Origin: Spirochaetia bacterium | Lineage (GTDB): Bacteria; Spirochaetota; Spirochaetia; CADAEX01 | Reading direction: 5' to 3' | Assembly: GCA_045606105.1 (NCBI GenBank) | Contig: JAZURI010000003.1 | Span: forward strand, 167,124 to 231,123 | Length of the DNA stretch: 64,000 nucleotides | In this document: positions 1-64,000 of the stretch, piece by piece | How the letters are laid out: each line of letters opens with the position of its first letter | Numbering within the stretch: position 1 is the stretch's first letter | Notes under the pieces: generated by a model | Seen by the model: only the letters and a program-made list of their open reading frames with translations | What the model was told of the DNA's origin: nothing | Databases searched by the model: none | Position numbers and translations under genes: made by a program

Positions 1-322
1 GCTTCTCCGTATCCTCTCCTGCAGGAAAGAGGAATGCAAAGTTCTTCCCAAGCTGTGGTGCTGCCTCGTATCTGAAGGGCTCTGTGATGTTTTTCCTGGT
101 TTTTCTTATCTTTCCTTCAGCTTCCGGTTCCAGGGTTATGACAGTGCAGGAGGAAAATTCCAGGCTGAGAGTTCCTTTCCCTTCCTCTGTCCCCATCAGA
201 CCGTTGTAGATTACTACATCATACAGAACATTGCCTCCCGGGGTAAAACGACCGCAGAGAATATATCCGTTTTCCGGTATACAGCCAAGGGCTGCCGCCT
301 CATAGATATCGATTCCTTTCAT
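1..322 (-). CDS. Hypothetical protein (N-terminal part; runs off the window edge)
   Basis: Hand translation gives an open frame from ATG 322 (MKGIDIYEAAALGCIPENGYILCGRF...) to position 1. It starts 4 nt after the kamA-family stop, suggesting one operon. Confidence 0.7.
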   Translation of the reverse strand, partial: MKGIDIYEAAALGCIPENGYILCGRFTPGGNVLYDVVIYNGLMGTEEGKGTLSLEFSSCTVITLEPEAEGKIRKTRKNITEPFRYEAAPQLGKNFAFLFPAGEDTEK

Positions 323-326
323 TCTG

Positions 327-1397
327 TCACTCCGCAGGATACCTGTATCGGTTTCCCAGATAGTTTTCCAGTACTATTTCACTCTCATCCTTTGATATCA
401 CATAGTTGTGGCTTATAGGAACCTTTCCCCCACCGCCGGGTGCATCGATCACATACTTAGGTACCGCATATCCCGATATGGCGCCTGTAAGGTCATGCAT
501 TATTTCTATTCCCTTCTCGACAGGAACTCTGAAATGGCTTATTCCCACGCTAAGATCGCACTGATGGATATAATATGGGCGGACCCTGGCCTTTACCAGC
601 TTCAGGAGCAGTTCCTTCATTACAGGTGTGGAATCGTTTATTCCTTTAAGAAGCACGCTCTGGTTTCCCAGCGGAATTCCTGCATCCACCAGCTTTTCAC
701 AGGCCTTTACAGCCTCTTCGGTAAGCTCCTTAGGATGATTGAAATGGGTATTTATCCAGATAGGATGATATTTTTTCAGCATGTTCACCAGCTCATCGGT
801 TATTCTCATGGGAAGTGTCACCGGAGTCCTGGTTCCTATTCTTATGATTTCCACATGCTCTATTGCCCTTATGGAAGAAATTATCTCTTCCAGCTTTTCT
901 GTAGGAAGTACAAATGGATCCCCGCCGGAAATAAGGACATCCCTGATTTCGGGGGTACGGGAGATATAGTCAACTGCACATTCTATCTCCTTTCTGCCCA
1001 CCACCGAGCATTCGTCGGAGCCCACGATTCTTCTTCTTGTGCAATGTCTGCAGTAGGAGCCGCACTGTACCGTAACGATAAACAGAGCCCTGTCCGGGTA
1101 CCGTCTCACCACATTGGGTACCGGATTGAAATGGACCTCTCCCAGAGGATCATCCAGGTCGGACTTGTCTCTTACGGTTTCCTTCAGCGAAGGGACAGCC
1201 TGAAGCCTTATGGGACAGTTTCTGTCATACCTGTCCATCAGCGAGGCGTAATAGGGGGTAACAGCCATCCTGAAGCTGCCCAGACATTTTTCTATATCCT
1301 CTTTTTCTTCTGCAGAAAGGGAAATTATCTTTTCTAGCTCTCCGGCTGTGGTTATCCTGTTAGCCAGTTGCCACCGCCAGTCCTGCCGGTTATCCAT
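327..1397 (-). CDS. KamA/EpmB family radical SAM lysine 2,3-aminomutase-like protein
   Basis: CxxxCxxC motif (CGSYCRHC), RYPDR, SGGDP, NQSVLLKGIND, and the PLP-lysine motif PGGGGKVP. Confidence 0.9.
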   Translation of the reverse strand: MDNRQDWRWQLANRITTAGELEKIISLSAEEKEDIEKCLGSFRMAVTPYYASLMDRYDRNCPIRLQAVPSLKETVRDKSDLDDPLGEVHFNPVPNVVRRYPDRALFIVTVQCGSYCRHCTRRRIVGSDECSVVGRKEIECAVDYISRTPEIRDVLISGGDPFVLPTEKLEEIISSIRAIEHVEIIRIGTRTPVTLPMRITDELVNMLKKYHPIWINTHFNHPKELTEEAVKACEKLVDAGIPLGNQSVLLKGINDSTPVMKELLLKLVKARVRPYYIHQCDLSVGISHFRVPVEKGIEIMHDLTGAISGYAVPKYVIDAPGGGGKVPISHNYVISKDESEIVLENYLGNRYRYPAE

Positions 1398-1398
1398 G

Positions 1399-1992
1399 TC
1401 AGACCCCGCTTATTTCGAAAAGGGCTTCCTGAGTGTTGGAACCCTTGAAGTTTATATTTTCCAGCTGTGAGAACACGAAGCTTGCCTTCTTGATGTTGCA
1501 GTTGCCGAAGTTTATGTTTTTCAGGTCTGCATTCAGGAATGCTGAAAAATAGAAGTCGCTGTCACTGAAATCACAGTTGTAGATCTTGCATCCGTTGAAG
1601 TTTGAATGGAATATATCCGATTCGTTGATGTTTCCGTAGATAAAAGAGGAAACTGCAAAGGAGGTGGATTTTACCCTGCTGCGGAAGAAACGGCATCTCT
1701 TGAAACTGGAAAAATCGAAAAAGCACTGCTTGATGCTCATTTCGGAAAAATCACAGTTTATGAAGGTACATTCCTTGAAGAAGGATGATGAAAGATGCTT
1801 GTTTCTGAAGGAAATATTCTCAAAGGTCATGAACTGGAAATTCAGATCCTCGATTTTTTGGTTTTTTTCTATGAATTTCAGGGTTGCCTTCATTGTCTCC
1901 TGCTGATTTTCGCAATGTCTGAGACAGTAACGGCCCCCGTTGAAGATAAAATTGTGACACCCTTTGATTTCACATCGCTTAAAGGAAAACAT
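1399..1992 (-). CDS. Pentapeptide-repeat protein with N-terminal Cys/His cluster
   Basis: Five-residue F/x periodicity (CTFINCDFSEMSIKQCFFDFSSFKRCRF...). Start is ATG 1992 or 2007; the upstream ATG overlaps a TATAAT. Confidence 0.8.
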   Translation of the reverse strand: MFSFKRCEIKGCHNFIFNGGRYCLRHCENQQETMKATLKFIEKNQKIEDLNFQFMTFENISFRNKHLSSSFFKECTFINCDFSEMSIKQCFFDFSSFKRCRFFRSRVKSTSFAVSSFIYGNINESDIFHSNFNGCKIYNCDFSDSDFYFSAFLNADLKNINFGNCNIKKASFVFSQLENINFKGSNTQEALFEISGV

Positions 1993-2067
1993 GGAGAAAT
2001 TATACATTAAAATTCATTATTTTGGTAGTGGTTGAAGATAAGAGAAAAAAAAAGTATCATATCAGGT

Positions 2068-2946
2068 ATGAAAATACTTGAAAACGAACCTATGTCATTG
2101 CATACCACATTCAAGGTCGGAGGTAATGCCCGCCTCTTCATGATGCCGGAAAACAGGGATGAGCTTGTTGCGGCCCTGGACACAGCCCGGGAGAAGGGGA
2201 TGAAGCATTTCATACTCGGCGGGGGAGCCAATGTCCTTTTTCCCGACGAGGGATACGACGGTATTGTCATTTCCACCGAGGCCATGAAAAGGATATGGAC
2301 AGGAGATGACGGACTTCTGCATGCAGAATGCGGTGCGGCTGTCAGTGATGCTGCATTTTTCTCATGCCGTGAGGGTTATTCCGGACTCCATGTGTTCTAT
2401 TCCATGCCGGGCTCCGTAGGTGGTGCCGTTTTCATGAATGCCAGATGCTACAATGTCTCGGTTTCCGATATTCTCCGCAGTGTGGTTTATCTCAGCCGTG
2501 AAGGGGAAATCAGGACAGCAGAGAAAAAAAATGAAGAATTTGGTTATAAAATCAGCCCATTTCAGAAAAACGGTGGTATAATACTTGAGGCTGTTTTCGG
2601 ACTGCAGAGTGTTTCCGGTGAAAAGGAGCGGGAAGAGCTTGAAAAGGAAATGAACAGCTACAAGGAGGACAGGACCTCCAAGGGGCATTTTCTCTATCCG
2701 TGTGCCGGATCTGTTTTCAAAAACAACAGAAATTTCGGTGAACCGACAGGAAAATTGATAGACAGCCTGAATCTGAGGGGTTATACTGTAGGAGGTGCCG
2801 GAATTTCCGAGCATCATGCCAATATTATCGTAAACAGGGGCAATGCCACAGCTTCGGATATCAAGACTTTGGTTGCCTATGTTGAAGAAAGGGTGAAGGG
2901 AGCCCTTGGTTTTACTCTTGAAAGGGAAATAATCTACGTTGAGTAA
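2068..2946 (+). CDS. murB: UDP-N-acetylenolpyruvoylglucosamine reductase
   Basis: HTTFKVGG, LGGGANVL, PGSVGGAVFMNA, AGSVFKN, HANIIVN. The start may instead be TTG 2032. Confidence 0.95.
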   Translation: MKILENEPMSLHTTFKVGGNARLFMMPENRDELVAALDTAREKGMKHFILGGGANVLFPDEGYDGIVISTEAMKRIWTGDDGLLHAECGAAVSDAAFFSCREGYSGLHVFYSMPGSVGGAVFMNARCYNVSVSDILRSVVYLSREGEIRTAEKKNEEFGYKISPFQKNGGIILEAVFGLQSVSGEKEREELEKEMNSYKEDRTSKGHFLYPCAGSVFKNNRNFGEPTGKLIDSLNLRGYTVGGAGISEHHANIIVNRGNATASDIKTLVAYVEERVKGALGFTLEREIIYVE

Positions 2947-2960
2947 GGGGATAATCAACG

Positions 2961-4313
2961 ATGACAACTCTGGAATCAATAAGAGAATATCTGGAAATCT
3001 TCAATCAGACAGATCTGCGCAATAACCTGAGCCAGATTACTACCCAGGACCTTATCGAGAACTGGGAGATGCTGAGCGAGGAAGAGGGAAGGATAATTTT
3101 CCGCAATCTTCCGCTGGATATGAAGATAGATCTCATGAATTCCCTTTCCGCCATAGATCAGGAAGCAATAATAAAGGATCTCACCGACGGCGGCTTTACC
3201 GGAATCAAGCAGCTTCTCAAGGAGATGGAGCCGGACGACCTTGCCGACATCATCCAGTGCGCCGCCCCCGACGTACGCAAGTCTGTATGGGAAAACCTCG
3301 GCGATGACGTGAAGAGAGAGATGATCTTTCTCCTGAAGTTTGACGAGGATGATGCAGCGGGACTCATGACCACCCGTTACATTGCCATCAGATCCAATAT
3401 CACCGTAAATCAGGCCATAAGATTCATCAGAAGCCACAAGACAAAGGATGTTGAAACTCCTTACATCATATATGTCGTAGACCAGTTCAAGCGGCTCATC
3501 GGGGTTCTTTCCCTGAGGGAGCTTCTGGAATCGGAAGATGACGATACCATCAAGGATATAATGACCACCGATGTAATTTCGGTAAACGAGAAGACCGACC
3601 AGGAGGAGACAGCAAAGATTCTCACCACCTACGGCTTTCTTGCCCTTCCTGTCGTGGATGATGACAACGAGCTTTTGGGTATCGTAACCTTTGACGATAT
3701 CATCGACGTTATCGAGGAGGAGCAGACCGAGGATATCTACAAGATGGGTGCCATCAGCGGTAAGGTAGTTCCGTATCTCGATACCTCAATATGGGGTATG
3801 GTAAAGAAAAGGGTGCCGTGGCTGGTTATCCTTCTTTTCCTGGGTACTGTAACCACCAACGTCCTTTCTCATTATGAATCCATAGTAATGGGTGCAGCAT
3901 TCCTCTTTATCTTCATGCCTGTAATCACACAGACCGGAGGTAATGTCAGCAACCAGTCCTCCGCCCTCATGATCCGCGGTCTTGCCACCGGCGAGATTTC
4001 CACCGGCGATACCTTCAGGATCCTTCTCAGGGAAATGGCCATAGGACTCATTATGGGTATAATCACGGGAATAGCAATCTTTCTCAGGGGTATCATTTTT
4101 CCTCCGGAAATAACCTTGTACCAGGCCTGTGCCATCTCTATGTCCCTCTGCTTCGTTGTTATATTCTCAGGGATAGTAGGTGCCCTGGCTCCCCTCTTTA
4201 TCCACAAGCTGGGAATGGACCCTACAGTCATGTCGGGACCTCTTCTTTCCACCGTTATCGACGTATGCGGACTCTCGATTTACTTTGAGCTGGCTAAATT
4301 TTTCCTCAGGTAA
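2961..4313 (+). CDS. mgtE: Magnesium transporter MgtE
   Basis: N-domain, CBS pair (AAGLMTT, LPVVD) and TM domain with TGGN and MDPTVMSGPLLSTVIDV. Confidence 0.95.
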   Translation: MTTLESIREYLEIFNQTDLRNNLSQITTQDLIENWEMLSEEEGRIIFRNLPLDMKIDLMNSLSAIDQEAIIKDLTDGGFTGIKQLLKEMEPDDLADIIQCAAPDVRKSVWENLGDDVKREMIFLLKFDEDDAAGLMTTRYIAIRSNITVNQAIRFIRSHKTKDVETPYIIYVVDQFKRLIGVLSLRELLESEDDDTIKDIMTTDVISVNEKTDQEETAKILTTYGFLALPVVDDDNELLGIVTFDDIIDVIEEEQTEDIYKMGAISGKVVPYLDTSIWGMVKKRVPWLVILLFLGTVTTNVLSHYESIVMGAAFLFIFMPVITQTGGNVSNQSSALMIRGLATGEISTGDTFRILLREMAIGLIMGIITGIAIFLRGIIFPPEITLYQACAISMSLCFVVIFSGIVGALAPLFIHKLGMDPTVMSGPLLSTVIDVCGLSIYFELAKFFLR

Positions 4314-4406
4314 AATAATTTACAAAACAATCCTTAAAAGGCTTTTAAATTTTTTTTCTTTATTGTATAACAATCTAACATATTTATTTGTTTGAGGAGA
4401 AAAAAC

Positions 4407-5522
4407 ATGTTAAAGGTAGGTTTTGTCGGTTATCGCGGCATGGTCGGGTCCGTTCTCATGCAGAGAATGGTAGAAGAAGGTGATTTCGGTGGTTTTGAGA
4501 AGGTTTTCTTTTCTACATCACAGGCTGGAAAAAATGACAGATATGCAGGCGGTGAAACGGGAATTCTTGCAGATGCATTTGATATCAGTAAACTCAAACA
4601 GATGGATATCATAGTTACGTGTCAGGGAGGAAGCTATACAGAGAAGGTTTATCCTGAACTTATGGCAACCGGATGGAAGGGATACTGGATTGATGCGGCA
4701 TCCACTCTCAGAATGGAAAAGGACAGCATTATCGTTCTTGATCCTGTAAACCGTCACGTTATCGACAAGGGACTCTCAGAGGGAATCAGATGCTTTGTAG
4801 GCGGTAACTGTACAGTCAGCCTCATGCTCATGGGAATCGGAGCCCTTTTCGCAAACAATCTCGTTGAATGGCTTACAAGCATGACATATCAGGCTTCATC
4901 CGGAGCAGGAGCAAAGAACATGAAGGAGCTCCTTGCACAGATGAACTATCTGGGACATTCCGCAGGAGAAGCAGTCTACGATCCTGCATCTGCAATCCTT
5001 GATGTGGACAGGACAGTTACAGCAGCCATGAGATCCGAAGGGATGCCTGTGGACAATTTCAAGGTTCCTCTGGCCGGTAGCGTTATTCCATGGATTGACA
5101 AGAAGCTTGAAAACGGACAGTCAAAGGAAGAGTGGAAGGGAGTTTCCGAAACAAACAAGATTCTCCAGACCTCAAAGATTATCCCTATCGACGGTCTTTG
5201 TGTAAGAATCGGTGCCATGAGATGTCACAGCCAGGCTATTACAGTAAAGCTCAACAAGGATGTTCCGCTGGATGAAATCTATGGAATGATCCAGAGCTCC
5301 AACGACTGGGTAAAGGTTATTCCTAACGAGGTTGAGGATACAATCAAGTACCTTACACCGGCAGCAGTTTCAGGTACACTTACAGTCCCTGTAGGAAGAA
5401 TGAGAAAGATGAACCTTGGACCTGAATATCTCACACTGTTTACAGTAGGTGACCAGCTCCTCTGGGGTGCTGCAGAGCCTATCCGCAGAATGCTTAAGAT
5501 TGCCCTGGAATATCTGGGCTGA
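4407..5522 (+). CDS. asd: Aspartate-semialdehyde dehydrogenase (E. coli-like long type)
   Basis: [57 protein letters not shown] precedes ATG 4407. Confidence 0.97.
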
Positions 5523-5526
5523 TATT

Positions 5527-5829
5527 TTATTCAACGGCTTCGATCAGGAAACTTACCGGTCTGAAGCCGTCATTACATGAAATCATGGCTGAATGGGGAT
5601 TCTTCATCCAGCCGTCATAAAAATTTCCCCCGCCGTTACACAGTTCCTTTACAAAGCTTTCCATGGTTTCCCATGCACTCTGACACAGTCCTTCAGGTTT
5701 TTCACCGTTGACGGAAACAAAAACCGAGCCTGTTTCCATATCGCAGGGAGTTTCCAGAAAATTTTCATACTTTTCAGACAGATCGGGATACGATGCCTTT
5801 CTCATTACAGTAATTCTGCAGTTTTTCAT
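5527..5829 (-). CDS. TIGR04076 family small Cys-containing protein
   Basis: KPEGLCQSAW and SCNDGFRPVSF motifs. Confidence 0.8.
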   Translation of the reverse strand: MKNCRITVMRKASYPDLSEKYENFLETPCDMETGSVFVSVNGEKPEGLCQSAWETMESFVKELCNGGGNFYDGWMKNPHSAMISCNDGFRPVSFLIEAVE

Positions 5830-5876
5830 TGCATTATATTTTACAAGATGATTATAATATTTTTAAGAGGTAATTT

Positions 5877-6389
5877 ATGAATATTTTGATTTTGAACGGA
5901 AGTCCCAGAACTTCCGGAAATACGGCAGCCCTTGTAAAAGGCTTTGAGGAAGGGGCTCTTTCAAAGGGGCATCAGGTTAATGTAATAAATGTGGGAAAAC
6001 TCAGGCTCAACGGATGTGTGGCCTGTGAATACTGCCATGAAAAAGGAAACGGGAAATGTGTTTTTGAGGATGACATGAAGCCTGTATACGATGCCCTCGA
6101 TACAGCGGACGTGGTTGTGTTTGCCAGTCCTGTATATTACTGGGGATTCAGCGGCCAGCTTCAGTCTGCCATTACCAGATTCTACGCTCCGAATGTTCCT
6201 AAGGCCCGTAAATATGCACTGCTGCTCAGTTCCCAGTCTCCGGGAGTATACGACGGAATCATTTCCCAGTATCGGTCCATGCTGGGCTATTTCGGAGCCG
6301 AAAGTGCGGGTATAGTTACTGCAGCCGGAGATGAGAACAAATCTCCTGCCAAAATAAAAGAGGCCTGCACGCTGGGCGCAAGCCTCTGA
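5877..6389 (+). CDS. Iron-sulfur flavoprotein / NADPH-dependent FMN reductase family
   Basis: NGSPR..GNT, CxxCxxC-x7-C, ASPVYY. Confidence 0.9.
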   Translation: MNILILNGSPRTSGNTAALVKGFEEGALSKGHQVNVINVGKLRLNGCVACEYCHEKGNGKCVFEDDMKPVYDALDTADVVVFASPVYYWGFSGQLQSAITRFYAPNVPKARKYALLLSSQSPGVYDGIISQYRSMLGYFGAESAGIVTAAGDENKSPAKIKEACTLGASL

Positions 6390-6406
6390 AACTGATCTGA
6401 TCTGTA

Positions 6407-7855
6407 TCAGATTTCCGGGTGGCGGTCAAAGAAATCCTTTGTGCATTTTGCAACAACTCCGCTCAGAACTATAAGCGAAACACAGTTTGGAATAGCCATG
6501 AGGCCGTTGAAAATATCCGCAATTGTGAAAACTGCATTTACGGTGAAGAAAGGTCCGATTGCAACAGCCAGGATAAAGAGCCATCTGAAAACCAGAACCG
6601 GTCCCATTTTTCCTTTTGTCAGGTATTCAAGACATTTTTCGCAGTAATAATCCCATCCGAGAATGGTTGTGAAAGCAAAGAACATGAGACACAGCATAAG
6701 GAAGAACTGAAGACTCTGACCGTCTCCTCCGAGGTTTCTTGCAAAAGCGGCTGAAGTAAGAGCTACTCCCATGAGCCCTTTGCCGCCGAGAGCTTCGGAT
6801 GTCCAGAGATCTGCTCCGCCGATAACGATTGCAAGACCTGTCATTGTACAGATGATAAGTGTATCGATAACTGTTCCGGTCATGTTTACAAGACCCTGTT
6901 CAACAGGTTCGTCTGTCTGTACTGCTGATGCAGCTATAGGTGCGGAACCGAGACCTGCTTCATTGGAGAAGATACCGCGGGCAATACCTTTCTGCATGGA
7001 GTCTGTGATCTGCTTGAGAACAAATCCGCAGGCACCGCCGGCAACTGCTGTAAATCCGAATGCATTCTGGATAATAAGTACAAAAGCGTCCGGAATCTTT
7101 GTAAGGTTCATTACAATAACGCTGAGACCGATGAAAACGTAGAGGGCAGCCATGAAAGGAACAACTACGGATGCAACTTTTGCAATACGCTTGATTCCTC
7201 CGATGATTACGAATGCCACGCAGAGTGTGACAAAGATACTTCCGATAACTGTAGCCCAGGAGTAAGAGTTTCCGGAGAATGTGAATGCAATATTCTGGTT
7301 GTTAGGGTCAAAAACATTGTTGATGGCGGAAGTGATACCGTTGATCTGTGACATTGTTCCGATACCCATAAGTCCGGCCAGTGCTCCGAAAACGGCAAAT
7401 GTTACAGCAAGCCATTTCCATTTCTGTCCCATACCTTTCTCGATTGTGTAGAACGGACCTCCGAGGATATGACCGTCGGCAGGATTGATTTCCCTGTATT
7501 TGATTGCAAGCATACATTCTGCATATTTTGTCGCAGTACCCAGGATTGCGGCAATCCACATCCAGAAGAGGGCACCGGGACCGCCGGCTGCAATTGCTGT
7601 TGCTACACCTACGATGTTTCCTGTACCGATAGTTGCCGAAAGAGCTGTACAAAGTGCGGCAAACCCTGAAAGTTCACCCTGGCTCTTATTGTCCTGTTTC
7701 TTGAAAATAGATTTGAAAGCATAGCTAAGCTTTGTAAACTGAATTCCCCTGCATCTTACAGTGAGAATGATACCTGTTGCCAGAATAAGGATAATTGTAG
7801 GGAGACCCCATACAACATCATCTACAGCAACCAGAAAAGATTCAAATTCTTTCAC
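6407..7855 (-). CDS. Na+/alanine-glycine symporter (AGCS family)
   Basis: GTGNIVGVATAIAAGGPGALFWMW, RGIFSNEAGLGSA, IDTLIICTMT. GTG start with RBS GGAG. Confidence 0.95.
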   Translation of the reverse strand: MKEFESFLVAVDDVVWGLPTIILILATGIILTVRCRGIQFTKLSYAFKSIFKKQDNKSQGELSGFAALCTALSATIGTGNIVGVATAIAAGGPGALFWMWIAAILGTATKYAECMLAIKYREINPADGHILGGPFYTIEKGMGQKWKWLAVTFAVFGALAGLMGIGTMSQINGITSAINNVFDPNNQNIAFTFSGNSYSWATVIGSIFVTLCVAFVIIGGIKRIAKVASVVVPFMAALYVFIGLSVIVMNLTKIPDAFVLIIQNAFGFTAVAGGACGFVLKQITDSMQKGIARGIFSNEAGLGSAPIAASAVQTDEPVEQGLVNMTGTVIDTLIICTMTGLAIVIGGADLWTSEALGGKGLMGVALTSAAFARNLGGDGQSLQFFLMLCLMFFAFTTILGWDYYCEKCLEYLTKGKMGPVLVFRWLFILAVAIGPFFTVNAVFTIADIFNGLMAIPNCVSLIVLSGVVAKCTKDFFDRHPEI

Positions 7856-7869
7856 CTTGTTTCTCCGGT

Positions 7870-8475
7870 TTAATATTTTTCAAGCTGATTCAGAAGCGAA
7901 TCAAGCTTTTTGCCATAATTTCTGTCCACAGACCATGTTCCTGTCAGTTTCCATACGGTAGGAGCCTTGCCTCTGGGCTGTACATAGCTGTAACGCTTGT
8001 CGACCAGCCTGTTCTTTAATTTTTTCCCGGCAGGTGTTGCATATGCATGCAGATGCTGGATGTGAGCCCGTACCCCTATGACTTCAGACGGAAACCTGTC
8101 CCCCGGATTTTTCCTGCCGGTGGAACCGAGTCCGCAGTAATTGTGCATCCACGGCTTTACCAGACCGCCGAAGCGGAGAAAGCCTGTTTCCAGACACATC
8201 TGCACAAAAGCTATGTCTGAATTTATCCCTTCCAGGCGTGCTTCGGAAACATAGTAACCTGCAAGACGCCTTACTTTCTTATTATCGGCTTTTGGATTGT
8301 TGGCCATAAAGAATTTTTCCAGTTCATATGAATCTTTTACCCCGAGAGCATAGATATTTCTTGAACATTTCTTCGAGGATGAAAGATAATTTCTGTCTTC
8401 CGGTGTATAAAAAAAAGTAGAGCATGATGAGAACAGCAGAAGAATCAGAATGAACGGAATAAATTTTTTCATCAA
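7870..8475 (-). CDS. Glucosaminidase-domain (GH73-like) lipoprotein
   Basis: Lipobox LFSSC; AFVQMCLETGFL, HNYCGLG, GVRAHIQHLHAYA. Confidence 0.85.
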   Translation of the reverse strand: MMKKFIPFILILLLFSSCSTFFYTPEDRNYLSSSKKCSRNIYALGVKDSYELEKFFMANNPKADNKKVRRLAGYYVSEARLEGINSDIAFVQMCLETGFLRFGGLVKPWMHNYCGLGSTGRKNPGDRFPSEVIGVRAHIQHLHAYATPAGKKLKNRLVDKRYSYVQPRGKAPTVWKLTGTWSVDRNYGKKLDSLLNQLEKY

Positions 8476-9695
8476 AGCTGTCCGTTCCTCAGAAAATCCA
8501 GGGCATTTATGCTCTTTATTCCCGATTCTTCAAGTCCCTCCGGCTTGTCCAGGGAAATGAGAATCCTTGGATAGTAATCCCTTATAAGCTTGAAGGATTT
8601 GATTTTCTTTGCAAGAACCTTGCTGTCCTTGGTGAAGCACTCTACCTGGATATAGCGGGTTTCACCGTTCTTTACTGCCATGAAGTCGATTTCATGGGTT
8701 CCGATCTTTCCGGCATATATTTCATAATCCTGCTTTGCCAGCTCAAGGAAAACCATATTCCTTAGGATTGAGTTCATGTCCGGCTTTGTGGCTGTAAGCA
8801 CCCGTCCTATACCCATATCCGCGGTATAGTACTTGGAAAGACTTTTAAGATGTTCCTTGTTTCTGATATCGTAGCGGTCCACCCTGTAGAACAGAAAGCA
8901 TTCCTCCAGATAGTGCAGGTAGTGCTCGGCTGTAGGCTGTGTGGTTTTTATTCCCACCATGGTAAGTATATCGCTGAGCTTCTTTGAAGAAACCGAAGTT
9001 CCGGTATTCCTTAGAAGAAACCTTATTGCGGAATCCAGGACATTTATCTCCTTTATCGGATGTCTTGCCGCAATATCCTTCACTATCACGGTGTTGTAAA
9101 GCCCGGTAAGGTAGTGGGCTATGTTCCTGTCGTTTCTGGCCAGCTGTACCGTAAAAGGGAAGTTGCCGAACTTGGCATAATCCAGGAAGCTGTGATCTAT
9201 TGAGAGCTCGGCTGTGGAGCCCCTGTGGAGAAGCTGCTTCTTTGCCTCCAGGTATTCCCCGAAGGAGAAAGGCATCATTTTCATGATATAAGGCTTTTCC
9301 TTTATTGCTGCCATCAGCTTTCCCGAAAGAATGGATCTGTTGGAGCCCGAAATGTAGATGTCGGTATTTTCCATGTTGAAAAGATTGTAGATGACCTTGT
9401 GGAAATCGGGACACTGCTGAGCCTCATCGATAATGATATAGTTCATTCCCTCTTTTTTGAGTTTTGATACTATATGCTGAAAGAGTGACCTGCAGTTACG
9501 GAGATTGGAATATTCCGGCTCCTCCAGCTGTATGAACTGTGTGAAGCTTTCCTCTGTCCCCTTGCTGATAAGTATTTTCCTGAACTGTTCAAGAAAAACT
9601 GATTTTCCGCATCCCCTGACACCGGTGATTATCTTGACTTCTTTCTTATCCTTATGAGCAATAAGCTGCTTAAGGTAATCCATTCTAACAATCAT
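8472..9695 (-). CDS. AAA_14 ATPase with DUF4143 domain
   Basis: Walker A GVRGCGKS, Walker B IIDEAQ, KYYTADMG, EIDFMA...YIQV. Confidence 0.88.
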   Translation of the reverse strand: MIVRMDYLKQLIAHKDKKEVKIITGVRGCGKSVFLEQFRKILISKGTEESFTQFIQLEEPEYSNLRNCRSLFQHIVSKLKKEGMNYIIIDEAQQCPDFHKVIYNLFNMENTDIYISGSNRSILSGKLMAAIKEKPYIMKMMPFSFGEYLEAKKQLLHRGSTAELSIDHSFLDYAKFGNFPFTVQLARNDRNIAHYLTGLYNTVIVKDIAARHPIKEINVLDSAIRFLLRNTGTSVSSKKLSDILTMVGIKTTQPTAEHYLHYLEECFLFYRVDRYDIRNKEHLKSLSKYYTADMGIGRVLTATKPDMNSILRNMVFLELAKQDYEIYAGKIGTHEIDFMAVKNGETRYIQVECFTKDSKVLAKKIKSFKLIRDYYPRILISLDKPEGLEESGIKSINALDFLRNGQL

Positions 9696-9799
9696 AATAA
9701 TTATTATATTTTAAGAACCCTGAAAAATCAATGTATTTTTAAACCGAGCTTTGAGAAAATATTATTGAAACAGTAGCCCCGGAGTTGTATTATTCCGGT

Positions 9800-11128
9800 A
9801 TGAGAAACGAAGCAAAAGGAATCGGACTTTTTTCCTGTGTAATGATCATTGCAGGAGGGATGGTGGGAAGCGCCATTTTTTCCCTTTCCGGCCTTACGAT
9901 ATACATGGCCGGGCCGGCTGCCCTGATTTCCTGGGTTATAGGGGGTCTTCTCATGCTTTTCTACGGTCTGGTATGTACCGAGCTTGCCCTTTATTATCCG
10001 AAATCGGGCGGTGTATTCGTGTTTCCCGCCATGGCTCTGGGAAAGGATGGCAGGAGAGGAATATTCTGGGGATGGGTCTCTACCTGGGGATACATTTATT
10101 CAAACATTGTTGCAGTTTCCTTTTCAGCCATGTATGTAGGTATTTATCTGAGCGCCGGCTTTGATATCGGCCGTGATATCCAGATTCCCGCCGCCCTGGC
10201 TGCCGTTCTCATCTGTACCCTTGTAAATATATTCAGGTTTTCCCTTACCTCAAGGATAGATGCCGTCATGGTTATTTTTCTGGTTCTGGCCCTTTCCGTA
10301 TATGTCATTTCCTGCTTTGCGGGGGGCGGCTGGGATCCGGACAGCCTTAAGCCTTTCTTCTCTCAGGGTGCCCTCGGAAAAAGCGGCTTCCTGGCGGCAA
10401 CACCTACAGCCATGATAGGCTACAGTGCGGTGGTGGCCATGGCATTCATGGTTTCCGAGGTACTTAATCCCGAAAGAAATATTGTCAGGGGCGTCTTCAT
10501 TGCCATGGCTCTGGTAATGGTTCTATACCTGTCTGTTATTGCCGCCACCGTGGGGCTGGTTTCCGCCTCCTACCTGGAAGAGAATCCCGGCATGAGGTTC
10601 ATCCCTCTCTATGCAGCCTGCTTTACCCGTCTCTCTGCCTATCCCTGGATGGCCAGGATAATTTCCCTTGCTGCCGTGCTGGCGCTGCTGACCACCACCA
10701 TTGCTGTTATGGCCCTTAACGGAAGGACAATCAGGGCAGCTGCTGAAAAGGGTCTTTTTCCCGGGGTTTTCGCAGGGGAAAGCAGCAGCGGTTCACCGGT
10801 GCTTCCTATATGCCTTTCATCGGCTCTTTCTGCCGTCATTGCCTGTTTTCCGGGGCTTGTAAGCTATATTGTCAGCTTCGGTGTACTTCTTACCACAGTT
10901 ACCGTATTCATAAACATCATATCCCTGATTGCTGCCAGAAAAATGGAGAAGGGACAGGGGAGGCATTGCTTTCTTCCCGGCGGGAACTGGGTTCCTATTG
11001 CCCTTATCCTGGTTCTCATGGGGTGCTATGTTCCCGAAATTATTTCAGGCGGATGGAAGGTCTGGGTTTTTACTGCTGTATGGTATGCGGTGGGAATTGT
11101 CATATATCTTGCAAAGAAAAGAAATTAA
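9800..11128 (+). CDS. APC family amino acid permease
   Basis: MVGSAIFSL, ELALYYPKSGG, about 12 hydrophobic segments. Confidence 0.9.
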   Translation: MRNEAKGIGLFSCVMIIAGGMVGSAIFSLSGLTIYMAGPAALISWVIGGLLMLFYGLVCTELALYYPKSGGVFVFPAMALGKDGRRGIFWGWVSTWGYIYSNIVAVSFSAMYVGIYLSAGFDIGRDIQIPAALAAVLICTLVNIFRFSLTSRIDAVMVIFLVLALSVYVISCFAGGGWDPDSLKPFFSQGALGKSGFLAATPTAMIGYSAVVAMAFMVSEVLNPERNIVRGVFIAMALVMVLYLSVIAATVGLVSASYLEENPGMRFIPLYAACFTRLSAYPWMARIISLAAVLALLTTTIAVMALNGRTIRAAAEKGLFPGVFAGESSSGSPVLPICLSSALSAVIACFPGLVSYIVSFGVLLTTVTVFINIISLIAARKMEKGQGRHCFLPGGNWVPIALILVLMGCYVPEIISGGWKVWVFTAVWYAVGIVIYLAKKRN

Positions 11129-11143
11129 TTGTACCATAAGGAC

Positions 11144-12475
11144 ATGGAAAAAAATATTACTGACCAGGGAAAAGGACAGATTCAGGTGCAGACAATCAGG
11201 GAAGTTTTCCAGTACATGCACCAGTTCAGAGGAAAATGCTTTGTTATCAAGATTGACTGCAGTATCGTAAGCAATCCGGACTTCACTCTTCTTGTACGGG
11301 ATATCGTGAAGCTTCAGGAGTCGGGAATCAGGATTGTACTCATTCCGGGCGCCAAGGAGCGTATTGACGAGGTTCTCTCCGATTACGGCTTTGCTCCTCA
11401 GTGGTCTGACGGAGTCCGCATTACAAGCTCCGATATCATGCCTTTTGTCAGAATGGCTGCATTTGATGTGGCTACCAGAATCATGACCAGCCTTTCGGCC
11501 TACGGATGCAAATCTGTTATAGGAAACTGGGTACGGGCCAGGGGAATAGGTGTGGTTGACGGTATTGATTTCCAGAGGACCGGTTTTGCCGAAAAGATTC
11601 TTACCCAGGATGTGCTTACCATTCTCGATGAAGGCTTTATTCCTATTCTTCCCTGTGTCGGATGGAGTACAGTGGGAAGACCTTATAATATTGCCTCCAA
11701 CGAGCTTGCGGTAATAACAGCCTCCAGACTCGGTGCGGACAAGCTTTTTTTCCTTACCTCCAGACCTAAGTTCATGGCAGAGGATTTTGTCCTTCCGGAA
11801 GGGGTTGTTCTTTCATCCGAAGGCCGGATAAGCAACTTCAGTCTGGCAGACATACAGCAGTTTTTCCGTCTCAACAAATATGATGAATCCCTGGAGCTCC
11901 TCGAAAAAGCAAAGAGAGCATGTGAAGCGGGAGTTCCCCGTGTACATATCCTTGAGGGATGCACCGACGGTGTTCTTCTTCAGGAAATATTCTCCAATCT
12001 CGGTTCCGGAACCATGGTATATTCCAACCAGTACAGCGGTATCCGTCCTATGAGATATGACGAGGTAGGGGATGTTCTCCGTGTCATGAAGCCTTTTGTC
12101 AAGAATGATATCCTTCTTCCCCGTACCGAGGAGATGATAGAGGAAACTCTCAATGATTATATCGTTTTCGAAATAGACGGTGCGGTACATGCTGCCTGTG
12201 CTCTCCATGTTTTCCCTGACGGAGCGGGAGAAATTGCAGGTATAGCGGTGGATGAAAACTATTCCCATCTCGGTGTCGGACCGAAAATGGTGGAATATCT
12301 TGTGGAAAGGGCCAGAAAAATGGGTCTGAAAAGGGTTTTCGTCCTGACCACCAGAACTGCCGACTGGTTCCTCAGCCACGGCTTTGAGGAAGGGGTGGTT
12401 TCCGAGCTGCCGGAAAAAAAACAGACTGCATACAACTATCTCAGGAACAGCAGGATATTTATCAGAAATATCTGA
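11144..12475 (+). CDS. argA: Amino-acid N-acetyltransferase (N-acetylglutamate synthase, AAK+GNAT)
   Basis: GVVDGIDFQRTG, GVPRVHI, LLQEIFS.LGSGTM; GNAT domain with FVLTTRTADWF and RNSRI. Confidence 0.92.
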   Translation: MEKNITDQGKGQIQVQTIREVFQYMHQFRGKCFVIKIDCSIVSNPDFTLLVRDIVKLQESGIRIVLIPGAKERIDEVLSDYGFAPQWSDGVRITSSDIMPFVRMAAFDVATRIMTSLSAYGCKSVIGNWVRARGIGVVDGIDFQRTGFAEKILTQDVLTILDEGFIPILPCVGWSTVGRPYNIASNELAVITASRLGADKLFFLTSRPKFMAEDFVLPEGVVLSSEGRISNFSLADIQQFFRLNKYDESLELLEKAKRACEAGVPRVHILEGCTDGVLLQEIFSNLGSGTMVYSNQYSGIRPMRYDEVGDVLRVMKPFVKNDILLPRTEEMIEETLNDYIVFEIDGAVHAACALHVFPDGAGEIAGIAVDENYSHLGVGPKMVEYLVERARKMGLKRVFVLTTRTADWFLSHGFEEGVVSELPEKKQTAYNYLRNSRIFIRNI

Positions 12476-12517
12476 CATTTTTATTGTTTTTTAAATATTT
12501 GGTGATATATTTTATAT

Positions 12518-14017
12518 ATGAATATCATTGTCAAGCTGAAGGAAACCTGTATATCTGTCATCCCTATAATGATTATAGTGGTGCTTCTCAACTTCACGAT
12601 TGCTCCGCTGGGAGCGGAGTCTTTAATCAGATTCCTTTCCGGAGGAGTTCTTGTTATTATCGGACTTACCCTTTTTCTTGTCGGTGCAGATATCGGTATC
12701 ATTCCTATCGGTCAGAAGGTGGGTGCAGCCCTTACCGCAAAAAGAAATCTTCTTATCCTTATGACCGTCTCCTTTGCCATCGGTTTCTTCATAACCGTTG
12801 CAGAGCCTGATATCCAGGTTCTGGCGGCCCAGATAGTAGGTGTCAATCCTGCTGTACCAAAAACACCTCTCATATTCATGATAGCTTGCGGAGTAGGATT
12901 TTTCATTGTAGTCGGTCTCCTGAGAATAGTATTCAATATTTCGTACCATTGGCTCCTTATTCTTTTCTATGCCATAGTCTTTACTTTTGCTTTCTATACC
13001 GATCCCGATTTTCTCGGAGTAGCCTTTGATTCCGGCGGTGCAACCACAGGCCCTATGACAGTGCCTCTTATCATTGCTCTCGGAGTGGGTGTGGCCTCCT
13101 CAAAAGGGGGCGGTGTAATGAACCGTGACAGCAGCTTCGGTCTTACGGGAATGGCTTCAATAGGACCTGTTCTTGCTGTCCTTATTCTTGGTCTTATCTG
13201 TTCCGGATCCGGAGCCGTACCCGGCGCGGCGGATATTGCTGCAGACGGAGAAACCCAAGGTTTTATCTCCCTGCTTCCCCATGTCATAAAGAATATGGCT
13301 GCTGCTCTCATGCCCCTTGCCGTCATGTTTGCCTTTTTCCAGATATTTCTTATCCATATGCCTCCTCACCAGGTGAGAAGGATGATCAAGGGACTTGTCT
13401 ATACCTTTGTGGGGCTGGTTTTCTTCATGACCGGAGTTGAAGGGGGCTTCATGCCTGTAGGCTCAATGATCGGAGGTATCATCGGTTCACTCCCTTATAA
13501 CTTTATCCTTATCCCCATCGGACTTGTACTGGGGGCTGTGGTAGTATGTGCAGAACCTGCCGTATGGGTTCTCAACGAGCAGATAGAGGAGATTTCGGGA
13601 GGCCATATCAGGAAACGTCTTATGCTTGTTTCCCTTTCTGTGGGTATTTCCATTTCAATCGGAATTGCAATGCTCAGGGTGATTACCGGACTCAGTATCT
13701 GGTATTTTCTGATTCCCGGATATGCGGCTGCCCTTATCCTGACCTTCTTTACCCCTAAGCTTTTTACCGCCATTGCCTTTGATTCGGGAGGAGTTGCATC
13801 AGGTCCCATGACCTCCACCTTTATCCTTTCGTTTACACTGGGCGCTTCTTCCGCAGCGGGAGGAAATCCCATAACTGACGCATTCGGTGTTATTGCCATG
13901 GTTGCAATGACCCCTCTTATAACCATCCAGCTTCTCGGACTCCTTTTCGGAATGAAGGAAAAAGAGGTTCTCGGACAGAAAGTAACAGATGAGGGAGTAA
14001 CAGATGGAAAAATGTAA
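12518..14017 (+). CDS. DUF1538 membrane protein (two internal repeats)
   Basis: Duplicated AEP / AFDSGG..GPMT / FG motifs. Confidence 0.9.
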   Translation: MNIIVKLKETCISVIPIMIIVVLLNFTIAPLGAESLIRFLSGGVLVIIGLTLFLVGADIGIIPIGQKVGAALTAKRNLLILMTVSFAIGFFITVAEPDIQVLAAQIVGVNPAVPKTPLIFMIACGVGFFIVVGLLRIVFNISYHWLLILFYAIVFTFAFYTDPDFLGVAFDSGGATTGPMTVPLIIALGVGVASSKGGGVMNRDSSFGLTGMASIGPVLAVLILGLICSGSGAVPGAADIAADGETQGFISLLPHVIKNMAAALMPLAVMFAFFQIFLIHMPPHQVRRMIKGLVYTFVGLVFFMTGVEGGFMPVGSMIGGIIGSLPYNFILIPIGLVLGAVVVCAEPAVWVLNEQIEEISGGHIRKRLMLVSLSVGISISIGIAMLRVITGLSIWYFLIPGYAAALILTFFTPKLFTAIAFDSGGVASGPMTSTFILSFTLGASSAAGGNPITDAFGVIAMVAMTPLITIQLLGLLFGMKEKEVLGQKVTDEGVTDGKM

Positions 14018-14699
14018 TATTGCAGGATACGACAGGCTGATCATTTCCGTTGTCTCCAGGAACTCCGGTGAAAAACTGGTCGAAGCAGCCAGGAATGCCG
14101 GTGCAAAAGGGGCAACTATTGTGCAGTGCAGGTGCAGCTCGGATAATGCTCTTCTGCAGTTTCTCGGAATTGATGAAAGCGACAATGACATGGTTCTTAT
14201 TCTGGTGGACAGCAGCAGCTTTGATACAATTTTTTCAGCAGTTCTTAATTATTCGGAGGAGCACAGGCTTTCAGGCTTTTCGGTTGTTCAGAGGCTTTCC
14301 TCTGTAATGAAATGTATTGTATCGGAAACAGGAAGCAGGGTGGAAAATATTGAAACAGGAGCAGAAAAAATGGAAAACAGACCTTCTCATGAGATGATAA
14401 CCGTAATAGTGAATTCAGGCTATGCCGAGGATGTCATGGCTGCGGCCCGCAAGGCGGGAGCCAAGGGGGGAACCATTCTCAATGCCAGGGGAACCGGAAA
14501 GGAGGAGGATGTTAAATTTTTCGGTATTTCCATAGTACCTGAAAAGGAGGTGCTCCTTCTGGTTACCGAAAAGGAAAAATCGGCGGAAATTATCGGATCC
14601 ATAAAGGACCTGGTCTGTTTCTCCACTCCGGGAAGCGGAATATGCTTTACCTCCGATGTTGAAAACTTTACAGTTCTCGGAAAGAACCGGAACAAATAA
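14004..14699 (+). CDS. Tandem PII-like (GlnB superfamily) protein
   Basis: Two copies of the AARxAGAKGxT motif; the second domain has ARGTG, PEKE and GSGICF. Confidence 0.85.
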   Translation: MEKCNIAGYDRLIISVVSRNSGEKLVEAARNAGAKGATIVQCRCSSDNALLQFLGIDESDNDMVLILVDSSSFDTIFSAVLNYSEEHRLSGFSVVQRLSSVMKCIVSETGSRVENIETGAEKMENRPSHEMITVIVNSGYAEDVMAAARKAGAKGGTILNARGTGKEEDVKFFGISIVPEKEVLLLVTEKEKSAEIIGSIKDLVCFSTPGSGICFTSDVENFTVLGKNRNK

Positions 14700-14712
14700 A
14701 CAGGGTGGGGAT

Positions 14713-15567
14713 ATGGAAAAAAAAGCAGGCAAAGTACTTCTGATCTGTAATTACAAGAGACACGGCGTCAGGGAAATTGCCGACGAGATGTGTTCATATC
14801 TTTTATCCAACGGCTATGAGGCGGTGGCCATGAGCAACTGTCAGCTGGATGACTTTACCGTGGATACGGAATATTCTCTTTTCATAGTTCTGGGGGGAGA
14901 CGGAACCGTTCTTTCCACAGCCCACAAGGTGGCCAGGGAAGATGCCCCGATTCTTGCAGTGAACTTCGGCACCATCGGATTCATGATGGAGGTGGAGAAG
15001 GAGGACTGGAAAAAGGCCCTGGACAGCTTCATTGACGGCAGCTATACATGCGAAAAGCACATGATGCTGGATGTTACCGTCATGAGAGGGGATAATGTAA
15101 TCGATAAATCCACCGTCCTCAATGAAGGGGTCATAAACTGTCCCGACTGTAAGCTCATGAAGCTTTCTGTAACATTGGGAAAGGATGTTCTGGGATATTA
15201 TATGGCAGACGGGCTTATCATAGCCACAAGCACAGGCTCCACAGCCTATTCCTCCTCTGCGGGAGGCCCTATAGTCTCACCGGAGCTGGAAACCGTCATT
15301 CTTACCCCTATATGTCCTTATTCCTATATTGTAAGGCCTGTGGTGGTATCTCCTGACAACAGGATAACTGTAAGCATGGAGAGCAGGAGCAATTCCCGTA
15401 TCATGCTGGTTCTGGACGGACAGCGAAAGATCCTTCTTCAGGGAGACGAGACAGTGGTATTTGAAAAAAGCAGCTGTCAGGTGAAAATTATCACCATTCC
15501 CGGCAGTGATGAGCTTTTCTATGAAAAGCTTCAGGCCAGAATGTGTCTTCAGGGAGCCGAGGAATGA
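14713..15567 (+). CDS. nadK: NAD(+) kinase
   Basis: LGGDGTVL, NE, DGLIIATSTGSTAYSSSAGGP. Confidence 0.95.
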   Translation: MEKKAGKVLLICNYKRHGVREIADEMCSYLLSNGYEAVAMSNCQLDDFTVDTEYSLFIVLGGDGTVLSTAHKVAREDAPILAVNFGTIGFMMEVEKEDWKKALDSFIDGSYTCEKHMMLDVTVMRGDNVIDKSTVLNEGVINCPDCKLMKLSVTLGKDVLGYYMADGLIIATSTGSTAYSSSAGGPIVSPELETVILTPICPYSYIVRPVVVSPDNRITVSMESRSNSRIMLVLDGQRKILLQGDETVVFEKSSCQVKIITIPGSDELFYEKLQARMCLQGAEE

Positions 15568-17222
15568 TTGACGAAATAAATATCAGGAATTTCGCACTGG
15601 TAGAAAAGGCTACCCTCAGCTTCGGAGAGGGCTTTAATGTCATTACCGGAGAAACCGGTGCCGGAAAATCGCTTATGGCAGCCTCCCTTTCACTTCTCAG
15701 AGGGGGAAAGGGTGAAGCCGGAATGGTCAGGAACGGAACCGAGGAATGTGAGATTTCGGGATATTTCTATACAGAAAACAGGGAGGCTCTGAGCTGGCTT
15801 TCAGAGCGTGGAATAGAGCCCGACGAAGGAGCTGTCCTTATCAGGCGTACCGTGAAAAAAAGCGGCCGTGGCTCCATTCAGATTCAGGGACACAGTGTTA
15901 CAAGGGATGAGCTTGCAGCCTTTACCGGCATTATCTTCGATGCCCACGGCCAGCATGAGCAGTATACCCTGGTAAACAGCCAGCATCAGCTGAAAATGGT
16001 GGACAGCTGTGCAGATATCGGTTCTGAGCTCTCTGAAATGAAAGCTGCCTTTGACCGATATTCAAATCTCAGAAGGGAGCTGGAGGCCCTTGATTCCTCC
16101 TCCATGAGCCGGGAACGGGAGGCCGATATTCTTGCCTATGCCGTAAAGGAGATAAAGGATGCAGGCTTCAGCGACGGTGACGAGGAGGAGCTTGAAAGAA
16201 AGCAGAAGGTGCTGTCGGGGCACGACCGGTTATGCAATCTTCTGAAAGAGGTTTCAGATGCCTTCGGAGCCGGAGGTCTTTCCTCCCTGAGAACTGCCCG
16301 CATTTCACTGGAGCAGTGCGGCGATATTGATCCTGATCTTGCCGGTTATGCAAAAAGAACCGAGGAGCTCTGTTACGAGGCAGAGGATATTGCAGAAGGA
16401 ATAAGGGATTATATTTCCGGGATGTCCTATTCTCCTGAAGAGCTTGAGCTCTGCCAGGAAAGACTGTGGCTTCTCGGTCGGCTGAAGAAAAAATACGGAA
16501 AAAGCATAAAGGAGATTCTGGATTATGCGGCAGAAGCAGAGGCCAGATATCAGCTCCTTTCAAACTATACCGAAAACCGCGAGAAGCTGGTTCAGGATAC
16601 CGAACAGGCAGGTGAGGCTGTACGTAAGCTTGCAGCCCTGATTTCCGAAAAAAGAAAGAAATGTGCCGCTGTACTGGAAAAAAATATCGAAGGAATCCTC
16701 CGGGAGCTTGGTATGCCCAAGTCCTCATTCCGCATTTCCGTGGAGCAGGGGGCTGAAATCACATCATCCGGCAGCGATATCGTAAGCTTTCTCATATCAC
16801 CTAACCAGGGAGAACCTCTCCGGCCTGTTTCCCAGGCTGTTTCGGGAGGGGAGCTTTCCCGTATCATGCTGGCTGTAAAGAGCGCTTTTTCAGGCTCGGA
16901 TCCTGTGGAAAGCATGCTTTTTGATGAGATTGATGCAGGAATCGGCGGAGAGGTTGCGGTGCAGCTGGGAAAATATCTTTCCGGACTTTCAGTGAAGAAG
17001 CAGGTTATATGCATAACACATCTTGCCTCCATAGCGGTAAAGGGAGACAATCATATCAGGGTTGTAAAGAAGGTATCGGGAGAAAGGACCTGTTCCGAGG
17101 CTGCTGTCATTACCGGCGAGGATAGGGTGAACGAGATAGCAAGAATGCTTTCAGGTACGGAAAGCACCATTTCTGCAGCCCACGCAAGAACCCTTCTGGA
17201 AGAGAATTCTAGAACTCGTTGA
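15564..17222 (+). CDS. recN: DNA repair protein RecN
   Basis: TGETGAGKS, HGQHEQ, SGGELSRIML, FDEIDAGIGG, ITHL. Confidence 0.96.
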   Translation: MIDEINIRNFALVEKATLSFGEGFNVITGETGAGKSLMAASLSLLRGGKGEAGMVRNGTEECEISGYFYTENREALSWLSERGIEPDEGAVLIRRTVKKSGRGSIQIQGHSVTRDELAAFTGIIFDAHGQHEQYTLVNSQHQLKMVDSCADIGSELSEMKAAFDRYSNLRRELEALDSSSMSREREADILAYAVKEIKDAGFSDGDEEELERKQKVLSGHDRLCNLLKEVSDAFGAGGLSSLRTARISLEQCGDIDPDLAGYAKRTEELCYEAEDIAEGIRDYISGMSYSPEELELCQERLWLLGRLKKKYGKSIKEILDYAAEAEARYQLLSNYTENREKLVQDTEQAGEAVRKLAALISEKRKKCAAVLEKNIEGILRELGMPKSSFRISVEQGAEITSSGSDIVSFLISPNQGEPLRPVSQAVSGGELSRIMLAVKSAFSGSDPVESMLFDEIDAGIGGEVAVQLGKYLSGLSVKKQVICITHLASIAVKGDNHIRVVKKVSGERTCSEAAVITGEDRVNEIARMLSGTESTISAAHARTLLEENSRTR

Positions 17223-17802
17223 TAAAGTTTTCGGCAAATTTAAAGATATACCACTCAATGTTCTTCTTGTAGAGACGAAGGGAAAAGAAGGCTCTTGCCA
17301 GTCCCTTCAGTCTGCATTTTCCCGTATACAGGATAAGGTCATCCTCCAGGGACAGGGTGTATACCAGATTCTCCAGGAACTTATTGCTCTTGTGGGTCTT
17401 GTCCGCCTCAAGCTTGATTCCCTTTATTTTTCCCGATTCATCATATTCTATTTCCTTGATCAGGAAAGGCAGTGTATATTCCTTGTGCTTCAGGAAGAAT
17501 ATATTGAATGAAAAACTTACCTTGAAGGTTTTTTCCTCCGGGTAATAGCGGAGATCGTTCAGTGTGCAGGTAAGCTTCCTTGCTTCGGGATCATCCTTCC
17601 GGAGACCTTCCAGAAGCCAGTTTTCATAATCCTCGAAATCTGCCATTATCTCCCTGGCTCTCTCCCTGTTGCCGTGAAATTCCACAAAGCCTACGGTGGT
17701 GTATCCCTCATTCTCGCTGTAGGTGGTAAGGGGCCCGGTAATATCAGCCTGAAGCAGGGCAGAGACAAACAGGAATGTTATCAGGAAAAATTTTTTAGGC
17801 AT
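17209..17802 (-). CDS. Exported hypothetical protein (possible START/SRPBCC-like fold)
   Basis: Signal-peptide-like N-terminus; IMADFEDYENW segment; start overlaps the stop of the upstream gene. Confidence 0.6.
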   Translation of the reverse strand: MPKKFFLITFLFVSALLQADITGPLTTYSENEGYTTVGFVEFHGNRERAREIMADFEDYENWLLEGLRKDDPEARKLTCTLNDLRYYPEEKTFKVSFSFNIFFLKHKEYTLPFLIKEIEYDESGKIKGIKLEADKTHKSNKFLENLVYTLSLEDDLILYTGKCRLKGLARAFFSLRLYKKNIEWYIFKFAENFINEF

Positions 17803-18410
17803 CAGGAAAGAAGCTTGCTCCTTATTTCCTCCCTTATTTCTTCAAGAACCCTTTCATACTGATCCAGCAGCTCCTTTCCGGCCTTTCTCAGAGCTTTCTG
17901 GAAATCGGGGTCGCTTTCGGGATTTATTTCCACTTCCATTCCCAGCTTTTCGGCAACAGCAGCCCTTTTTTCCATGAGCTGGGGCTCTATCTGTTTTTTA
18001 AGAGCCTCCTTCAGCTCCTCCTTGTTGCTTTTGTACTGGTTGAAGAAGCTTCCTATCTGGTCGAAGATTTCCTGCAGATACGGGGCAAAATCCCTGTCAC
18101 CTGCACAGAGCATTCCCAGCTCTCCGATTCTGCCGATTCTTTCGGTGCTGTAATCGCTGCTTTCCGGCATAACCAGATTTGCGGTAATTACCTTGACAAT
18201 TCCTTCTGTATATCTGTTTCCGTCGGCAGTCTGGTACTTTTTTACCATCACTCCGATCTCTTCAAGGGATATTCCATCCTGTTCGATATATCTGAAGGCA
18301 GCCTTTCTTCCTTCATCCGTTATATTCTTGTCCGTTACTCTGGATTTTTCAGCCCGGATGTCGCTTACCCTTTCCAGAGCCTTTTCCAGTGCAGATTTTA
18401 TTTCTCCCAT
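17802..18410 (-). CDS. Conserved hypothetical protein (DUF6657-like)
   Basis: N-terminus MGEIKSALEKALE and C-terminal PESDPDFQK, recalled from spirochaete proteins; RBS GGAG. Confidence 0.7.
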   Translation of the reverse strand: MGEIKSALEKALERVSDIRAEKSRVTDKNITDEGRKAAFRYIEQDGISLEEIGVMVKKYQTADGNRYTEGIVKVITANLVMPESSDYSTERIGRIGELGMLCAGDRDFAPYLQEIFDQIGSFFNQYKSNKEELKEALKKQIEPQLMEKRAAVAEKLGMEVEINPESDPDFQKALRKAGKELLDQYERVLEEIREEIRSKLLS

Positions 18411-18419
18411 TTTTCTCTC

Positions 18420-19268
18420 CTATACCGCTTTGATCAGGAACAGTCCTGCGGTAATAAGCAATATTCCCGATATTTTATAAAAAGAAATTTTTTCCTTGAG
18501 AAAGACAAAGCCCAGGACAGATGCGATAACCACCGAGAATTCCCTGAGGGCTACAATATAGCTGGCCTGATCCGAAAGACTGAATGCAAAAAGGATGATC
18601 AGGTAAGTTCCCAGGGAGCCCAGGCCGATTATGGGGCCGTATTTCAGATGCTCCAGATTTTCTGCAATTGCAGCCCTGAAGCCTTTTCTGAATGCAAAAG
18701 GGGTAACCATGAGAAGTGAAATGGTGCTCATGAGGTTAAGTACGACTATAGGATGATTGTATAAGGAGCTTCTGCTGTCTGCCAGGGAATATCCGGCAAC
18801 TGCTAAACCCGTAAGTATGGCATAGATATAGCATTCAAGATTCTTTTTGGAGAAGCCTGAGGAAAAGCCCATGATAAGTATTCCTGAAACAATGGTCAGG
18901 ATTCCGGCCAGACCGTAGCCTGATACCTGCTCGTGGAGAAAGGCTATGGAAACAAAGGCGGCGGCTCCGACACCTGTTCCCCTGGAAATAGGATATGCGG
19001 TTGATATATCACCGAACTTGTATGAATCGAAAAGGGTAAGATAATAGAATGCATGGAAAAAGCAGGAGATAAATATCGGGATAAAGCCTTCGGGATTGAT
19101 CCCCTCCCGGAAAATCAGTACTGCCGTAACCGGAAAAAGGACAATGTTTATGCTCATGGAACCGAGCCAGTATACTGTAAGGTTTCCTTTGATTTTTTTT
19201 GAACAGAAGTTCCAGCCGGCATGGGTAAACGCCGCCATTATCACCAAAATAAATACCAGTGTAGTCAT
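18420..19268 (-). CDS. EamA/DMT family transporter
   Basis: About 10 TM segments; HAGWN, GDISTAYPISRG, ALREFSVV..FLKE. Confidence 0.9.
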   Translation of the reverse strand: MTTLVFILVIMAAFTHAGWNFCSKKIKGNLTVYWLGSMSINIVLFPVTAVLIFREGINPEGFIPIFISCFFHAFYYLTLFDSYKFGDISTAYPISRGTGVGAAAFVSIAFLHEQVSGYGLAGILTIVSGILIMGFSSGFSKKNLECYIYAILTGLAVAGYSLADSRSSLYNHPIVVLNLMSTISLLMVTPFAFRKGFRAAIAENLEHLKYGPIIGLGSLGTYLIILFAFSLSDQASYIVALREFSVVIASVLGFVFLKEKISFYKISGILLITAGLFLIKAV

Positions 19269-19382
19269 TTTAACAATCCCCTGTCCTTAAAATATTACTC
19301 CAAACCTTCTTCGGTGTAAAGGCAATATTGCAAAATATAGGATTTGGGAGTATTCTGTAAATTGGGAAAATACAGGTGTAAA

Positions 19383-22208
19383 ATGGATAAGATTATTATT
19401 AAGGGTGCCAGGGAGCATAATCTCAAGAATATCGACATAGAACTGCCGAGAGACAGGCTTGTTGTCATTTCGGGACTAAGCGGTTCGGGAAAATCATCCC
19501 TTGCCTTTGATACCATCTTTGCAGAGGGACAGAGACGCTATGTGGAATCCCTTTCCTCCTATGCCCGTATGTTCCTGGGACGCATGGAAAAGCCTGATAT
19601 TGATTATATCGAGGGACTTTCTCCTGCCATCTCCATAGAGCAGAAGACGACTCACCGGAACCCACGTTCCACGGTGGGAACCGTAACTGAAATATACGAT
19701 TATTTCCGTCTTCTTTATGCCAGGATCGGTACGGTTCACTGTCCCGAATGCGGCAGGGAAATCCATGAACAGTCGGTGGACCAGATACTGGATGTGGTCT
19801 ATTCGTTTCCGGACCGGGCCAGGATGACCTTCTTTGCCCCTATGGTGTACGGCAGGAAGGGAGAGCATGAAAAGCTGATTGCCGATGCCGCAGATATGGG
19901 TTTTGCCAGGGTCAGGATAGACGGCGAAATCAGGGAACTTACGGAAAAAATCGAGCTGGACAAGAAGAAAAAGCACTCCATAGACATTGTTGTTGACCGT
20001 ATAAGGAAGTCGGATGAGAACAGGAGCAGAATCAGCGAGGCGGTGGAAACTGCGGTAAGTACCAGCGGCGGACGGGTCATTGTTTCGGTAATGGATGACA
20101 ACGGCGTTTCTGAAGACTACTATTTTTCGGAAAAGAACTCCTGTCCCGACTGCAATATCAGCATACCGGAGCTTCAGCCAAGACTTTTTTCCTTCAATAA
20201 TCCTTACGGTGCCTGTCCTTCATGCTCCGGCCTGGGAATGACCATGGAATTTGACCCGGCACTGATAATGCCTGACAAGTCAAAATCATATAACGAAGGG
20301 GGAATAGCCCCTTACAACCCGAAATCGGAATGGTACAGAAGCTGGTTCCAGGCGCTGGCCGACCTGTACGGATTTACCCTGGATACACCGGTAGGGGAGC
20401 TTTCCGACGAGATAATCCGTATTCTCTATTACGGCTCTGACAAGGAGATAAAATTTTCTTACAAAAACCAGCAGGGGGACAAGACCTCGGAATATAACAG
20501 GAAGTTCCCCGGCATATATAAGGACCTTCAGCAGAGACACAAGGAGGCTTTCTCCCAGACCATGAGGGAATGGATAGAGAGCTTCATGAGCCAGAAGGAG
20601 TGTACCTCGTGTCATGGCTCCAGGCTGAGGAAGGAGAGCCTTGCCGTTACAGTGGGAGATCTGAATATTAACTCCCTGACAGCCCTTTCCGTAAACGAAC
20701 TGGTGGATTTTTTTGACAGGCTGGTTCTCTCTGAAACCGAAAAGCAGATTTCATACCAGATAATGAAAGAAATAAAGTCAAGACTTCAGTTCCTGGCTTC
20801 GGTAGGTCTTGGATATCTTACACTGGACAGAACCGCAGTAACACTTTCGGGAGGTGAGGCACAGCGTATCCGTCTTGCAACCCAGATCGGTTCCTCCCTG
20901 GTGGGAGTCCTTTATATCCTGGATGAGCCTACCATAGGACTTCATCAGCGGGATAACGAGAAGCTTATCGAAACCCTGTGCCATCTCAGGGATATCGGAA
21001 ATACCCTGATTGTGGTGGAGCATGACGAGCAGACCATCCGTGCTGCAGACCATGTGGTGGAGCTGGGACCGGGGGCCGGAATCCACGGCGGAAACATAGT
21101 TGCCCAGGGTACTGTAGAGGAGCTTCTTAAAAACGAGAACAGCATTACGGCCCGTTTTCTTAACGGTACGGAAAAAATAGAACGGACAATAACGGAACGT
21201 GTGGAGAATCCCCATTTCATTTCCATAGAAGGGGCTTCCGAGCACAATCTCAAAAATATAGATGTAAAAATACCTCTTGGTAAGCTTGTGGTGGTGACCG
21301 GTGTTTCAGGCTCCGGAAAATCGAGCCTGGTAAACGATATCCTGTTTCCTGCCGCCCATAACCGGCTGAATCACGGATCCATGCCTGAGGGTGCCTGCAG
21401 AAGGGTATCGGGACTGGAACACATTGACAAGGTCATCAACATAGACCAGTCTGCCATAGGCCGTTCCCCTAGATCCAATCCTGTGACCTATGTGGAGGTA
21501 TTCTCCCATCTCAGACAGCTTTTTGCAGAGCTTCCGGATGCCAGAGCCAGAGGTTATACACCCGGACGTTTCTCCTTCAATGTAAAAGGGGGAAGATGCG
21601 AGAACTGCCAGGGTGGCGGAACAATAAAGATAGAGATGCATTTCCTTCCTGATGTATACATAACCTGTGATGTCTGCGGCGGAAAGCGTTTCAACAGGGA
21701 TACCCTTGAAATCAGATACAAGGGAAAGAACATTTACGATGTGCTTGAAATGACTGTTGAGGAGGGATGTGAATTCTTCAGGACCAACTATGCTATCAGC
21801 CGTAAGCTGGGGGCTCTCCGTGATGTGGGCCTCGGCTATATCAAGCTGGGACAGTCGGCGCTTACCCTTTCGGGAGGAGAGGCCCAGAGAGTAAAGCTTG
21901 CCTTTGAACTTTCAAAGGTCAGCACCGGAAAGACCCTGTATATTCTGGATGAGCCTACCACAGGCCTTCATTCCGCCGATGTAAAGGTGCTGATGGAGGT
22001 AATAGAAAAACTGGTAGCCAAGGGAAATTCTGTTGTAATCATCGAGCACAATATGGATGTCATCAAAATGGCCGATCATGTCATTGATCTGGGACCCGAA
22101 GGGGGAACCGGCGGAGGAATGCTGGTTGCTGTCGGTACACCTGACGAAATTGCGGAATGTGAAGGCTCCTATACCGGAAAATTCCTCAGGGAGATGCGCG
22201 GACTCTGA
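19383..22208 (+). CDS. uvrA: Excinuclease ABC subunit A
   Basis: GAREHNLKN, two GxSGSGKSS Walker A motifs, two LSGGEAQR signatures, zinc fingers. Confidence 0.99.
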
Positions 22209-25200
22209 TGATAAGGAAACTTCTGACCTTACTTTTTATTGTCTCATTTCTGCTGGTTTGTCCGGTGCTGTTCGGTCAGGAGGAGGATTCCCTTTATTAC
22301 AAGACTATTGAAAAGGATATCAGGCTTGCAGGCTATTCGGAGCTGGTGGAGTGGTGCCGTACAGTGGGAATTGCCGAGAACGGAAGCATAGAGGAGCTTC
22401 GTAAGAGGCTTCTTGCCCATTTCAACGCAGAGGAAGAAACTGTTACCGAAAAGAAGGGTGATACCTTCATTATCCGCAGTGCAGACAAGACCAGATACTT
22501 CAATATAGAAAATAATGATGAAAATTATATCACCATCAGCGGCAATATAATCCTGGAGGTAAACGAAGAGGAAAAGAAAATCTCCCATGAGATCCAGGCC
22601 GACAAGCTGATATACAACCAGAAGCAGCAGCTTATGACTGCAGATGGAAATGTAATATATTCAAGAAAGACCGGAGAAAAGGAAGAAAAATATTTCGGAG
22701 ACAAGCTTACCTTCAACCTGGAGGACTGGAGCGGGGTATTTTTCAACGGTATATCCGAGAAGAACATAGAAATGAACCAGAACGAGGTTACCTTCTTCTA
22801 TTCCGGAGAGCGTATCTTCAAGTCGGGCAAGGATGTTTCGGTCATGGAGAATGCAGTCATCACCTCCTCGGAGGACCCGGACAACTCCTACTACCGTCTC
22901 AAGGCCAGGAAGATATGGCTCATGGCTCCCGGTGAGTGGGGAGTCCGCAATGCGGTGCTGTATGTAGGAAATGTTCCTATGTTCTATTTCCCGTTCTTCT
23001 TCAAGCCGGGAGACAGGTTTGTAATGAGACCTTCCATCGGATATCAGGAGCCTAGAGGTCATTTTCTTCAGACCACCACCTATTTCTACGGTGAGCCTTC
23101 CGGGGAAGAGGAAAATCTCTCCTTCCTGGCCGCCTCCGATGCCGAGGACCGTCTGTATGAAAAGGAGCTGAACGGTCTTTATCTCAGGAGAACCGACAGG
23201 CTCAAGGAAAACCCTGATGATACCTCCTATGTCAAGCTTCTTCTCGATGCCTATTACAATCTGGGTCTCTACGCAGCCCTTCAGGGAGATATTTCTGCCA
23301 GAGGCTATGTGGAGGATACAGACTTCTATTTCGGTCTGGCCAGAACCAGAAATGTATATAATCAGGGGGGGCTTTATACACCGTTCTATGAATACGAGGA
23401 CGGCAGCCATGATGACTACTGGAACCGGGCTTATCTGGGAAGCCATGAGATTCCTTTCAGATTCGGTCTTGAGTTCAATACCGGCTTTGAGTTCGGATTC
23501 TTCAAATCCGATGTCTCCTTTAACTTCTATTCAGACCCGTTTCTCCTGGACCTTCAGGAAAACAGAAGCGAAAACATGAACTGGGCCAAGCTGCTCGGTA
23601 TGGAGGATGAGGTTGAAGAAAACGAATCCTACGATTTTTCCGGTGTGAGAGAGCGTCTCTACTGGCTTATCCATACTGAAATGAAGCCTGAAATCGATTT
23701 TCTGGAGCCTTATTTCAACATCAATGTGAAGAAATTCGACTTTTATATGAACTGGAAAAGCAAGGAGCGGGATTTTACCGGAATCAGGGGATTGGATTCA
23801 GGCATGAATCGTTATATAACAAGCTCTGCCTCCACAGACCATTTTTTCCCGGAATCCCATTTCTACTATCCTGAAAACTATGTACTTCCCGACCTCTCCT
23901 TTACTGTATCGGGAACCATATTTGACCGTACCTATAACGGAAGCGACAGCCGCAACAATTTAAAGAGCGAAAAGGAAGATAAGGAGAAAGAGGAGATTGA
24001 AGAGGATACCGACAGACAGGAAAACAAGATGAAGGATCCTTTTGAGGAGGAACGGGACAAGGAGCCTTTTGAAGAGGATAACCACGACACCCTGATTTTC
24101 CCGGCTATGCTCAGCGATATCCCTATAACCCTTTATTCCGACAGGAACACCTTCTCGCACAACTTCAGCTATACGATTTCACCGAATTTCATCGTGGACC
24201 ACAGAATGGAGGAAACTAACGTAAAAGCTCCCGAAGAGGTGGATTTCGAGCGTTATTATACTATCATGAGAACCTATGGAGAGGGAAAGCTTTCCTATGA
24301 AGCCAATGTGTTTGATACCCTTTTCTCTTTCAATAACGATATCATTTTCAAGGGAGAATACAGGAAGCATACCGACCGTTCCGATACCATTACAGATGCG
24401 GAATGGGACAGTTTCAAAAATCAGGATTATACATCTTCCAAATACAACATAGAAAATGATTTCATCTTCAAGACCATGCCTCTGTACATGTTCGACAAGA
24501 TTTCACAGAGCTATATTTCCTACCGGCTTGATACCATCCTGCTGAAGAAGGAATTCACCAAGATAGACGAGAATGACGATCCGATATACAATGACTATTA
24601 TTTTGAATGGGAAAAGGAATTTTTCAAACATAACGAAGGGGAGGTTTTCCTCAGTTATCTCTCTCCGTGGAACCAGTTCCAGACCAGCCGTGTAAAGACA
24701 GTATTCGGCCCTCTGAACAGGGAGCTGGAAAACGAGAATATTTTCAGGACCGGCCTTTTCACCACCAGCACATTCTTCAGGATGATGGAGAACGACAACA
24801 ATGATATCACCTACGAGCCCTTTATCCTTAAGGAGAGACTGGCATACAACGACAGCTATCTTCAGGCCCTGATGAAATATGACATGCAGCACAATTATCC
24901 TTCATTTTTTGAAACCGAGGGAAAAATCAGCTTCTTCGAGGATGAACTCTATCTCAAGCAGAGCTATATCTATGATATAAACGAGGGGCATCATGACGAG
25001 GCCATAACAACCCTGAATATCTGGTATCTGAACCTTATGTACAAGGCTGAATGGATGTATCCATATTACTACGAGCAGGGTGTAGGATGGCTCAAGGAGG
25101 ATGAGGAGGATTTCGTTCCTTCCAAGCTTACCGCTGCCTTTGAATTCTCAAAATACGGAAAACCGTTCTGGAGAAACAGAATCAGATACCGTACCGATAT

Positions 25201-25663
25201 TTCGGCCGGCTACAACATGGATCTTCAGAAGTTTGTGGACAATGCCCTTACTGTTTCTTTCGGATTCGAGGCCAATATCTACAAGCTTTTCAATGTTTCC
25301 TTCAAGACCGTATCGGAAAACAATGCCACATACCGATACTCTGACAATAAATCGGGAAAAATGGGAGAGGAAAGACTCAATCCGTTCCGTGACCTGTGGA
25401 ATTCCTTCTGCTTCTGGGACAAGGACAAGAGATATGAATCCTCATTCAAGCTTAAATCCCTTGAAACCAAGATAGTTCATCATCTGGGGGACTGGGATCT
25501 TTCATATACATATTTCGGAGAGCCGGAGCTGGAAACCAACGGAAATATTCCGGAGTGGAAATGGATATCCAAGTTTTCGATTATGGTACAGTGGAATCCT
25601 ATACCGGAGCTCAGGTCACAGGTAAGGTATGACGATGAAGCACAAAATAAATATTCCATGTAA
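22208..25663 (+). CDS. lptD: LptD-like outer-membrane assembly protein (spirochaete type)
   Basis: Signal peptide; jelly-roll-like region (ADKLIYNQ..ADGNV; NAVLYVGNVPMFYFPFF); long aromatic-rich beta region ending in FSIMVQWNPIPEL. Confidence 0.75.
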   Translation: MIRKLLTLLFIVSFLLVCPVLFGQEEDSLYYKTIEKDIRLAGYSELVEWCRTVGIAENGSIEELRKRLLAHFNAEEETVTEKKGDTFIIRSADKTRYFNIENNDENYITISGNIILEVNEEEKKISHEIQADKLIYNQKQQLMTADGNVIYSRKTGEKEEKYFGDKLTFNLEDWSGVFFNGISEKNIEMNQNEVTFFYSGERIFKSGKDVSVMENAVITSSEDPDNSYYRLKARKIWLMAPGEWGVRNAVLYVGNVPMFYFPFFFKPGDRFVMRPSIGYQEPRGHFLQTTTYFYGEPSGEEENLSFLAASDAEDRLYEKELNGLYLRRTDRLKENPDDTSYVKLLLDAYYNLGLYAALQGDISARGYVEDTDFYFGLARTRNVYNQGGLYTPFYEYEDGSHDDYWNRAYLGSHEIPFRFGLEFNTGFEFGFFKSDVSFNFYSDPFLLDLQENRSENMNWAKLLGMEDEVEENESYDFSGVRERLYWLIHTEMKPEIDFLEPYFNINVKKFDFYMNWKSKERDFTGIRGLDSGMNRYITSSASTDHFFPESHFYYPENYVLPDLSFTVSGTIFDRTYNGSDSRNNLKSEKEDKEKEEIEEDTDRQENKMKDPFEEERDKEPFEEDNHDTLIFPAMLSDIPITLYSDRNTFSHNFSYTISPNFIVDHRMEETNVKAPEEVDFERYYTIMRTYGEGKLSYEANVFDTLFSFNNDIIFKGEYRKHTDRSDTITDAEWDSFKNQDYTSSKYNIENDFIFKTMPLYMFDKISQSYISYRLDTILLKKEFTKIDENDDPIYNDYYFEWEKEFFKHNEGEVFLSYLSPWNQFQTSRVKTVFGPLNRELENENIFRTGLFTTSTFFRMMENDNNDITYEPFILKERLAYNDSYLQALMKYDMQHNYPSFFETEGKISFFEDELYLKQSYIYDINEGHHDEAITTLNIWYLNLMYKAEWMYPYYYEQGVGWLKEDEEDFVPSKLTAAFEFSKYGKPFWRNRIRYRTDISAGYNMDLQKFVDNALTVSFGFEANIYKLFNVSFKTVSENNATYRYSDNKSGKMGEERLNPFRDLWNSFCFWDKDKRYESSFKLKSLETKIVHHLGDWDLSYTYFGEPELETNGNIPEWKWISKFSIMVQWNPIPELRSQVRYDDEAQNKYSM

Positions 25664-26357
25664 CGGAAGAAAATATCTGGAAATTCCCCTTCCGTCCGGC
25701 GACGCATCCGTATTTTTTTCTCTTGCCGCAGCCGGGGACATGTCCCATGAAAGCGAAATGAAAACCGGCAGCAGAAGCCGTTTTTTCAGGGAAACAGGGG
25801 CGGTGAATCCGGTTATGCTCAACCAGATTCATTCCGGGCTGGTATACGATACCCGTGAGCTTGAGCCTGGAAGGCTTACCGACGGAGACGGACTGGTTTC
25901 ATGCCGGAATGAATCCCTTGGGGTTCTTATCGCCGACTGTGTACCTGTTTTTCTTTATGACAGGAAAACCCGCAGCATAGGGGCTTTCCATTCAGGATGG
26001 AAAGGTACCGGAATAGTGTCAGAGGGGATCAGAAAGATGGAGACATTGTTCGGGAGCCGGGTTTCTGATATGGATGCAGTAATCGGTCCCTCCATCGGTT
26101 CCTGCTGCTACAGGGTGGAGAAGGACAGATATAATTTCTTTGCGGATACCTGGGGACCGGATGGGCTTGAGCAGCGTAACGGAGAATATTTCATCAATTT
26201 AAAGGAAGTAAACAGCGGAATTCTTGAAAGGGCCGGAGTAAACAGCATCACTCTCTGTGACATGTGTACCTGCTGTGACGAAAATTTCTTTTCGTACAGG
26301 AGACAGGGGCCATCTCTTTTTTCCCGCATGCTTGCATATATCAGATTTTTGGGGTAA
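25629..26357 (+). CDS. pgeF: YfiH/PgeF (DUF152) purine nucleoside phosphorylase / peptidoglycan editing factor
   Basis: NQIHS, DGDGL, ADCVPV, HSGWKG, IGPSIG.CCY, CTCC..FFSYRR. Start uncertain. Confidence 0.9.
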   Translation: MTMKHKINIPCNGRKYLEIPLPSGDASVFFSLAAAGDMSHESEMKTGSRSRFFRETGAVNPVMLNQIHSGLVYDTRELEPGRLTDGDGLVSCRNESLGVLIADCVPVFLYDRKTRSIGAFHSGWKGTGIVSEGIRKMETLFGSRVSDMDAVIGPSIGSCCYRVEKDRYNFFADTWGPDGLEQRNGEYFINLKEVNSGILERAGVNSITLCDMCTCCDENFFSYRRQGPSLFSRMLAYIRFLG

Positions 26358-26366
26358 TTTCATATT

Positions 26367-28097
26367 ATGATTGGAAAAGAACTTTCACAAACAGTTTTTG
26401 AAGCCGTCAAGGCAGTATTTGAAGATAATAATATTCCGGTTGATTTTACAGCCGATTCAATTATGGCTGAAAAGCCGCCTAAGCCTGAATTCGGAGATGT
26501 GGCATTTCCTATGTTTGCTTTTTCAAAGAAGCTCAGGATGCCTCCGATGAAAATAGCGGCCGATGTTGCCGCAAAGCTTGATTCATCCATAGGGGCACAG
26601 GTTATCCCTGCAGGACCTTACCTTAATTTCAAGGTAGACAGAAAGGATGAGGCAGCTTCCATTATCGGAAAGGTAATAAAGGAAAAGGATAATTACGGAA
26701 GAAATGATTCCCTGAAGGGACAGAGGATTGTGGTTGAATTTTCATGTCCTAACACAAACAAGCCCCTTCATCTCGGTCATCTCAGAAATGACTCCATCGG
26801 AGAGAGCGTTTCCCGTATCTTCGCCTTCAACAACGGTGAGGTAAGAAAGGTAAACCTTATCAATGACCGCGGAATCCATATCTGCAAGTCCATGGCCGCT
26901 TATCAGAAATTCGGTGAAGGAAAGACCCCTGAATCGGAAAATATCAAGGGCGACCATTTCGTAGGTGATTACTATGTAAAATATAATTTCTGGTCTCAGG
27001 AGGACGAGGGTGCAGAGCCTGTTGCCAGGGAAATGCTGGTAAAATGGGAGCAGGGCGATGAAGAAACCTGCAGACTCTGGAAGCTCATGAACGGCTGGAC
27101 AATAGACGGAATCAGCCAGACCTATGAAAAGACCGGTATTACCTTTGACAAGATCTATTATGAAAGCCAGACCTATTCATCCGGAAAGAAGGCGGTTCTT
27201 GAAGGACTTGAAAAAGGGCTTTTCTACAAGGACGAAAACAACACCGTATGGGTGGATCTTGCAGAGATAAATCTGGACAAGAAGGTACTTCTCAGAGGAG
27301 ACGGAACCTCCCTTTACCTGACACAGGATATCGGTACCGCCATTGCAAGACATCATGACTGGCCTTTCGACAGCCTTTTCTATGTAGTAGGCTCCGAACA
27401 GCAGTACCATTTCAAGGTTCTTTTCCATGTACTGAAGAAGCTGGGCTATTCCTGGGCCGAAAACCTTCATCACCTTTCTTATGGCATGGTGAACCTTCCT
27501 GAAGGAAAGATGAAGTCAAGAGAAGGAAAGGTTGTGGATGCCGACGATCTTATCGAGGAACTTGAAAAGATGGCCAAGGATGAAATCATTGCCAAGGGAA
27601 GGGAAAACGAAATTGAGGATGTTGACAAGGCAGCAGAAGCCATTGCTCTGGGAGCCCTCAACTATTTCCTTCTTTCCACAGTGCCTAGCAAGGATATGGT
27701 TTTCAATCCTGCAGAATCCCTTTCTTTTACAGGTAATACAGGTCCTTATCTCCAGTATACCGGAGCCAGAATCTGTACTATGCTCAGGAAATATACAGAG
27801 GATACCTCTGATGCCGATTTCTCATTGGTTACCAACGATGACGAGTGGGAAATCATCAAGGAACTCAGGAATTTTGAAAATGTGGTTTGTCAGGCAGGAA
27901 AGGAGTACAATCCTATGCTTATTTCAGTTTATCTTTACAATCTGGCAAAGCATTACAGCAAATATTATCACGATTACCCGATTCTCAGAAGCGAACCGGA
28001 GCTGGCAAAGGCAAGGGTAGCCCTTTCCGAAGCTGTTCTTCAGGTTCTCAGGAACGGATTTGCCCTTGTCGGCATCCCATTCCTTGAGGCAATGTAA
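26367..28097 (+). CDS. argS: Arginine--tRNA ligase
   Basis: PNTNKPLHLGHLRN (HIGH motif), GKMKSREG, GNTGPYLQYT. Confidence 0.98.
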   Translation: MIGKELSQTVFEAVKAVFEDNNIPVDFTADSIMAEKPPKPEFGDVAFPMFAFSKKLRMPPMKIAADVAAKLDSSIGAQVIPAGPYLNFKVDRKDEAASIIGKVIKEKDNYGRNDSLKGQRIVVEFSCPNTNKPLHLGHLRNDSIGESVSRIFAFNNGEVRKVNLINDRGIHICKSMAAYQKFGEGKTPESENIKGDHFVGDYYVKYNFWSQEDEGAEPVAREMLVKWEQGDEETCRLWKLMNGWTIDGISQTYEKTGITFDKIYYESQTYSSGKKAVLEGLEKGLFYKDENNTVWVDLAEINLDKKVLLRGDGTSLYLTQDIGTAIARHHDWPFDSLFYVVGSEQQYHFKVLFHVLKKLGYSWAENLHHLSYGMVNLPEGKMKSREGKVVDADDLIEELEKMAKDEIIAKGRENEIEDVDKAAEAIALGALNYFLLSTVPSKDMVFNPAESLSFTGNTGPYLQYTGARICTMLRKYTEDTSDADFSLVTNDDEWEIIKELRNFENVVCQAGKEYNPMLISVYLYNLAKHYSKYYHDYPILRSEPELAKARVALSEAVLQVLRNGFALVGIPFLEAM

Positions 28098-28865
28098 TCA
28101 GATTTCTATTCTGAGCCCGTCATAGGCAGGTTCCACCCCTTCCGGGAGGGATGCTGCCAATGTGTCGTGATCCAGGTCATGGCACATATGGGTGAAGTAT
28201 GTCTTTTTTGCCCCTATCTTCCTTGCAGCCTCAAGAGCCTGTTCAATATTGAAGTGAGTAGTATGTTCCCTGTATCTCAGGGCATCTATGACCAGAACCT
28301 CTGTCCCCGCCACAAGCCTGTAGGAGGATCTCGGTATATAGCTGCAGTCGGTAAGGTAAGAGAAGTTTCCTATCCTGTAGCCGAAAAGATCAAGGTTTCC
28401 GTGCCGCAGTGGAACCGGTATTATCTGAAGCTTACCGCCTGACCTTGTTTCGATACTGAATTTTCCGTCTACCGGTGTAAGGGCAATATGAGGTTTGCCG
28501 CCCCCTTTCTGGGTTACGCTGAAGATATAGTCAAACCTTTTCCTGATAATGCTTATTACATTGGGACTGCCGTAGACAGGTACCGGCTTTTTTACCGACA
28601 TGGGACGGATATCGTCAAGACCGTGAAGATGATCTGCATGGGTATGGGTTACCAGGACTGCATCTGCATGGGAAAGCTTCTCTCTCAGCATCTGAATCCT
28701 GAATTCGGGAGACATGTCAATTATTATATCTGCATCATCGGTTCTTACATAAACCGAGGCTCTTGTCCTGTTGTTTCTTGCATCATCCGAAGTGCATACC
28801 GGGCAGCTGCAGCCGATAACCGGTATTCCGTGGGAGGTGCCTGTTCCCAAAAAAATAACTTCCAT
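28098..28865 (-). CDS. MBL-fold phosphodiesterase (PhnP/YycJ-like)
   Basis: LGTGTSHGIPVIGC.CPVC, THTHADHLHGLDD, THMCH, AYDG. Confidence 0.92.
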   Translation of the reverse strand: MEVIFLGTGTSHGIPVIGCSCPVCTSDDARNNRTRASVYVRTDDADIIIDMSPEFRIQMLREKLSHADAVLVTHTHADHLHGLDDIRPMSVKKPVPVYGSPNVISIIRKRFDYIFSVTQKGGGKPHIALTPVDGKFSIETRSGGKLQIIPVPLRHGNLDLFGYRIGNFSYLTDCSYIPRSSYRLVAGTEVLVIDALRYREHTTHFNIEQALEAARKIGAKKTYFTHMCHDLDHDTLAASLPEGVEPAYDGLRIEI

Positions 28866-28970
28866 GGTTATATTCTAATCGATTTCCCGATTTTTATCTA
28901 CAGTAAAAAAAACTAAACAAATATGTAGTAAAATGATTGCAAATCCGTTTTATTGTGTTAGAATGGGGAC

Positions 28971-30275
28971 ATGAGGGAACGAACCTTTATAGCCATAGAC
29001 CTTAAATCCTTTTTCGCCAGCGTGGAGTGTGTGGAGAGGGGACTTGATCCTCTGACCACCAATCTTGTGGTGGCCGATGCGGGGAGAACCGAAAAAACCA
29101 TCTGTCTCGCCGTTACTCCTCCTCTTAAGGCATACGGTCTCGGCGGAAGACCCAGGCTTTTTCAGGTTGTCAGGAGGGCCAGGGAGCTTGGCTTCGATTA
29201 TATTACCGCAGTTCCCAGAATGGCTTATTATATGGAATATTCCGCCAGGGTCTACAACACCTATCTCCGCTTTTTTTCCCCGGAGGATATCCATGTCTAT
29301 TCCATTGATGAGGTTTTCATAGATGCCACAGCCTATATGAGGCTTTACGGAACCGATGCCAGGACATTGTGCCGCCGTGTCATACAGAATGTTCTTGCTG
29401 CCACCGGAATCACGGCAACGGCCGGTATAGGTCCCAACCTTTTTCTCTGCAAGATAGCCATGGATATTGTGGCCAAGCATATTCCGGCCGACAGGGACGG
29501 TGTCAGGATTGCGGAACTGGATGAGCTGTCCTTCAGGAAAACGCTGTGGAACCACAGGCCCCTTACCGATTTCTGGCGTATAGGACCCGGGACTGCAGCC
29601 AGGCTTGAAAGGAACTTCATGTTTACATTGGGCGATGTTGCAAAGAAATCCCTTACTCCGGCCGGAGAGGCAAAACTTTATAAGCTTTTCGGGGTGGATG
29701 CGGAGATTCTCATAGATCATGCCTGGGGATATGAGCCTTGTACCATAGCCGATATAAAAAGCTACAAGGCCAGGTCCAATTCCCTCTCCTCCGGGCAGGT
29801 CCTTCCCCGCGGCTACAGCTTCGGAGAGGCAGCTCTTGTGGTTACGGAGATGACGGAAAGCATGGTCATGGAACTGGTGGACCGGAAGCTGGCCGCTTCA
29901 GGCTTTACCCTTACACTGTGCTATGAGGGTTTCGATGATACAAGGCCTGTCCATCGCAGTGTCAGCTTTCATTGTCATACCGCTTCTCCCTCCCTGATAA
30001 CGGGAAGGGTAAAGGAAATCTATAATGATATGGCCGACAGGGAAAGGCTGATACGGCGTATATATGTTTCTGCCGACAATGTGCTGTACCGGGAAGAGGA
30101 GGAGCCGGATCTTTTTACCGATCCCGAGGAGAAGGCCAGGGAAAGAGCTCTGCAGGAAACAGTGATAGGTATAAAGAAAAGATACGGTAAGAATGCGGTG
30201 CTGAAGGGACACAGCCTGGAGAAATGGGGCACTGCCAGGGAGAGAAACAATCAGATAGGGGGACACAGGGCATGA
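28971..30275 (+). CDS. Y-family translesion DNA polymerase (UmuC/ImpB/UvrX-like)
   Basis: IDLKSFFASVEC, YSIDEVFID, TDFWRIG; C-terminal IKKRYGKNAVLKG..RNNQIGGHRA. Confidence 0.93.
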   Translation: MRERTFIAIDLKSFFASVECVERGLDPLTTNLVVADAGRTEKTICLAVTPPLKAYGLGGRPRLFQVVRRARELGFDYITAVPRMAYYMEYSARVYNTYLRFFSPEDIHVYSIDEVFIDATAYMRLYGTDARTLCRRVIQNVLAATGITATAGIGPNLFLCKIAMDIVAKHIPADRDGVRIAELDELSFRKTLWNHRPLTDFWRIGPGTAARLERNFMFTLGDVAKKSLTPAGEAKLYKLFGVDAEILIDHAWGYEPCTIADIKSYKARSNSLSSGQVLPRGYSFGEAALVVTEMTESMVMELVDRKLAASGFTLTLCYEGFDDTRPVHRSVSFHCHTASPSLITGRVKEIYNDMADRERLIRRIYVSADNVLYREEEEPDLFTDPEEKARERALQETVIGIKKRYGKNAVLKGHSLEKWGTARERNNQIGGHRA

Positions 30276-30469
30276 GCGATTATTCGGATATAATAGATAT
30301 GGAATGGCCTCCGTTATACGGCAGGAACCGGGAAACCATGCCGGTGGCATCCAGAGCCAAGATATTTCAGCCCTTTGCGGCACTCCGGGGCTTTGAGGAG
30401 AAGATAGCTGACACCAGAGTGCGACATGAAAAGGAATTTAATAAAGATAATTTCTTTACTTTTAAATAA
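30272..30469 (+). CDS. Short YolD-like polymerase accessory protein
   Basis: ATGA overlap with the polymerase stop; YSDIIDM..RAKIFQPFAALRGFEE motif. Confidence 0.75.
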   Translation: MSDYSDIIDMEWPPLYGRNRETMPVASRAKIFQPFAALRGFEEKIADTRVRHEKEFNKDNFFTFK

Positions 30470-30490
30470 AGGACTTGGTATAATTAACAT

Positions 30491-31963
30491 ATGAATGAAA
30501 TTAAATGTCCGAAATGCGGCGAATTTTTTAAAATTGACGAATCAAAGTACGAATCCATTGTAAAGCAGATCCGGGACAGGGAATTCTGCTGTGAGGTTGA
30601 AGAAAGGGAGAAGCAGGCTGTGGAGCTGGCCCTTGCAAAAGCAGACAAGGAAAGGCTTGCGGCTATTTCAGGGCTGGAAGCAAAGAGAAAGGATGAATTG
30701 AACCGTCTTGCATCTGAAAGTGAAAAGGCTCTTGCCGACAAGGAAAACGAAATAACACGCCTCAGATGCGAACTTGACAACAGCCGTGCCGATAACAAGG
30801 CATTACTTGATAAGACTTTAATGGAAAAGGAAGCAGAAATCCTGAAGCTTAGAAACGAATTTGAAAACAGGATATCTGAAAAGGAGACTGCGCTGACCAG
30901 ATCCGATGCCGATAAAGAAAAAGCTCTTGCCGACAAGGAAAACGAAATAACACGTCTCAGATACGAGCTTGAGAATAAAAAAGCAGAACAGGAGGCCGCA
31001 CTCAAGGATGCAGCCTATAAAAAAGAAGCCGAAATCCGTCAGCTCCGGAACGAACTGGAAAAAAGCATATCCGAACGGGAAACTGCCGTTAAGGATATGG
31101 CCAACGATAAAGATAAAAAGATTCTGGAGCTTGAGCTGGAAAAAAAAGCAATGGAAGAAAATCACCGTGTTCTTCTCAGCCAGAAGCAGGAAGAGGTGGA
31201 TTTCTACAAGGATTTCAAAGCCAGACAGTCCACCAAGATGATAGGGGAAAGCCTGGAACAGCACTGTGAGACCGAGTTCAACAAAATACGTGCCACAGCC
31301 TTTCCGAATGCCTATTTTGAAAAGGACAACGATGCCAGAACAGGAAGCAAGGGAGACTTTATCTTCAGGGAATCGGATGAAGATGGTAACGAATTCATTT
31401 CCATCATGTTTGAAATGAAAAACGAAATGGATACCACCGCCACCAAGCACAGGAACGAGGATTTCTTCAAGGAGCTGGACAAGGACCGTAATGAGAAGAA
31501 ATGTGAATATGCGGTTCTTGTATCCATGCTGGAATCAGACAGCGAATATTACAACACCGGTATCGTGGATGTATCTTACAGATATCCCAGGATGTATGTC
31601 ATAAGACCTCAGTTCTTTATTCCCGTAATCAGTTTTCTCCGCAATGCGGCAAAGAATTCACTGGAATACCGCCGTCAGCTGGCAGAGGTAAGGGAGCAGA
31701 ACATAGACATTACCAATTTTGAGGAAGACCTGAACGATTTCAAGGAAAAGTTTGCAAAGAACTACAGGCTTGCCAGCGAAAAGTTTTCCAAGGCCATCGA
31801 AGAGATAGACAAGACCATAGATCATCTTCAGAAAACCAAGGAAGCACTCCTTTCTTCGGAAAACAATCTCCGTCTTGCCAACAACAAGGCCGAAGACCTT
31901 ACCATCAAGAAGCTGACAAAAAATAATCCTACAATGAAGGCCAGGTTTGATCTGCTGAACTGA
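30491..31963 (+). CDS. DUF2130 family coiled-coil protein
   Basis: N-terminal IKCPKCG, long coiled coil, [27 protein letters not shown]. Confidence 0.9.
30722..31111 (+). repeat. Intragenic tandem duplication, about 195-bp (65-aa) unit, two copies
   Basis: 30722-30777 and 30917-30972 are nearly identical ([15 protein letters not shown][C/Y]EL). The second halves, [22 protein letters not shown] and [22 protein letters not shown], also align. Confidence 0.85.
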
Positions 31964-32052
31964 ATGATATAAAGCCTTTTTTATAAAACTAAGGCTTGTA
32001 TTATTCCTGAAATGTGTACTAAAATATATCAAAACATAAAGGACTGCTTGAA

Positions 32053-32154
32053 ATGGGAAAAAGAATTCTGCTTATCGTGTTGAAACTCATAATGATTCTG
32101 ATCATTCTTTATTTTATGCTGCCGATGCTGGAAAGTTTTATCAGATCAGCCTGA
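32053..32154 (+). CDS. 33-aa small hydrophobic protein
   Basis: MGKRILLIVLKLIMILIILYFMLPMLESFIRSA. AAAGGA RBS upstream, candidate TTGTAT-N18-TAAAAT promoter, terminator downstream. Confidence 0.55.
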   Translation: MGKRILLIVLKLIMILIILYFMLPMLESFIRSA

Positions 32155-32174
32155 CAACAATAAGATAATGACAC

Positions 32175-32209
32175 AAAAAAAGGCACTGCCGCAGGGGTAG
32201 TGCCTTTTT
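32175..32209. terminator. Bidirectional intrinsic terminator (purC / small ORF)
   Basis: A7-GGCACTGCC-gcagg-GGTAGTGCC-T5. Confidence 0.85.
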
Positions 32210-32233
32210 ATTTTACTGAACCGTAATCAGCAG

Positions 32234-32932
32234 TTATCTGTTAAGGATAAGCTTTGTAAGTTCTACAGGATCAACAATCTTGTCTCCCTTGTAAACACGC
32301 ATGTTGCCGGAAGCAATTTCGTCAATAAGGATAACTTCGCCGTTGTTGTATCCGAACTCGAACTTGATGTCCCAGAGGTCGAGACCGATTGTCTTGAGGT
32401 CGTCAGCAACGATTTTTGTGATTGCCAGTGTCTGAGCCTTGAGGCTTTCAAACATTTCAGGTGTCATTACCTTAAGAGCCACAAGTCCTTCTCCTGTAAC
32501 CAGCGGATCACCCTTTTCATCGTTCTTGAATGTACACTCAACATAGCCCCCTTCAAGAGGTGTGCCGTTCTTGATATATTCTCCGTATCTTCTGATAAAG
32601 CTGCCTGTAGCAACAAGTCTGCAGATAACCTCAAGTCCGAATCCGCCCTGTGCCTTTCCGAAGCATTCTGCAGGAAGAACTTCCATTGTAGCTTCTTCTA
32701 CATTTGCGCTTACGTAGTGAGTCTTGATTCCTGCCTTCCTGAGCAGCTCGAAATAGTGTACGGAAGTCTCAAGGTTTGCCTTGCCGATACCGTCGATTGT
32801 AAGTCCTACACTGTTTTCGCCCGGATCAAAAACTCCGTCCTTTCCTGTGCAGTCGTCCTTGAACTTAAGCAGTACATTGCCGTTTTCAAGTTCATACACG
32901 TCTTTGGTTTTACCCTGATAAAGCTTTTTCAT
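32234..32932 (-). CDS. purC: SAICAR synthetase
   Basis: [39 protein letters not shown]. Confidence 0.95.
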
Positions 32933-33053
32933 ATCTACGTTCCTTTGTTTTTAACCTGAATAAAGATTCTGATTTACTTTACCATATTTTTTTTTAATTT
33001 GTATATATTCTCAGATAATTTTTTATATAAAACTGAAGGGAAGGGGATAAAAT

Positions 33054-33079
33054 AAAAAAGGCTGCATAATTGCAGCCTT
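33054..33079 (-). terminator. Intrinsic terminator after tRNA-Asn
   Basis: AAGGCTGCA-taat-TGCAGCCTT hairpin with a U-run on the minus strand. Confidence 0.8.
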
Positions 33080-33083
33080 GGTA

Positions 33084-33156
33084 CTCCCCCGGACAGACTC
33101 GAACTGCCGACCTAGTGGTTAACAGCCACCCGCTCTACCGGCTGAGCTACAGGGGA
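33084..33156 (-). tRNA. tRNA-Asn (GTT)
   Basis: Acceptor stem TCCCCTG/CGGGGGA, anticodon arm GTGG-CTGTTAA-CCAC, T-loop GTTCGAG. 73 nt; CCA is not encoded directly after the discriminator. Confidence 0.97.
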
Positions 33157-33166
33157 ATGTATTGTT

Positions 33167-33195
33167 AATATATTCAAAACCATTATTTGTGTCAA
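33167..33195 (-). promoter_or_regulatory. sigma70-type promoter of tRNA-Asn
   Basis: TTGACA-N17-TATATT on the minus strand, about 10 nt upstream of the tRNA. Confidence 0.75.
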
Positions 33196-33241
33196 CTTGT
33201 TTTTTAAAAAATATTTAGTTATTATTAAGAAAGAGGCTAAT

Positions 33242-34657
33242 ATGAGAAAGACAAAAATTATATGTACACTGGGACCTTCCTGTGATAGAGATAACGTTCT
33301 GGAGAACATGTTCCGCAACGGAATGAACTGTGCCAGATTTAACTTTTCCCACGGTACCCATCCCGAACACAAGGTCAGGATAGAGAGACTCCGTTCCCTC
33401 TGCCGTGCCCATAACGTAAATATCCCCCTTCTTCTCGACACCAAAGGGCCTGAAATCAGATTAGGTATTTTTGAAAACGGTGCCGAAACCCTTTCGGAGG
33501 GGCAGAAGTTCACCCTTACTCCCAAAGATATTCCGGGAACTGCGGAAATTTCCTCTGTCTCATACAAGGAACTTGCGGAACATGTAAAGGTGGGAGATGT
33601 AATTCTTATAGATGACGGAAAAATTTCTGTTTCCGTGGAAGCTGTGGAGGGGGGAGATGTAATCTGTACCGTAACCACCGGCGGAAAGGTAAGCAACAGG
33701 AAAAGCCTTAATATTCCGGGAGTGGCCATTCCGGTTCCTTATCTCAGGGATGCGGATAAAAGCGATATCCTTTTCGGTATAAAGGAAGATTTTGACTTCA
33801 TTGCAGCTTCTTTTGTCAGGAGCGCCGAAGATGTGTGCCGGCTCAGGACATTTCTTAAGGAGAACGGCGGCGAAAGCATCCAGATCATTTCCAAGATAGA
33901 AAACAGGCAGGGACTTGATAATCTTGACGAAATCATTGAGGCCAGCGACGGAATCATGGTTGCCAGAGGAGATCTGGGAGTGGAGATTCCTTTCAGATAC
34001 CTTCCTGCAATACAGAAGGAAATAATCGAAAAGTGCAATGCCAAAGGAAAATATGTGGTTACAGCCACCCAGATGCTGGAATCCATGACCCACAGCCTCA
34101 GACCTACCAGAGCAGAGGTTTCCGATGTGGCAAATGCCATCTATGACGGAACTACCGCCATCATGCTTTCAGGAGAATCTGCATCGGGAGATTATCCGGC
34201 CGAAACTGTAAAAACCATGAGCGAAATTGCCGAGGCTGCCGAAAAATCCATCAACTACACAGAACTTTTCGGAAAAGCCAAAGTCTGCTATATCAGGGAC
34301 TTTACCTATGCCATTGGACATGCCGCCTGCGATCTGGCCTATTCCCTTGATGCCAAGGCACTTATAGTTGTTACCAGAAGCGGCCGTTCTGCCCGTAATA
34401 TTGCAGCCAACAAGCCTAACTGTCCCGTAATTGCCGTTACTCTCGATCCAAAGGGATGCAGACAGCTTAATTTTGTATGGAATGTTGTTTCTGTTCCTGC
34501 AGCAGAACTGAAATCAGGAGAGGATATCTTTGATTACGGTGTTAAAAAGGCGCTGGAGACAGGTATAATCAAAAAGGGTGATCTGGTGGCATTGGTGGCC
34601 GGAAGTTCTCAGGTCAAGGGAGAATTTTCCGATATGATCAAGGTTGACATTATCTGA
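33242..34657 (+). CDS. pyk: Pyruvate kinase
   Basis: RKTKIICTLGP, RFNFSHG, DTKGPEIR, IMVARGDLGVE, ATQMLESM. Confidence 0.98.
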   Translation: MRKTKIICTLGPSCDRDNVLENMFRNGMNCARFNFSHGTHPEHKVRIERLRSLCRAHNVNIPLLLDTKGPEIRLGIFENGAETLSEGQKFTLTPKDIPGTAEISSVSYKELAEHVKVGDVILIDDGKISVSVEAVEGGDVICTVTTGGKVSNRKSLNIPGVAIPVPYLRDADKSDILFGIKEDFDFIAASFVRSAEDVCRLRTFLKENGGESIQIISKIENRQGLDNLDEIIEASDGIMVARGDLGVEIPFRYLPAIQKEIIEKCNAKGKYVVTATQMLESMTHSLRPTRAEVSDVANAIYDGTTAIMLSGESASGDYPAETVKTMSEIAEAAEKSINYTELFGKAKVCYIRDFTYAIGHAACDLAYSLDAKALIVVTRSGRSARNIAANKPNCPVIAVTLDPKGCRQLNFVWNVVSVPAAELKSGEDIFDYGVKKALETGIIKKGDLVALVAGSSQVKGEFSDMIKVDII

Positions 34658-35362
34658 TCAGTCAAGCTTGAATCTGAATTTCTGAAGGCTCTCTCGGAGA
34701 CATTCGAAGGTTTTTTCTTCAACGTCGATGAAGAGCTTTTTCTTTCCTATATCATCAAGAAAATGGGCATCCGAATTTGATATTACCGGATATTTTGAAT
34801 AGTCTCCCGCATTTACAGGGTTGAAAACCTCTATGGCAGAGTAGTTGCTGTCGGGAAGAAAACCCAGCTGTGAAGGGATTGAAAAGACCGGCTTGTCCAC
34901 ATGGGCCGGAATAAAGATGCCGTTTCTGAAAAAGACCTCCTCCCGTACATCGTCAATGGAGAGGCCGGTGGCATTTCCCAGATATTTTTCAACTTCACCC
35001 AGAATATCTTCATTTTCATCCACATATACCTGATCTCCCAGAACATCGGGATTGTTCGGTACATCCGGAAGATACTGATAAATGAAGTTGCTGAATTCAA
35101 GGGCAGTATCCACATCCTCAAAAAGACAGACAAGATGGGCTTCTTCGTTGGAGGTAACCTCCATTCCGTATACACTCCAGATTCCCAGCTCCCTGCAGTT
35201 TTCGGCAAAGGCGGGACAGTTCAGCGATGTGTTGTGATCTGTCAGGGCAAGAAGCCCGATTCCCAGCTCCTTGGCTCTTTCAGCTATGGCTTTCGGAGAC
35301 ATCTCCAGGGAAGCACATGGGGAAACACAGGAATGTATATGAAGATCGGCCCTTACCAGCAT
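34658..35362 (-). CDS. PHP-domain phosphoesterase
   Basis: DLHIHS, LTDHN, GMEV..EEAH, PAHVD, NSDAH. Confidence 0.92.
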   Translation of the reverse strand: MLVRADLHIHSCVSPCASLEMSPKAIAERAKELGIGLLALTDHNTSLNCPAFAENCRELGIWSVYGMEVTSNEEAHLVCLFEDVDTALEFSNFIYQYLPDVPNNPDVLGDQVYVDENEDILGEVEKYLGNATGLSIDDVREEVFFRNGIFIPAHVDKPVFSIPSQLGFLPDSNYSAIEVFNPVNAGDYSKYPVISNSDAHFLDDIGKKKLFIDVEEKTFECLRESLQKFRFKLD

Positions 35363-35691
35363 CAGATAGTCATTCTTCCTGAAACTTTTGCGGAAGCTTC
35401 AAACTGGCTGTCGGATGTTCTGTAGATAATAACATTTTCCTGGTCGGCAGCTTCAATCATGTCAGGTGGAATTGCTCTCTTGTTGCATACAAGAATAACA
35501 CGGATTCCTGCAAGGGTAGCTACTGCAATTGTATTCTTGTGAGCCTGTATTGTAATGAGGATTGACTCAGATGGAGCATTGGCCATTACATCGCTCAGAA
35601 GATCGCCTGTGTATCCGGCCTTCAGTTCGTAGTCCACATCCTTTTCGGTTACTTTTTCGTATCCGAGTTCTTTTAAATCACTTACTTTCAT
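35362..35691 (-). CDS. DRTGG-domain protein
   Basis: GYTGDLLSDVMA, ILITIQAHKNTIAVA. Confidence 0.85.
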   Translation of the reverse strand: MKVSDLKELGYEKVTEKDVDYELKAGYTGDLLSDVMANAPSESILITIQAHKNTIAVATLAGIRVILVCNKRAIPPDMIEAADQENVIIYRTSDSQFEASAKVSGRMTI

Positions 35692-36619
35692 CTTCGTTTC
35701 CTAAATTTATTGATAATTTTACTTCCGTACCTGTTATGTCGGAAGATATCTGAAAGTCATTGCTGACTCTTTTTACATTCGGAAGACCCATTCCCGCACC
35801 GAAGCCCTGGGATCTTATCCATTCGCTGGCTGTGGAAAATCCGTCCTCAAGTGCCTTGGCCAGATCCGGAATACCCGGTCCCTTGTCCTTTGATTCGATA
35901 ACCACTGAATCCGGGAAAAGCTGGAAGGAGAGGATACCTCCGTCTGAATGTACTACAAGGTTGATCTCAAGCTCGTAGCTGGCAATGGAAACCCTTCTGA
36001 TGATGCTCTGAGGGATTCCTCTGCTCTTGAGTATTTTCTTGATTTCAGAAGTAACCTTACCGGCATTCTCGAAATCGAACTTATGTACGATAAACTGTCT
36101 GAAAAGCTCTGCACCAGGCTTGATATCATCCGGATCGCCCAGTCTCATGTTGAGCTTATCATATTTCTGGAGCTGCATGCTTATGTTGTTGAGCATGGTT
36201 GTGGTCAGGTCTCTGGCAGTGATGATACCTGTAAGCTCCTTGTTTTTGTTTATAACAGGAAACCGTCTGAATTTATATTTGTTGAAATAGTTGATTGCGA
36301 AGGATATAGGCATCTCTTCTTCAAGGATAATAACATCCTTGGACATGTAATTCCTTACTTTATCTTCAAGCGAACCGTTGTCGTAGCAGTTAAGGATATC
36401 GTAAAGACTAAGGATTCCCGCAAGACGCTGCTTTGAAACAACAGGAAGACCGGATACACCGTTTTCCTTCATGACATTCTTTGCGGTAGCCATGGTATCT
36501 TCCGGGGTGACTCTTACCGGGTTGGCACACATTGCTTCCCTTACACGTACTGTATATATGCTTTCGAGGAGAACCTCATGAAAATCGTTTATGAAAAGAA
36601 AATTATTTGCACTTCCCAA
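35678..36619 (-). CDS. CBS-pair + anti-sigma-type (RsbT-like) Ser/Thr kinase fusion
   Basis: CBS pair (SGLPVV, RRFPVI); YELEINLVVHS, DKGPGIPD, GFST, GFGAGMGLPNVKR. Confidence 0.88.
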   Translation of the reverse strand: MGSANNFLFINDFHEVLLESIYTVRVREAMCANPVRVTPEDTMATAKNVMKENGVSGLPVVSKQRLAGILSLYDILNCYDNGSLEDKVRNYMSKDVIILEEEMPISFAINYFNKYKFRRFPVINKNKELTGIITARDLTTTMLNNISMQLQKYDKLNMRLGDPDDIKPGAELFRQFIVHKFDFENAGKVTSEIKKILKSRGIPQSIIRRVSIASYELEINLVVHSDGGILSFQLFPDSVVIESKDKGPGIPDLAKALEDGFSTASEWIRSQGFGAGMGLPNVKRVSNDFQISSDITGTEVKLSINLGNEDESK

Positions 36620-36953
36620 GGAGTTTACCCAGTTCTATGCAGGTGGTGAACATGTTGTGTTTTGTTGAGATAAGTGTGAGTTCAGATTCCACTGCAAGTT
36701 CTTTCATTGAGGCCTGCGGTCTCTTACCGTTAATGAGGATGACTCCGCATGCTTCTACAATATCAGCAGTCCTTACAACCTGATCTGTTGTGAGAGCTGT
36801 TACTAGAATACGATTTTCTTCATCTCCGACCAGAACTTCACTCATCATGTCGCCGGCGGAAACATTCATGATATCAACTGTGTCAAAATCTCTGCCTTTG
36901 TTTATAACCTCACAGTTGATAGCTTCTGCAATCTCTTTAAAATTCATTTTCAC
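36603..36953 (-). CDS. DRTGG-domain protein
   Basis: AGDMMSEVL, LVTALTTDQVVRTAD, GKRP. Confidence 0.85.
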   Translation of the reverse strand: MKMNFKEIAEAINCEVINKGRDFDTVDIMNVSAGDMMSEVLVGDEENRILVTALTTDQVVRTADIVEACGVILINGKRPQASMKELAVESELTLISTKHNMFTTCIELGKLLGKCK

Positions 36954-37080
36954 CCTTTTATATAAATAAAATCAATAATTATTTTTAACAGATATTATAG
37001 GAAAAAACAAGATGGGATAATTAAAAAACTATCATTTGACTTTAATTGATTATTTGTTATTATAATAAAAGGACCAACTT

Positions 37081-38619
37081 ATGATTTGTTTCAGAAACCT
37101 GACAGAAACAGCAGCCTTCGGAGAGCTTGTCCGTTATCATGAAAAAAACGGAGGGAAACTGCTTCTTACGCCGGAGTCTGTGAAGAAATATATCGTTCCT
37201 GCGGGAAAAAACCTTTATTTCAGCTATGGGGCAAAGGGGGCAACACCTGAGCTTCTGGAAATTTTCTCCCGTCTTGCATCTGAACAGCAGTGTGTCGGAA
37301 AGTACAGGGAACTGCTGGGAGGAGCTGTATACAATCCCGTTGAAAACAGAATGGTTCTCCATCATCTATGCAGAGGCTCCGAAGGGCTTCCGCTGAGCGA
37401 AAAATCGGCCGGAAAGGGGAGGTTTTTCATGGAACAGGAGAAAAGATTCTGTGATTTTGCCGAAAGCATCCGTGCCGGAGGAAAAACCGATACTGTTATT
37501 CAGATCGGAATCGGAGGCTCGGGACAGGGACCAAAGGCTGTATACGAAGCCCTTAAATGCTGTGTTTCCGCCCGCGGTAGAGAGCCTCTCCCTGAGGCCC
37601 GTTTCATGGAAAACATAGATCGGGACGAGGTTCTGACCATACTGGAGGGAATCAATCCCGAAAGAACTCTTTTCATATTGGTAACCAAAAGCGGAACCAC
37701 ACAGGAAACAATAGATAATTATTTACTGACAAAAGAAATACTCGAACAAAGAAATCCGGGCTATGACATTTATGCTCATACGGTTGCGGTAACATGTCCC
37801 GGTACTCCTCTGGATGATACCAGGTTTTCCGGTGTCTTCTATATGGATGAATCCATAGGTGGTCGCTTCTCCGTATGCTCCGCCTGTGCCGGTCTTCTTG
37901 TTGCCGCAGTATTCGGAAGCGATGTTTACAGGGAGTTCTGTAAGGGAGCCCATTACAGCGATATCCTGGCTCTTGAGCCTGATGTCTGCAGGAATGCCCC
38001 GCTGCTTGATGCCCTGTTCAGCATATATGATATAAATGTCCGTAACATACCGGTGACTGCGGTTATTCCGTATTCTAATTTCCTTCTTGAATTTACCTAC
38101 CATCTGCAGCAGCTCCTTATGGAAAGCAACGGAAAGACGGCAGACAGGAAGGGGGGAGCCGTAGATTATGCAACATCTCCTGTTGTTATCGGTTCCATAG
38201 GAACAAACTGTCAGCACTCATTTTTCCAGCAGCTGCATCAGGGCTCAGGAGAGCTGCCGGTGGAATTTATCGGATTCAGGGAATCTCAGATAGATTCTGT
38301 TCCTCAGACAAAGCTGAATGCCAGCCTTGCGGCCCAGATTTCCTCCCTTGCTCTGGGACGGAGCAGCCGGGACATAAACAGACATTTTCCGGGAAAAAGA
38401 ACATCATCCCTGTTGTTCGGAAACCGGTTGACACCGGAGAATCTGGGTGCATTGTTTGCCCATTTTGAAAACAAGACCATGTTTCAGGGCTTTTTGTGGA
38501 ATATCAACTCCTTTGATCAGGAGGGGGTTCAGCTGGGTAAGGATCTGGCCCGTGAGGTTCTTTCCGATATTTCAGAAAAGGATTCCATTCTTTCGGCCTA
38601 TTATTCACTTCTTTCGTAA
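37081..38619 (+). CDS. pgi: Glucose-6-phosphate isomerase
   Basis: ENRMVLH, GIGGS, KSGTTQET, GGRFS, QQLLMESNGK, QHSFFQ.LHQG, NSFDQEGVQLGK. Confidence 0.95.
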   Translation: MICFRNLTETAAFGELVRYHEKNGGKLLLTPESVKKYIVPAGKNLYFSYGAKGATPELLEIFSRLASEQQCVGKYRELLGGAVYNPVENRMVLHHLCRGSEGLPLSEKSAGKGRFFMEQEKRFCDFAESIRAGGKTDTVIQIGIGGSGQGPKAVYEALKCCVSARGREPLPEARFMENIDRDEVLTILEGINPERTLFILVTKSGTTQETIDNYLLTKEILEQRNPGYDIYAHTVAVTCPGTPLDDTRFSGVFYMDESIGGRFSVCSACAGLLVAAVFGSDVYREFCKGAHYSDILALEPDVCRNAPLLDALFSIYDINVRNIPVTAVIPYSNFLLEFTYHLQQLLMESNGKTADRKGGAVDYATSPVVIGSIGTNCQHSFFQQLHQGSGELPVEFIGFRESQIDSVPQTKLNASLAAQISSLALGRSSRDINRHFPGKRTSSLLFGNRLTPENLGALFAHFENKTMFQGFLWNINSFDQEGVQLGKDLAREVLSDISEKDSILSAYYSLLS

Positions 38620-38646
38620 AAATTCCTTATAAGTACAAAAAAATAC

Positions 38647-38739
38647 AAAAAAAACCTGCCGGCTGCATGATGGGGATTGCCGGCAGGAAATGTACACAAT
38701 AAAAGGAGGTGTTATGAAAAGATAACTCACTCTTAATTC
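38647..38739 (-). ncRNA. Candidate sRNA B (about 90 nt) with anti-RBS/anti-start seed
   Basis: Lies between promoter motif 38743-38772 and the terminator CCTGCCGGC-15nt-GCCGGCAGG-U8. Contains UUUUCAUAACACCUCCUUUU. Ends are inferred. Confidence 0.55.
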
Positions 38740-38742
38740 ACT

Positions 38743-38772
38743 TGATAAACAACCCTGAAATGCAATAGTTAC
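38743..38772 (-). promoter_or_regulatory. ECF-sigma-like promoter motif, copy 2
   Basis: Minus strand GTAAC-TATTGCATTTCAGGGT-TGTTTATCA. Confidence 0.6.
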
Positions 38773-38806
38773 AAAAAAAATAAAAAAATTTTTAAAAAAA
38801 TTAAAG

Positions 38807-38842
38807 AAAAAAACCTGCCGGAAGGAGAGACCGGCAGGTTTT
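38807..38842. terminator. Bidirectional intrinsic terminator
   Basis: A7-CCTGCCGG-aaggagaga-CCGGCAGG-TTTTATTTT; could end both pgi (+) and minus-strand transcripts. Confidence 0.85.
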
Positions 38843-38885
38843 ATTTTCTTACGAATAACTTTTATATTGGCTGTTTTGTTTTCTC
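38807..38885 (-). ncRNA. Candidate sRNA A (about 80 nt)
   Basis: Lies between promoter motif 38889-38918 and the terminator CCTGCCGG-UCUCUCCUU-CCGGCAGG-U7. Ends are inferred. Confidence 0.5.
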
Positions 38886-38888
38886 GTA

Positions 38889-38918
38889 TGATAAACAGCT
38901 CCGGTATCGGATAGTTAC
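38889..38918 (-). promoter_or_regulatory. ECF-sigma-like promoter motif, copy 1
   Basis: Minus strand GTAAC-TATCCGATACCGGAGC-TGTTTATCA; the two boxes and the 16-nt spacing match copy 2. Confidence 0.6.
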
Positions 38919-38924
38919 AAAAAA

Positions 38925-39314
38925 TTATAATTTTAATTCATCACCGGGAAAAATCTCTCCCAGGGTTCTTTCCGTAAGGTTGAAATCCCTGTCAGAAACT
39001 ATTATTACAGTATCCGGGTTGCCGAATTCGCTTATTACCTGCCTGCAGGCTCCGCACGGATAAAGTATTCCCTGGTAGTCGGGTGAAAATACTGCCGCCG
39101 CCCTGATGCTCCTGACTCCTGCCAGAACAGCTGCAGCCACCGCATTCCTTTCGGCACATACAGTAAGGCCGAAGGAGGCATTTTCAATGTTTGCACCTGT
39201 ATATATCCTGTCGTCGTTTCCCAGCACCGCAGCACCTACCCTGAGACCGGAATAAGGGGCATAGGCCTTCAGTGCAGCCTCTACAGCCGCTTCAATCAAA
39301 ACTCTCTTGTCCAT
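38925..39314 (-). CDS. cdd: Cytidine deaminase
   Basis: AYAPYS, GANIENAS, CAERNA, PCGACRQ. RBS spacing favours ATG 39314. Confidence 0.96.
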   Translation of the reverse strand: MDKRVLIEAAVEAALKAYAPYSGLRVGAAVLGNDDRIYTGANIENASFGLTVCAERNAVAAAVLAGVRSIRAAAVFSPDYQGILYPCGACRQVISEFGNPDTVIIVSDRDFNLTERTLGEIFPGDELKL

Positions 39315-39336
39315 AATCATCTCCTTATAAACTCAA

Positions 39337-39365
39337 TTGACAGTATAATATCACTATTATAAAAT
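39337..39365 (+). promoter_or_regulatory. sigma70-type promoter
   Basis: TTGACA-N17-TAAAAT upstream of ATG 39379. Confidence 0.7.
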
Positions 39366-39378
39366 ATAAAATTAATAT

Positions 39379-40146
39379 ATGAGAAAGAAATTTTTTCTTA
39401 TTATACCATTATTTTTTATTGTTTACTCATTTATTTTTCCGTGCAGGCCGGGAGCCGATTATTGTCTCCTGCCGGTCAGGGATGATTCTGCCTCTGTCAG
39501 GCCCGGTTCCGGCAGTAATCTGCGGACCGAAATATCCGATGACGGAAAAAGTGTGCTTTTCATGGATAATGAGGGAAAGTTTCTTGGGCGTTATACAGGC
39601 TCAGCTCCCTTTGCCGATGCCGATATGGCAGGAAGTACCATTGCTGCCGGATTTACGGACGGTACACTTGCGGTAACTGATGATAACGGCAGCTTTACCG
39701 AGCTGGAAACCGATTCTCCGGGAAGCATAGAAATCATATATTCTGTTGACCTGACGGAGGACGGCAGACATATTGCCGTGGTTTCAGGCTTATATCCCAA
39801 AAAGGTGCTTTTCTTTCATAAGACCCAGGAGCAGAAATGGGTTCAGGAGGGAAGTGTTGATATTTCAGACCATTTCCGAAGACATTCCTTTATTTATTTC
39901 AGCAGTGAAATTCTTCTGTTCGAGGATTTGGGAGGGCTTACCGGGATAGATATTGATAATCTGGAACGGTTCAGCATGGAATTTGACGGAGAACTGAAAA
40001 AAGTTCTTTACAATGAGGATAGAGAGCTGATTTTGGTCCGTGAAGGGGAATGGTTCCGTATTTTTTACAATGACGGAAAGCATATGGCTGCCGTACCGTG
40101 TCCGGATGACCGGGATATGGCAATGCCCGATATAAAGGAAATGTAA
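39379..40146 (+). CDS. Exported hypothetical protein (beta-propeller-like)
   Basis: N-terminal signal/TM segment; WD-like blades (IAAGFTDGTL, SVDLTEDGRHIAVVSG). Confidence 0.65.
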   Translation: MRKKFFLIIPLFFIVYSFIFPCRPGADYCLLPVRDDSASVRPGSGSNLRTEISDDGKSVLFMDNEGKFLGRYTGSAPFADADMAGSTIAAGFTDGTLAVTDDNGSFTELETDSPGSIEIIYSVDLTEDGRHIAVVSGLYPKKVLFFHKTQEQKWVQEGSVDISDHFRRHSFIYFSSEILLFEDLGGLTGIDIDNLERFSMEFDGELKKVLYNEDRELILVREGEWFRIFYNDGKHMAAVPCPDDRDMAMPDIKEM

Positions 40147-40850
40147 TGAAAAACGGGTTTCTTGTTCTTTTTGCCTTTCTTTTGGCTTTTCCTCTTTATG
40201 CCTTTGATAATCCCGTAAGAAAATATTCGGTTCTGTCAGATTTCGGTCCTGATACGGGAATCAGGTTTGAATGCAGTGAGGTTCTGGCGACAGAAGAGGG
40301 AGAGATCATTTATTACAACGATTCCCTGCTGATGCTTTATCACGGAGACAACATCAGGTCTGTATATTCGGGAATCAGACCGGTTATTCCTGCAGACGGA
40401 AACTACCATGTGAAAAAGGGCGACAAGATAGGAGATACGATTTCCGGCAGCTTCCTCTTTGAAATATATGATACGGAAATGGACCGGTATATAAATCCTG
40501 TTCTCATGACAGGGGGAAAGAATGACAGGAAAAGCCCTGCAATTAAAAAACTTCTCCTGAAAAACGGTGCCGGTGGTGACGTAACCCTTGTATTCAACAG
40601 GAACAATATAGTTGAAAAAGGGAAGGCAGAGCTTGTTGTTGAGGCTTCGGAAATTCCGTACCGTACCTGTATCATTCTCAACGGAAGCAGGATAACGGAC
40701 CGGAAGATCAGAACCCTGAAGCCGGGAGAGAAAGTAAGCAGCCTGAAATATATGCTGGAGCTTCCGGAGGGAATTTCGGTGGTCAATGTGGAGCTTTATG
40801 ATTTTTACGGAAATAAAAGTTGTAAAAATGTTGTACTGGAGGTAAAATAA
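40146..40850 (+). CDS. Exported degenerate M23-peptidase-like protein
   Basis: Signal peptide; VLATEEGEII, VKKGDKIG, FEIYD...INP, but no Zn-ligand histidines. Confidence 0.6.
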   Translation: MKNGFLVLFAFLLAFPLYAFDNPVRKYSVLSDFGPDTGIRFECSEVLATEEGEIIYYNDSLLMLYHGDNIRSVYSGIRPVIPADGNYHVKKGDKIGDTISGSFLFEIYDTEMDRYINPVLMTGGKNDRKSPAIKKLLLKNGAGGDVTLVFNRNNIVEKGKAELVVEASEIPYRTCIILNGSRITDRKIRTLKPGEKVSSLKYMLELPEGISVVNVELYDFYGNKSCKNVVLEVK

Positions 40851-40854
40851 GGGT

Positions 40855-42792
40855 ATGAAATGTTATTTTTCCGACAAGGAACATTGCGATAAATTATCAA
40901 AGTATCTTTTGAAAAGATTTGAAAATAGCGAACTTTTAAAAGTTGAAGAGATAGAAATTCTTGAAAAAAACGGCTGTTCTGCCGATTCCTGGGATCAGGT
41001 AAGGGTAACCCGACCTTTTATGCCTCAGCTTGTCAGGAATACGGTTTTCCACGGAAATGTAAGAATAGGAAAGCTTGAAAAAGGGCATTTCGATGCAGAC
41101 GGAGCCACCTATCATACAGGAATCAACAGCTGCATTATCTCTTCCTCCTTTATCGAGGATTATCCGGCCCTTTCCTTTTGTAACATCCAGGACTCCCATA
41201 TCGGAAAATATGTGGTTGTCCATAACTGCGGCGAAATAACATCAGACAATACTCCTGTGGCAGGAAAGATAACGCTTATAAACGAGGTCGGCGGCCGGGA
41301 GGCCGAAATTTTTCCCGGTATCACATTTCAGGAAATATGGCTGCAGACCACCTTTGCGGACAAAGGAATCCTTCATGAGAAATTAAGGGAGTTTACTGCC
41401 GGAAAGAAAAGGGGAGAAAACATCTTCTTTACCTCCATAGGGGATCATTCCCTTGTGAGAAATGTCAGATATATCAGGAATTCCAAGCTCGGCCGTCATC
41501 TGGTTGCCGACAGTGCATTGGGAATTGCCGGCTCCTATATTGCATCAAGCTCATCCCATATTACGGAAATCAAGGACAATGCCCTTGTGAGAGGCTCTGT
41601 GCTGGAGGCGGGTGCTTCTGTCGGAAGCGGTGCCGTGGTTTCAGATTCCTTTATTTCGGGCCGTGTTTCCGTCAGCCTGGGAGCCAGGGTTACGGAATGT
41701 GCCATAGGTCCTGTTTCCAATATTGCCTGCTGCGAGATACAGAATTCCCTGATTTTCCCGCTTCATGAACAGCATCACAACAATTCGTTCCTGATTGCCG
41801 CATCTGTAGGGGGACAGAGCAATATCGCAGCAGGGGCTACCCTGGGCTCAAATCACAACAGCAGGAGAAATGACGGTGAGCTTCTGGCAAACCGTGGCTT
41901 CTGGGCCGGATTATGCACATCGGTAAAGCATAATTCCTGTTTTGCATCCTTTACTCTGCTGGCAAAGTCAGATTTTTCCCATGAGCTTGATATCAGGCTT
42001 CCGTTTTCCCTTGTTTCCGAAAACAAGCATCTGAATTCCCTGGAAATAATGCCGGCTTACTGGTGGCGTCATAACATGTATGCCCTTTTCAGGAACCGCA
42101 GGAAATTTGCACAGAGGCTGGGGAAGGAGTACCGCAGGATAGAGCACGATTTTCTGGCACCCGATACGGCAGAGGAGATTCTCAGAGGAATAGACCTGCT
42201 TAAAAAAGAGAACTGCAGATATGAAAATTCATCCCGTGAGACAATAATCCGCGGTAAGGACAAGGGATTGAAGGCCTACAGGGAAATGCTCCTTTTCTAC
42301 TGTACCTCCGTAATTACCGGTTATTTAAACCGTTCCGGAACAGACAGAAGCAATTATCTTGGCATGAGGCTTGATGACAGCTATGAAACCTCCTGGATAA
42401 ATGCCGGAGGAATTCTGGTGGGAAACAAGGCTCTGGAGGAAATGACAGCTGATATAGAGAACGGAGATATCATTTCCTGGGACGAGGTCAGGGACCGTTT
42501 CAGCCGTTTTGAAATGGAGTATCCTGCCGAAAAGTTCAGGCATGCGGTTCATCTTCTGGGAGAAATTTATGGAAAGAAGCAGCTTGATGAGGAGATGCTG
42601 GAGAGGGTCGGCAGCGATTACCGGCACCTGGTTGCAGATATCAACGAGGAGATGGTCAGAAGCCGTGAAAAGGATTACAGCAATCCTTTCAGAAAAATCA
42701 CATACCGGAGCAGCTATGAAATGGAGGCTGTCCTGGGTACTGCCGATGATGAGGCTATTCTGGATGACATGCACATAGATGTCCGGGACTGA
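40855..42792 (+). CDS. DUF4954 family protein (left-handed beta-helix region)
   Basis: EIEILEKNGC.ADSW, CCEIQNSLIFP.HEQHHNNSFL, ATLGSNHNSR, EIMPAYWW..NMYAL. Confidence 0.85.
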   Translation: MKCYFSDKEHCDKLSKYLLKRFENSELLKVEEIEILEKNGCSADSWDQVRVTRPFMPQLVRNTVFHGNVRIGKLEKGHFDADGATYHTGINSCIISSSFIEDYPALSFCNIQDSHIGKYVVVHNCGEITSDNTPVAGKITLINEVGGREAEIFPGITFQEIWLQTTFADKGILHEKLREFTAGKKRGENIFFTSIGDHSLVRNVRYIRNSKLGRHLVADSALGIAGSYIASSSSHITEIKDNALVRGSVLEAGASVGSGAVVSDSFISGRVSVSLGARVTECAIGPVSNIACCEIQNSLIFPLHEQHHNNSFLIAASVGGQSNIAAGATLGSNHNSRRNDGELLANRGFWAGLCTSVKHNSCFASFTLLAKSDFSHELDIRLPFSLVSENKHLNSLEIMPAYWWRHNMYALFRNRRKFAQRLGKEYRRIEHDFLAPDTAEEILRGIDLLKKENCRYENSSRETIIRGKDKGLKAYREMLLFYCTSVITGYLNRSGTDRSNYLGMRLDDSYETSWINAGGILVGNKALEEMTADIENGDIISWDEVRDRFSRFEMEYPAEKFRHAVHLLGEIYGKKQLDEEMLERVGSDYRHLVADINEEMVRSREKDYSNPFRKITYRSSYEMEAVLGTADDEAILDDMHIDVRD

Positions 42793-43687
42793 TCTCCCTT
42801 AAAGGGGGAAGCTCCCTGCTGCATCTTTCCTTTCTGACAGGACATCTTTCATAGAAAGGGCATCCTTTTGGAAGATTGATAAGATCCGGGATTTCCCCTG
42901 CGCTTTTTCTGTCAAATATTCTCTTGTTTTTTCCTATTTCCGGTACGACACTGAGCAGCAGTCTGGTGTAGGGATGGGAAGGATTTCTGTAAAGCTCCTC
43001 CGGGGGGGCCGATTCCACCACCCGTCCCGTATACATTACCGAAACCGTATCACTCATGTACAGGACCACTGCAATGTTGTGGGCTATGAATATATATGAA
43101 ATTCCCAATTCTTTCTGGATATTGAGAAGAAGATTGAGTATCTGGGACTGGACCGAAACATCCAATGATGAAACCGGCTCGTCACAGATGACAAAATCGG
43201 GCCTCGAGGAAACAGCTCTTCCTATACAGATTCTCTGTCTCTGGCCTCCCGAAAACTCATGGGGAAACTTGTATGCACTGTTTTTAGGGAGTCCCACCAT
43301 ATCCAGAAGCCTCTCAGCCTCTGCCTCAGTTTCCTTTTTCTTTATCATTCCGGCTGAAAGAAGGGGCTCTGTGATGATATCCTTTATCTGCATCTTCGGA
43401 TTCAGTGAAAGGTAAGGGTCCTGGAATACATACTGCATCTTCTGTCCCGGCGGAACAGTGACTATCTCTGCCGAATCAGCTCTGTGGATCCCCAGTATGG
43501 TTTTGGCCAGGGTACTTTTTCCACAGCCCGATTCACCTACGATACCAAGGGTTTCTCCACGCCTCAGCTCAATATCAACACCGTTCAGAGCATGAATCTT
43601 CTTGTCGGAGGAGCTGAATTTTCCCGCCTTGAGGCTGAAGTGCTTGGTTATGTTGTTCATCTTGAGAATAATGTCATTTTGCTGCAT
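42755..43687 (-). CDS. Oligopeptide ABC transporter ATPase (OppF-like)
   Basis: GESGCGKST, FSGGQRQR, CDEPVSSLD, C-terminal GCPF..RC...CACH. Confidence 0.95.
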   Translation of the reverse strand: MQQNDIILKMNNITKHFSLKAGKFSSSDKKIHALNGVDIELRRGETLGIVGESGCGKSTLAKTILGIHRADSAEIVTVPPGQKMQYVFQDPYLSLNPKMQIKDIITEPLLSAGMIKKKETEAEAERLLDMVGLPKNSAYKFPHEFSGGQRQRICIGRAVSSRPDFVICDEPVSSLDVSVQSQILNLLLNIQKELGISYIFIAHNIAVVLYMSDTVSVMYTGRVVESAPPEELYRNPSHPYTRLLLSVVPEIGKNKRIFDRKSAGEIPDLINLPKGCPFYERCPVRKERCSRELPPLREISPGHLCACHPE

Positions 43688-44645
43688 GGAAGCACCTCAC
43701 AGTCCGGTTTCCGCATGTCGTTATACCCGGTTCCGAAGCCAGGCATTCTGCTGTACGGTAAGAGCATCTTGGGGCATACCGGCATCCTGATGTTATTTCA
43801 CCCGGCTCCGGTACCTTCCCCGGTATTGTATAAAGAGTATCGTTTTTCTTAAACATTCCCGGTCTTGGTATGGATCTGAGAAGATCCCCGGTATAAGGGT
43901 GCAGGGGAGCTGAAATTACCTCCTTTGCATTTCCCTCCTCCATAAGCTGTCCACCGTACATTATCATGATACGGTCGCAGAAATCCTCCACCAGGGCCAG
44001 GTCATGGGTAATGAAAATCACTGACATTCCCTTTTCTTCCTTCTTTTCCCTGATAAGCCCCAGTATCTGTGCCTGAGTGGTTACATCCAGGGCTGTTGTA
44101 GGCTCGTCGGCAATAAGTATATCGGGAGAGCAGGCCAATGCCTGGGCAATCATGCATCTCTGCAGCATTCCTCCCGACATCTGGAAGGGATAATCCATGG
44201 CTTTAAGGGATGAATTGGGTATATGAACCTGCTCCAGAAGCTTTACCGCCTCCTCAAAGGCCCTCTTTCTGTCGTAATCAAGGTGATTCCTGAGTCCTTC
44301 GCCTATCTGGCTTCCTATCCTGAAAAGGGGATTGAAGGAGGCTGAGGGTTCCTGGAATATCATGGAAATTCTCTTTCCCCTTATTTTTTCCATATCCTTT
44401 TCGGAAAGAGATGTGATATTGGTTCCCGAAAACAGGATTTCCGAGTCCGGATCAATTTCTCCCGGCGGATCTATAAGCTTCATGACAGAGAGATTGGTAA
44501 CGCTTTTCCCGCTTCCCGATTCTCCCACCATGGCCAGGATTTCATTCTTGTAAAGGGAAAATGAGAGGTTATCCACTGCAGTTACTGTCTTGTCTATCAT
44601 TCTGAACCTTGTGGTCAGGTTTTTTACTTCAAGTATGGCTTCCAT
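43674..44645 (-). CDS. Oligopeptide ABC transporter ATPase (OppD-like)
   Basis: [29 protein letters not shown]. Confidence 0.95.
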
Positions 44646-44653
44646 GGCATATC

Positions 44654-45709
44654 CTACAGGCTTTTGGGGTCAAAGGCATCCTTCAGGCTGTACCCCAGGG
44701 TAAAGAAACAGAATACCGTAAGAATGATTATAAAAGCAGGGAAGGCTACCCACGGGTACTGCATCAGGACATTTATATCCATGGCTGCACTCATGAGCAT
44801 ACCCCAGCTTACCGATGGTTCAGTTATACCGAGATTCAGGAAGCTGAGACCGGCCTCTCCCAGTATTACGCCGGGAACACTGAGGGTTATGTCCAGTATC
44901 AGGATGTTCCTGATCTGAGGTATTATATGCTTAAGTATTATTTTCAGCGGTTTTGTTCCTGCTATCCTTGCGGCAGTGACATAATCGGCGTTTTTCAGGG
45001 AGAGAACCCAATTTCTTATTCCCCTTGCGCTTCCTGCCCAGCTAGGTATTGCCAGAATCAGTGTTATGAACATGAATTTCTGCCCCGGAGTAATGTCTGC
45101 TGGCAGTATGGACCTGAGAAACAGAAAGAAATAGAAGGTAGGCAGGAGTATGATTATCTCGCAGCCCCTCATTATAAGCCAGTCTGCAATGCCTCCGAAA
45201 TAACCGGCCACACCCCCTATGAGTATACCTCCCAGCATGGCCGTAAGGATGCTGACAAAGCCTATGGTCAGGGAAATCTTGGCACCGTAGATGATTCTGG
45301 ACAGCATGTCCCGTCCCAGCCGGTCTGCACCCAGGATAAACAGCGGGCTTCCGTCCTTTGTGCCGAAAAGATGGGTCCTGGCTGGAATCAGACCGAAAAG
45401 GCGGTACTCATCCCCTTTGACAAAAAATGAAATCCTGTGGATTCTGGAGTAATCGGTCCTGTATTTCTTGTAGAAAGGGTTGGCCATTTCATATTCGTAG
45501 ACATAGGGCCCAATGAATTTTCCCTCATGGATAAGATGTATCCTGTGAGGCGGCTGATAGGATTTGCTCTTGAATTTGGTGTTCGGCTGATAAGGGGCCA
45601 GAAAACCTTCAAAAATGAACGAAACATAAAGGAAAACCAGTATCCACAGGCAGATGACACCCATTTTCTTCCGTTTGAATTTAAGGTAAGGAATGGAATT
45701 TCTTATCAT
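44654..45709 (-). CDS. Peptide ABC transporter permease (OppC-like)
   Basis: LGADRLGRD, YVTAARIAG, EAGLSFLNLG..PSVSWG. Confidence 0.93.
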   Translation of the reverse strand: MIRNSIPYLKFKRKKMGVICLWILVFLYVSFIFEGFLAPYQPNTKFKSKSYQPPHRIHLIHEGKFIGPYVYEYEMANPFYKKYRTDYSRIHRISFFVKGDEYRLFGLIPARTHLFGTKDGSPLFILGADRLGRDMLSRIIYGAKISLTIGFVSILTAMLGGILIGGVAGYFGGIADWLIMRGCEIIILLPTFYFFLFLRSILPADITPGQKFMFITLILAIPSWAGSARGIRNWVLSLKNADYVTAARIAGTKPLKIILKHIIPQIRNILILDITLSVPGVILGEAGLSFLNLGITEPSVSWGMLMSAAMDINVLMQYPWVAFPAFIIILTVFCFFTLGYSLKDAFDPKSL

Positions 45710-46686
45710 TTCATCCTCACTCTCGGGTCTGCCGCTGTCAGCAGTATGTCTGAAACAAGGATTCCTCCCAGAACCAGTACATCGCTGATAATCATGTTGG
45801 TAAGGACAAGATAATAATCCTGTCTCATAGTTGCATCATACATGAGCCTTCCGATACCCGGATAAGAAAAGATGATTTCCACAAACAGGGAACCGCCGAT
45901 AAGGGCTGAAAATATTCCCGAAAGCCCTGTAATGAAAGGAATAAGTGCATTCCTGAAGGCATGGATGATTATTCCCCGCTTTCCGGTACCCTTGGCACGG
46001 ACCGCATTTATGTACGGCTTGTTGAATTCCTCTGTCAGAAGAACCTTCATGGTTCTGATGGAGCCGGCCACACCTCCCAGAAAGCCTATGAGAACAGGGA
46101 GAATCATGTGATGGAGCCGGTCCAGGAACTGTTCCCATCCGCTCAAAAGGTGATAATCCTCTCCCGTGGCTCCTCCCAGCGGAAAGAGTCCTGTCTTTGC
46201 CGCCACCAGAAGTCCCAGCAGTGCAAGAAAGAAGGAAGGGACGGAATACAGTATCAGGGTAATGAAGTTTACATTTTTTTCCAGAAGCTTGTTGGGCTTG
46301 TATGAAAAGTAAAAGGCAATGGGGTAGGAAACCGCAATGGAAAATAGCAGTGAGAAAAGGTTCAGGGATACGGTATTCCACAGCCTGGAACCGATAAGCT
46401 CCATTATGGGCTGCCTGTAGGAGAAGGACATTCCCAGGTCGTGATCCAGTACCACCTTTTTCAGCCAGTAAAGGAACTGCATGTAGAAAGGCTTGTCCAG
46501 TCCGAACTCTGTCCTGTAATAATCTATGGTTTCAGGTGTTATTTCGGGATTCTGGTAATATGCCGAGAAGAAATCGCCGGGAGCCAGGCTCATGAAGAAG
46601 AAAAAGCAGAAAATGGTTATAAGGAGAACCGGAATCATGGAAAGGATTCGTCTGACAATGAAAAAAAGGAGCTTCTTGTTTATCAT
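45706..46686 (-). CDS. Peptide ABC transporter permease (OppB-like)
   Basis: LAPGD, GLDKP, AVRAKG, HAFRNA, VEIIFSYPGIG, DPRVR. Confidence 0.93.
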   Translation of the reverse strand: MINKKLLFFIVRRILSMIPVLLITIFCFFFFMSLAPGDFFSAYYQNPEITPETIDYYRTEFGLDKPFYMQFLYWLKKVVLDHDLGMSFSYRQPIMELIGSRLWNTVSLNLFSLLFSIAVSYPIAFYFSYKPNKLLEKNVNFITLILYSVPSFFLALLGLLVAAKTGLFPLGGATGEDYHLLSGWEQFLDRLHHMILPVLIGFLGGVAGSIRTMKVLLTEEFNKPYINAVRAKGTGKRGIIIHAFRNALIPFITGLSGIFSALIGGSLFVEIIFSYPGIGRLMYDATMRQDYYLVLTNMIISDVLVLGGILVSDILLTAADPRVRMK

Positions 46687-48476
46687 TCCGCATCTCCCGT
46701 ATCTTTAAGGAAAATTCTCCTGAAGTTATCTCCCGTGCTGTTGTTGCTGTTCCAGTTGATGTTGTCCCATTTTTCGCTTACCGCCATGAAAAGATAGCGC
46801 CTGAAAATAGGGATTATTATCATTTCATCCATTACCGTATGCTGGAAAAGGCTGTAGTTTTTCATTATCTCATCCCTGTCGTAGGTGTAGATAAGGCTGC
46901 CGTAAAGGGTATCAAGCTTTTTTTCCCATTCTGTTCCGGGGCTTTTCTGCTTAGGGTGCCAGTAGTGGAGATTTCCGTCAGAAAGCCAGATATTGTACCA
47001 TTGCTCCGGAAAAACAGGGAGGCTCATTCCGGCCAGATAACAGTCCCAGTCATATGTGTGCATCAGCTTCTGAACTACAACATTAAAATCTACACTTTGA
47101 ATAGTTGCTTTTATTCCGCACTTTTCAAAGTCTGCTATGATAATATTAAGGTAATCATGGGTTACCGGATCGGTGCTGCCGGTAAGGATGCTGAACTCGA
47201 TATGGTTTCCTGAACTGTCCTCCAGTATGCCGTCGCCGTCTCTATCTGCCAGTCCGCACTCCTTCAGAAGAGCTTCCGCCTTTTCCGTATCGTATGTAAA
47301 CGGTGTACATGCGGTGCTGTCATAGTATCTGTTGTTGGATGCAAATGCACTGAGCTGAGGCTCTGCCAGTCCGTTGGTTGTCTGGTTTATGATGGTGGCC
47401 CTGTCTATGAGAGAGCTTACCGCAGCCTTGAAGCGGGTATCGGTAAAAAGCCTGTATTTATATCCGGGAACGGTATCCTTGTTGTGGTTGAAGAGAAGGG
47501 CTGTGTAGAAGCCGGCTGCTCCGCCGTTCCAGATGGAATATTTTCCCTTTGAGCTTTCTGGAAGGAGGGTATAAAGGTCCTGTCCCCTCAGGTTATAGGA
47601 GTCGATTTCTCCCTTCTGGAACTTCAGCAGCTCTGAATTAGGGTCCGGCGTATAAGAGAGGATGATTCTGTCGATATACGGCAGCTTCTGTCCCTTTTCA
47701 TCCCTTTTCCAGTAATTTGGGTTCCTTTTCAGTATTATCCTTTCTCCCGGAATAAGCTTTTCAAGAAGAAACGGTCCGTTTCCCACCAGCTCGGACGGAT
47801 CTGTATTTACTCCCCAGAAGGCCTCTGCCTCCTTTTTTCCCTTGCTGATGACCGGTTCCCAGATATGGCGGGGAACAATGTTTCCCGTATTTACCACCAG
47901 GAGAGGTTCGCTGACAATTCTCGGAAAATGATAGGTGAATTCAAGTTCGCTGTTCAGCTCTATTGTATATTTCTCCCTGGAGCCGTCAGGCATGGTGATG
48001 TACAGCCCCTGTTCTCCCAGGGGATATATTTCCTTGTTGTTTTCTATATTATTGAAGTACCAGACCACATCTCCGGCAGTCATCTTCACCCCGTCACTCC
48101 AGTAAATGTTGTCCCGGAGCCTGCATTTAAGCTCCATCCGGTCCTTTTCCTTATCTGTGACCACGGTAAAGGTTTCCACGATATTTCCGCTCCATTCCTT
48201 GGTTTCCACATCGTAGTCAAAGAGATAATCCAGGATGAACTGGGTAACAACAGAGTGGGAGCCGTCCAGGTTGGAGAAGGGATTGAAGCTTTTGGGATCC
48301 TCTGCATAGGTTCCTCTCCAGGTTCCTCCGTAGGTTCCGGTTCTGTAAGAGGAAATGTTTTCAGCCTTTTTTACATCAGGAATCGAATTTACATCCCAGT
48401 CGTATTCTTTTTTCCACTGGGGATCGCTGCATGAGAACAGCAGAAAAAGAGCTGTTACAGTAAAGAGGAATCTCAT
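46683..48476 (-). CDS. ABC transporter substrate-binding lipoprotein, family 5
   Basis: Lipobox LLFSC; DPKSFNP, WSDG..MTAGDV, VGNGPF, RNPNYW, LPYID. Confidence 0.93.
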   Translation of the reverse strand: MRFLFTVTALFLLFSCSDPQWKKEYDWDVNSIPDVKKAENISSYRTGTYGGTWRGTYAEDPKSFNPFSNLDGSHSVVTQFILDYLFDYDVETKEWSGNIVETFTVVTDKEKDRMELKCRLRDNIYWSDGVKMTAGDVVWYFNNIENNKEIYPLGEQGLYITMPDGSREKYTIELNSELEFTYHFPRIVSEPLLVVNTGNIVPRHIWEPVISKGKKEAEAFWGVNTDPSELVGNGPFLLEKLIPGERIILKRNPNYWKRDEKGQKLPYIDRIILSYTPDPNSELLKFQKGEIDSYNLRGQDLYTLLPESSKGKYSIWNGGAAGFYTALLFNHNKDTVPGYKYRLFTDTRFKAAVSSLIDRATIINQTTNGLAEPQLSAFASNNRYYDSTACTPFTYDTEKAEALLKECGLADRDGDGILEDSSGNHIEFSILTGSTDPVTHDYLNIIIADFEKCGIKATIQSVDFNVVVQKLMHTYDWDCYLAGMSLPVFPEQWYNIWLSDGNLHYWHPKQKSPGTEWEKKLDTLYGSLIYTYDRDEIMKNYSLFQHTVMDEMIIIPIFRRYLFMAVSEKWDNINWNSNNSTGDNFRRIFLKDTGDAE

Positions 48477-48514
48477 AGAAAAGAATATAACACATAGGAA
48501 GAAGAAAAAAAAGC

Positions 48515-48548
48515 AAAAAAAAAGGTAAACACCGAAATGTTTACCTTT
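48515..48548 (-). terminator. Intrinsic terminator after tRNA-Val
   Basis: AAAGGTAAACA-ccgaaa-TGTTTACCTTT hairpin with a U-run on the minus strand. Confidence 0.8.
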
Positions 48549-48549
48549 A

Positions 48550-48622
<73 letters not shown>

Positions 48623-48635
48623 GCTGACAGAATCA

Positions 48636-48664
48636 AACATATCACAATGATAATTTTATGTCAA
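48636..48664 (-). promoter_or_regulatory. sigma70-type promoter of tRNA-Val
   Basis: TTGACA-N17-TATGTT on the minus strand. Confidence 0.7.
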
Positions 48665-48719
48665 TAATATATTAAAAAAATATCTTTTAAAAATAAATTT
48701 TATGTATTATACTTCAGAT

Positions 48720-49904
48720 ATGCTGATATTAAACAAGAAAAACGTAAAAGATAAATTGCTTCAGAGTGGAGCGGTGATTTTTTCACCGGAGATCAGACTT
48801 GACTCTTCCGTGCTTGTAAAGGATTTCGAAACAAGAAAGTTCTTTAAGGAAGCTCTCATAGATCTGATGTACAACAATGTATTGCAGCCTGATGTTCTCA
48901 TAGGATTTGATAATTCCGGCATTATTTTTTCTGCAATGATTGCCTGTGAATGTGCAATGCCTATGGTTTACGTCCGTTCGGCAGCCAAGGACCATGGTAA
49001 GAAGAACCGTGTAGAGGGTAAGGTGGAGCAGGGAGCCAGAGGTCTGGTTTTCATAGATGCCATCTACAGCCAGGAGGAAATTGATTTTCTTGAAGAATCC
49101 GTAGCAGAGACAGGATGTAAGATTCTCGGATTCCTTACTATATATTCTGCAGTTGAAAGCAACAGAATATTCTCATTATCCAACTATTCATCCCTTTACA
49201 GACGTGCGGTTCATAAGGGATATATAAGCAAGGGCGCTCCCGGAGATACCGGTACATCAAGAAGTGAAGAGATTGACAGCTTCATTGCGGCCAATGCTGC
49301 GGAAACACTGCTGGAGATCAAGGCAGTTGCCCTTTCCCCTGAAAAACCGTTCAGATATGCATCGGGAATCCTCAGTCCTATCTACTGTGACAACCGTCTT
49401 CTTATTTCATATTATGACAACTGGATGACAATAGTGGGATATATGGCCCATATCATAAAGAAAAGAATCGGTGTTGATTCCTTTGACTATGTGGGAGGTA
49501 CTGCTACTGCAGGTATTCCTCACGGGGTTCTTCTGGCCGATATTCTTGAAAAGCCTTTTATCTGGGTAAAGAACCAGATATCATCTTCAATCCCCCAGGG
49601 GGCAAGGGTTCTCATTGTGGAGGATCTTATCAGTACAGGCAAGAGCAGTACCGATGCGGTGGATGTCATCAGGGAGGCAGGAGGTCAGGTTACCGACTGT
49701 ATTTCCATCTTTACTTACGAGATGAAGAAGGGGTACGAGCTTTTCAGACAGAAGGGCTGCCGCTACCATGCTGTTTCCAACTTCTCGGTTCTTGCCAAGG
49801 TTGCAGCTGATAAAAATTATATCAATCCGGAAGACATAAAGAAGATTCTGGAATGGAACAGTGATCCTGAAGGATGGGGTAAGAAATATGGTTTCGAGGA
49901 CTAA
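48720..49904 (+). CDS. pyrE: Orotate phosphoribosyltransferase, tandem two-domain form
   Basis: C-half has YASGILSPIYCDNR, GTATAGIPH and VEDLISTGKS; N-half has YVRSAAKDHGKKNRVEG. Directly upstream of pyrF. Alternative start 48702. Confidence 0.9.
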   Translation: MLILNKKNVKDKLLQSGAVIFSPEIRLDSSVLVKDFETRKFFKEALIDLMYNNVLQPDVLIGFDNSGIIFSAMIACECAMPMVYVRSAAKDHGKKNRVEGKVEQGARGLVFIDAIYSQEEIDFLEESVAETGCKILGFLTIYSAVESNRIFSLSNYSSLYRRAVHKGYISKGAPGDTGTSRSEEIDSFIAANAAETLLEIKAVALSPEKPFRYASGILSPIYCDNRLLISYYDNWMTIVGYMAHIIKKRIGVDSFDYVGGTATAGIPHGVLLADILEKPFIWVKNQISSSIPQGARVLIVEDLISTGKSSTDAVDVIREAGGQVTDCISIFTYEMKKGYELFRQKGCRYHAVSNFSVLAKVAADKNYINPEDIKKILEWNSDPEGWGKKYGFED

Positions 49905-50844
49905 TTTTGCTGACAGGCTCATTGCCGCAATCGAACAGAAGAAAAATCCTTCCGTTGTAGGGCTGGATACCTCTTTTTCCAAGCTGCCGGAATGTATTAA
50001 GAAGAATTTTCTCGGCTCCTACGATCTGGCTTTCGAGTCAGCGGCTCAGGCTGTGTATGAGTTCAACAAGAAGATAATCGATGCTATCCACGATGTGGTT
50101 CCGTGCGTGAAGATTCAGGCTGCCTACTATGAAGAGCTGGGCGGTTTCGGAATGGAGGTTTTTAAGAAGACCTCGGATTATGCCAAGATCAGGGGACTCC
50201 TGGTCATAGCCGATGCCAAGAGAAACGATATCGGAACAACCTGCAAGGCCTACTCCTCCGCTTTTCTCGGAGAGGTTGAAATTTTCGGAACCAGAAGAAA
50301 GGCCTTTGATACCGATGCACTTACAGTGAACGGTTATTTCGGATACGAGGGAATAGAGCCTTTTATCAAGGACTGTGAAACCTACGGAAAGGGAATCTTC
50401 GTTCTTGTAAAGACCTCAAACAAGGGATCCGAGGAGTTCCAGTGCGTTAATACAAAGGAATACGGAAAGAATTACCAGCTTATGGGTTCTCTGGTAAAGG
50501 AATGGGGCAGTTCCCTGATCGGTGAGTACGGATATTCCTCCGTAGGTGCCGTAGTAGGGGCAACATTTCCTCATGAAGCAGAGATTCTCCGCATAAGCAT
50601 GCCTAATACAATATTCCTGGTACCGGGCTACGGCGCCCAGGGCGGTACTGCAGATGATGCTGTTCCTTGCTTCAACAAGGATGGTCTCGGAGCTCTCATC
50701 AATTCCTCCAGAAAGATAATCTATGCCTTCAACGGTAAGAACGATGAAGAAAACTTTGCCGAATACGCAAGGGAGGCTGCCATCGAGATGAAGGAAGATA
50801 TCAGGAAATCCCTCAAGAAGGAAAAACTGTACAGATGGGATTAA
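49888..50844 (+). CDS. pyrF: Orotidine-5'-phosphate decarboxylase (subfamily 2)
   Basis: VVGLD, DAKRNDIG.T, LVKTSN, GAVVGAT, LVPGYGAQGG, NSSR. Confidence 0.96.
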   Translation: MVSRTNFADRLIAAIEQKKNPSVVGLDTSFSKLPECIKKNFLGSYDLAFESAAQAVYEFNKKIIDAIHDVVPCVKIQAAYYEELGGFGMEVFKKTSDYAKIRGLLVIADAKRNDIGTTCKAYSSAFLGEVEIFGTRRKAFDTDALTVNGYFGYEGIEPFIKDCETYGKGIFVLVKTSNKGSEEFQCVNTKEYGKNYQLMGSLVKEWGSSLIGEYGYSSVGAVVGATFPHEAEILRISMPNTIFLVPGYGAQGGTADDAVPCFNKDGLGALINSSRKIIYAFNGKNDEENFAEYAREAAIEMKEDIRKSLKKEKLYRWD

Positions 50845-51710
50845 GAAGAACCATACCCGAAGTTGCTGCAATCCATGACCTTTCCGGCTACGGAAGGTCA
50901 GCCCTTACGATAGTTATTCCCGTTCTCTCCTCCATGGGTGTACAGGTGTGTCCGCTCCCTACGGCAGTGCTTTCATCCCAGACCGACGGGTTCGATAACT
51001 ATGCTATGCTGGACCTTACCGATTTCATGCCTGAGGTTTCTGAGCACTGGGAGCTGATGGACCTGCAGTTTGATGCGGTATACAGCGGATTTCTCGGTTC
51101 TGCGGAGCAGATTTCCTTTGTTTCTCATTTTATCAAGAAATTCAGAAGGAAAAATCAGATAATACTTGTGGATCCTGTTCTCGGAGACAACGGCCTTCCT
51201 TACGGGCCAATAAACGGAAATCATATAAAGGGGATGAGAAAGCTTATCAGCAGTGCCGATATCATTACCCCAAACGTGACAGAAGCCTCCATGCTCCTTC
51301 ACAGGCAGATAAAGAAATGCTTTTCCGGAAGCGAAATGAGGGAGTGGCTTTCTTCCCTTGCCGCCAGCGGACCTGATGTGGTCATGATAACATCGGTTCC
51401 ATTTGAAAGCGAAAACAACTATGCCGTATGTGTCTACGACAAGAAAGGGGACAGATACATGAAGTTCGGTATCGATCTGGTGGCCGGAAGCTATCCGGGA
51501 ACAGGAGATACCTTTGCCAGTGTGGTTCTGGGGGGACTTCTCAGGGGACAGAGCCTTGAGGTTTCCATTTCCCATGCCATTCATTTCCTCCATGACGTGA
51601 TTCTCTTCACCAACCAGGCAGGAACACCTAACAGAAACGGACTTCTCCTGGAAGGAAAGCTCTGTGAGCTCAGCAGAAAATTTGACAACTGCAGCTATGA
51701 ATCGTTTTAA
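50835..51710 (+). CDS. Pyridoxal/pyridoxamine kinase
   Basis: HDLSGYGR, LPTAVLS, YSGFLG, DPVLGDNG, TPN.TEA, GTGDTFAS. Confidence 0.9.
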   Translation: MGLRRTIPEVAAIHDLSGYGRSALTIVIPVLSSMGVQVCPLPTAVLSSQTDGFDNYAMLDLTDFMPEVSEHWELMDLQFDAVYSGFLGSAEQISFVSHFIKKFRRKNQIILVDPVLGDNGLPYGPINGNHIKGMRKLISSADIITPNVTEASMLLHRQIKKCFSGSEMREWLSSLAASGPDVVMITSVPFESENNYAVCVYDKKGDRYMKFGIDLVAGSYPGTGDTFASVVLGGLLRGQSLEVSISHAIHFLHDVILFTNQAGTPNRNGLLLEGKLCELSRKFDNCSYESF

Positions 51711-52524
51711 ATATATTGCAGCCACCGATGTTGACGGAACTCTCTTCCGGGACAACAGGACTGTATCAGAGGCTGATATTGCCACTCTCCGTCGGCTGGG
51801 AGAGCTGGGTATATGCCGTGTGGTGGCTACAGGACGGAATTACTGGTCATTTCTCAGGGTTGCGGGAGAGGATTTTCCCGTGGATTACTTTATCTTTTCC
51901 TGCGGGGCGGGAATCATGGACTGGAAAACCAAGAAGGTCATATTCAGCTCCTGTATCGGTTCCTCCGGTACGGAAAGAATCAAGAAATACCTTTTTTCCG
52001 TAGGGGCCGATTTCTGTGTCTGTTCACCCCTTCCCGACAATCATTATTTTTATCCTTACCGTTCAGGCCGGACAAATCCCGATTTTGAATCCAGGTGCGG
52101 AAAATATGCCTCTTTCATGAAGGAATACGATGATATATCGGAATCTCCCCAGTTCATTGCCGTATTTCCTGAGGGCAGGCATGAGGAGATACTTGCCGAT
52201 GCGGAAAGGAATATCGGTGAATTCAGCATAGTAAGAAGCACTTCTCCCATGGACGGGAAAAGCCTATGGATGGAAATCTATGCGGAAGGAATCTCCAAGG
52301 CAGCAGGACTCAGCCGTCTTTCAGAGCTTCTGGGCACGGAACGGAATAACGTGATGGCTGTAGGGAATGACTACAACGATGCCGACATGCTGGAATGGGC
52401 CGGAAAGGGATATATCACTGCCAACAGTCCTCAGGTTCTGAAGGAAAAGTTCTTCAATGTTCCGTCAAACAACGAAAGCGGTTTCTCCGCAGCTGTAAAC
52501 CATTGGCTGGCAAATCTCCTTTGA
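51697..52524 (+). CDS. HAD-superfamily (Cof-like) hydrolase
   Basis: DVDGTL, ATGR, SK, GNDYNDADML. Confidence 0.92.
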   Translation: MNRFKYIAATDVDGTLFRDNRTVSEADIATLRRLGELGICRVVATGRNYWSFLRVAGEDFPVDYFIFSCGAGIMDWKTKKVIFSSCIGSSGTERIKKYLFSVGADFCVCSPLPDNHYFYPYRSGRTNPDFESRCGKYASFMKEYDDISESPQFIAVFPEGRHEEILADAERNIGEFSIVRSTSPMDGKSLWMEIYAEGISKAAGLSRLSELLGTERNNVMAVGNDYNDADMLEWAGKGYITANSPQVLKEKFFNVPSNNESGFSAAVNHWLANLL

Positions 52525-52543
52525 TACTCTGATAACTTGAAAA

Positions 52544-52702
52544 TTTCATTTATCTGCTGTCCTGCTCCTCCCGGCGGTATTCGGTGTAAACGGTATCTGG
52601 TGTTCTGTGGTGGTGGCGGAATCCATGGCCGCCCTTGTTGGAATCATTTTCATGGCCGGGTACAGGAAGAGATATCTTTACGGCTGCAGTTCCCCGGCCT
52701 GA
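52544..52702 (+). pseudogene. C-terminal remnant of a MATE efflux transporter
   Basis: Frame reads FHLSAVLLLPAVFGVNGIWCSVVVAESMAALVGIIFMAGYRKRYLY..., with an in-frame TGA at 52538 upstream and no RBS or start for the rest of the gene. Confidence 0.7.
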
Positions 52703-52707
52703 AAAAA

Positions 52708-53238
52708 TCACTCCCTGATGTTTATCTGGCACATCTTCATTGTTTCCAGGGCCATCCTGTGGGATTCCGGTGTTACTCCGGCACAGCAGGAAGGGTCTAC
52801 ATATATTTCGGCCCTGTCGTAGAAATATGCCTTTGCCATTATGGCATTGGAAACAACGCATATGTCGGTGCAGAGTCCGGTAAATTCGATTTCATCTCCC
52901 GGTTTTATTCTCTTTTTCAATTCCTCGATAAGATCAAAGGAGCCGAAGGTAGGTTTTTCTATTACAACAGGGGCTGTCCTGAATGCTTCCGTAAGGGAAG
53001 GGGGGAATTCCCATCCGTGGGTCCCTTTAATACAGTGCTTTACCGGAAGCTTCTTTCCTTCGGGTGTGTCCATGTAATCCTCCGAATGGGTATCTGCCGT
53101 CATAATGAAGAGGGTGCTTTCAGGTTCCTTCTTTATTTTTTCAATAAGTACGGGAAGCATAGCCTGTGCTTCGGCAGTGCCCAGGGAGCCGTCAATGAAG
53201 TCATTCTGCATATCTACTATAACCAGAATTTTTGCCAT
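52708..53238 (-). CDS. Isochorismatase family cysteine hydrolase (nicotinamidase-like)
   Basis: VDMQNDFIDG, DTH, HCIKGTHGW, EKPTF, GLCTDICV; RBS AGGAGG. Confidence 0.92.
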   Translation of the reverse strand: MAKILVIVDMQNDFIDGSLGTAEAQAMLPVLIEKIKKEPESTLFIMTADTHSEDYMDTPEGKKLPVKHCIKGTHGWEFPPSLTEAFRTAPVVIEKPTFGSFDLIEELKKRIKPGDEIEFTGLCTDICVVSNAIMAKAYFYDRAEIYVDPSCCAGVTPESHRMALETMKMCQINIRE

Positions 53239-53349
53239 TTTTATACTCCTCCTTGCGATAATTTGATTATAACACATTGTCCGGTCGGATTAAATACCGT
53301 AATTCATTGTCTTGACTATAATTTTTATAAATGATATTCTCTTTTCAGA

Positions 53350-53394
53350 CCTCTTTATTCTGTCGCATGACAGGATCAGAAGCCCACAAGGAGG
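53350..53394 (+). promoter_or_regulatory. Candidate S6:S18-type ribosomal protein leader
   Basis: CCUCUUU can pair with the SD AAGGAGG around an 8-bp inner hairpin, AUUCUGUC-gcau-GACAGGAU. Confidence 0.5.
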
Positions 53395-53398
53395 AACA

Positions 53399-53680
53399 AT
53401 GAGAAAGTATGAGGTTACTTTCATTTTCCAGCCGGAAAATGAAAAATTTGAGCAGGGAAAGGCATTCGTAAAGGATGTTCTCGCCAAGACATCTGCAAAT
53501 TTTCTTGAGGAAAAGGACGTAGGTGAAAAAATCCTTGCTTATGAAATCAAAAAACAGACAAAAGGACACTACTACTATTTCGTACTCGAAATGAATCCTG
53601 CAGTGCTGGATGCAGTAGAAAAAGAAATCCGTCTGAATTCTGATGTACTCAAATTCTTGTTTGTCAAGCTTGATAAATAA
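53399..53680 (+). CDS. rpsF: 30S ribosomal protein S6
   Basis: MRKYEVTFIF, LAYEIKK..GHY; first gene of rpsF-ssb-rpsR. Confidence 0.95.
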   Translation: MRKYEVTFIFQPENEKFEQGKAFVKDVLAKTSANFLEEKDVGEKILAYEIKKQTKGHYYYFVLEMNPAVLDAVEKEIRLNSDVLKFLFVKLDK

Positions 53681-53695
53681 TAAGGATTTGTTTGT

Positions 53696-54142
53696 ATGAC
53701 AGATATTAACCGGGTTTTTCTTGTAGGAAGACTTACCCGCGATGCTGAACTTAAGTTCACAAACAGCGGTACACCGGTGACACGCTTCTCTGTAGCAGTA
53801 AACAGAAGCCGCAAGAACGGCGATAAGTGGGAAGATGAGGTTAGCTACATTGACGTTGTACTCTGGGGTAAGATGGGAGAGTCTTTGAACAGGTACCTGC
53901 AGAAAGGGAAGCAGGTGGCATTGGACGGAGAGCTCAGGCAGAGCAGATGGGAACAGGACGGACAGACCAGGAGCAAAATCGAGGTTGTGGCCGGAAATGT
54001 TCAGCTCCTTAACGGAGGCAATGCCGGCAGCGGAAACGGAAATTATTCCGAATCTTTCCAGGGCGGTTATGAGAAAAAGCAGGCTGATAATGCACGCGAT
54101 TACACCCCGGAGCATTTTAACGACGACGGAATTCCGTTTTAA
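53696..54142 (+). CDS. ssb: Single-stranded DNA-binding protein
   Basis: NRVFLVGRLTRDAEL, KGKQV; C-terminal DDGIPF. Confidence 0.98.
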   Translation: MTDINRVFLVGRLTRDAELKFTNSGTPVTRFSVAVNRSRKNGDKWEDEVSYIDVVLWGKMGESLNRYLQKGKQVALDGELRQSRWEQDGQTRSKIEVVAGNVQLLNGGNAGSGNGNYSESFQGGYEKKQADNARDYTPEHFNDDGIPF

Positions 54143-54166
54143 TTTTGTTTGTAAAGGAGATTTTAA

Positions 54167-54457
54167 ATGGTAGACAATAAAGATGAAGATGTTAGAGACA
54201 TGATGCCAGAAGATGACGACAAGTCAGAATTCGGCAAAAGAGCCAAGGTTGTGTTCAAGAAGAAAGTATGTAAGTTCTGTGCACAGAACCTTCAGATCGA
54301 TTACAAGAATCCTGATTCTCTCAGAAGATTCGTAACTGAAAGAGGAAAAATCCTTCCAAGAAGAATCACAGGAACATGTGCAAAGCACCAGAGAGCTCTT
54401 ACAAGAGAAGTTAAGAGATGCAGAGTTCTTGCACTTCTTCCTTTTGTGAAAAAATAA
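54167..54457 (+). CDS. rpsR: 30S ribosomal protein S18 (Cys-containing form)
   Basis: [29 protein letters not shown]. Confidence 0.98.
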
Positions 54458-54467
54458 GAGGAAATAA

Positions 54468-55424
54468 ATGTTCAGGATAGACAAAAAAGATTTCATCGGT
54501 GCTGTACTTGCTTCGGCAGTTTCTTTTTTTGCCTATCAGACAGGAGTGTTTTTTTTCCTGTTCATGATTCCTCTCCAGCTTCTTGTTTTCAAGAGCGGTA
54601 TCAGGGTCGCAAAGCTTGCGATGCTGGGAGTAGGAGTTGCCCTTGTTTATCTGGGTATAAAGAATACTGCAGGTGTTACGGAGCCTGAACTCAAGAAAGT
54701 TCTTCTCCTTATGGAATTTGCAGTACCATGTCTGCTTATGGGCGGATTTCTGATGATGAACAATACAAGCGGCGGAAGGGCCAATGTATTGAGAAACATC
54801 TTCGTTGCCACTGTGTTTACGGCCGGATTCAGTGTCCTGCTGTTTCACCTGATCGGAAACGAGGCTGTGGAAAATCATTTCAGGGCAAACTTTTCCGTCA
54901 TGCTGAGCTCACTTAAGTCAGCAATGGAAACCAGCGGCAGCTATGAGCTTGTTCCTTTGATGAACATGGATGCGGATGCCATGCTTGAAATGGTCTCCAC
55001 AATTTTTTTCAGAGGCTTTCTGTTTGCCTATTTCTGTATACTGTTTGTAACCTATTCCTTTGCACTGTCAATCGAAAAGCTTACAAGACATGAATGCAGC
55101 ATAATAACAGTTGCGGTTCCCGACTATTTTGTCTGGGTGCTTGCCGGTGCGCTGGGTACGGTCCTGCTGGATTCCAGGGTTTCGGTAGGTGTTGCAGGAT
55201 ATGTAGGCTGGAACGTATTTCTGATAATCATGTTCCTTTACGGTTTAAGGGGGCTTGGTATTATCAGGCAGATTTTTGAAACACGCAGGGTACCGCCTTT
55301 TTTAAGGTTCATACTTATCTTTATCTTTGTAAGTATGATCATGAGTCCCATGGGAAAGATCCTGCTGGTTGCCATTCCATGTATTGGAATTGCGGAAGTC
55401 TGGTTTAAATATAAACGAACTTGA
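54468..55424 (+). CDS. DUF2232/YybS-like membrane protein
   Basis: Multiple TM segments; conserved position between rpsR and rplI. Confidence 0.75.
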   Translation: MFRIDKKDFIGAVLASAVSFFAYQTGVFFFLFMIPLQLLVFKSGIRVAKLAMLGVGVALVYLGIKNTAGVTEPELKKVLLLMEFAVPCLLMGGFLMMNNTSGGRANVLRNIFVATVFTAGFSVLLFHLIGNEAVENHFRANFSVMLSSLKSAMETSGSYELVPLMNMDADAMLEMVSTIFFRGFLFAYFCILFVTYSFALSIEKLTRHECSIITVAVPDYFVWVLAGALGTVLLDSRVSVGVAGYVGWNVFLIIMFLYGLRGLGIIRQIFETRRVPPFLRFILIFIFVSMIMSPMGKILLVAIPCIGIAEVWFKYKRT

Positions 55425-55436
55425 AGGAGTTTTCAT

Positions 55437-55898
55437 ATGTCAATGAAAGTTATTCTTAATCAGGATGTAGTAAATCTTGGAGAAGAAGGGGATATCTGTA
55501 CAGTTGCTGACGGATACGGAAGAAACTATCTTATTCCCCAGAAATTGGCTGTTCCGTACACAAGACAATACATAGCTATTTTCGAGCAGAGAAAAGAACA
55601 GATCGAGAAAAGAAAGGAAGAGAAGAGACAGGCTGCTCTTTCTCTTAAGGAAAAGATCGAAGCTCTCGAAAGCATTGAAATCAAGATGCCTGCAGGAGAG
55701 GGAGACAAGCTTTTCGGTTCTGTTACAAACGCAATGATTGCTGATACACTTCTCAGCGCAGGTGTTGAAGTTGAACGCAAGAAAATCGAACTTATGGGTC
55801 AGGTTATCAAGCTTCTCGGTACATACAACATCAAGGTAAAGCTTTACAATAACGAAGCTGCATCTCTCAAGGTAGTTGTTTCCAGAGAGGAAAAATAA
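55437..55898 (+). CDS. rplI: 50S ribosomal protein L9
   Basis: MKVIL..DV.NLG..GD..VADGYGRNYLIP, KLFGSVT. Confidence 0.98.
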   Translation: MSMKVILNQDVVNLGEEGDICTVADGYGRNYLIPQKLAVPYTRQYIAIFEQRKEQIEKRKEEKRQAALSLKEKIEALESIEIKMPAGEGDKLFGSVTNAMIADTLLSAGVEVERKKIELMGQVIKLLGTYNIKVKLYNNEAASLKVVVSREEK

Positions 55899-55899
55899 T

Positions 55900-57252
55900 A
55901 TGACTGAGTCCGGACTGAGAGGAAAGGTGCCTCCTAACAGCATAGAGGCAGAAAAAGCCACCCTTGGTGCTATCCTCATGAGTTCTTCGGCTCTGGATAC
56001 CGTTACCAGATACCTCGGTCCGGATGACTTTTACAAGAACGCCAACAAGAAAATCTACAAGGCGATGCAGAATCTTTCTGCAAAAAGCGAAAATGTGGAT
56101 ACCCTTACCGTAATCCATGAGCTTACCGGACTGGGTGAGCTGGATGCAGCAGGGGGAGCCGCATATATTACTTCCCTTACTTCAGAAGTTCCCACAAGTG
56201 CAAATGTGGAGTACTACGCCAAGGTGGTACAGCAGTACAGCATTCGCAGGGGACTTATCGAGACCTCGGGAGAGATCGCGGCAGGTGCCATGGACGATAC
56301 CATGGAGACAGGTGCCGTAATCGAGCAGGCCGAGAAAAAAATATTCGATATAACATCCAGGCAGAAAATCGGTGAATACAAGTCAGCGGCAGATATTCTC
56401 AGGGTTTCCATGGGGCGTATCCAGGAAAGGATGAGAGCCAAGTCTGACTGTTCCGGTATTTCCAGCGGTTATTCCGAGATAGATTCCCTTACCAGCGGTT
56501 TCCAGGAGTCGGAGCTTATCATCATCGGTGCCAGACCTTCCGTGGGAAAGACAGCCCTTGCCATCTCCATGGCTGCAAACATGGCCAAGAGAAACAATGT
56601 CAGGGTAGGCTTCTTTTCATTGGAAATGGACAGCGATGCCATAATGCAGAGATTCCTTTCCGGCGAATCCAGGGTAAACAGCAAACGCATCAGAAACGGT
56701 TTTCTCTCCCTTAACGAAGGGAACAAGCTTGTTTCCGCAGCAGGGGAGCTCTACAAGATTCCTCTCTACATTGCCGATACTCCGGGAATGCGTCTTCTGG
56801 ATCTGAGGACAGAGGCCCGCAAGATGAAGCTGAAGGAGGATATCCAGATTATCTTCATCGACTACATCGGTCTCATCACTTCTGAAAACAAGGATATTCC
56901 CCGCCATGAGCAGGTAGCCGAGATTTCCAGATCCCTGAAGCAGCTGGCCAGGGAGCTAAAGATTCCTATTGTTGTTCTCTGTCAGGTAAAGAGAGAGGTA
57001 AGGAACGATAAGCCCACCCTTTCAGACCTTCGTGAATCAGGTTCCATCGAGCAGGATGCCGACCTTGTAATGTTCCTTCACAGGGCAAACAAGAAGGAGG
57101 ACCGGGACGGAGATGAAACACCGGATGTATCAGCCGGCCAGGAAATCGACCTTATCGTGGCAAAGAACAGAAACGGTCCCATAGGGGATGTCAAGCTCAT
57201 GTTCCTTCCGGCATATACCCGTTTTGAATCCATGAGCAGGGATAAGGAATAA
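55900..57252 (+). CDS. dnaB: Replicative DNA helicase
   Basis: PPNSIEAE, GARPSVGKT, FSLEM, IDYIGL, SDLRESGSIEQDAD, KNRNGP; no intein. Confidence 0.98.
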   Translation: MTESGLRGKVPPNSIEAEKATLGAILMSSSALDTVTRYLGPDDFYKNANKKIYKAMQNLSAKSENVDTLTVIHELTGLGELDAAGGAAYITSLTSEVPTSANVEYYAKVVQQYSIRRGLIETSGEIAAGAMDDTMETGAVIEQAEKKIFDITSRQKIGEYKSAADILRVSMGRIQERMRAKSDCSGISSGYSEIDSLTSGFQESELIIIGARPSVGKTALAISMAANMAKRNNVRVGFFSLEMDSDAIMQRFLSGESRVNSKRIRNGFLSLNEGNKLVSAAGELYKIPLYIADTPGMRLLDLRTEARKMKLKEDIQIIFIDYIGLITSENKDIPRHEQVAEISRSLKQLARELKIPIVVLCQVKREVRNDKPTLSDLRESGSIEQDADLVMFLHRANKKEDRDGDETPDVSAGQEIDLIVAKNRNGPIGDVKLMFLPAYTRFESMSRDKE

Positions 57253-57695
57253 TGGAAAAACTTGTTATCTATACCGACGGAGGCTGTTCGGGAAATCCGG
57301 GTCCCGGAGGCTGGGCCTTTGTCATTCTTGACGGAAAGAGGGAAATTGCCTTTTCCGGTTCAGACAGATATACCACAAACAACAAGATGGAGCTTACTGC
57401 GGTAATCAGTGCCCTGAAGTATGTCATTCTCAATTTTCCCGATGCCGAGGCAGCGGTGTATACCGATTCGGAATATGTGAAGAACGGCATCACCCAGTGG
57501 ATAAAGAAATGGCTCATAAACGGCTGGAGAACCGCCGACAGGAAGCCTGTAAAGAATATGGAGCTCTGGCAGCAGCTTTATGACTGCAGCAATGCTGTCA
57601 ATCCCTCATGGCACTGGGTCAAGGGTCACGCGGGAAACAAATACAACGAGCTCTGCGATTCAATGGTCAGAAAGGAGATGGAAGGGATTTCCTGA
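57252..57695 (+). CDS. rnhA: Ribonuclease HI
   Basis: YTDGGCSGNPGPGG, TTNNKMEL, TDS, WVKGHAG..NELCD. Confidence 0.97.
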   Translation: MEKLVIYTDGGCSGNPGPGGWAFVILDGKREIAFSGSDRYTTNNKMELTAVISALKYVILNFPDAEAAVYTDSEYVKNGITQWIKKWLINGWRTADRKPVKNMELWQQLYDCSNAVNPSWHWVKGHAGNKYNELCDSMVRKEMEGIS

Positions 57696-58869
57696 AGTCC
57701 GGAAGAAGCCGGTCGCTTCTCCACCATACGGCATGTACCTTGTCACCGTCCCTGAGAAGGGTGGAAATTATTCCGTCGCTGTTTACGGTCAGCTCTGAAA
57801 AATACTCACAATCCTTTTCCCATTCGATATGCGTATTGGCAATTATGCTGCCATCCGCCTTTATCGTAAGCAGATTGTATCTTTTATCACTGACAGGACT
57901 TATAAAGAAAAGAATATCAGAATCGTGGGTCCCCAGCAGCTGGTACACGGTTTCAAGCCTCTCCACCGAAATGCTTTTCCTGGTCTTTTCGGAAAGCATA
58001 TATGTTACCGGTATATCGGTGCATCCGGTAAATTCCCTTTTGCTGACATCATATGTGTACACGGATGACTTGCAGAAATCCACATCGTTGTCACCGCCGT
58101 AGCTGAGGCTGTTTTCCCTGTTGTAGAAATTCACGTTGAAATATATGAAATATCCTTTCTTTGAAACAGAGGCCGAATCAGGGGAGGCTATGAGCTGCAT
58201 GCCGTTTTCTTCAGCCTTGAACTCATCGGCTGTGAATTCCAGTGTATAGAGAGGCTCCAGCTTTTCATCAAACCAGTAGATAACCCTGGCTTCCGGTACC
58301 AGTGTATGGACAATCAGGTGGCCGTAAAGGTTGGTCTCAAGCTTTGTTATCAGCGGAAACGGACTGCTTCCCGGCCCTTCGGTTCCCAGTCTTCCTTTAT
58401 AGCTGCCGTCGGCACCGAAGCAGTGGACCGCATGGATAAGGGAGGTGGTATACCTGTCGCTCATTTCATGGAGGTAATCGGGAGTCTTGTCTGCAACAAA
58501 GATGTTCTGGTTCATGTCTGCAATGATATGGGAAGGCGATATGAAAGGAAATTCCGCTGCTCCGGTACCGGGCGACATGGTTTTCTCATTTTTCATGAGC
58601 AGTACGGGACTGACCCCTTCGTTATCATTGTAGTGGAGAGCAAGAAGATCACCGTAGGAGTTGAATTTCATTATTTTTTTCTGTTCCGTATCGGAAATGA
58701 AGAAAAAACCGTCAGACATGGAGATATATGCATCTCCTCCCAGTTCATCCTCCATGGCGCCGAAAGAAAGGGTAAACATGGTTTTCTGCACCGGAACGGA
58801 GCTGTCATCCCTGTGACAGGAAACGGAAATGAGAGATACGGCTGCAAGCAGAAACAGTAATTTCCTCAT
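57667..58869 (-). CDS. Beta-propeller-like lipoprotein (LIC_12708-like)
   Basis: Lipobox ISVSC; FGAMEDEL, KIMKFNSYGDLL, LGTEGPG..PFP; C-terminal WWRSD. Confidence 0.7.
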   Translation of the reverse strand: MRKLLFLLAAVSLISVSCHRDDSSVPVQKTMFTLSFGAMEDELGGDAYISMSDGFFFISDTEQKKIMKFNSYGDLLALHYNDNEGVSPVLLMKNEKTMSPGTGAAEFPFISPSHIIADMNQNIFVADKTPDYLHEMSDRYTTSLIHAVHCFGADGSYKGRLGTEGPGSSPFPLITKLETNLYGHLIVHTLVPEARVIYWFDEKLEPLYTLEFTADEFKAEENGMQLIASPDSASVSKKGYFIYFNVNFYNRENSLSYGGDNDVDFCKSSVYTYDVSKREFTGCTDIPVTYMLSEKTRKSISVERLETVYQLLGTHDSDILFFISPVSDKRYNLLTIKADGSIIANTHIEWEKDCEYFSELTVNSDGIISTLLRDGDKVHAVWWRSDRLLPDFRKSLPSPF

Positions 58870-58922
58870 ATGATAATGATACTATTCAAAGAAAATCCTG
58901 TCTATAAGCTATTGGGTAATTA

Positions 58923-58951
58923 TTGACAGACCAAAACGCTTTTACTAATAT
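58923..58951 (+). promoter_or_regulatory. sigma70-type promoter
   Basis: TTGACA-N17-TAATAT upstream of RBS AAGGAG and ATG 58969. Confidence 0.65.
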
Positions 58952-58968
58952 AACCCAAGGAGTGGTTT

Positions 58969-59694
58969 ATGACTAAAGAGAGGCTTCAGTGTTTTTCTGA
59001 TGCAGACCTGGGTAAAATAGCATCCGGACAGGGGATCATCAATTTTCACGACATGGACAGGGAAGAGCTTGTGGATGTAATCGTGGATGCATTTGAAGAA
59101 AGCCGTCTTGAGCATGAAGAAGAAAGCAACTGGACAATCCGCTCCGTAGAAAAGAAATTCGATATTTTCAGGGATGAAGAGCTTGAGGCCTCAGGTGCTT
59201 CGGCTGTATCTGTTCCCGAAAAGTACAATGTCACAAAAATCAGCCTTATCATGGTAAACCCTCTCATGGCCTTTGTTTTCTGGGAGCTGAACGATGAAGA
59301 CAAGGATATGGCCCACAGATGCGCAAGAAGAGGAAATTTTCTCCTCAGGGTCCATGAAAAGCAGATAAACGATGATTCAGATGATTTCTTTGACATTCCG
59401 GTAAAGACGGACGACAAGAAATGGTACATAAACCTTCCGAGCAATGGCTGCACATATCACATTGAGCTTGTATGCAGGACTGGGGATACCGAAAAGTCCC
59501 TGGGGGAGTCAAACAGCATAGACAGCCCTCTGAAGATTTCCGGAGATATAATGAACAAAAGCGACAAGTACCGGGACGACTTCATGGTGCTTGCAGGTGT
59601 TTACGGTTTTTATGATGACGAGGACGGAGATATTGACAATTCCCAGAGAATCATCACATTTCTCAATGCGGCATCAATCAGGGAAGGGGTGTAA
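58969..59694 (+). CDS. DUF4912 family protein
   Basis: PEKYNVTKISLIMVNPLMAFVFWE, WYIN, SN; the usual partner upstream of GH57 branching enzymes. Confidence 0.85.
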   Translation: MTKERLQCFSDADLGKIASGQGIINFHDMDREELVDVIVDAFEESRLEHEEESNWTIRSVEKKFDIFRDEELEASGASAVSVPEKYNVTKISLIMVNPLMAFVFWELNDEDKDMAHRCARRGNFLLRVHEKQINDDSDDFFDIPVKTDDKKWYINLPSNGCTYHIELVCRTGDTEKSLGESNSIDSPLKISGDIMNKSDKYRDDFMVLAGVYGFYDDEDGDIDNSQRIITFLNAASIREGV

Positions 59695-59696
59695 GT

Positions 59697-61280
59697 ATGC
59701 ATAAAGGGTATCTTGTATTTGAACTGACATGTCATCTGCCTTTTGTAAAGCATCCTGAGGAGGGGAAATATCCCGAGGAGAACTGGCTCAGCAATGCTGT
59801 TTCAGATACCTATCTTCCGCTGCTCCGTGCACTGAACCGTCTTGACAGGGACAATATTCCGGTAAATCTCACACTGGTTGTCTCTCCCACACTTTCGGCC
59901 ATGCTTACCGACGAGCTGCTTCAGGAGCGTTATATAAAATTCCTGAAGAATCAGATTGCACTGGGTGAGAAAGAGGTTGCAAGGACAGCCGGAAACCCGG
60001 ATATAAGGAAGAATGCCGAAATGTATCTGGCCTCCTACAGACAGGACCTGGCGGACTTTACCGAAACCTACGGCCGGGATATCCTCGGCGGCTTCAGGAA
60101 GCTGGAGAAGAAGAAAAGGATAAACATCATAACCACCTGTGCTTCCCACTGCTACATGCCGCTCTATACATCCTGTCCCGACATGCTTGAGGCACAGATC
60201 TATACCGCAATCAATTCCCACAACAGGGTCTTCAACAAGGATACCAAGGGATTCTGGCTCCCTGAGCTGGGCTATTATCCGGGAATCGAGAAGATACTCA
60301 GAAAATACAAGATAGAATATTTCTTTACCGCAGTTCATTCCTTCCTTTTCGGAAGCAGGCTGCCACATAACGGAATCTACGCACCGGTAAATGTGGACAA
60401 CACCGGAGTTTATGCCTTCTGCAGGGACCTTGCATCGAGCCGGTTCCTCCTTTCCCGTGACGAAGGATATCCGGGGGATTTCTCATACCGCGACTATTCA
60501 AAGGATATTACCTCCGAAATGGATGCCGGTTATCTGGGCTCATTGGCTTATCCTGACGGCTCCAGGGTTAATTCCGGATACAAATATCATTCCAATTCCA
60601 GTGACTTCGGTCCGGGAATGGGTATATACAACCGGGAAAGGGCCGCAACCGTGGTGGATAAGCATGCCGATAACTTTATCTATAATATCAGGAAAAGGGT
60701 CAAAAGCCTTCTTCAGTACACAGACCGTCCTCCGGTTATTGTCTGCCCTGCAGATGCATCGGTTTTCGGACACTGGTGGTTCGAAGGGGTGGACTGGCTT
60801 GAGGCTGTCATCAGGAAGCTTGCCTCCGACGACGAGCTGGCACTGATCTATCCGTCCGAATATCTCTATACCTACAAGAACCTGGAATCGGTATCACTCT
60901 CATATTCCAGCGTGGGCAACGGAGGCTATTCCGGAGACTGGCTCAACGGCAGCAATGACTGGATTTATACCCATATCTACAGCTCCATAGACAAGATGAA
61001 GGAACTGGTTTCCAGATTCCCTGACGAAGGGGGGCTCAGAAGGCGTGCCCTGAACCAGGCGGCCCGTGAGGTGCTCCTGTCCCAGGCATCGGACTGGCCT
61101 CTTATCATGAAATCGGGAATAGCGGCTCCTTATGCAGGCATGAGATTCAGGGAGCATATCAGCAATTTCCTCAAGATATACAACGATCTGTCCGGAAATG
61201 CCGTTGATACCGAATGGCTCACAGGAATCGAAAAAAAGAACAGTGTTTTCGCTGATGTGGACTACATGATGTTCAGGTAA
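59697..61280 (+). CDS. GH57 glycoside hydrolase (branching-enzyme subfamily, DUF1957)
   Basis: HLPFV, TYLPL, GFWLPE, FGHWWFEG, QAAREVLL.QASDW. Confidence 0.9.
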   Translation: MHKGYLVFELTCHLPFVKHPEEGKYPEENWLSNAVSDTYLPLLRALNRLDRDNIPVNLTLVVSPTLSAMLTDELLQERYIKFLKNQIALGEKEVARTAGNPDIRKNAEMYLASYRQDLADFTETYGRDILGGFRKLEKKKRINIITTCASHCYMPLYTSCPDMLEAQIYTAINSHNRVFNKDTKGFWLPELGYYPGIEKILRKYKIEYFFTAVHSFLFGSRLPHNGIYAPVNVDNTGVYAFCRDLASSRFLLSRDEGYPGDFSYRDYSKDITSEMDAGYLGSLAYPDGSRVNSGYKYHSNSSDFGPGMGIYNRERAATVVDKHADNFIYNIRKRVKSLLQYTDRPPVIVCPADASVFGHWWFEGVDWLEAVIRKLASDDELALIYPSEYLYTYKNLESVSLSYSSVGNGGYSGDWLNGSNDWIYTHIYSSIDKMKELVSRFPDEGGLRRRALNQAAREVLLSQASDWPLIMKSGIAAPYAGMRFREHISNFLKIYNDLSGNAVDTEWLTGIEKKNSVFADVDYMMFR

Positions 61281-61347
61281 GGCCCGGTTAACCTTTTCAT
61301 TTTACTTCAAACTCTCTCTTTTATATCAAAATCGTTAAAACTTAAGC

Positions 61348-61376
61348 TTGAATTATTTAAACTTATGGTTTATAAT
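61348..61376 (+). promoter_or_regulatory. sigma70-type promoter of the hydrogenase-type operon
   Basis: TTGAAT-N17-TATAAT. Confidence 0.7.
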
Positions 61377-61419
61377 CGTCCACAGTATTCTTTATATTTT
61401 TATAAAAAGTGGAGGTTTC

Positions 61420-61908
61420 ATGTCTGTAAGTACAGCTGAAGAGATTAAATTCTCAGATGAACTTTTGGCTTTTATTGAGGAATGGAAAACAAAACCCGGA
61501 AATCTTATTATGATTCTTCACAAGGTACAGGGCGAATTCGGATATATTCCACGTCAGGCCGCAGTGAAAGTTTCTGAAATGATTGATGTTCCTTTAGCCA
61601 AAATTTATGGTGTTATCACATTTTATCATTTTTTCAAAACCAAGAAACCTGGAAAGTATATTATTCAGGTATGTCTTGGAACTGCATGCTATTTGAGGGG
61701 CGGTGCTGACATTATGCAGGAATTGGAAACAATTCTCAACATCAGTCCTGGTCAGGTTACTGATGACGGTCTTTTCTCAATTGAGGCTGTAAGATGTATC
61801 GGTTGTTGCGGTCTTGCTCCTGTTATCATGATCGGCGGAGAAGTTTTCGGAAAACTTACTGCTGACGATGTTCCTGGAATTATAGCTGACTTCAGAGCAA
61901 GAGGCTGA
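61420..61908 (+). CDS. NuoE-like 2Fe-2S subunit (HydC-type)
   Basis: LHKVQGEFGYIP, CLGTAC, CIGCC; RBS GGAGG. Confidence 0.93.
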   Translation: MSVSTAEEIKFSDELLAFIEEWKTKPGNLIMILHKVQGEFGYIPRQAAVKVSEMIDVPLAKIYGVITFYHFFKTKKPGKYIIQVCLGTACYLRGGADIMQELETILNISPGQVTDDGLFSIEAVRCIGCCGLAPVIMIGGEVFGKLTADDVPGIIADFRARG

Positions 61909-61913
61909 TCCGT

Positions 61914-62468
61914 ATGCATGCTCAGATTGCCGATTTTCTTGCCGATTGTCTGCAGAACTCTGTCGAAGCCGGAGCGGGGTATATCATCATAAATTACACC
62001 GTAAGGACCGGAGATGCGATTGAGGTTGCAATTATTGACAACGGAAAGGGAATGAGTGACGAGATCCTTAAAAAGATTCAGGATCCGTTCTACACAGACG
62101 GCACAAAGCATGTAAAAAGAAAAGTCGGACTTGGAATACCGTTCCTTATGCAGGCGGTTAACCTTTCGGGGGGAACCTTCAGTGTTGAGTCGGAGGTAGG
62201 CAAAGGAACAACCTTCAGATTCAGCTTTGACCTGAATAACATAGATACACCTCCTCAGGGAGATGTTAACGGAGCTGTCATTCAGGCAATGATGTATGAC
62301 GGCGGATATGAGCTTGAATACAATAAGGCAGTGGTAAATCAAGGCGAAGAAAAAAGCTATACTGTAAAAAGAACAGAATTAATTGATGCTCTTGGGTGCT
62401 TGTCCGATCCGTCTGCAATAAAGATGGCAAAGGTTTTTCTCAGTTCCCAGGACGAAGATTTATTTTAA
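61914..62468 (+). CDS. Stand-alone HATPase_c (GHKL) domain protein
   Basis: N-box QNS, G1 DNGKGM, DPFYT, G2 GLGIP, GKGT. Confidence 0.88.
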   Translation: MHAQIADFLADCLQNSVEAGAGYIIINYTVRTGDAIEVAIIDNGKGMSDEILKKIQDPFYTDGTKHVKRKVGLGIPFLMQAVNLSGGTFSVESEVGKGTTFRFSFDLNNIDTPPQGDVNGAVIQAMMYDGGYELEYNKAVVNQGEEKSYTVKRTELIDALGCLSDPSAIKMAKVFLSSQDEDLF

Positions 62469-62481
62469 AGGAGACCAATAA

Positions 62482-62874
62482 ATGGCTAAAATGACCCTGG
62501 AAAGCCTTAAGAAATTAAGAGAAGGCAAATTGCAGGATATGGAAAGAAGAGAAACAGAAGGAAAGGATGTCCATGTTGTTATCGGTATGGGTACATGCGG
62601 TATCGCTGCCGGTTCAAAGGTTGTTCTTGACGCTTTTATCGAAGAACTTGCTGCTAAGGGAATCGATAATGTAACAGTTAAACAGACAGGTTGTATGGGA
62701 CTCTGCTACGTAGAACCTACAGTAGAAGTAAAAGTTCCTGGAATGCCTGACACAATTTACGGAAAAGTTGATGCAGAGGTTGCTAAAAAGATTATCAAGG
62801 ATCACATCGTTGGTAAGAAGCTTGTCAGCGACCATATTTATGACAGACCTTCAACTGACATTGTAAAGGGCTGA
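62482..62874 (+). CDS. Thioredoxin-like 2Fe-2S ferredoxin (HydD-type)
   Basis: GMGTCGIAAG, TGCMGLCYVEP. Confidence 0.92.
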   Translation: MAKMTLESLKKLREGKLQDMERRETEGKDVHVVIGMGTCGIAAGSKVVLDAFIEELAAKGIDNVTVKQTGCMGLCYVEPTVEVKVPGMPDTIYGKVDAEVAKKIIKDHIVGKKLVSDHIYDRPSTDIVKG

Positions 62875-62885
62875 GGAGGTAGTTG

Positions 62886-64000
62886 ATGGCAATTAGGAAC
62901 TATATTTTGGTATGCGGTGGTTCCGCATGTGAAGCTTCAAAGGCAGATGCAATCTACGAATCTCTTAAGAAGAATGTTGCTGACAACGGCCTTGCAAACG
63001 ATGTACAGGTTGTAAAGACAGGTTGTTTCGGATTCTGTGAAAAAGGACCTATCGTAAAGGTTCTTCCTGAAGAATTCTTCTATGTAGAAGTTAAGCCTGA
63101 AGATGCTGAAGAAATCGTTCATGAGTCAATCATCAAGGGACGTGCCGTTCAGAGACTTATCTATACAGATGACAAGACAGCAGGAAAGAAAGACAAGTTT
63201 GATGTTGAAGAGATCGGATTCTACCAGAAGCAGTACAGAATCGTACTCAGAAACTGCGGTTTCATCGATCCTGAAAACATTGACGAATATATTGCAAGAG
63301 ACGGTTATCAGGCTCTCGCAAAGGCTCTTTTCGAACTCAAGCAGGACGGAGTTGTAGAAGAACTTAAGAAATCCAATCTCCGCGGTAGAGGTGGAGCAGG
63401 ATTCCCTACATGGATCAAATGGAACACAACAAAGGGTGTTGCTGCTGATCAGAAATTTGTTGTATGTAATGCAGACGAGGGAGACCCGGGTGCATACATG
63501 GACAGATCAACTCTTGAGGGTGACCCGCACTCAGTAATCGAAGCAATGGCTATTGCAGGTTACACAGTAGGCGCTACAAAGGGTATCATCTACATCAGAG
63601 CTGAGTATCCACTGGCTATCAAGAGACTTGAAGTAGCTATGGGACAGGCAAGAGAATACGGACTTCTCGGAACAAACATCCTGGAAAGCGGTTTTGATTT
63701 CGATATCGAAATCAGACTCGGTGCAGGTGCATTCGTTTGCGGTGAGGAAACAGCACTTCTCAGATCCATCGAAGGAAACAGAGGTATGCCTACTCCAAAA
63801 CCACCATTCCCAGCAGTAGAAGGTCTCTGGCACAAACCAACAGTTATCAACAACGTTGAAACATATGCAAACATTCCTGTAATCATCCTCAAGGGTGGTG
63901 AATGGTTCTCAAAGATCGGTACACCTAAGTCACCTGGAACAAAGGTATTTGCTCTTACAGGTAAGATCAACAACTCCGGTCTCGTTGAGGTTCCTATGGG
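62886..64000 (+). CDS. NuoF-like FMN/NADH subunit (HydB-type), truncated by the window end
   Basis: Hand translation from ATG 62886: MAIRNYILVCGGSAC..TGCFGFCEKGP..LRGRGGAGFPT..CNADEGDPGAYMDRS..GAGAFVCGEETAL..NNVET. Confidence 0.93.
   Translation, partial: MAIRNYILVCGGSACEASKADAIYESLKKNVADNGLANDVQVVKTGCFGFCEKGPIVKVLPEEFFYVEVKPEDAEEIVHESIIKGRAVQRLIYTDDKTAGKKDKFDVEEIGFYQKQYRIVLRNCGFIDPENIDEYIARDGYQALAKALFELKQDGVVEELKKSNLRGRGGAGFPTWIKWNTTKGVAADQKFVVCNADEGDPGAYMDRSTLEGDPHSVIEAMAIAGYTVGATKGIIYIRAEYPLAIKRLEVAMGQAREYGLLGTNILESGFDFDIEIRLGAGAFVCGEETALLRSIEGNRGMPTPKPPFPAVEGLWHKPTVINNVETYANIPVIILKGGEWFSKIGTPKSPGTKVFALTGKINNSGLVEVPM

Follow-up and report, generated by a model that had tools for sequence, protein, structure and literature searches.

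What are the two similar elements that lie on the minus strand between the convergent genes pgi (plus strand) and cdd (minus strand) in a spirochaete genome of 1,464,972 bp? An earlier note, made from the letters of a 64,000-nucleotide stretch of this genome (the window), read them as sibling small RNAs driven by an ECF sigma factor. This reading largely holds, since the two units share the sigma gene's own promoter, are recovered by a covariance model (R1) with a covarying terminator, and are not a dispersed repeat. We consider it probable that both units are ECF-sigma-driven small-RNA genes, a prediction made from sequence, and we lean, with less assurance, towards a role of these RNAs in masking ribosome-binding sites.

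Two minus-strand units between pgi and cdd

The flanking genes are readily identified: pgi (37081..38619, plus strand) encodes a glucose-6-phosphate isomerase (Pfam PGI, 1.6e-88), and cdd (38925..39320, minus strand) a cytidine deaminase (Pfam dCMP_cyt_deam_1, 3.5e-19). Each unit consists of TGTAACTAT-N13-TGTTTATCA followed by a body of ~80-95 nt and a hairpin with a U-run. The single architecture that the earlier note had described was found in both units with all its elements in place, including the distance of 146 nt between the box pairs, the tails of seven and eight U residues, and a CUCCUU in each unit. The T-run that was said to precede the boxes is likewise there (38919-38924 in unit 1), though the upstream element is better described as A/T-rich, relatives having A-runs at this place.

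The promoter of unit 1 (38889..38924, minus strand) starts 1 nt past the cdd stop codon (38925-38927). The A/T-rich run is followed by the -35 box TGTAAC (GTAAC at 38914-38918) and, across a spacer of 16 nt, by the -10 box TGTTTA, with TGTTTATCA at 38889-38897 and TGT at 38895-38897. The predicted RNA is ~81 nt long (38807..38887, minus strand), counting its putative start as 8 nt beyond the T of the -10 GT, and its predicted 5' end contains no ATG, GTG or TTG. It ends in a terminator hairpin (38814..38838, CCUGCCGG / CCGGCAGG) of the form CCTGCCGG-9-CCGGCAGG, followed by seven T residues at 38807-38813. The 9-nt loop of this hairpin, UCUCUCCUU (38822-38830), holds the CUCCUU of unit 1 and is the candidate CU-rich seed of this RNA. 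On the plus strand a T-rich stretch also follows the unit 1 hairpin, which therefore may terminate transcription in both directions.

Unit 2 is built in the same way. Its promoter (38743..38782, minus strand) again includes an A/T-rich run, and 16 nt separate TGTAAC (GTAAC at 38768-38772) from the -10 box TGTTTA, with TGTTTATCA at 38743-38751 and TGT at 38749-38751. The predicted RNA of ~95 nt (38647..38741, minus strand) carries its CUCCUU in the body, within CACCUCCUUU (38702-38711), and ends in a hairpin (38655..38687) of the form CCTGCCGG-17-CCGGCAGG, whose 17-nt loop contains UCCCC. The eight T residues that follow (38647-38654) end 28 nt from the pgi stop codon. Both stems are of 8 bp, rich in G+C and followed by U7 in unit 1 and U8 in unit 2, as is expected of intrinsic terminators; a simple terminator scan missed the two hairpins because their loops exceed its 8-nt limit.

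The upstream neighbour of unit 1 on the same strand is cdd, and no terminator lies between the cdd stop codon and the unit 1 hairpin. Unit 1 is predicted to double as the 3' untranslated region of cdd, with one terminator common to both. The RNA data consist of four runs, all as Logan assembled contigs, which carry neither strand nor 5' ends. One such contig spans 38840-39265 and joins unit 1 continuously to cdd; showing neither strand nor ends, it could just as well stem from the 3' untranslated region of cdd or from DNA that was present in the library. No assembled contig covers 38593-38815, a region that includes unit 2, and such a gap proves nothing.

The promoter boxes and the sigma factor that may read them

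ECF promoters have a -35 box with AAC, a spacer of ~16-17 nt and a short -10 box with GT, and CGT is the typical -10 element of many of them. Both units follow this layout, with AAC and GT in their respective boxes and 16 nt between these; against it, the -10 box is TGT or GGT (TGT in the two units), not CGT. When both strands of the whole genome were searched, the 30-nt pattern was found twice and GTAAC-N16-TGTTTA three times. The third copy (C3:69656-69685) lies directly before a gene for a sigma factor of 175 amino acids, the only ECF-sized one in the genome, which is where the earlier note had proposed to look. A two-block weight matrix scored these three sites at 35.0, 32.4 (unit 2) and 28.6 (unit 1) bits and the next best site genome-wide at 20.0, although the matrix is partly circular, as 3 of its 27 training sites come from this genome. 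Three of the four second-tier sites fall inside long reading frames, and the fourth, intergenic and before cysS, has TGTCAC and scores 15.6 bits.

The sigma gene is on the same contig as the RNA genes, 136 kb away. Its product has the Pfam domains Sigma70_r2 and r4_2, which at this length is a group 4 architecture, and scores 85.4 bits against TIGR02937 (ECF; cut-off 42.9); among the NCBIfam models it passes at superfamily level only, reaching no equivalog-level model. It is the sole ECF-sized protein among the four sigma-70-family matches of the genome. The next gene encodes a membrane anti-sigma factor with a zf-HC2 zinc finger and an HxxxCxxC motif of the ZAS type. A reclassification of ECF sigma factors lists spirochaete-specific groups (PMC7826278).

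The boxes stand before the sigma gene far beyond this genome. Here the sigma ATG lies 8 nt after the -10 GT; within the family the self-promoter is present at 18 of 19 loci, including three where the upstream gene is not cysS, and among diverse Spirochaetia it is found at 74 of 80 loci, always 7-10 nt before the sigma start codon. With the motif before its own gene, the sigma factor is apparently autoregulated. In 20 genomes of the family WTGTAAC-N16-KGTTT gave 96 matches, compared to 16 for the reversed control, and a promoter with CCTCCTT 28-50 nt further on was found in 95 of 251 genomes of the class, the reversed control giving 11 matches by our own count; the related genomes in these and the further counts are not independent samples. 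The unit 1 promoter is kept after cdd in all nine genomes of the genus, and that of unit 2 is conserved across the genus as well as in three further genera of this family.

The boxes remain invariant while spacers and bodies change, both in the genus and in other families, in keeping with the suggestion of the earlier note that selection acts on a promoter and that the pair is not a neutral duplication. Nor are the units copies of a REP/MITE-like element, because the whole genome contains only two of them, next to each other, and the hairpin motif was likewise confined to these two loci. One may still ask whether the hairpins are ordinary terminators of cdd and pgi, with boxes that represent a transcription-factor site, or a chance or duplicated remnant, and not an ECF promoter. 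The unit 1 hairpin is the sole terminator-like element after cdd, the RNA-library contig runs from cdd to it, and boxes about two helical turns apart resemble some operators. These boxes, however, are not palindromic and have the ECF layout instead, they precede the ECF sigma start codon at the fixed distance given above, and they co-occur with the sigma gene and resist change amid changing surroundings, so that we regard this explanation as very unlikely.

A predicted RNA family with a copy of the 16S rRNA 3' end

To look for relatives of the units we used R1, a covariance model of 25 sequences from other genera and families only, none of them from this genus. It matched unit 2 (38647-38782, 57.9 bits, E 3.8e-9), unit 1 (38805-38928, 37.3 bits, E 5.5e-5) and nothing else, in the window or in the whole genome. 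Across the class, R1 had matches in 88 of the 151 genomes searched and, counted by genus, in 52 of 88, with extra RNA gene copies elsewhere in many genomes. Sigma gene and RNA were both present in 85 of the 151 genomes and both absent from 22; 41 genomes have the sigma gene and no R1 match, and the three with the RNA only are all assemblies 87-92% complete.

The covariation that the earlier note had asked for in related genomes is present in the terminator, where all 10 pairs show changes on both sides across the class. In an alignment that had been fitted to R1, 96.3% of the terminator cells are paired versus 66.8% in shuffles, and none of 500 shuffles reached the covariation score. Within the genus, the unit 1 hairpin shows a compensatory change from C-G to U-A (CCTGCTGG/CCAGCAGG). 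A run of MAFFT and RNAalifold on 17 sequences, superseded by this model-guided alignment, had given only a 5-pair fragment of the terminator, with misaligned arms. The tandem pair is kept in eight of the nine genomes of the genus, where the boxes, the CU-rich motifs and the covarying terminators persist and the spacers drift.

The class-wide RNA has a common plan: a 5' hairpin, CAU-N3-4-ACCUCCUUUU, and a terminator with ACCUCCUUUU again in its loop, ACCUCCUUUU being a copy of the 16S rRNA 3' end. Unit 2 is the orthologue of this class-wide RNA and unit 1 its sibling at the level of the genus. The putative ancestral RNA, still found in most spirochaete families, has ACCUCCUUUU in both places, and a tandem duplication within the genus appears to have split the two sites between the copies. 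The supposition that these RNAs had not been described before agrees with our searches: 38300-39300 had no Rfam match at any gathering score (the best being 30.2 bits versus 60), six RNA loci of other families likewise gave none at gathering score, and no Rfam family or paper on them was found.

Both RNAs fold more stably than shuffles (unit 1, -21.6 kcal/mol, z -4.2; unit 2, z -3.35). The 10 nt of CACCUCCUUU replicate the 3' end that the 16S rRNA has in this very genome (GGAUCACCUCCUUUCU) and are therefore complementary to Shine-Dalgarno sequences, and a CAU 4 nt upstream could pair with the start codon. The predicted structure of unit 2 is a 5' hairpin, an unpaired CAU-N4-CACCUCCUUUU and the terminator. 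In the alignment of other families ACCUCC, equal to the 16S 3' end, is invariant, and in single folds the seed is unpaired or in the terminator loop. The 5' hairpin is also predicted in single folds, in which an AUG or GUG at the 5' end pairs with the conserved CAU. Pair counts gave this hairpin no support, a proposed 9-pair version of it being only 61.6% paired, in an alignment that is not structure-aligned in that part and includes unit-1-type rows.

We envisage the following. The anti-sigma factor would release the sigma factor, which would then read TGTAAC-N16-TGTTT at three places, one before its own operon, which is near-leaderless, and one before each of the RNA genes. Each RNA would start ~8 nt after the -10 GT, end at its strong hairpin and U-run, and expose a CU-rich stretch copying the 16S 3' end, in unit 2 CAU-N4-CACCUCCUUUU between its two hairpins and in unit 1 UCUCUCCUU in the terminator loop. 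These stretches would pair with the Shine-Dalgarno sequence of target mRNAs (in unit 2 also with the AUG) and so keep ribosomes off. That the units are transcribed, and from which position, that they need the sigma factor, how the RNAs pair and what stress is involved are points of this scheme that we infer.

Searches for targets gave no clear candidate. A duplex scan of 7,185 candidate start regions in this genome showed no outlier, the best energies of -27 to -24 kcal/mol forming a smooth tail. The top three candidates with long frames begin with MKK(I/F)L, like exported proteins, in a ranking that is biased because the seed complement itself contains ATGAAAAGA. Exact complementarity of at least 12 nt was not enriched over reversed controls (25 versus 23 for unit 2, 30 versus 27 for unit 1), and the complement of the conserved core, sought with up to one mismatch in five genomes of a different family, occurred nowhere but in the RNA genes.

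One might propose, and we find it quite unlikely, that the RNA acts as a decoy of the 16S rRNA 3' end that would switch the stressed cell from Shine-Dalgarno-led to leaderless translation. Each ancestral molecule would show two exact ACCUCCUUUU copies of the anti-Shine-Dalgarno tail and, having built up upon release of the sigma factor, would vie with 30S subunits for Shine-Dalgarno sequences in general, or perhaps only for those closely before AUG AAA AA, an arrangement seen for many exported proteins. The operon of the sigma and anti-sigma genes, whose ATG lies 7-10 nt after the -10 box with no Shine-Dalgarno sequence, would then be translated leaderless and escape the decoy. On this account, the place of the RNA next to pgi would date back to the early split among those spirochaete families in which it occurs.

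The link to pgi itself suggests a role in cis. Of 35 loci from at least four families, 30 have the RNA gene convergent on the 3' end of pgi, 8-334 nt away from it. This linkage persists even though the PGI proteins share only ~47-50% identity and the upstream neighbour varies (pfk, cdd, others). The RNA could therefore act primarily on pgi, adjusting its expression under stress by convergent transcription or by pairing with a read-through pgi 3' end, with the hairpins as shared terminators; since the unit 2 hairpin has no T-run behind it on the plus strand, pgi transcripts could enter unit 2 in antisense. Perfect antisense pairing, however, needs no conserved sequence, yet ACCUCCUUUU is kept twice across families, and the strong terminators of the RNAs end before pgi. 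At four of the 35 loci pgi is missing from the available sequence (which at two of the four reaches ~1.5 kb past the RNA 3' end), and many genomes have the extra copies elsewhere. At the pgi start regions of nine genomes there was no consistent pairing beyond the ordinary Shine-Dalgarno sequence, as judged from RNAduplex energies that are crude in allowing large loops. A primary role on pgi is thus unlikely, and a role in cis could accompany one in trans.

Could the conserved feature be a coding sequence? If the units were leaderless mRNAs for small peptides, one would point to the ATG or GTG that lies 8 nt after the -10 GT of unit 2 in all eight genus genomes carrying it, at the position of the sigma ATG, and to a 41-codon frame (38605-38730) that is open in this genome. 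A peptide begun at the predicted 5' end of unit 2, though, stops after two codons (GTG AAT TAA). Moreover, a relative (G006) has a 1-nt deletion that shifts the frame in the shared stretch, the frames run through the terminator hairpin and U-run, the hairpins measure 36, 37 and 39 nt with loop lengths that do not differ by multiples of three, unit 1 lacks a start codon at its 5' end, and the AUG or GUG is accounted for by its pairing with the conserved CAU when the 5' hairpin forms as predicted; we give the peptides almost no credence. Equally remote, in our view, is a small plus-strand gene behind pgi with a perfect ribosome-binding site (AAAGGAGGTGTTATG), of which the "promoter" would be coding or 3' sequence. 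In nearly all members the complement of the core does read, on the strand of pgi, as a Shine-Dalgarno sequence, a spacer and ATG AAA AA. The frame, however, has three codons here (ATG AAA AGA TAA), the ATG is missing in another relative (G005, ATT), other families have ~9, 13 or more than 20 unrelated codons (judged by eye), and the box pair also precedes the sigma gene, where no such frame exists.

Known systems and the meaning of the family

Small RNAs under the control of an ECF sigma factor play a central part in the envelope homeostasis of enterobacteria, and MicL is placed in the 3' region of a protein gene, using that gene's terminator. Our preferred reading, small RNAs under an ECF sigma factor, resembles the sigmaE-dependent MicA, RybB and MicL of enterobacteria, where an autoregulated ECF sigma factor likewise drives short terminator-ended RNAs that form the repressing arm of its regulon, and unit 1, like MicL, lies at the 3' end of a protein gene, with which it has a terminator in common. 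The units have no homology in sequence or structure to these RNAs (no Rfam match at gathering score), their seeds are 16S 3'-end replicas whereas those of MicA, RybB and MicL are specific for porin mRNAs and lie at the 5' end, and the apparent regulon in this genome has three promoters only, unlike that of the enterobacterial sigmaE. Transcribing three such small RNAs is described as the essential function of the E. coli RpoE (PMC12153292).

A likeness in plan also links the units with the streptococcal csRNAs of the CiaRH system, multicopy siblings of ~90-150 nt with two stem-loops, whose promoters are the strongest in a regulon for cell integrity and of which 53 of 61 have an anti-Shine-Dalgarno sequence and a CAU anti-start codon in the unpaired stretch between the stems (PMC3091779). 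As that account presents them, the csRNAs share with the family here the sibling RNAs and the anti-Shine-Dalgarno sequence with CAU between two stem-loops, but belong to another phylum and depend on the response regulator of a two-component system in place of an ECF sigma factor; the linkage to pgi and the further anti-Shine-Dalgarno copy within the terminator loop set the family here apart from the csRNAs as described there. The csRNA model was absent among the Rfam matches to 38300-39300 up to an E-value of 10.

In the LhrC RNAs of Listeria monocytogenes, one CU-rich site is reportedly in the terminator loop. LhrC1-5 are multicopy, partly tandem small RNAs induced by cell-envelope stress, whose redundant CU-rich sites block translation of the lapB mRNA for a cell-wall-associated protein (PMC4132741); by that description they depend on the LisRK two-component system and carry the motif UCCC versus ACCUCCUUUU here, and they are not homologous to the units. 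A very small direct ECF regulon that includes a small RNA is also reported for SigAb, a lineage-specific ECF sigma factor of Acinetobacter baumannii, whose direct regulon consists of its own operon, one other gene and the small RNA SabS, the latter thought to mediate a large indirect regulon (PMC12153292). The SigAb promoter is GTCAAC-N17-CGTT, compared to TGTAAC-N16-TGTTTA here, and SabS is unrelated to the units in sequence; going by the same report, our boxes come closer to those of B. subtilis SigX, with a -35 of TGTAAC.

A literature search found no report of an ECF-sigma-driven small RNA in spirochaetes. For a phylum whose RNA regulation is poorly known, the family offers a promoter and an RNA that are both defined, together with the simple hypothesis that replicas of the 16S tail mask ribosome-binding sites, and its deep linkage to pgi is a further feature of interest. 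It reaches well past one rumen genome, to 52 of the 88 sampled genera of the class, and its carriers include complete single-contig genomes (e.g. four of ~2.76 Mb), which suggests cultured organisms in which it could be tested. In the genome studied here the predicted regulon of the sole ECF sigma factor is its own operon and two small RNAs; if this prediction holds, the stress pathway would exert nearly all of its effect at the post-transcriptional level.

The two units and the ECF sigma gene

In the genome of the window (G000; 1.46 Mb, 46% G+C, 99% complete; the window being contig 3, 167124-231123), pgi (37081-38619, plus strand) and cdd (38925-39320, minus strand) converge on a 305-nt spacer that holds two minus-strand units of the same build, which an earlier note had put forward as a tandem pair of ECF-sigma-driven small RNAs. 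Every element described there was found in its place. Unit 1 has an A/T-run followed by the boxes TGTAACTAT-N13-TGTTTATCA (38889-38918, minus strand) and a hairpin CCTGCCGG-9-CCGGCAGG (38814-38838, minus strand) followed by T7; unit 2 has identical boxes (38743-38772, minus strand) and a hairpin with a 17-nt loop (38655-38687, minus strand) followed by T8. Spacers and bodies do differ, as had been claimed: by eye, 5 of the 13 spacer positions are common to both units, and the bodies are unrelated except for CUCCUU. By analogy with the start of the sigma gene, the RNA 5' ends would lie near 38887 and 38741, at most 2 nt from the starts originally guessed.

The complete 30-nt box pattern occurs twice in the whole genome, at units 1 and 2. 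The shorter GTAAC-N16-TGTTTA occurs three times, and the third site (contig 3, 69658-69684, outside the window) directly precedes an ECF sigma gene, bearing out the earlier suggestion that the motif might be found before such a gene. This gene with its promoter (contig 3, 69656-70216, outside the window; locus L001, 2157-2717) takes its -35 box from the final codons and stop of cysS (AAA TGT AAC TAA), and its ATG lies 8 nt 3' of the -10 GT, without a Shine-Dalgarno sequence. The 175-aa product has Sigma70 regions 2 and 4, scores 85.4 bits with TIGR02937, the model of the ECF superfamily (cut-off 42.9), passes no named equivalog model, and is the one ECF-sized protein among four sigma-70-family matches above cut-off in this genome; its closest named relatives come from rumen MAGs of ruminants. 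The gene overlapping its end encodes a zf-HC2 domain with HxxxCxxC, like ZAS anti-sigma factors, and is followed by genes for a 142-aa protein without family and a TIG/transglutaminase protein. Autoregulation from a promoter of their own type is a hallmark of ECF sigma factors.

A weight matrix trained on 27 sites of the genus, and partly circular since the three sites of this genome are among them, finds only these three above 14 bits in the genome. A two-block matrix with spacers of 15-17 nt, likewise partly circular, scores them at 35.0, 32.4 and 28.6 bits and the next site at 20.0; three of the four next-best matrix sites fall inside long reading frames. A weaker look-alike, TTTTTTTGTCAC-N16-TTGTTTA (15.6 bits; contig 3, 68184-68217, about 685-718 of L001), lies 22 nt before the start of cysS; it may be an additional site of low strength, or a sigma-70 promoter of the ordinary kind.

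Of 20 genomes of the family, 19 have the sigma orthologue, and WGTAAC-N16-KGTT directly precedes its start codon at 18 of these 19 loci, three of them with an upstream gene other than cysS. At 74 of 80 loci of more distant relatives (named Spirochaetia MAGs, Treponema, Sphaerochaeta, Marispirochaeta and others), GTAAC-N15-17-NGT(T/C) stands just before the sigma start. Since the start codon in most of these 80 loci follows the -10 GT by 7-10 nt, again without a Shine-Dalgarno sequence, the sigma mRNA may well be leaderless or nearly so. The pattern match TTGTAAC.TCTCAGGT..AAATGGTTT also recurs inside a coding gene (L042, L060, L163 and other loci) because the coding sequence itself is conserved; translated by eye, the sequence 3' of it reads ...IAYEPVWAIGTG..., which we take to be triose-phosphate-isomerase-like. 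Such a case calls for caution in counting regulons from the pattern alone.

Relatives of the units across the class

Within the genus, a unit lies directly 3' of cdd in all nine genomes and the tandem pair is found in eight; in G001 the second unit is on a separate short contig. Boxes, CU-rich motifs and hairpin stems are conserved in the genus alignments while spacers and loops vary, and in the unit 1 stem two subclades are set apart by a compensatory change, C-G to U-A. In the family's three other genera the same promoter precedes a unit-2-like gene, which comprises a 5' hairpin, then CAUAAUACCUCCUUU, and a terminator with the loop GGUUUUCCUCCUUUUUCC; some of their genomes carry extra, more divergent copies. 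In two members of a sister genus (L151 of G019, 92-272; L152 of G018, 84-261), an insertion of ~45 nt, G+C-rich and by eye self-complementary, separates the 5' hairpin from CCUCC.

Across the class, GTAAC-N16-KGTT-N28-50-CCTCCTT occurs in 95 of 251 sampled genomes (44 of 124 genera), and the reversed control of this pattern gave 11 matches in 10 genomes (our own count from the table). The common RNA form is ~88-100 nt long, with a 5' hairpin that sets a purine-rich arm against CUUUUUUC, then CAU(C/U)GACCUCCUUUU(A)GAUGUU, and at the 3' end a terminator CCCCUCAGGG[UUUUG.ACCUCCUUUU]CCCUGAGGGG and a U-run. Each molecule thus contains ACCUCCUUUU twice, between the hairpins and in the terminator loop.

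We built a covariance model of the RNA, R1, from 25 sequences drawn from five further families and, within the family of G000, from three other genera; the genus of G000 contributed none, and only the terminator stem was supplied as structure. R1 matches unit 2 with 57.9 bits (E 3.8e-9) and unit 1 with 37.3 bits (E 5.5e-5), and nothing else in the window or the whole G000 genome. In a 51-row model-guided alignment two-sided changes occur at all 10 pairs of the terminator stem; 96.3% of its cells are paired, versus 66.8% when shuffled and at most 63.8% with slid partners, and its covariation score is 0.70 versus 0.18, figures from an alignment fitted to the structure, which favours pairing.

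Of 151 genomes of the class, 88 have R1 matches, as have 52 of 88 genera; many of the 88 genomes carry 2-4 copies, and four are complete genomes of ~2.76 Mb. Families f3, f24 and f26, each represented by six genomes (1-1.5 Mb in size in f26), had no match. Tandem duplication of the gene seems to have happened more than once, since tandem pairs occur in two other families (G125:C8:21538-21847 and G035:C108:7425-7667). The sigma orthologue is present in 126 of the 151 genomes: 85 have both RNA and sigma gene, 3 the RNA only (all fragmented, 87-92% complete), 41 the sigma gene only and 22 neither, counts that describe a pattern without a test statistic among related, non-independent genomes.

Alternative readings and expression

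The units might simply be terminators, a reading that leaves unexplained why the boxes are invariant, turn up again before the sigma gene and occur together with that gene; the copy number excludes a dispersed repeat. A coding reading holds on neither strand: the minus-strand frame of G000 has a stop behind its second codon, and in G006 a 1-nt deletion throws the frame out of register; the plus-strand frame of G000 is MKR-stop, and that of G005 lacks an ATG. A 41-codon GTG frame (38605-38730, minus strand), running through the unit 2 terminator into antisense of the pgi 3' end, is most likely spurious. Opposite unit 2 (38697-38720, plus strand) there is a perfect ribosome-binding site with a 3-codon frame (AAAGGAGGTGTTATGAAAAGATAA), the mirror image of the anti-Shine-Dalgarno/anti-AUG stretch, and this frame is unconserved in relatives.

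The neighbouring pgi offers another, less likely explanation. At 30 of the 35 loci compared, the RNA gene and pgi are arranged tail-to-tail, 8-334 nt apart, and at one further locus the distance is 479 nt (window 37081-38687 and loci L165-L198; linked loci from f1, f7, f9, f30 and f31); the four others have no pgi in the sequence examined, which in two of them reaches ~1.5 kb past the 3' end of the RNA gene. The linked PGI proteins are only 47-50% identical to that of G000, and the upstream neighbour of the RNA gene varies (pfk in f30 and f7, cdd in G000, others elsewhere). A terminator region common to both genes may account for the linkage, as may antisense action or interference on pgi. The conserved RNA motifs argue against this being the sole function, and no consistent extended pairing was found between the RNA and the pgi start regions of nine genomes.

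As for expression, half of the stretch's sampled words are present in a run recorded as a gut metatranscriptome, a 426-nt contig of which (38840-39265) comprises cdd together with the promoter of unit 1 and its body as far as the hairpin; 38816-39148 is covered by a second run, of unrecorded kind. The contigs carry no information on strand or ends and may include DNA; they show no more than that cdd and the sequence as far as the unit 1 hairpin are represented together.

Probable function

The 16S rRNA of G000 ends in GGAUCACCUCCUUUCU, and unit 2 carries a 10-nt replica of this end, CACCUCCUUU, 4 nt 3' of CAU; the complement, AAAGGAGGUGUUAUG, is an idealised ribosome-binding site. In predicted folds the anti-Shine-Dalgarno stretch is mostly unpaired in relatives, less cleanly in G000. 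Unit 1 is without the central motif and retains UCUCUCCUU in its terminator loop, where unit 2 has lost this sequence and has UCCCC instead; most simply, two ancestral sites would have been split between the copies after tandem duplication in this genus.

In architecture the family closely resembles the streptococcal csRNAs, described as two stem-loops with an unpaired anti-Shine-Dalgarno sequence and CAU (PMC3091779), and Listeria LhrC, multicopy and envelope-stress-induced, whose redundant CU-rich sites block translation (PMC4132741); the regulatory logic is akin to that of enterobacterial sigmaE sRNAs and Acinetobacter SigAb/SabS (PMC12153292). Because of these likenesses, the mechanism we infer and favour is that the RNAs would mask translation start regions of mRNAs. 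The target ranking in G000, which is biased and shows no gap, is headed by start regions of proteins that look exported (MKK...); long exact complementarity to the units is not enriched, and five genomes of another family hold no near-perfect complement of the conserved core elsewhere. By analogy only, the inducing stress would be envelope stress; a thiol or oxidative signal would equally suit a ZAS-type anti-sigma factor.

Neither the window nor six loci from other families gave an Rfam match at the gathering score, and open-access papers and bioRxiv yielded no description of ECF-sigma small RNAs in Treponema or other spirochaetes, nor of the promoter word; the passages seen of the ECF reclassification paper mention spirochaete-specific ECF groups and no small RNAs. 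From sequence comparison, the units are predicted to be a real, conserved small-RNA gene pair preceded by the promoter type of the single ECF sigma factor in this genome, and to belong to an undescribed family that spans the class and carries twin anti-Shine-Dalgarno motifs. Their synteny with pgi, unusually deep for a small RNA gene, ties what would be a stress RNA to glycolytic genes.

Follow-up and report, generated by a model that had tools for sequence, protein, structure and literature searches.

In the spacer between two convergent genes of a spirochaete genome (1.46 Mb, 99% complete), what looks like a perfect ribosome-binding site opens a reading frame of only three codons, which raises the question of what such a sequence is for and on which strand it acts. 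Within the window, by which we mean the whole 64,000-nt stretch of DNA analyzed here, positions 38701-38725 of the plus strand read AAAAGGAGGTGTTATGAAAAGATAA, or UCUUUUCAUAACACCUCCUUUU on the minus strand. The SD-like AAGGAGGT at 38703-38710 is followed by four bases and then by an ATG at 38714-38716, and the resulting open reading frame (ORF), ATG AAA AGA TAA, encodes Met-Lys-Arg and ends with the TAA at 38723-38725; our reading of this stretch confirmed the sequence, the SD + ATG, and the three-codon ORF reported in a first-pass annotation. The element is intergenic, lying in the 305-bp spacer between pgi (glucose-6-phosphate isomerase; 37081-38619, plus strand; Pfam PGI, E = 1.6e-88) and the cytidine/deoxycytidylate deaminase gene cdd (38925-39320, minus strand; Pfam dCMP_cyt_deam_1, E = 3.5e-19). 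The 8-mer AAGGAGGT was counted 77 times genome-wide on both strands, mostly within genes, versus approximately 44 occurrences expected from base composition, and it precedes 5 of the 1490 starts called by a crude gene caller that visibly misses some real starts; taken alone, the 8-mer is not more than chance. What lifts the flagged element above chance is its context, a promoter-like motif and a terminator on the minus strand that are both conserved, together with its own conservation, as the element is kept in same-genus genomes and the spacer around it has diverged. The answer proposed here is that the flagged sequence mirrors, on the opposite strand, the seed of a predicted small RNA, with the conserved ATG being the image of a conserved CAU in that putative RNA.

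Two predicted small RNA units on the minus strand

Read on the minus strand, the flagged element (38701-38725) forms the seed UUAUCUUUUCAUAACACCUCCUUUU of a predicted small RNA, hereafter RNA B, and consists of an anti-A-run, an anti-AUG (CAU, the complement of 38714-38716), and the anti-SD CACCUCCUUU, 10 nt identical to the 3' tail of this genome's 16S rRNA, GGAUCACCUCCUUUCU. A promoter-like motif and a covariance-model match delimit RNA B to approximately 93 nt (38647-38739, minus strand), from a start placed 6-7 nt 3' of a -10-like GTTTA to the end of the U-tail. The promoter-like motif of unit B (38746-38773, minus strand), of ECF type, comprises TGTAAC at 38768-38773, a 17-nt spacing, and GTTTA at 38746-38750, and it is the same motif that precedes an ECF sigma gene elsewhere in the genome. 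Sequence and predicted fold together place a Rho-independent terminator at 38647-38687 (minus strand), whose 9-bp stem, CCUGCCGGC/GCCGGCAGG, pairs 38655-38663 with 38679-38687 and encloses a loop of 15 nt; a U8 tail follows at 38647-38654. The predicted fold of RNA B shows a weak 5' hairpin, an unpaired stretch, CAUAACACCUCCUUUU (also given as CAUAACACCUCCUUUUAUUGUGU), and then the terminator, with the anti-SD partly sequestered in the fold obtained for this genome (G000). Both the GUUAU/AUAAC mini-hairpin and the UCCCC of the terminator loop, which the first-pass annotation had pointed out, appear in this fold.

A second predicted small RNA, RNA A, of approximately 79 nt (38807-38885, minus strand), is the tandem neighbor of RNA B just upstream; cdd lies 5' of both units on the same strand, and pgi converges on them from the other side. 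Its ECF-type promoter-like motif (38892-38919, minus strand; TGTAAC at 38914-38919, 17 nt, GTTTA at 38892-38896) begins 6 nt past the deaminase stop codon, and its terminator (38814-38838, minus strand), again recognized from sequence and fold, has the loop UCUCUCCUU (the minus-strand reading of 38822-38830), a U7 tail at 38807-38813, and a stem with a compensatory change, CCGG/CCGG versus CUGG/CCAG.

The polarity of these signals was consistent among relatives. In this genome and its same-genus relatives, two hairpins occupy the spacer, and before each of them stands an A-run on the plus strand, which corresponds to a U-run after it on the minus strand; in the five genomes read, the unit-B hairpin is never followed by a T-run on the plus strand. 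Because an A-run precedes each hairpin on the plus strand and the first lacks a T-run after it, both can be assigned as minus-strand terminators. In every one of the 18 units (an A and a B from each of 9 genomes), the motif lies upstream and a hairpin with a U-run lies downstream on the minus strand. A simple promoter/terminator scanner found no sigma-70 promoter for the unit and missed both terminators, since their loops exceed its 8-nt limit. The view of the first-pass annotation that the minus strand is the functional one is thus borne out by the conserved promoter motif and terminator polarity on that strand and by the self-contained unit moving between contexts in other genera; likewise, its description of the RNA as a complement of SD + AUG + A-run agrees with the conserved core, which is complementary to AAGGAGG, a gap of 3-4 nt, AUG, and an A-run. 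Absent from that annotation were the ECF-type promoter, the link to a sigma operon, an ancestral second anti-SD motif, and the class-wide distribution.

Conservation and distribution of the RNA family

Both units lie between pgi and cdd in 9 same-genus genomes, and the core of the flagged element is conserved at these 9 loci. Three other genera have a single copy of the RNA, which occupies a different context and is divergent from an unrelated gene; this indicates a self-contained gene rather than something belonging to the mRNA of cdd or pgi. Of the 20 genomes of the family, from 4 genera, 17 gave exactly one match to the pattern TGTAAC-N17-GTTT-N20-50-CCTCCTTT, and the reversed control gave none. 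A looser pattern of promoter plus anti-SD matched 112 of 301 Spirochaetia genomes (47 of 135 genera), versus 14 genomes with the reversed control, and CUUUUU(U)CAU-N2-3-ACCUCCUU is common to most of the looser-pattern matches listed, although these were not counted. Upon folding 31 loci, a terminator was found in 30; the exception, a pattern match in a 58%-complete genome (G019), was rejected as a family member and considered a false positive. Predicted folds for 30 loci share a 5' hairpin (in 29), a CAU-N2-3-ACCUCCUU linker, and the terminator (in all 30), an architecture like that of csRNAs. One same-genus copy, that of G005, has AAU in place of CAU. Outside the genus, a second (C/U)CUCCUUU was present in the 14-16-nt terminator loop of all 21 loci.

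To this pattern evidence, a covariance model (R1) built from 20 sequences of other genera and families, none from this genus, added a further match. Its best match in the window was unit B, at 38648-38737 on the minus strand and over the full length of the model, with 31.3 bits (E = 2.5e-4 for the window and E = 0.0056 for the whole genome). At E ≤ 0.001, R1 matched 74 of 151 genomes of the class (43 of 88 genera) and missed the more diverged copy of G000 itself, whose unit B is the weakest-scoring member of the family. R1 also matched unit A of six same-genus relatives (E = 3.5e-4 to 8e-3), with the copies in G000 and G005 falling below threshold, which fits A and B as diverged tandem duplicates. 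Matches to the antisense of true gene starts were found as well (e.g., C11:129917-129973), so weak R1 matches need a promoter or terminator check; such matches are expected for an RNA directed against initiation regions. In the alignment of 35 distinct relatives, which was fitted to the model, 95.3% of the cells of the terminator stem were paired and changes on both sides occurred in 6 of 8 pairs; in the same model-fitted alignment, the score of this stem was reached by none of 500 shuffles, and slid controls were 21-66% paired. Whole-family MAFFT alignments misplaced the stems and were left out of the pair counts. With its stem, U8 tail, and compensatory changes, unit B thus ends in a Rho-independent terminator. 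These relationships fit a history in which an ancestral single RNA would have carried both motifs and in which, in this genus, A kept the CUCCUU loop motif and B the unpaired one.

The distribution of the RNA was compared with that of the sigma factor whose gene carries the same motif. A sigma ortholog (E ≤ 1e-30) was found in 250 of 301 genomes. Three families (f3, f11, and f26) lack the sigma gene (0/30), the pattern (0/30), and R1 matches (0/15), and among the 20 sigma-negative genomes listed by name, the only pattern match was in the doubtful G019; related genomes in these co-distribution counts are not independent samples. None of the 4227 models of Rfam 15, including MicA, RybB, csRNA, and cuckoo, gave a gathering-score match in the window or in 10 related loci. 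Sub-threshold Rfam matches near the region were driven by the terminator and all fell far below the gathering score. Searches of the literature on spirochaete and Treponema sRNAs, ECF sigma factors, and transcription start sites, with most subscription journals outside their scope, returned no description of such an RNA. Judged from sequence comparison, the element belongs to a widespread family of putative ECF-linked small RNAs of the Spirochaetia that is new to Rfam 15 and to the literature searched.

The promoter motif is shared with an ECF sigma operon

The strict motif TGTAAC-N17-GTTTA has four sites in the 1.46-Mb genome, those of unit A, unit B, C3:69657, and one intragenic site, against a chance expectation of about one, a rough estimate from 11 fixed bases. 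The C3:69657 site, which lies outside the window, ends 4 nt short of the ATG for a protein of 175 aa identified as an ECF sigma factor (Sigma70_r2 and r4_2; NCBIfam sigma70-ECF superfamily), one of 7 matches to sigma-70 region 4 in the genome if the weaker ones are counted, of which 4 are above the curated cut-off. Next in the operon comes a zf-HC2 anti-sigma factor, whose gene has an overlapping start, and after it an exported protein of 142 aa and a TIG-domain protein. Two further sites were considered and rejected as regulon members: the fourth strict site, located inside the ORF of a 506-aa membrane protein, and a near-match antisense within a small ORF, both of which are probably due to chance.

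A sigma ortholog was sought in 41 genomes of the class Spirochaetia, and 30 loci were read. In 29 of these, (T/C)GTAAC-N16-18-GT(T/C)(T/A) was located just 5' of the ortholog, with the 30th having TGTAAC-N17-GTTC, and the distance from the end of the motif to the start codon was mostly 5-8 nt over the class. The -35 box of the sigma gene persists even though it overlaps the end of cysS, whose final codons are read through it in differing frames. In the available portions of two reports (PMC8315932, PMC3420878), the promoter consensus of ECF16 is given as (T/C)GTAAC-N16/17-CGAA with transcription starting 6 bp past the -10 box, and the sigma operon of ECF group 16 is described as autoregulated. 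Because this published consensus is similar, the -35 box and the spacing have precedent, whereas the -10-like GTTT differs from CGAA. In silico, units A and B carry an ECF-type promoter common to the sigma gene, as would be expected of ECF/sigmaE-dependent sRNAs. Solely from the position of the motif before its gene, we infer that the motif is read by the ECF sigma factor of C3:69657.

Predicted targets

Candidate targets were ranked using RNAduplex against positions -40 to +30 of the 1490 crudely called genes, with signal peptides assigned by a hydropathy heuristic; as the RNAduplex structures contained large loops and were hard to read, only ranks were used. The top-ranked predicted targets were an RND/HlyD adaptor lipoprotein (the best), a DksA-like protein, and an Lsa36-family surface lipoprotein, and a LapA-domain membrane protein and two unknown exported proteins were also ranked near the top. 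Signal-peptide-like genes accounted for 6 of the top 10 versus 14.8% overall (hypergeometric p = 0.0012), an enrichment that faded in the top 20 (p = 0.063) and the top 40 (8/40, p = 0.23); a Mann-Whitney test gave p = 0.012. Plain anti-SD affinity, with which the target prediction correlated at r = 0.62, was without signal-peptide bias. ATGAAAA starts 64 of 221 signal-peptide-like genes compared with 53 of 1269 others, and the enrichment of exported proteins is therefore nearly by construction, because the RNA is complementary to AUGAAAA.

Spacing and conservation set limits on how such pairing could occur. Of the 29 loci that have a start codon, 28 separate the anti-SD from the anti-AUG by 3-4 nt and one by 6 nt, whereas the SD-AUG spacing of genes here is mostly 5-7 nt, so a continuous duplex over SD and AUG would be rare. 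The predicted pairing of the orthologs of two top candidates faded outside close relatives. For the RND/HlyD adaptor, complementarity judged by eye extended to the nearest relative (G005) and in part to G004, but two other genera did not show it. In each of the six genomes checked, the Lsa36-family lipoprotein gene combines a strong SD with a start of the MKK/MKR/MRK type, which is not specific. The start regions of the sigma operon ranked from 313 to 753 among the 1490 predicted targets and were not good targets. A 16-nt match between the RNA B of relatives and the gene that follows the anti-sigma gene in G000 (MKRFL...), considered as a possible feedback, was dismissed as coincidence, as it was not kept in G002, the one relative readable. 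No Hfq gene was found in the genome, so any pairing would have to rely on the long, G/C-containing anti-SD duplex. On this modeling, we favor a putative multi-target repressor of initiation that would serve the ECF response; exported-protein mRNAs, the targets preferred in the first-pass annotation, may be its target class.

Proposed role and alternative explanations

From the sequence-level findings, the approximately 93-nt RNA encoded at 38647-38739 on the minus strand is probably the small-RNA arm of an ECF stress response and would act by blocking translation initiation. Strand, architecture, conservation, the sigma-gene promoter motif, and co-distribution were read directly in silico, and they form the basis on which transcription, sigma dependence, and targets are predicted. 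In the proposed sequence of events, RNA polymerase carrying the ECF sigma factor would start at TGTAAC-N17-GTTTA and yield a transcript with a weak 5' hairpin, the unpaired CAUAACACCUCCUUUU that copies the 16S 3' tail, and a strong terminator. Once the anti-sigma factor releases sigma, the RNA would accumulate and pair with the SD and start-codon regions of mRNAs, preferentially where a strong SD is combined with an AUG-AAA-A start, as is typical here of exported proteins and lipoproteins. Ribosome entry would then be blocked, and an activator-only sigma factor would gain a repressor arm. A bolder version, which we offer tentatively and hold to be possible rather than probable, is that the family represents an ancient, Hfq-independent, generic anti-ribosome-binding-site RNA forming the non-coding arm of a conserved ECF sigma/anti-sigma system in roughly one of every two Spirochaetia genomes searched; carrying the 16S tail twice, an anti-AUG, and an anti-A-run, it might shut off strong-SD, MKK-type (lipoprotein/exported) mRNAs upon envelope stress, its motifs having been split between A and B in this genus.

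The first-pass annotation had also raised alternatives on the plus strand, and these fared poorly. Within the pgi 3' UTR, a Met-Lys-Arg minigene or the start of a decayed gene would be in keeping with the strong SD at a usable distance from its ATG and with the retention of an ATG in 28 of 30 related loci. Yet the ORF from the corresponding start codon in these loci spans 1, 3, 7-33, 56, or 141 codons; G005 has no start codon, G050 has TTG, and in G016 a stop comes at once. In G006/L018, the frame is shifted by the loss of 1 nt from the hairpin loop, relatives differ in the length of the A-run that follows the ATG, and nothing past MK(K/R) is conserved. A full-length gene starting at this ATG in relatives, which by its own terms would have refuted the preferred reading of the first-pass annotation, was looked for in the 30 loci and found in none. 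With such variable length (1-141 codons), such indels, and a promoter/terminator polarity that does not fit the plus strand, the sequence does not behave as a small protein or leader peptide, and we regard a minigene or decayed gene start as very improbable. The other suggestion, a GGA-rich plus-strand RNA that binds CsrA, draws on AAGGAGG being unpaired and GGAAGGAGAGA lying in a hairpin loop on that strand, but the Pfam CsrA model retrieved no gene from this 99%-complete genome, while control genomes responded to it. Moreover, the promoter and terminator point in the opposite direction, leaving the GGA motifs on a strand that has neither such signals nor a terminator tail; the locus does not resemble a CsrB/RsmY-type CsrA-sequestering RNA, and this reading is scarcely credible.

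Two alternatives accept the minus strand. Units A and B could be processed or read-through pieces of the cdd 3' UTR, or two terminators insulating the convergent pgi and cdd, given that both units are directly downstream of cdd on the same strand. Public runs with parts of the region comprised one RNA library and two of unclear kind, all as assembled contigs; a contig of the RNA library spans 38840-39265, that is, cdd and unit A up to its terminator, which would suit this explanation, although contigs cannot show transcripts and may derive from DNA, and the segment 38589-38839 with unit B is outside the coverage of the RNA-library contigs, which says nothing either way. Against a cdd 3' UTR, each of the 18 units has its own sigma-gene promoter motif at a fixed distance, the RNA of other genera is found away from cdd and pgi, and the sequence from promoter to terminator is conserved far more than a terminator requires, making this explanation quite improbable. 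A closer competitor is a real ECF-controlled sRNA that is not a broad initiation blocker and instead has few specific targets, serves as a decoy or sponge that soaks up SD-like purine tracts in another RNA or an RNA-binding protein, or competes globally with the 16S tail to damp translation under stress. Its seed is nearly a generic copy of the 16S tail rather than gene-specific and is present twice per RNA outside the genus, target predictions discriminate weakly and are correlated with plain anti-SD affinity, and the candidate targets checked are poorly conserved. However, the CAU and U-run beside the anti-SD are conserved across families, and 28 of 30 loci show an ATG on the other strand, suggesting that start regions rather than the SD alone are recognized; the anti-SD sRNAs described in the available parts of two reports, csRNAs (PMC3091779) and FoxI (PMC9546586), act on initiation regions. 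We consider the non-blocking sRNA unlikely, and the initiation-blocking RNA of the ECF response is the reading carried forward here.

For genome annotation, the RNA family explains a recurrent "orphan perfect RBS" and counsels caution against calling tiny ORFs at such sites. The promoter motif, the RNA, and the covariance model would together open the regulon of this conserved ECF sigma factor of spirochaetes to study through defined sequences, in a class for which a literature search turned up little post-transcriptional work beyond Borrelia and Leptospira.

Comparison with known systems

The architecture recalls the CiaR-dependent csRNAs of Streptococcus. As far as the consulted portion of PMC3091779 describes them, csRNAs share with the spirochaete RNA an unpaired anti-SD/anti-start-codon region between two stem-loops, multiple paralogous copies, and an envelope-related regulator, and CAU serves as the anti-AUG in 53 of 61 csRNAs. 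In contrast, csRNAs are driven by a two-component response regulator and belong to Firmicutes (PMC3091779, in part), whereas an ECF-type motif precedes the RNA here, in a spirochaete, and no Rfam csRNA match was obtained; the second anti-SD in the terminator loop is not described for csRNAs in the same portion of PMC3091779.

Cuckoo/CcsR (RSs0680) of alphaproteobacteria, for which parts of PMC4615179 and PMC8034643 were available, offers another likeness, with repeated anti-SD, C/U-rich loop motifs in tandem or modular copies and with highly variable stems around a motif that is the only conserved feature; Cuckoo/CcsR is stress-induced, according to the same parts of these sources (PMC4615179, PMC8034643). 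There, CCUCCUCCC occupies every loop of 2-4 hairpins, while here ACCUCCUUUU occurs once unpaired and once in the terminator loop, and the sigma factor and the phylum are different, with no Rfam match (comparison with the available parts of PMC4615179 and PMC8034643). CCUCCUCCC was not seen in the loci folded, whose motifs are ACCUCCUUUU (unpaired) and (C/U)CUCCUUU (loop), placing them outside the Cuckoo/CcsR group. The spirochaete RNA is a member of none of the sigmaE-dependent sRNA, csRNA, and Cuckoo/CcsR families.

A sigma factor can act only as an activator of transcription. The accessible part of PMC9546586 sets out how the envelope-stress sigma factors of enterobacteria, Vibrio, and Fusobacterium gain a repressor function via sRNAs. 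The likeness of the RNA described here to these sigmaE-dependent sRNAs (MicA, RybB, and MicL of enterobacteria; VrrA and MicV of Vibrio; FoxI of Fusobacterium) lies in the promoter (here a promoter-like motif) of an ECF-autoregulated operon recurring at the sRNA gene, and also in a length of approximately 80-100 nt, a terminator hairpin, and, here, start regions of envelope-protein mRNAs as candidate targets, a prediction that holds for the first ten ranks and fades below them (PMC9546586, PMC4102768, each seen as excerpts). The host of FoxI has no recognizable Hfq (PMC9546586, in its available part), and the same holds for this spirochaete. Unlike the sigmaE-dependent sRNAs, the RNA has no Rfam match in sequence or structure, occurs in Spirochaetota, and carries a near-generic seed copied from the 16S tail, twice in its ancestral form, rather than a target-specific seed. 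The authors of the FoxI study called the conservation they observed "striking" and, in the part of the article available, gave only one other example of an sRNA circuit conserved across phyla (PMC9546586). A class-wide ECF-linked sRNA in the Spirochaetia, if true, would extend this sigma-sRNA design principle to another deep lineage.

Tandem neighbour of the predicted small RNA

Immediately upstream of unit B, the predicted small RNA with the anti-SD seed, lies a second small unit, A (window 38807-38919, minus strand), which carries the promoter motif of unit B (TGTAAC-N17-GTTTA) and a terminator with the loop UCUCUCCUU. Covariance model searches with the family model, which was built without sequences from this genus, matched unit A in six same-genus relatives and returned no match above threshold for the copies of unit A in the genome under study and in its relative G005; unit A is probably a diverged tandem duplicate. 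An RNA-library contig (window 38840-39265) runs across the deaminase gene, cdd, and across unit A, ending at the top of the unit A terminator. Such an extent would be consistent with cdd transcription reading through into unit A, with the reservation that contigs cannot show transcripts. Both small-RNA units, together with pgi and cdd, were also present on a single contig (L025) filed in an uncultured Ruminococcus MAG. This contig is near-identical to one from a Spirochaetia MAG (L019) and was probably mis-binned.

Surrounding features of the window

Divergent from the deaminase gene is a 255-aa ORF (39379-40146, plus strand) that has no Pfam match and looks exported, judging from its N-terminus, MRKKFFLIIPLFF. 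A near-consensus sigma-70 promoter, TTGACA-17-TAAAAT (39337-39365), is located between the two genes. The sole Rfam matches in the window that reached the gathering score were two tRNA genes (33084-33156 and 48550-48622, both on the minus strand).

Family-model and promoter-motif matches elsewhere in the genome

Beyond these units, the family model gave weak matches at C11:129917-129973 (plus strand; E = 0.06) and C1:59629-59700 (minus strand; E = 1.0), where a crude gene caller called no start. Judged by sequence, both resemble the opposite strand of ordinary gene starts that combine a strong SD with an MKR or MKK start. The two sites are candidate targets and, at the same time, a source of false positives. 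The promoter motif has two more copies or near-copies, at C10:84882 and C9:47060 (both minus strand), which fall within, or antisense to, coding sequence; they probably reflect chance, and they may alternatively be internal or antisense ECF promoters. The promoter region of the ECF sigma gene itself lies outside the window, at C3:69657-69692 (positions 1133-1168 of locus L026), and its -35 element, TGTAAC, is overlapped by the cysS stop region, in a reading frame that differs between genera. Only 4 nt separate the end of the -10-like GTTTA from the ATG in this genome, and the box-to-start distance is 5-8 nt in the majority of 30 orthologous sigma loci; by this spacing, the gene looks leaderless.
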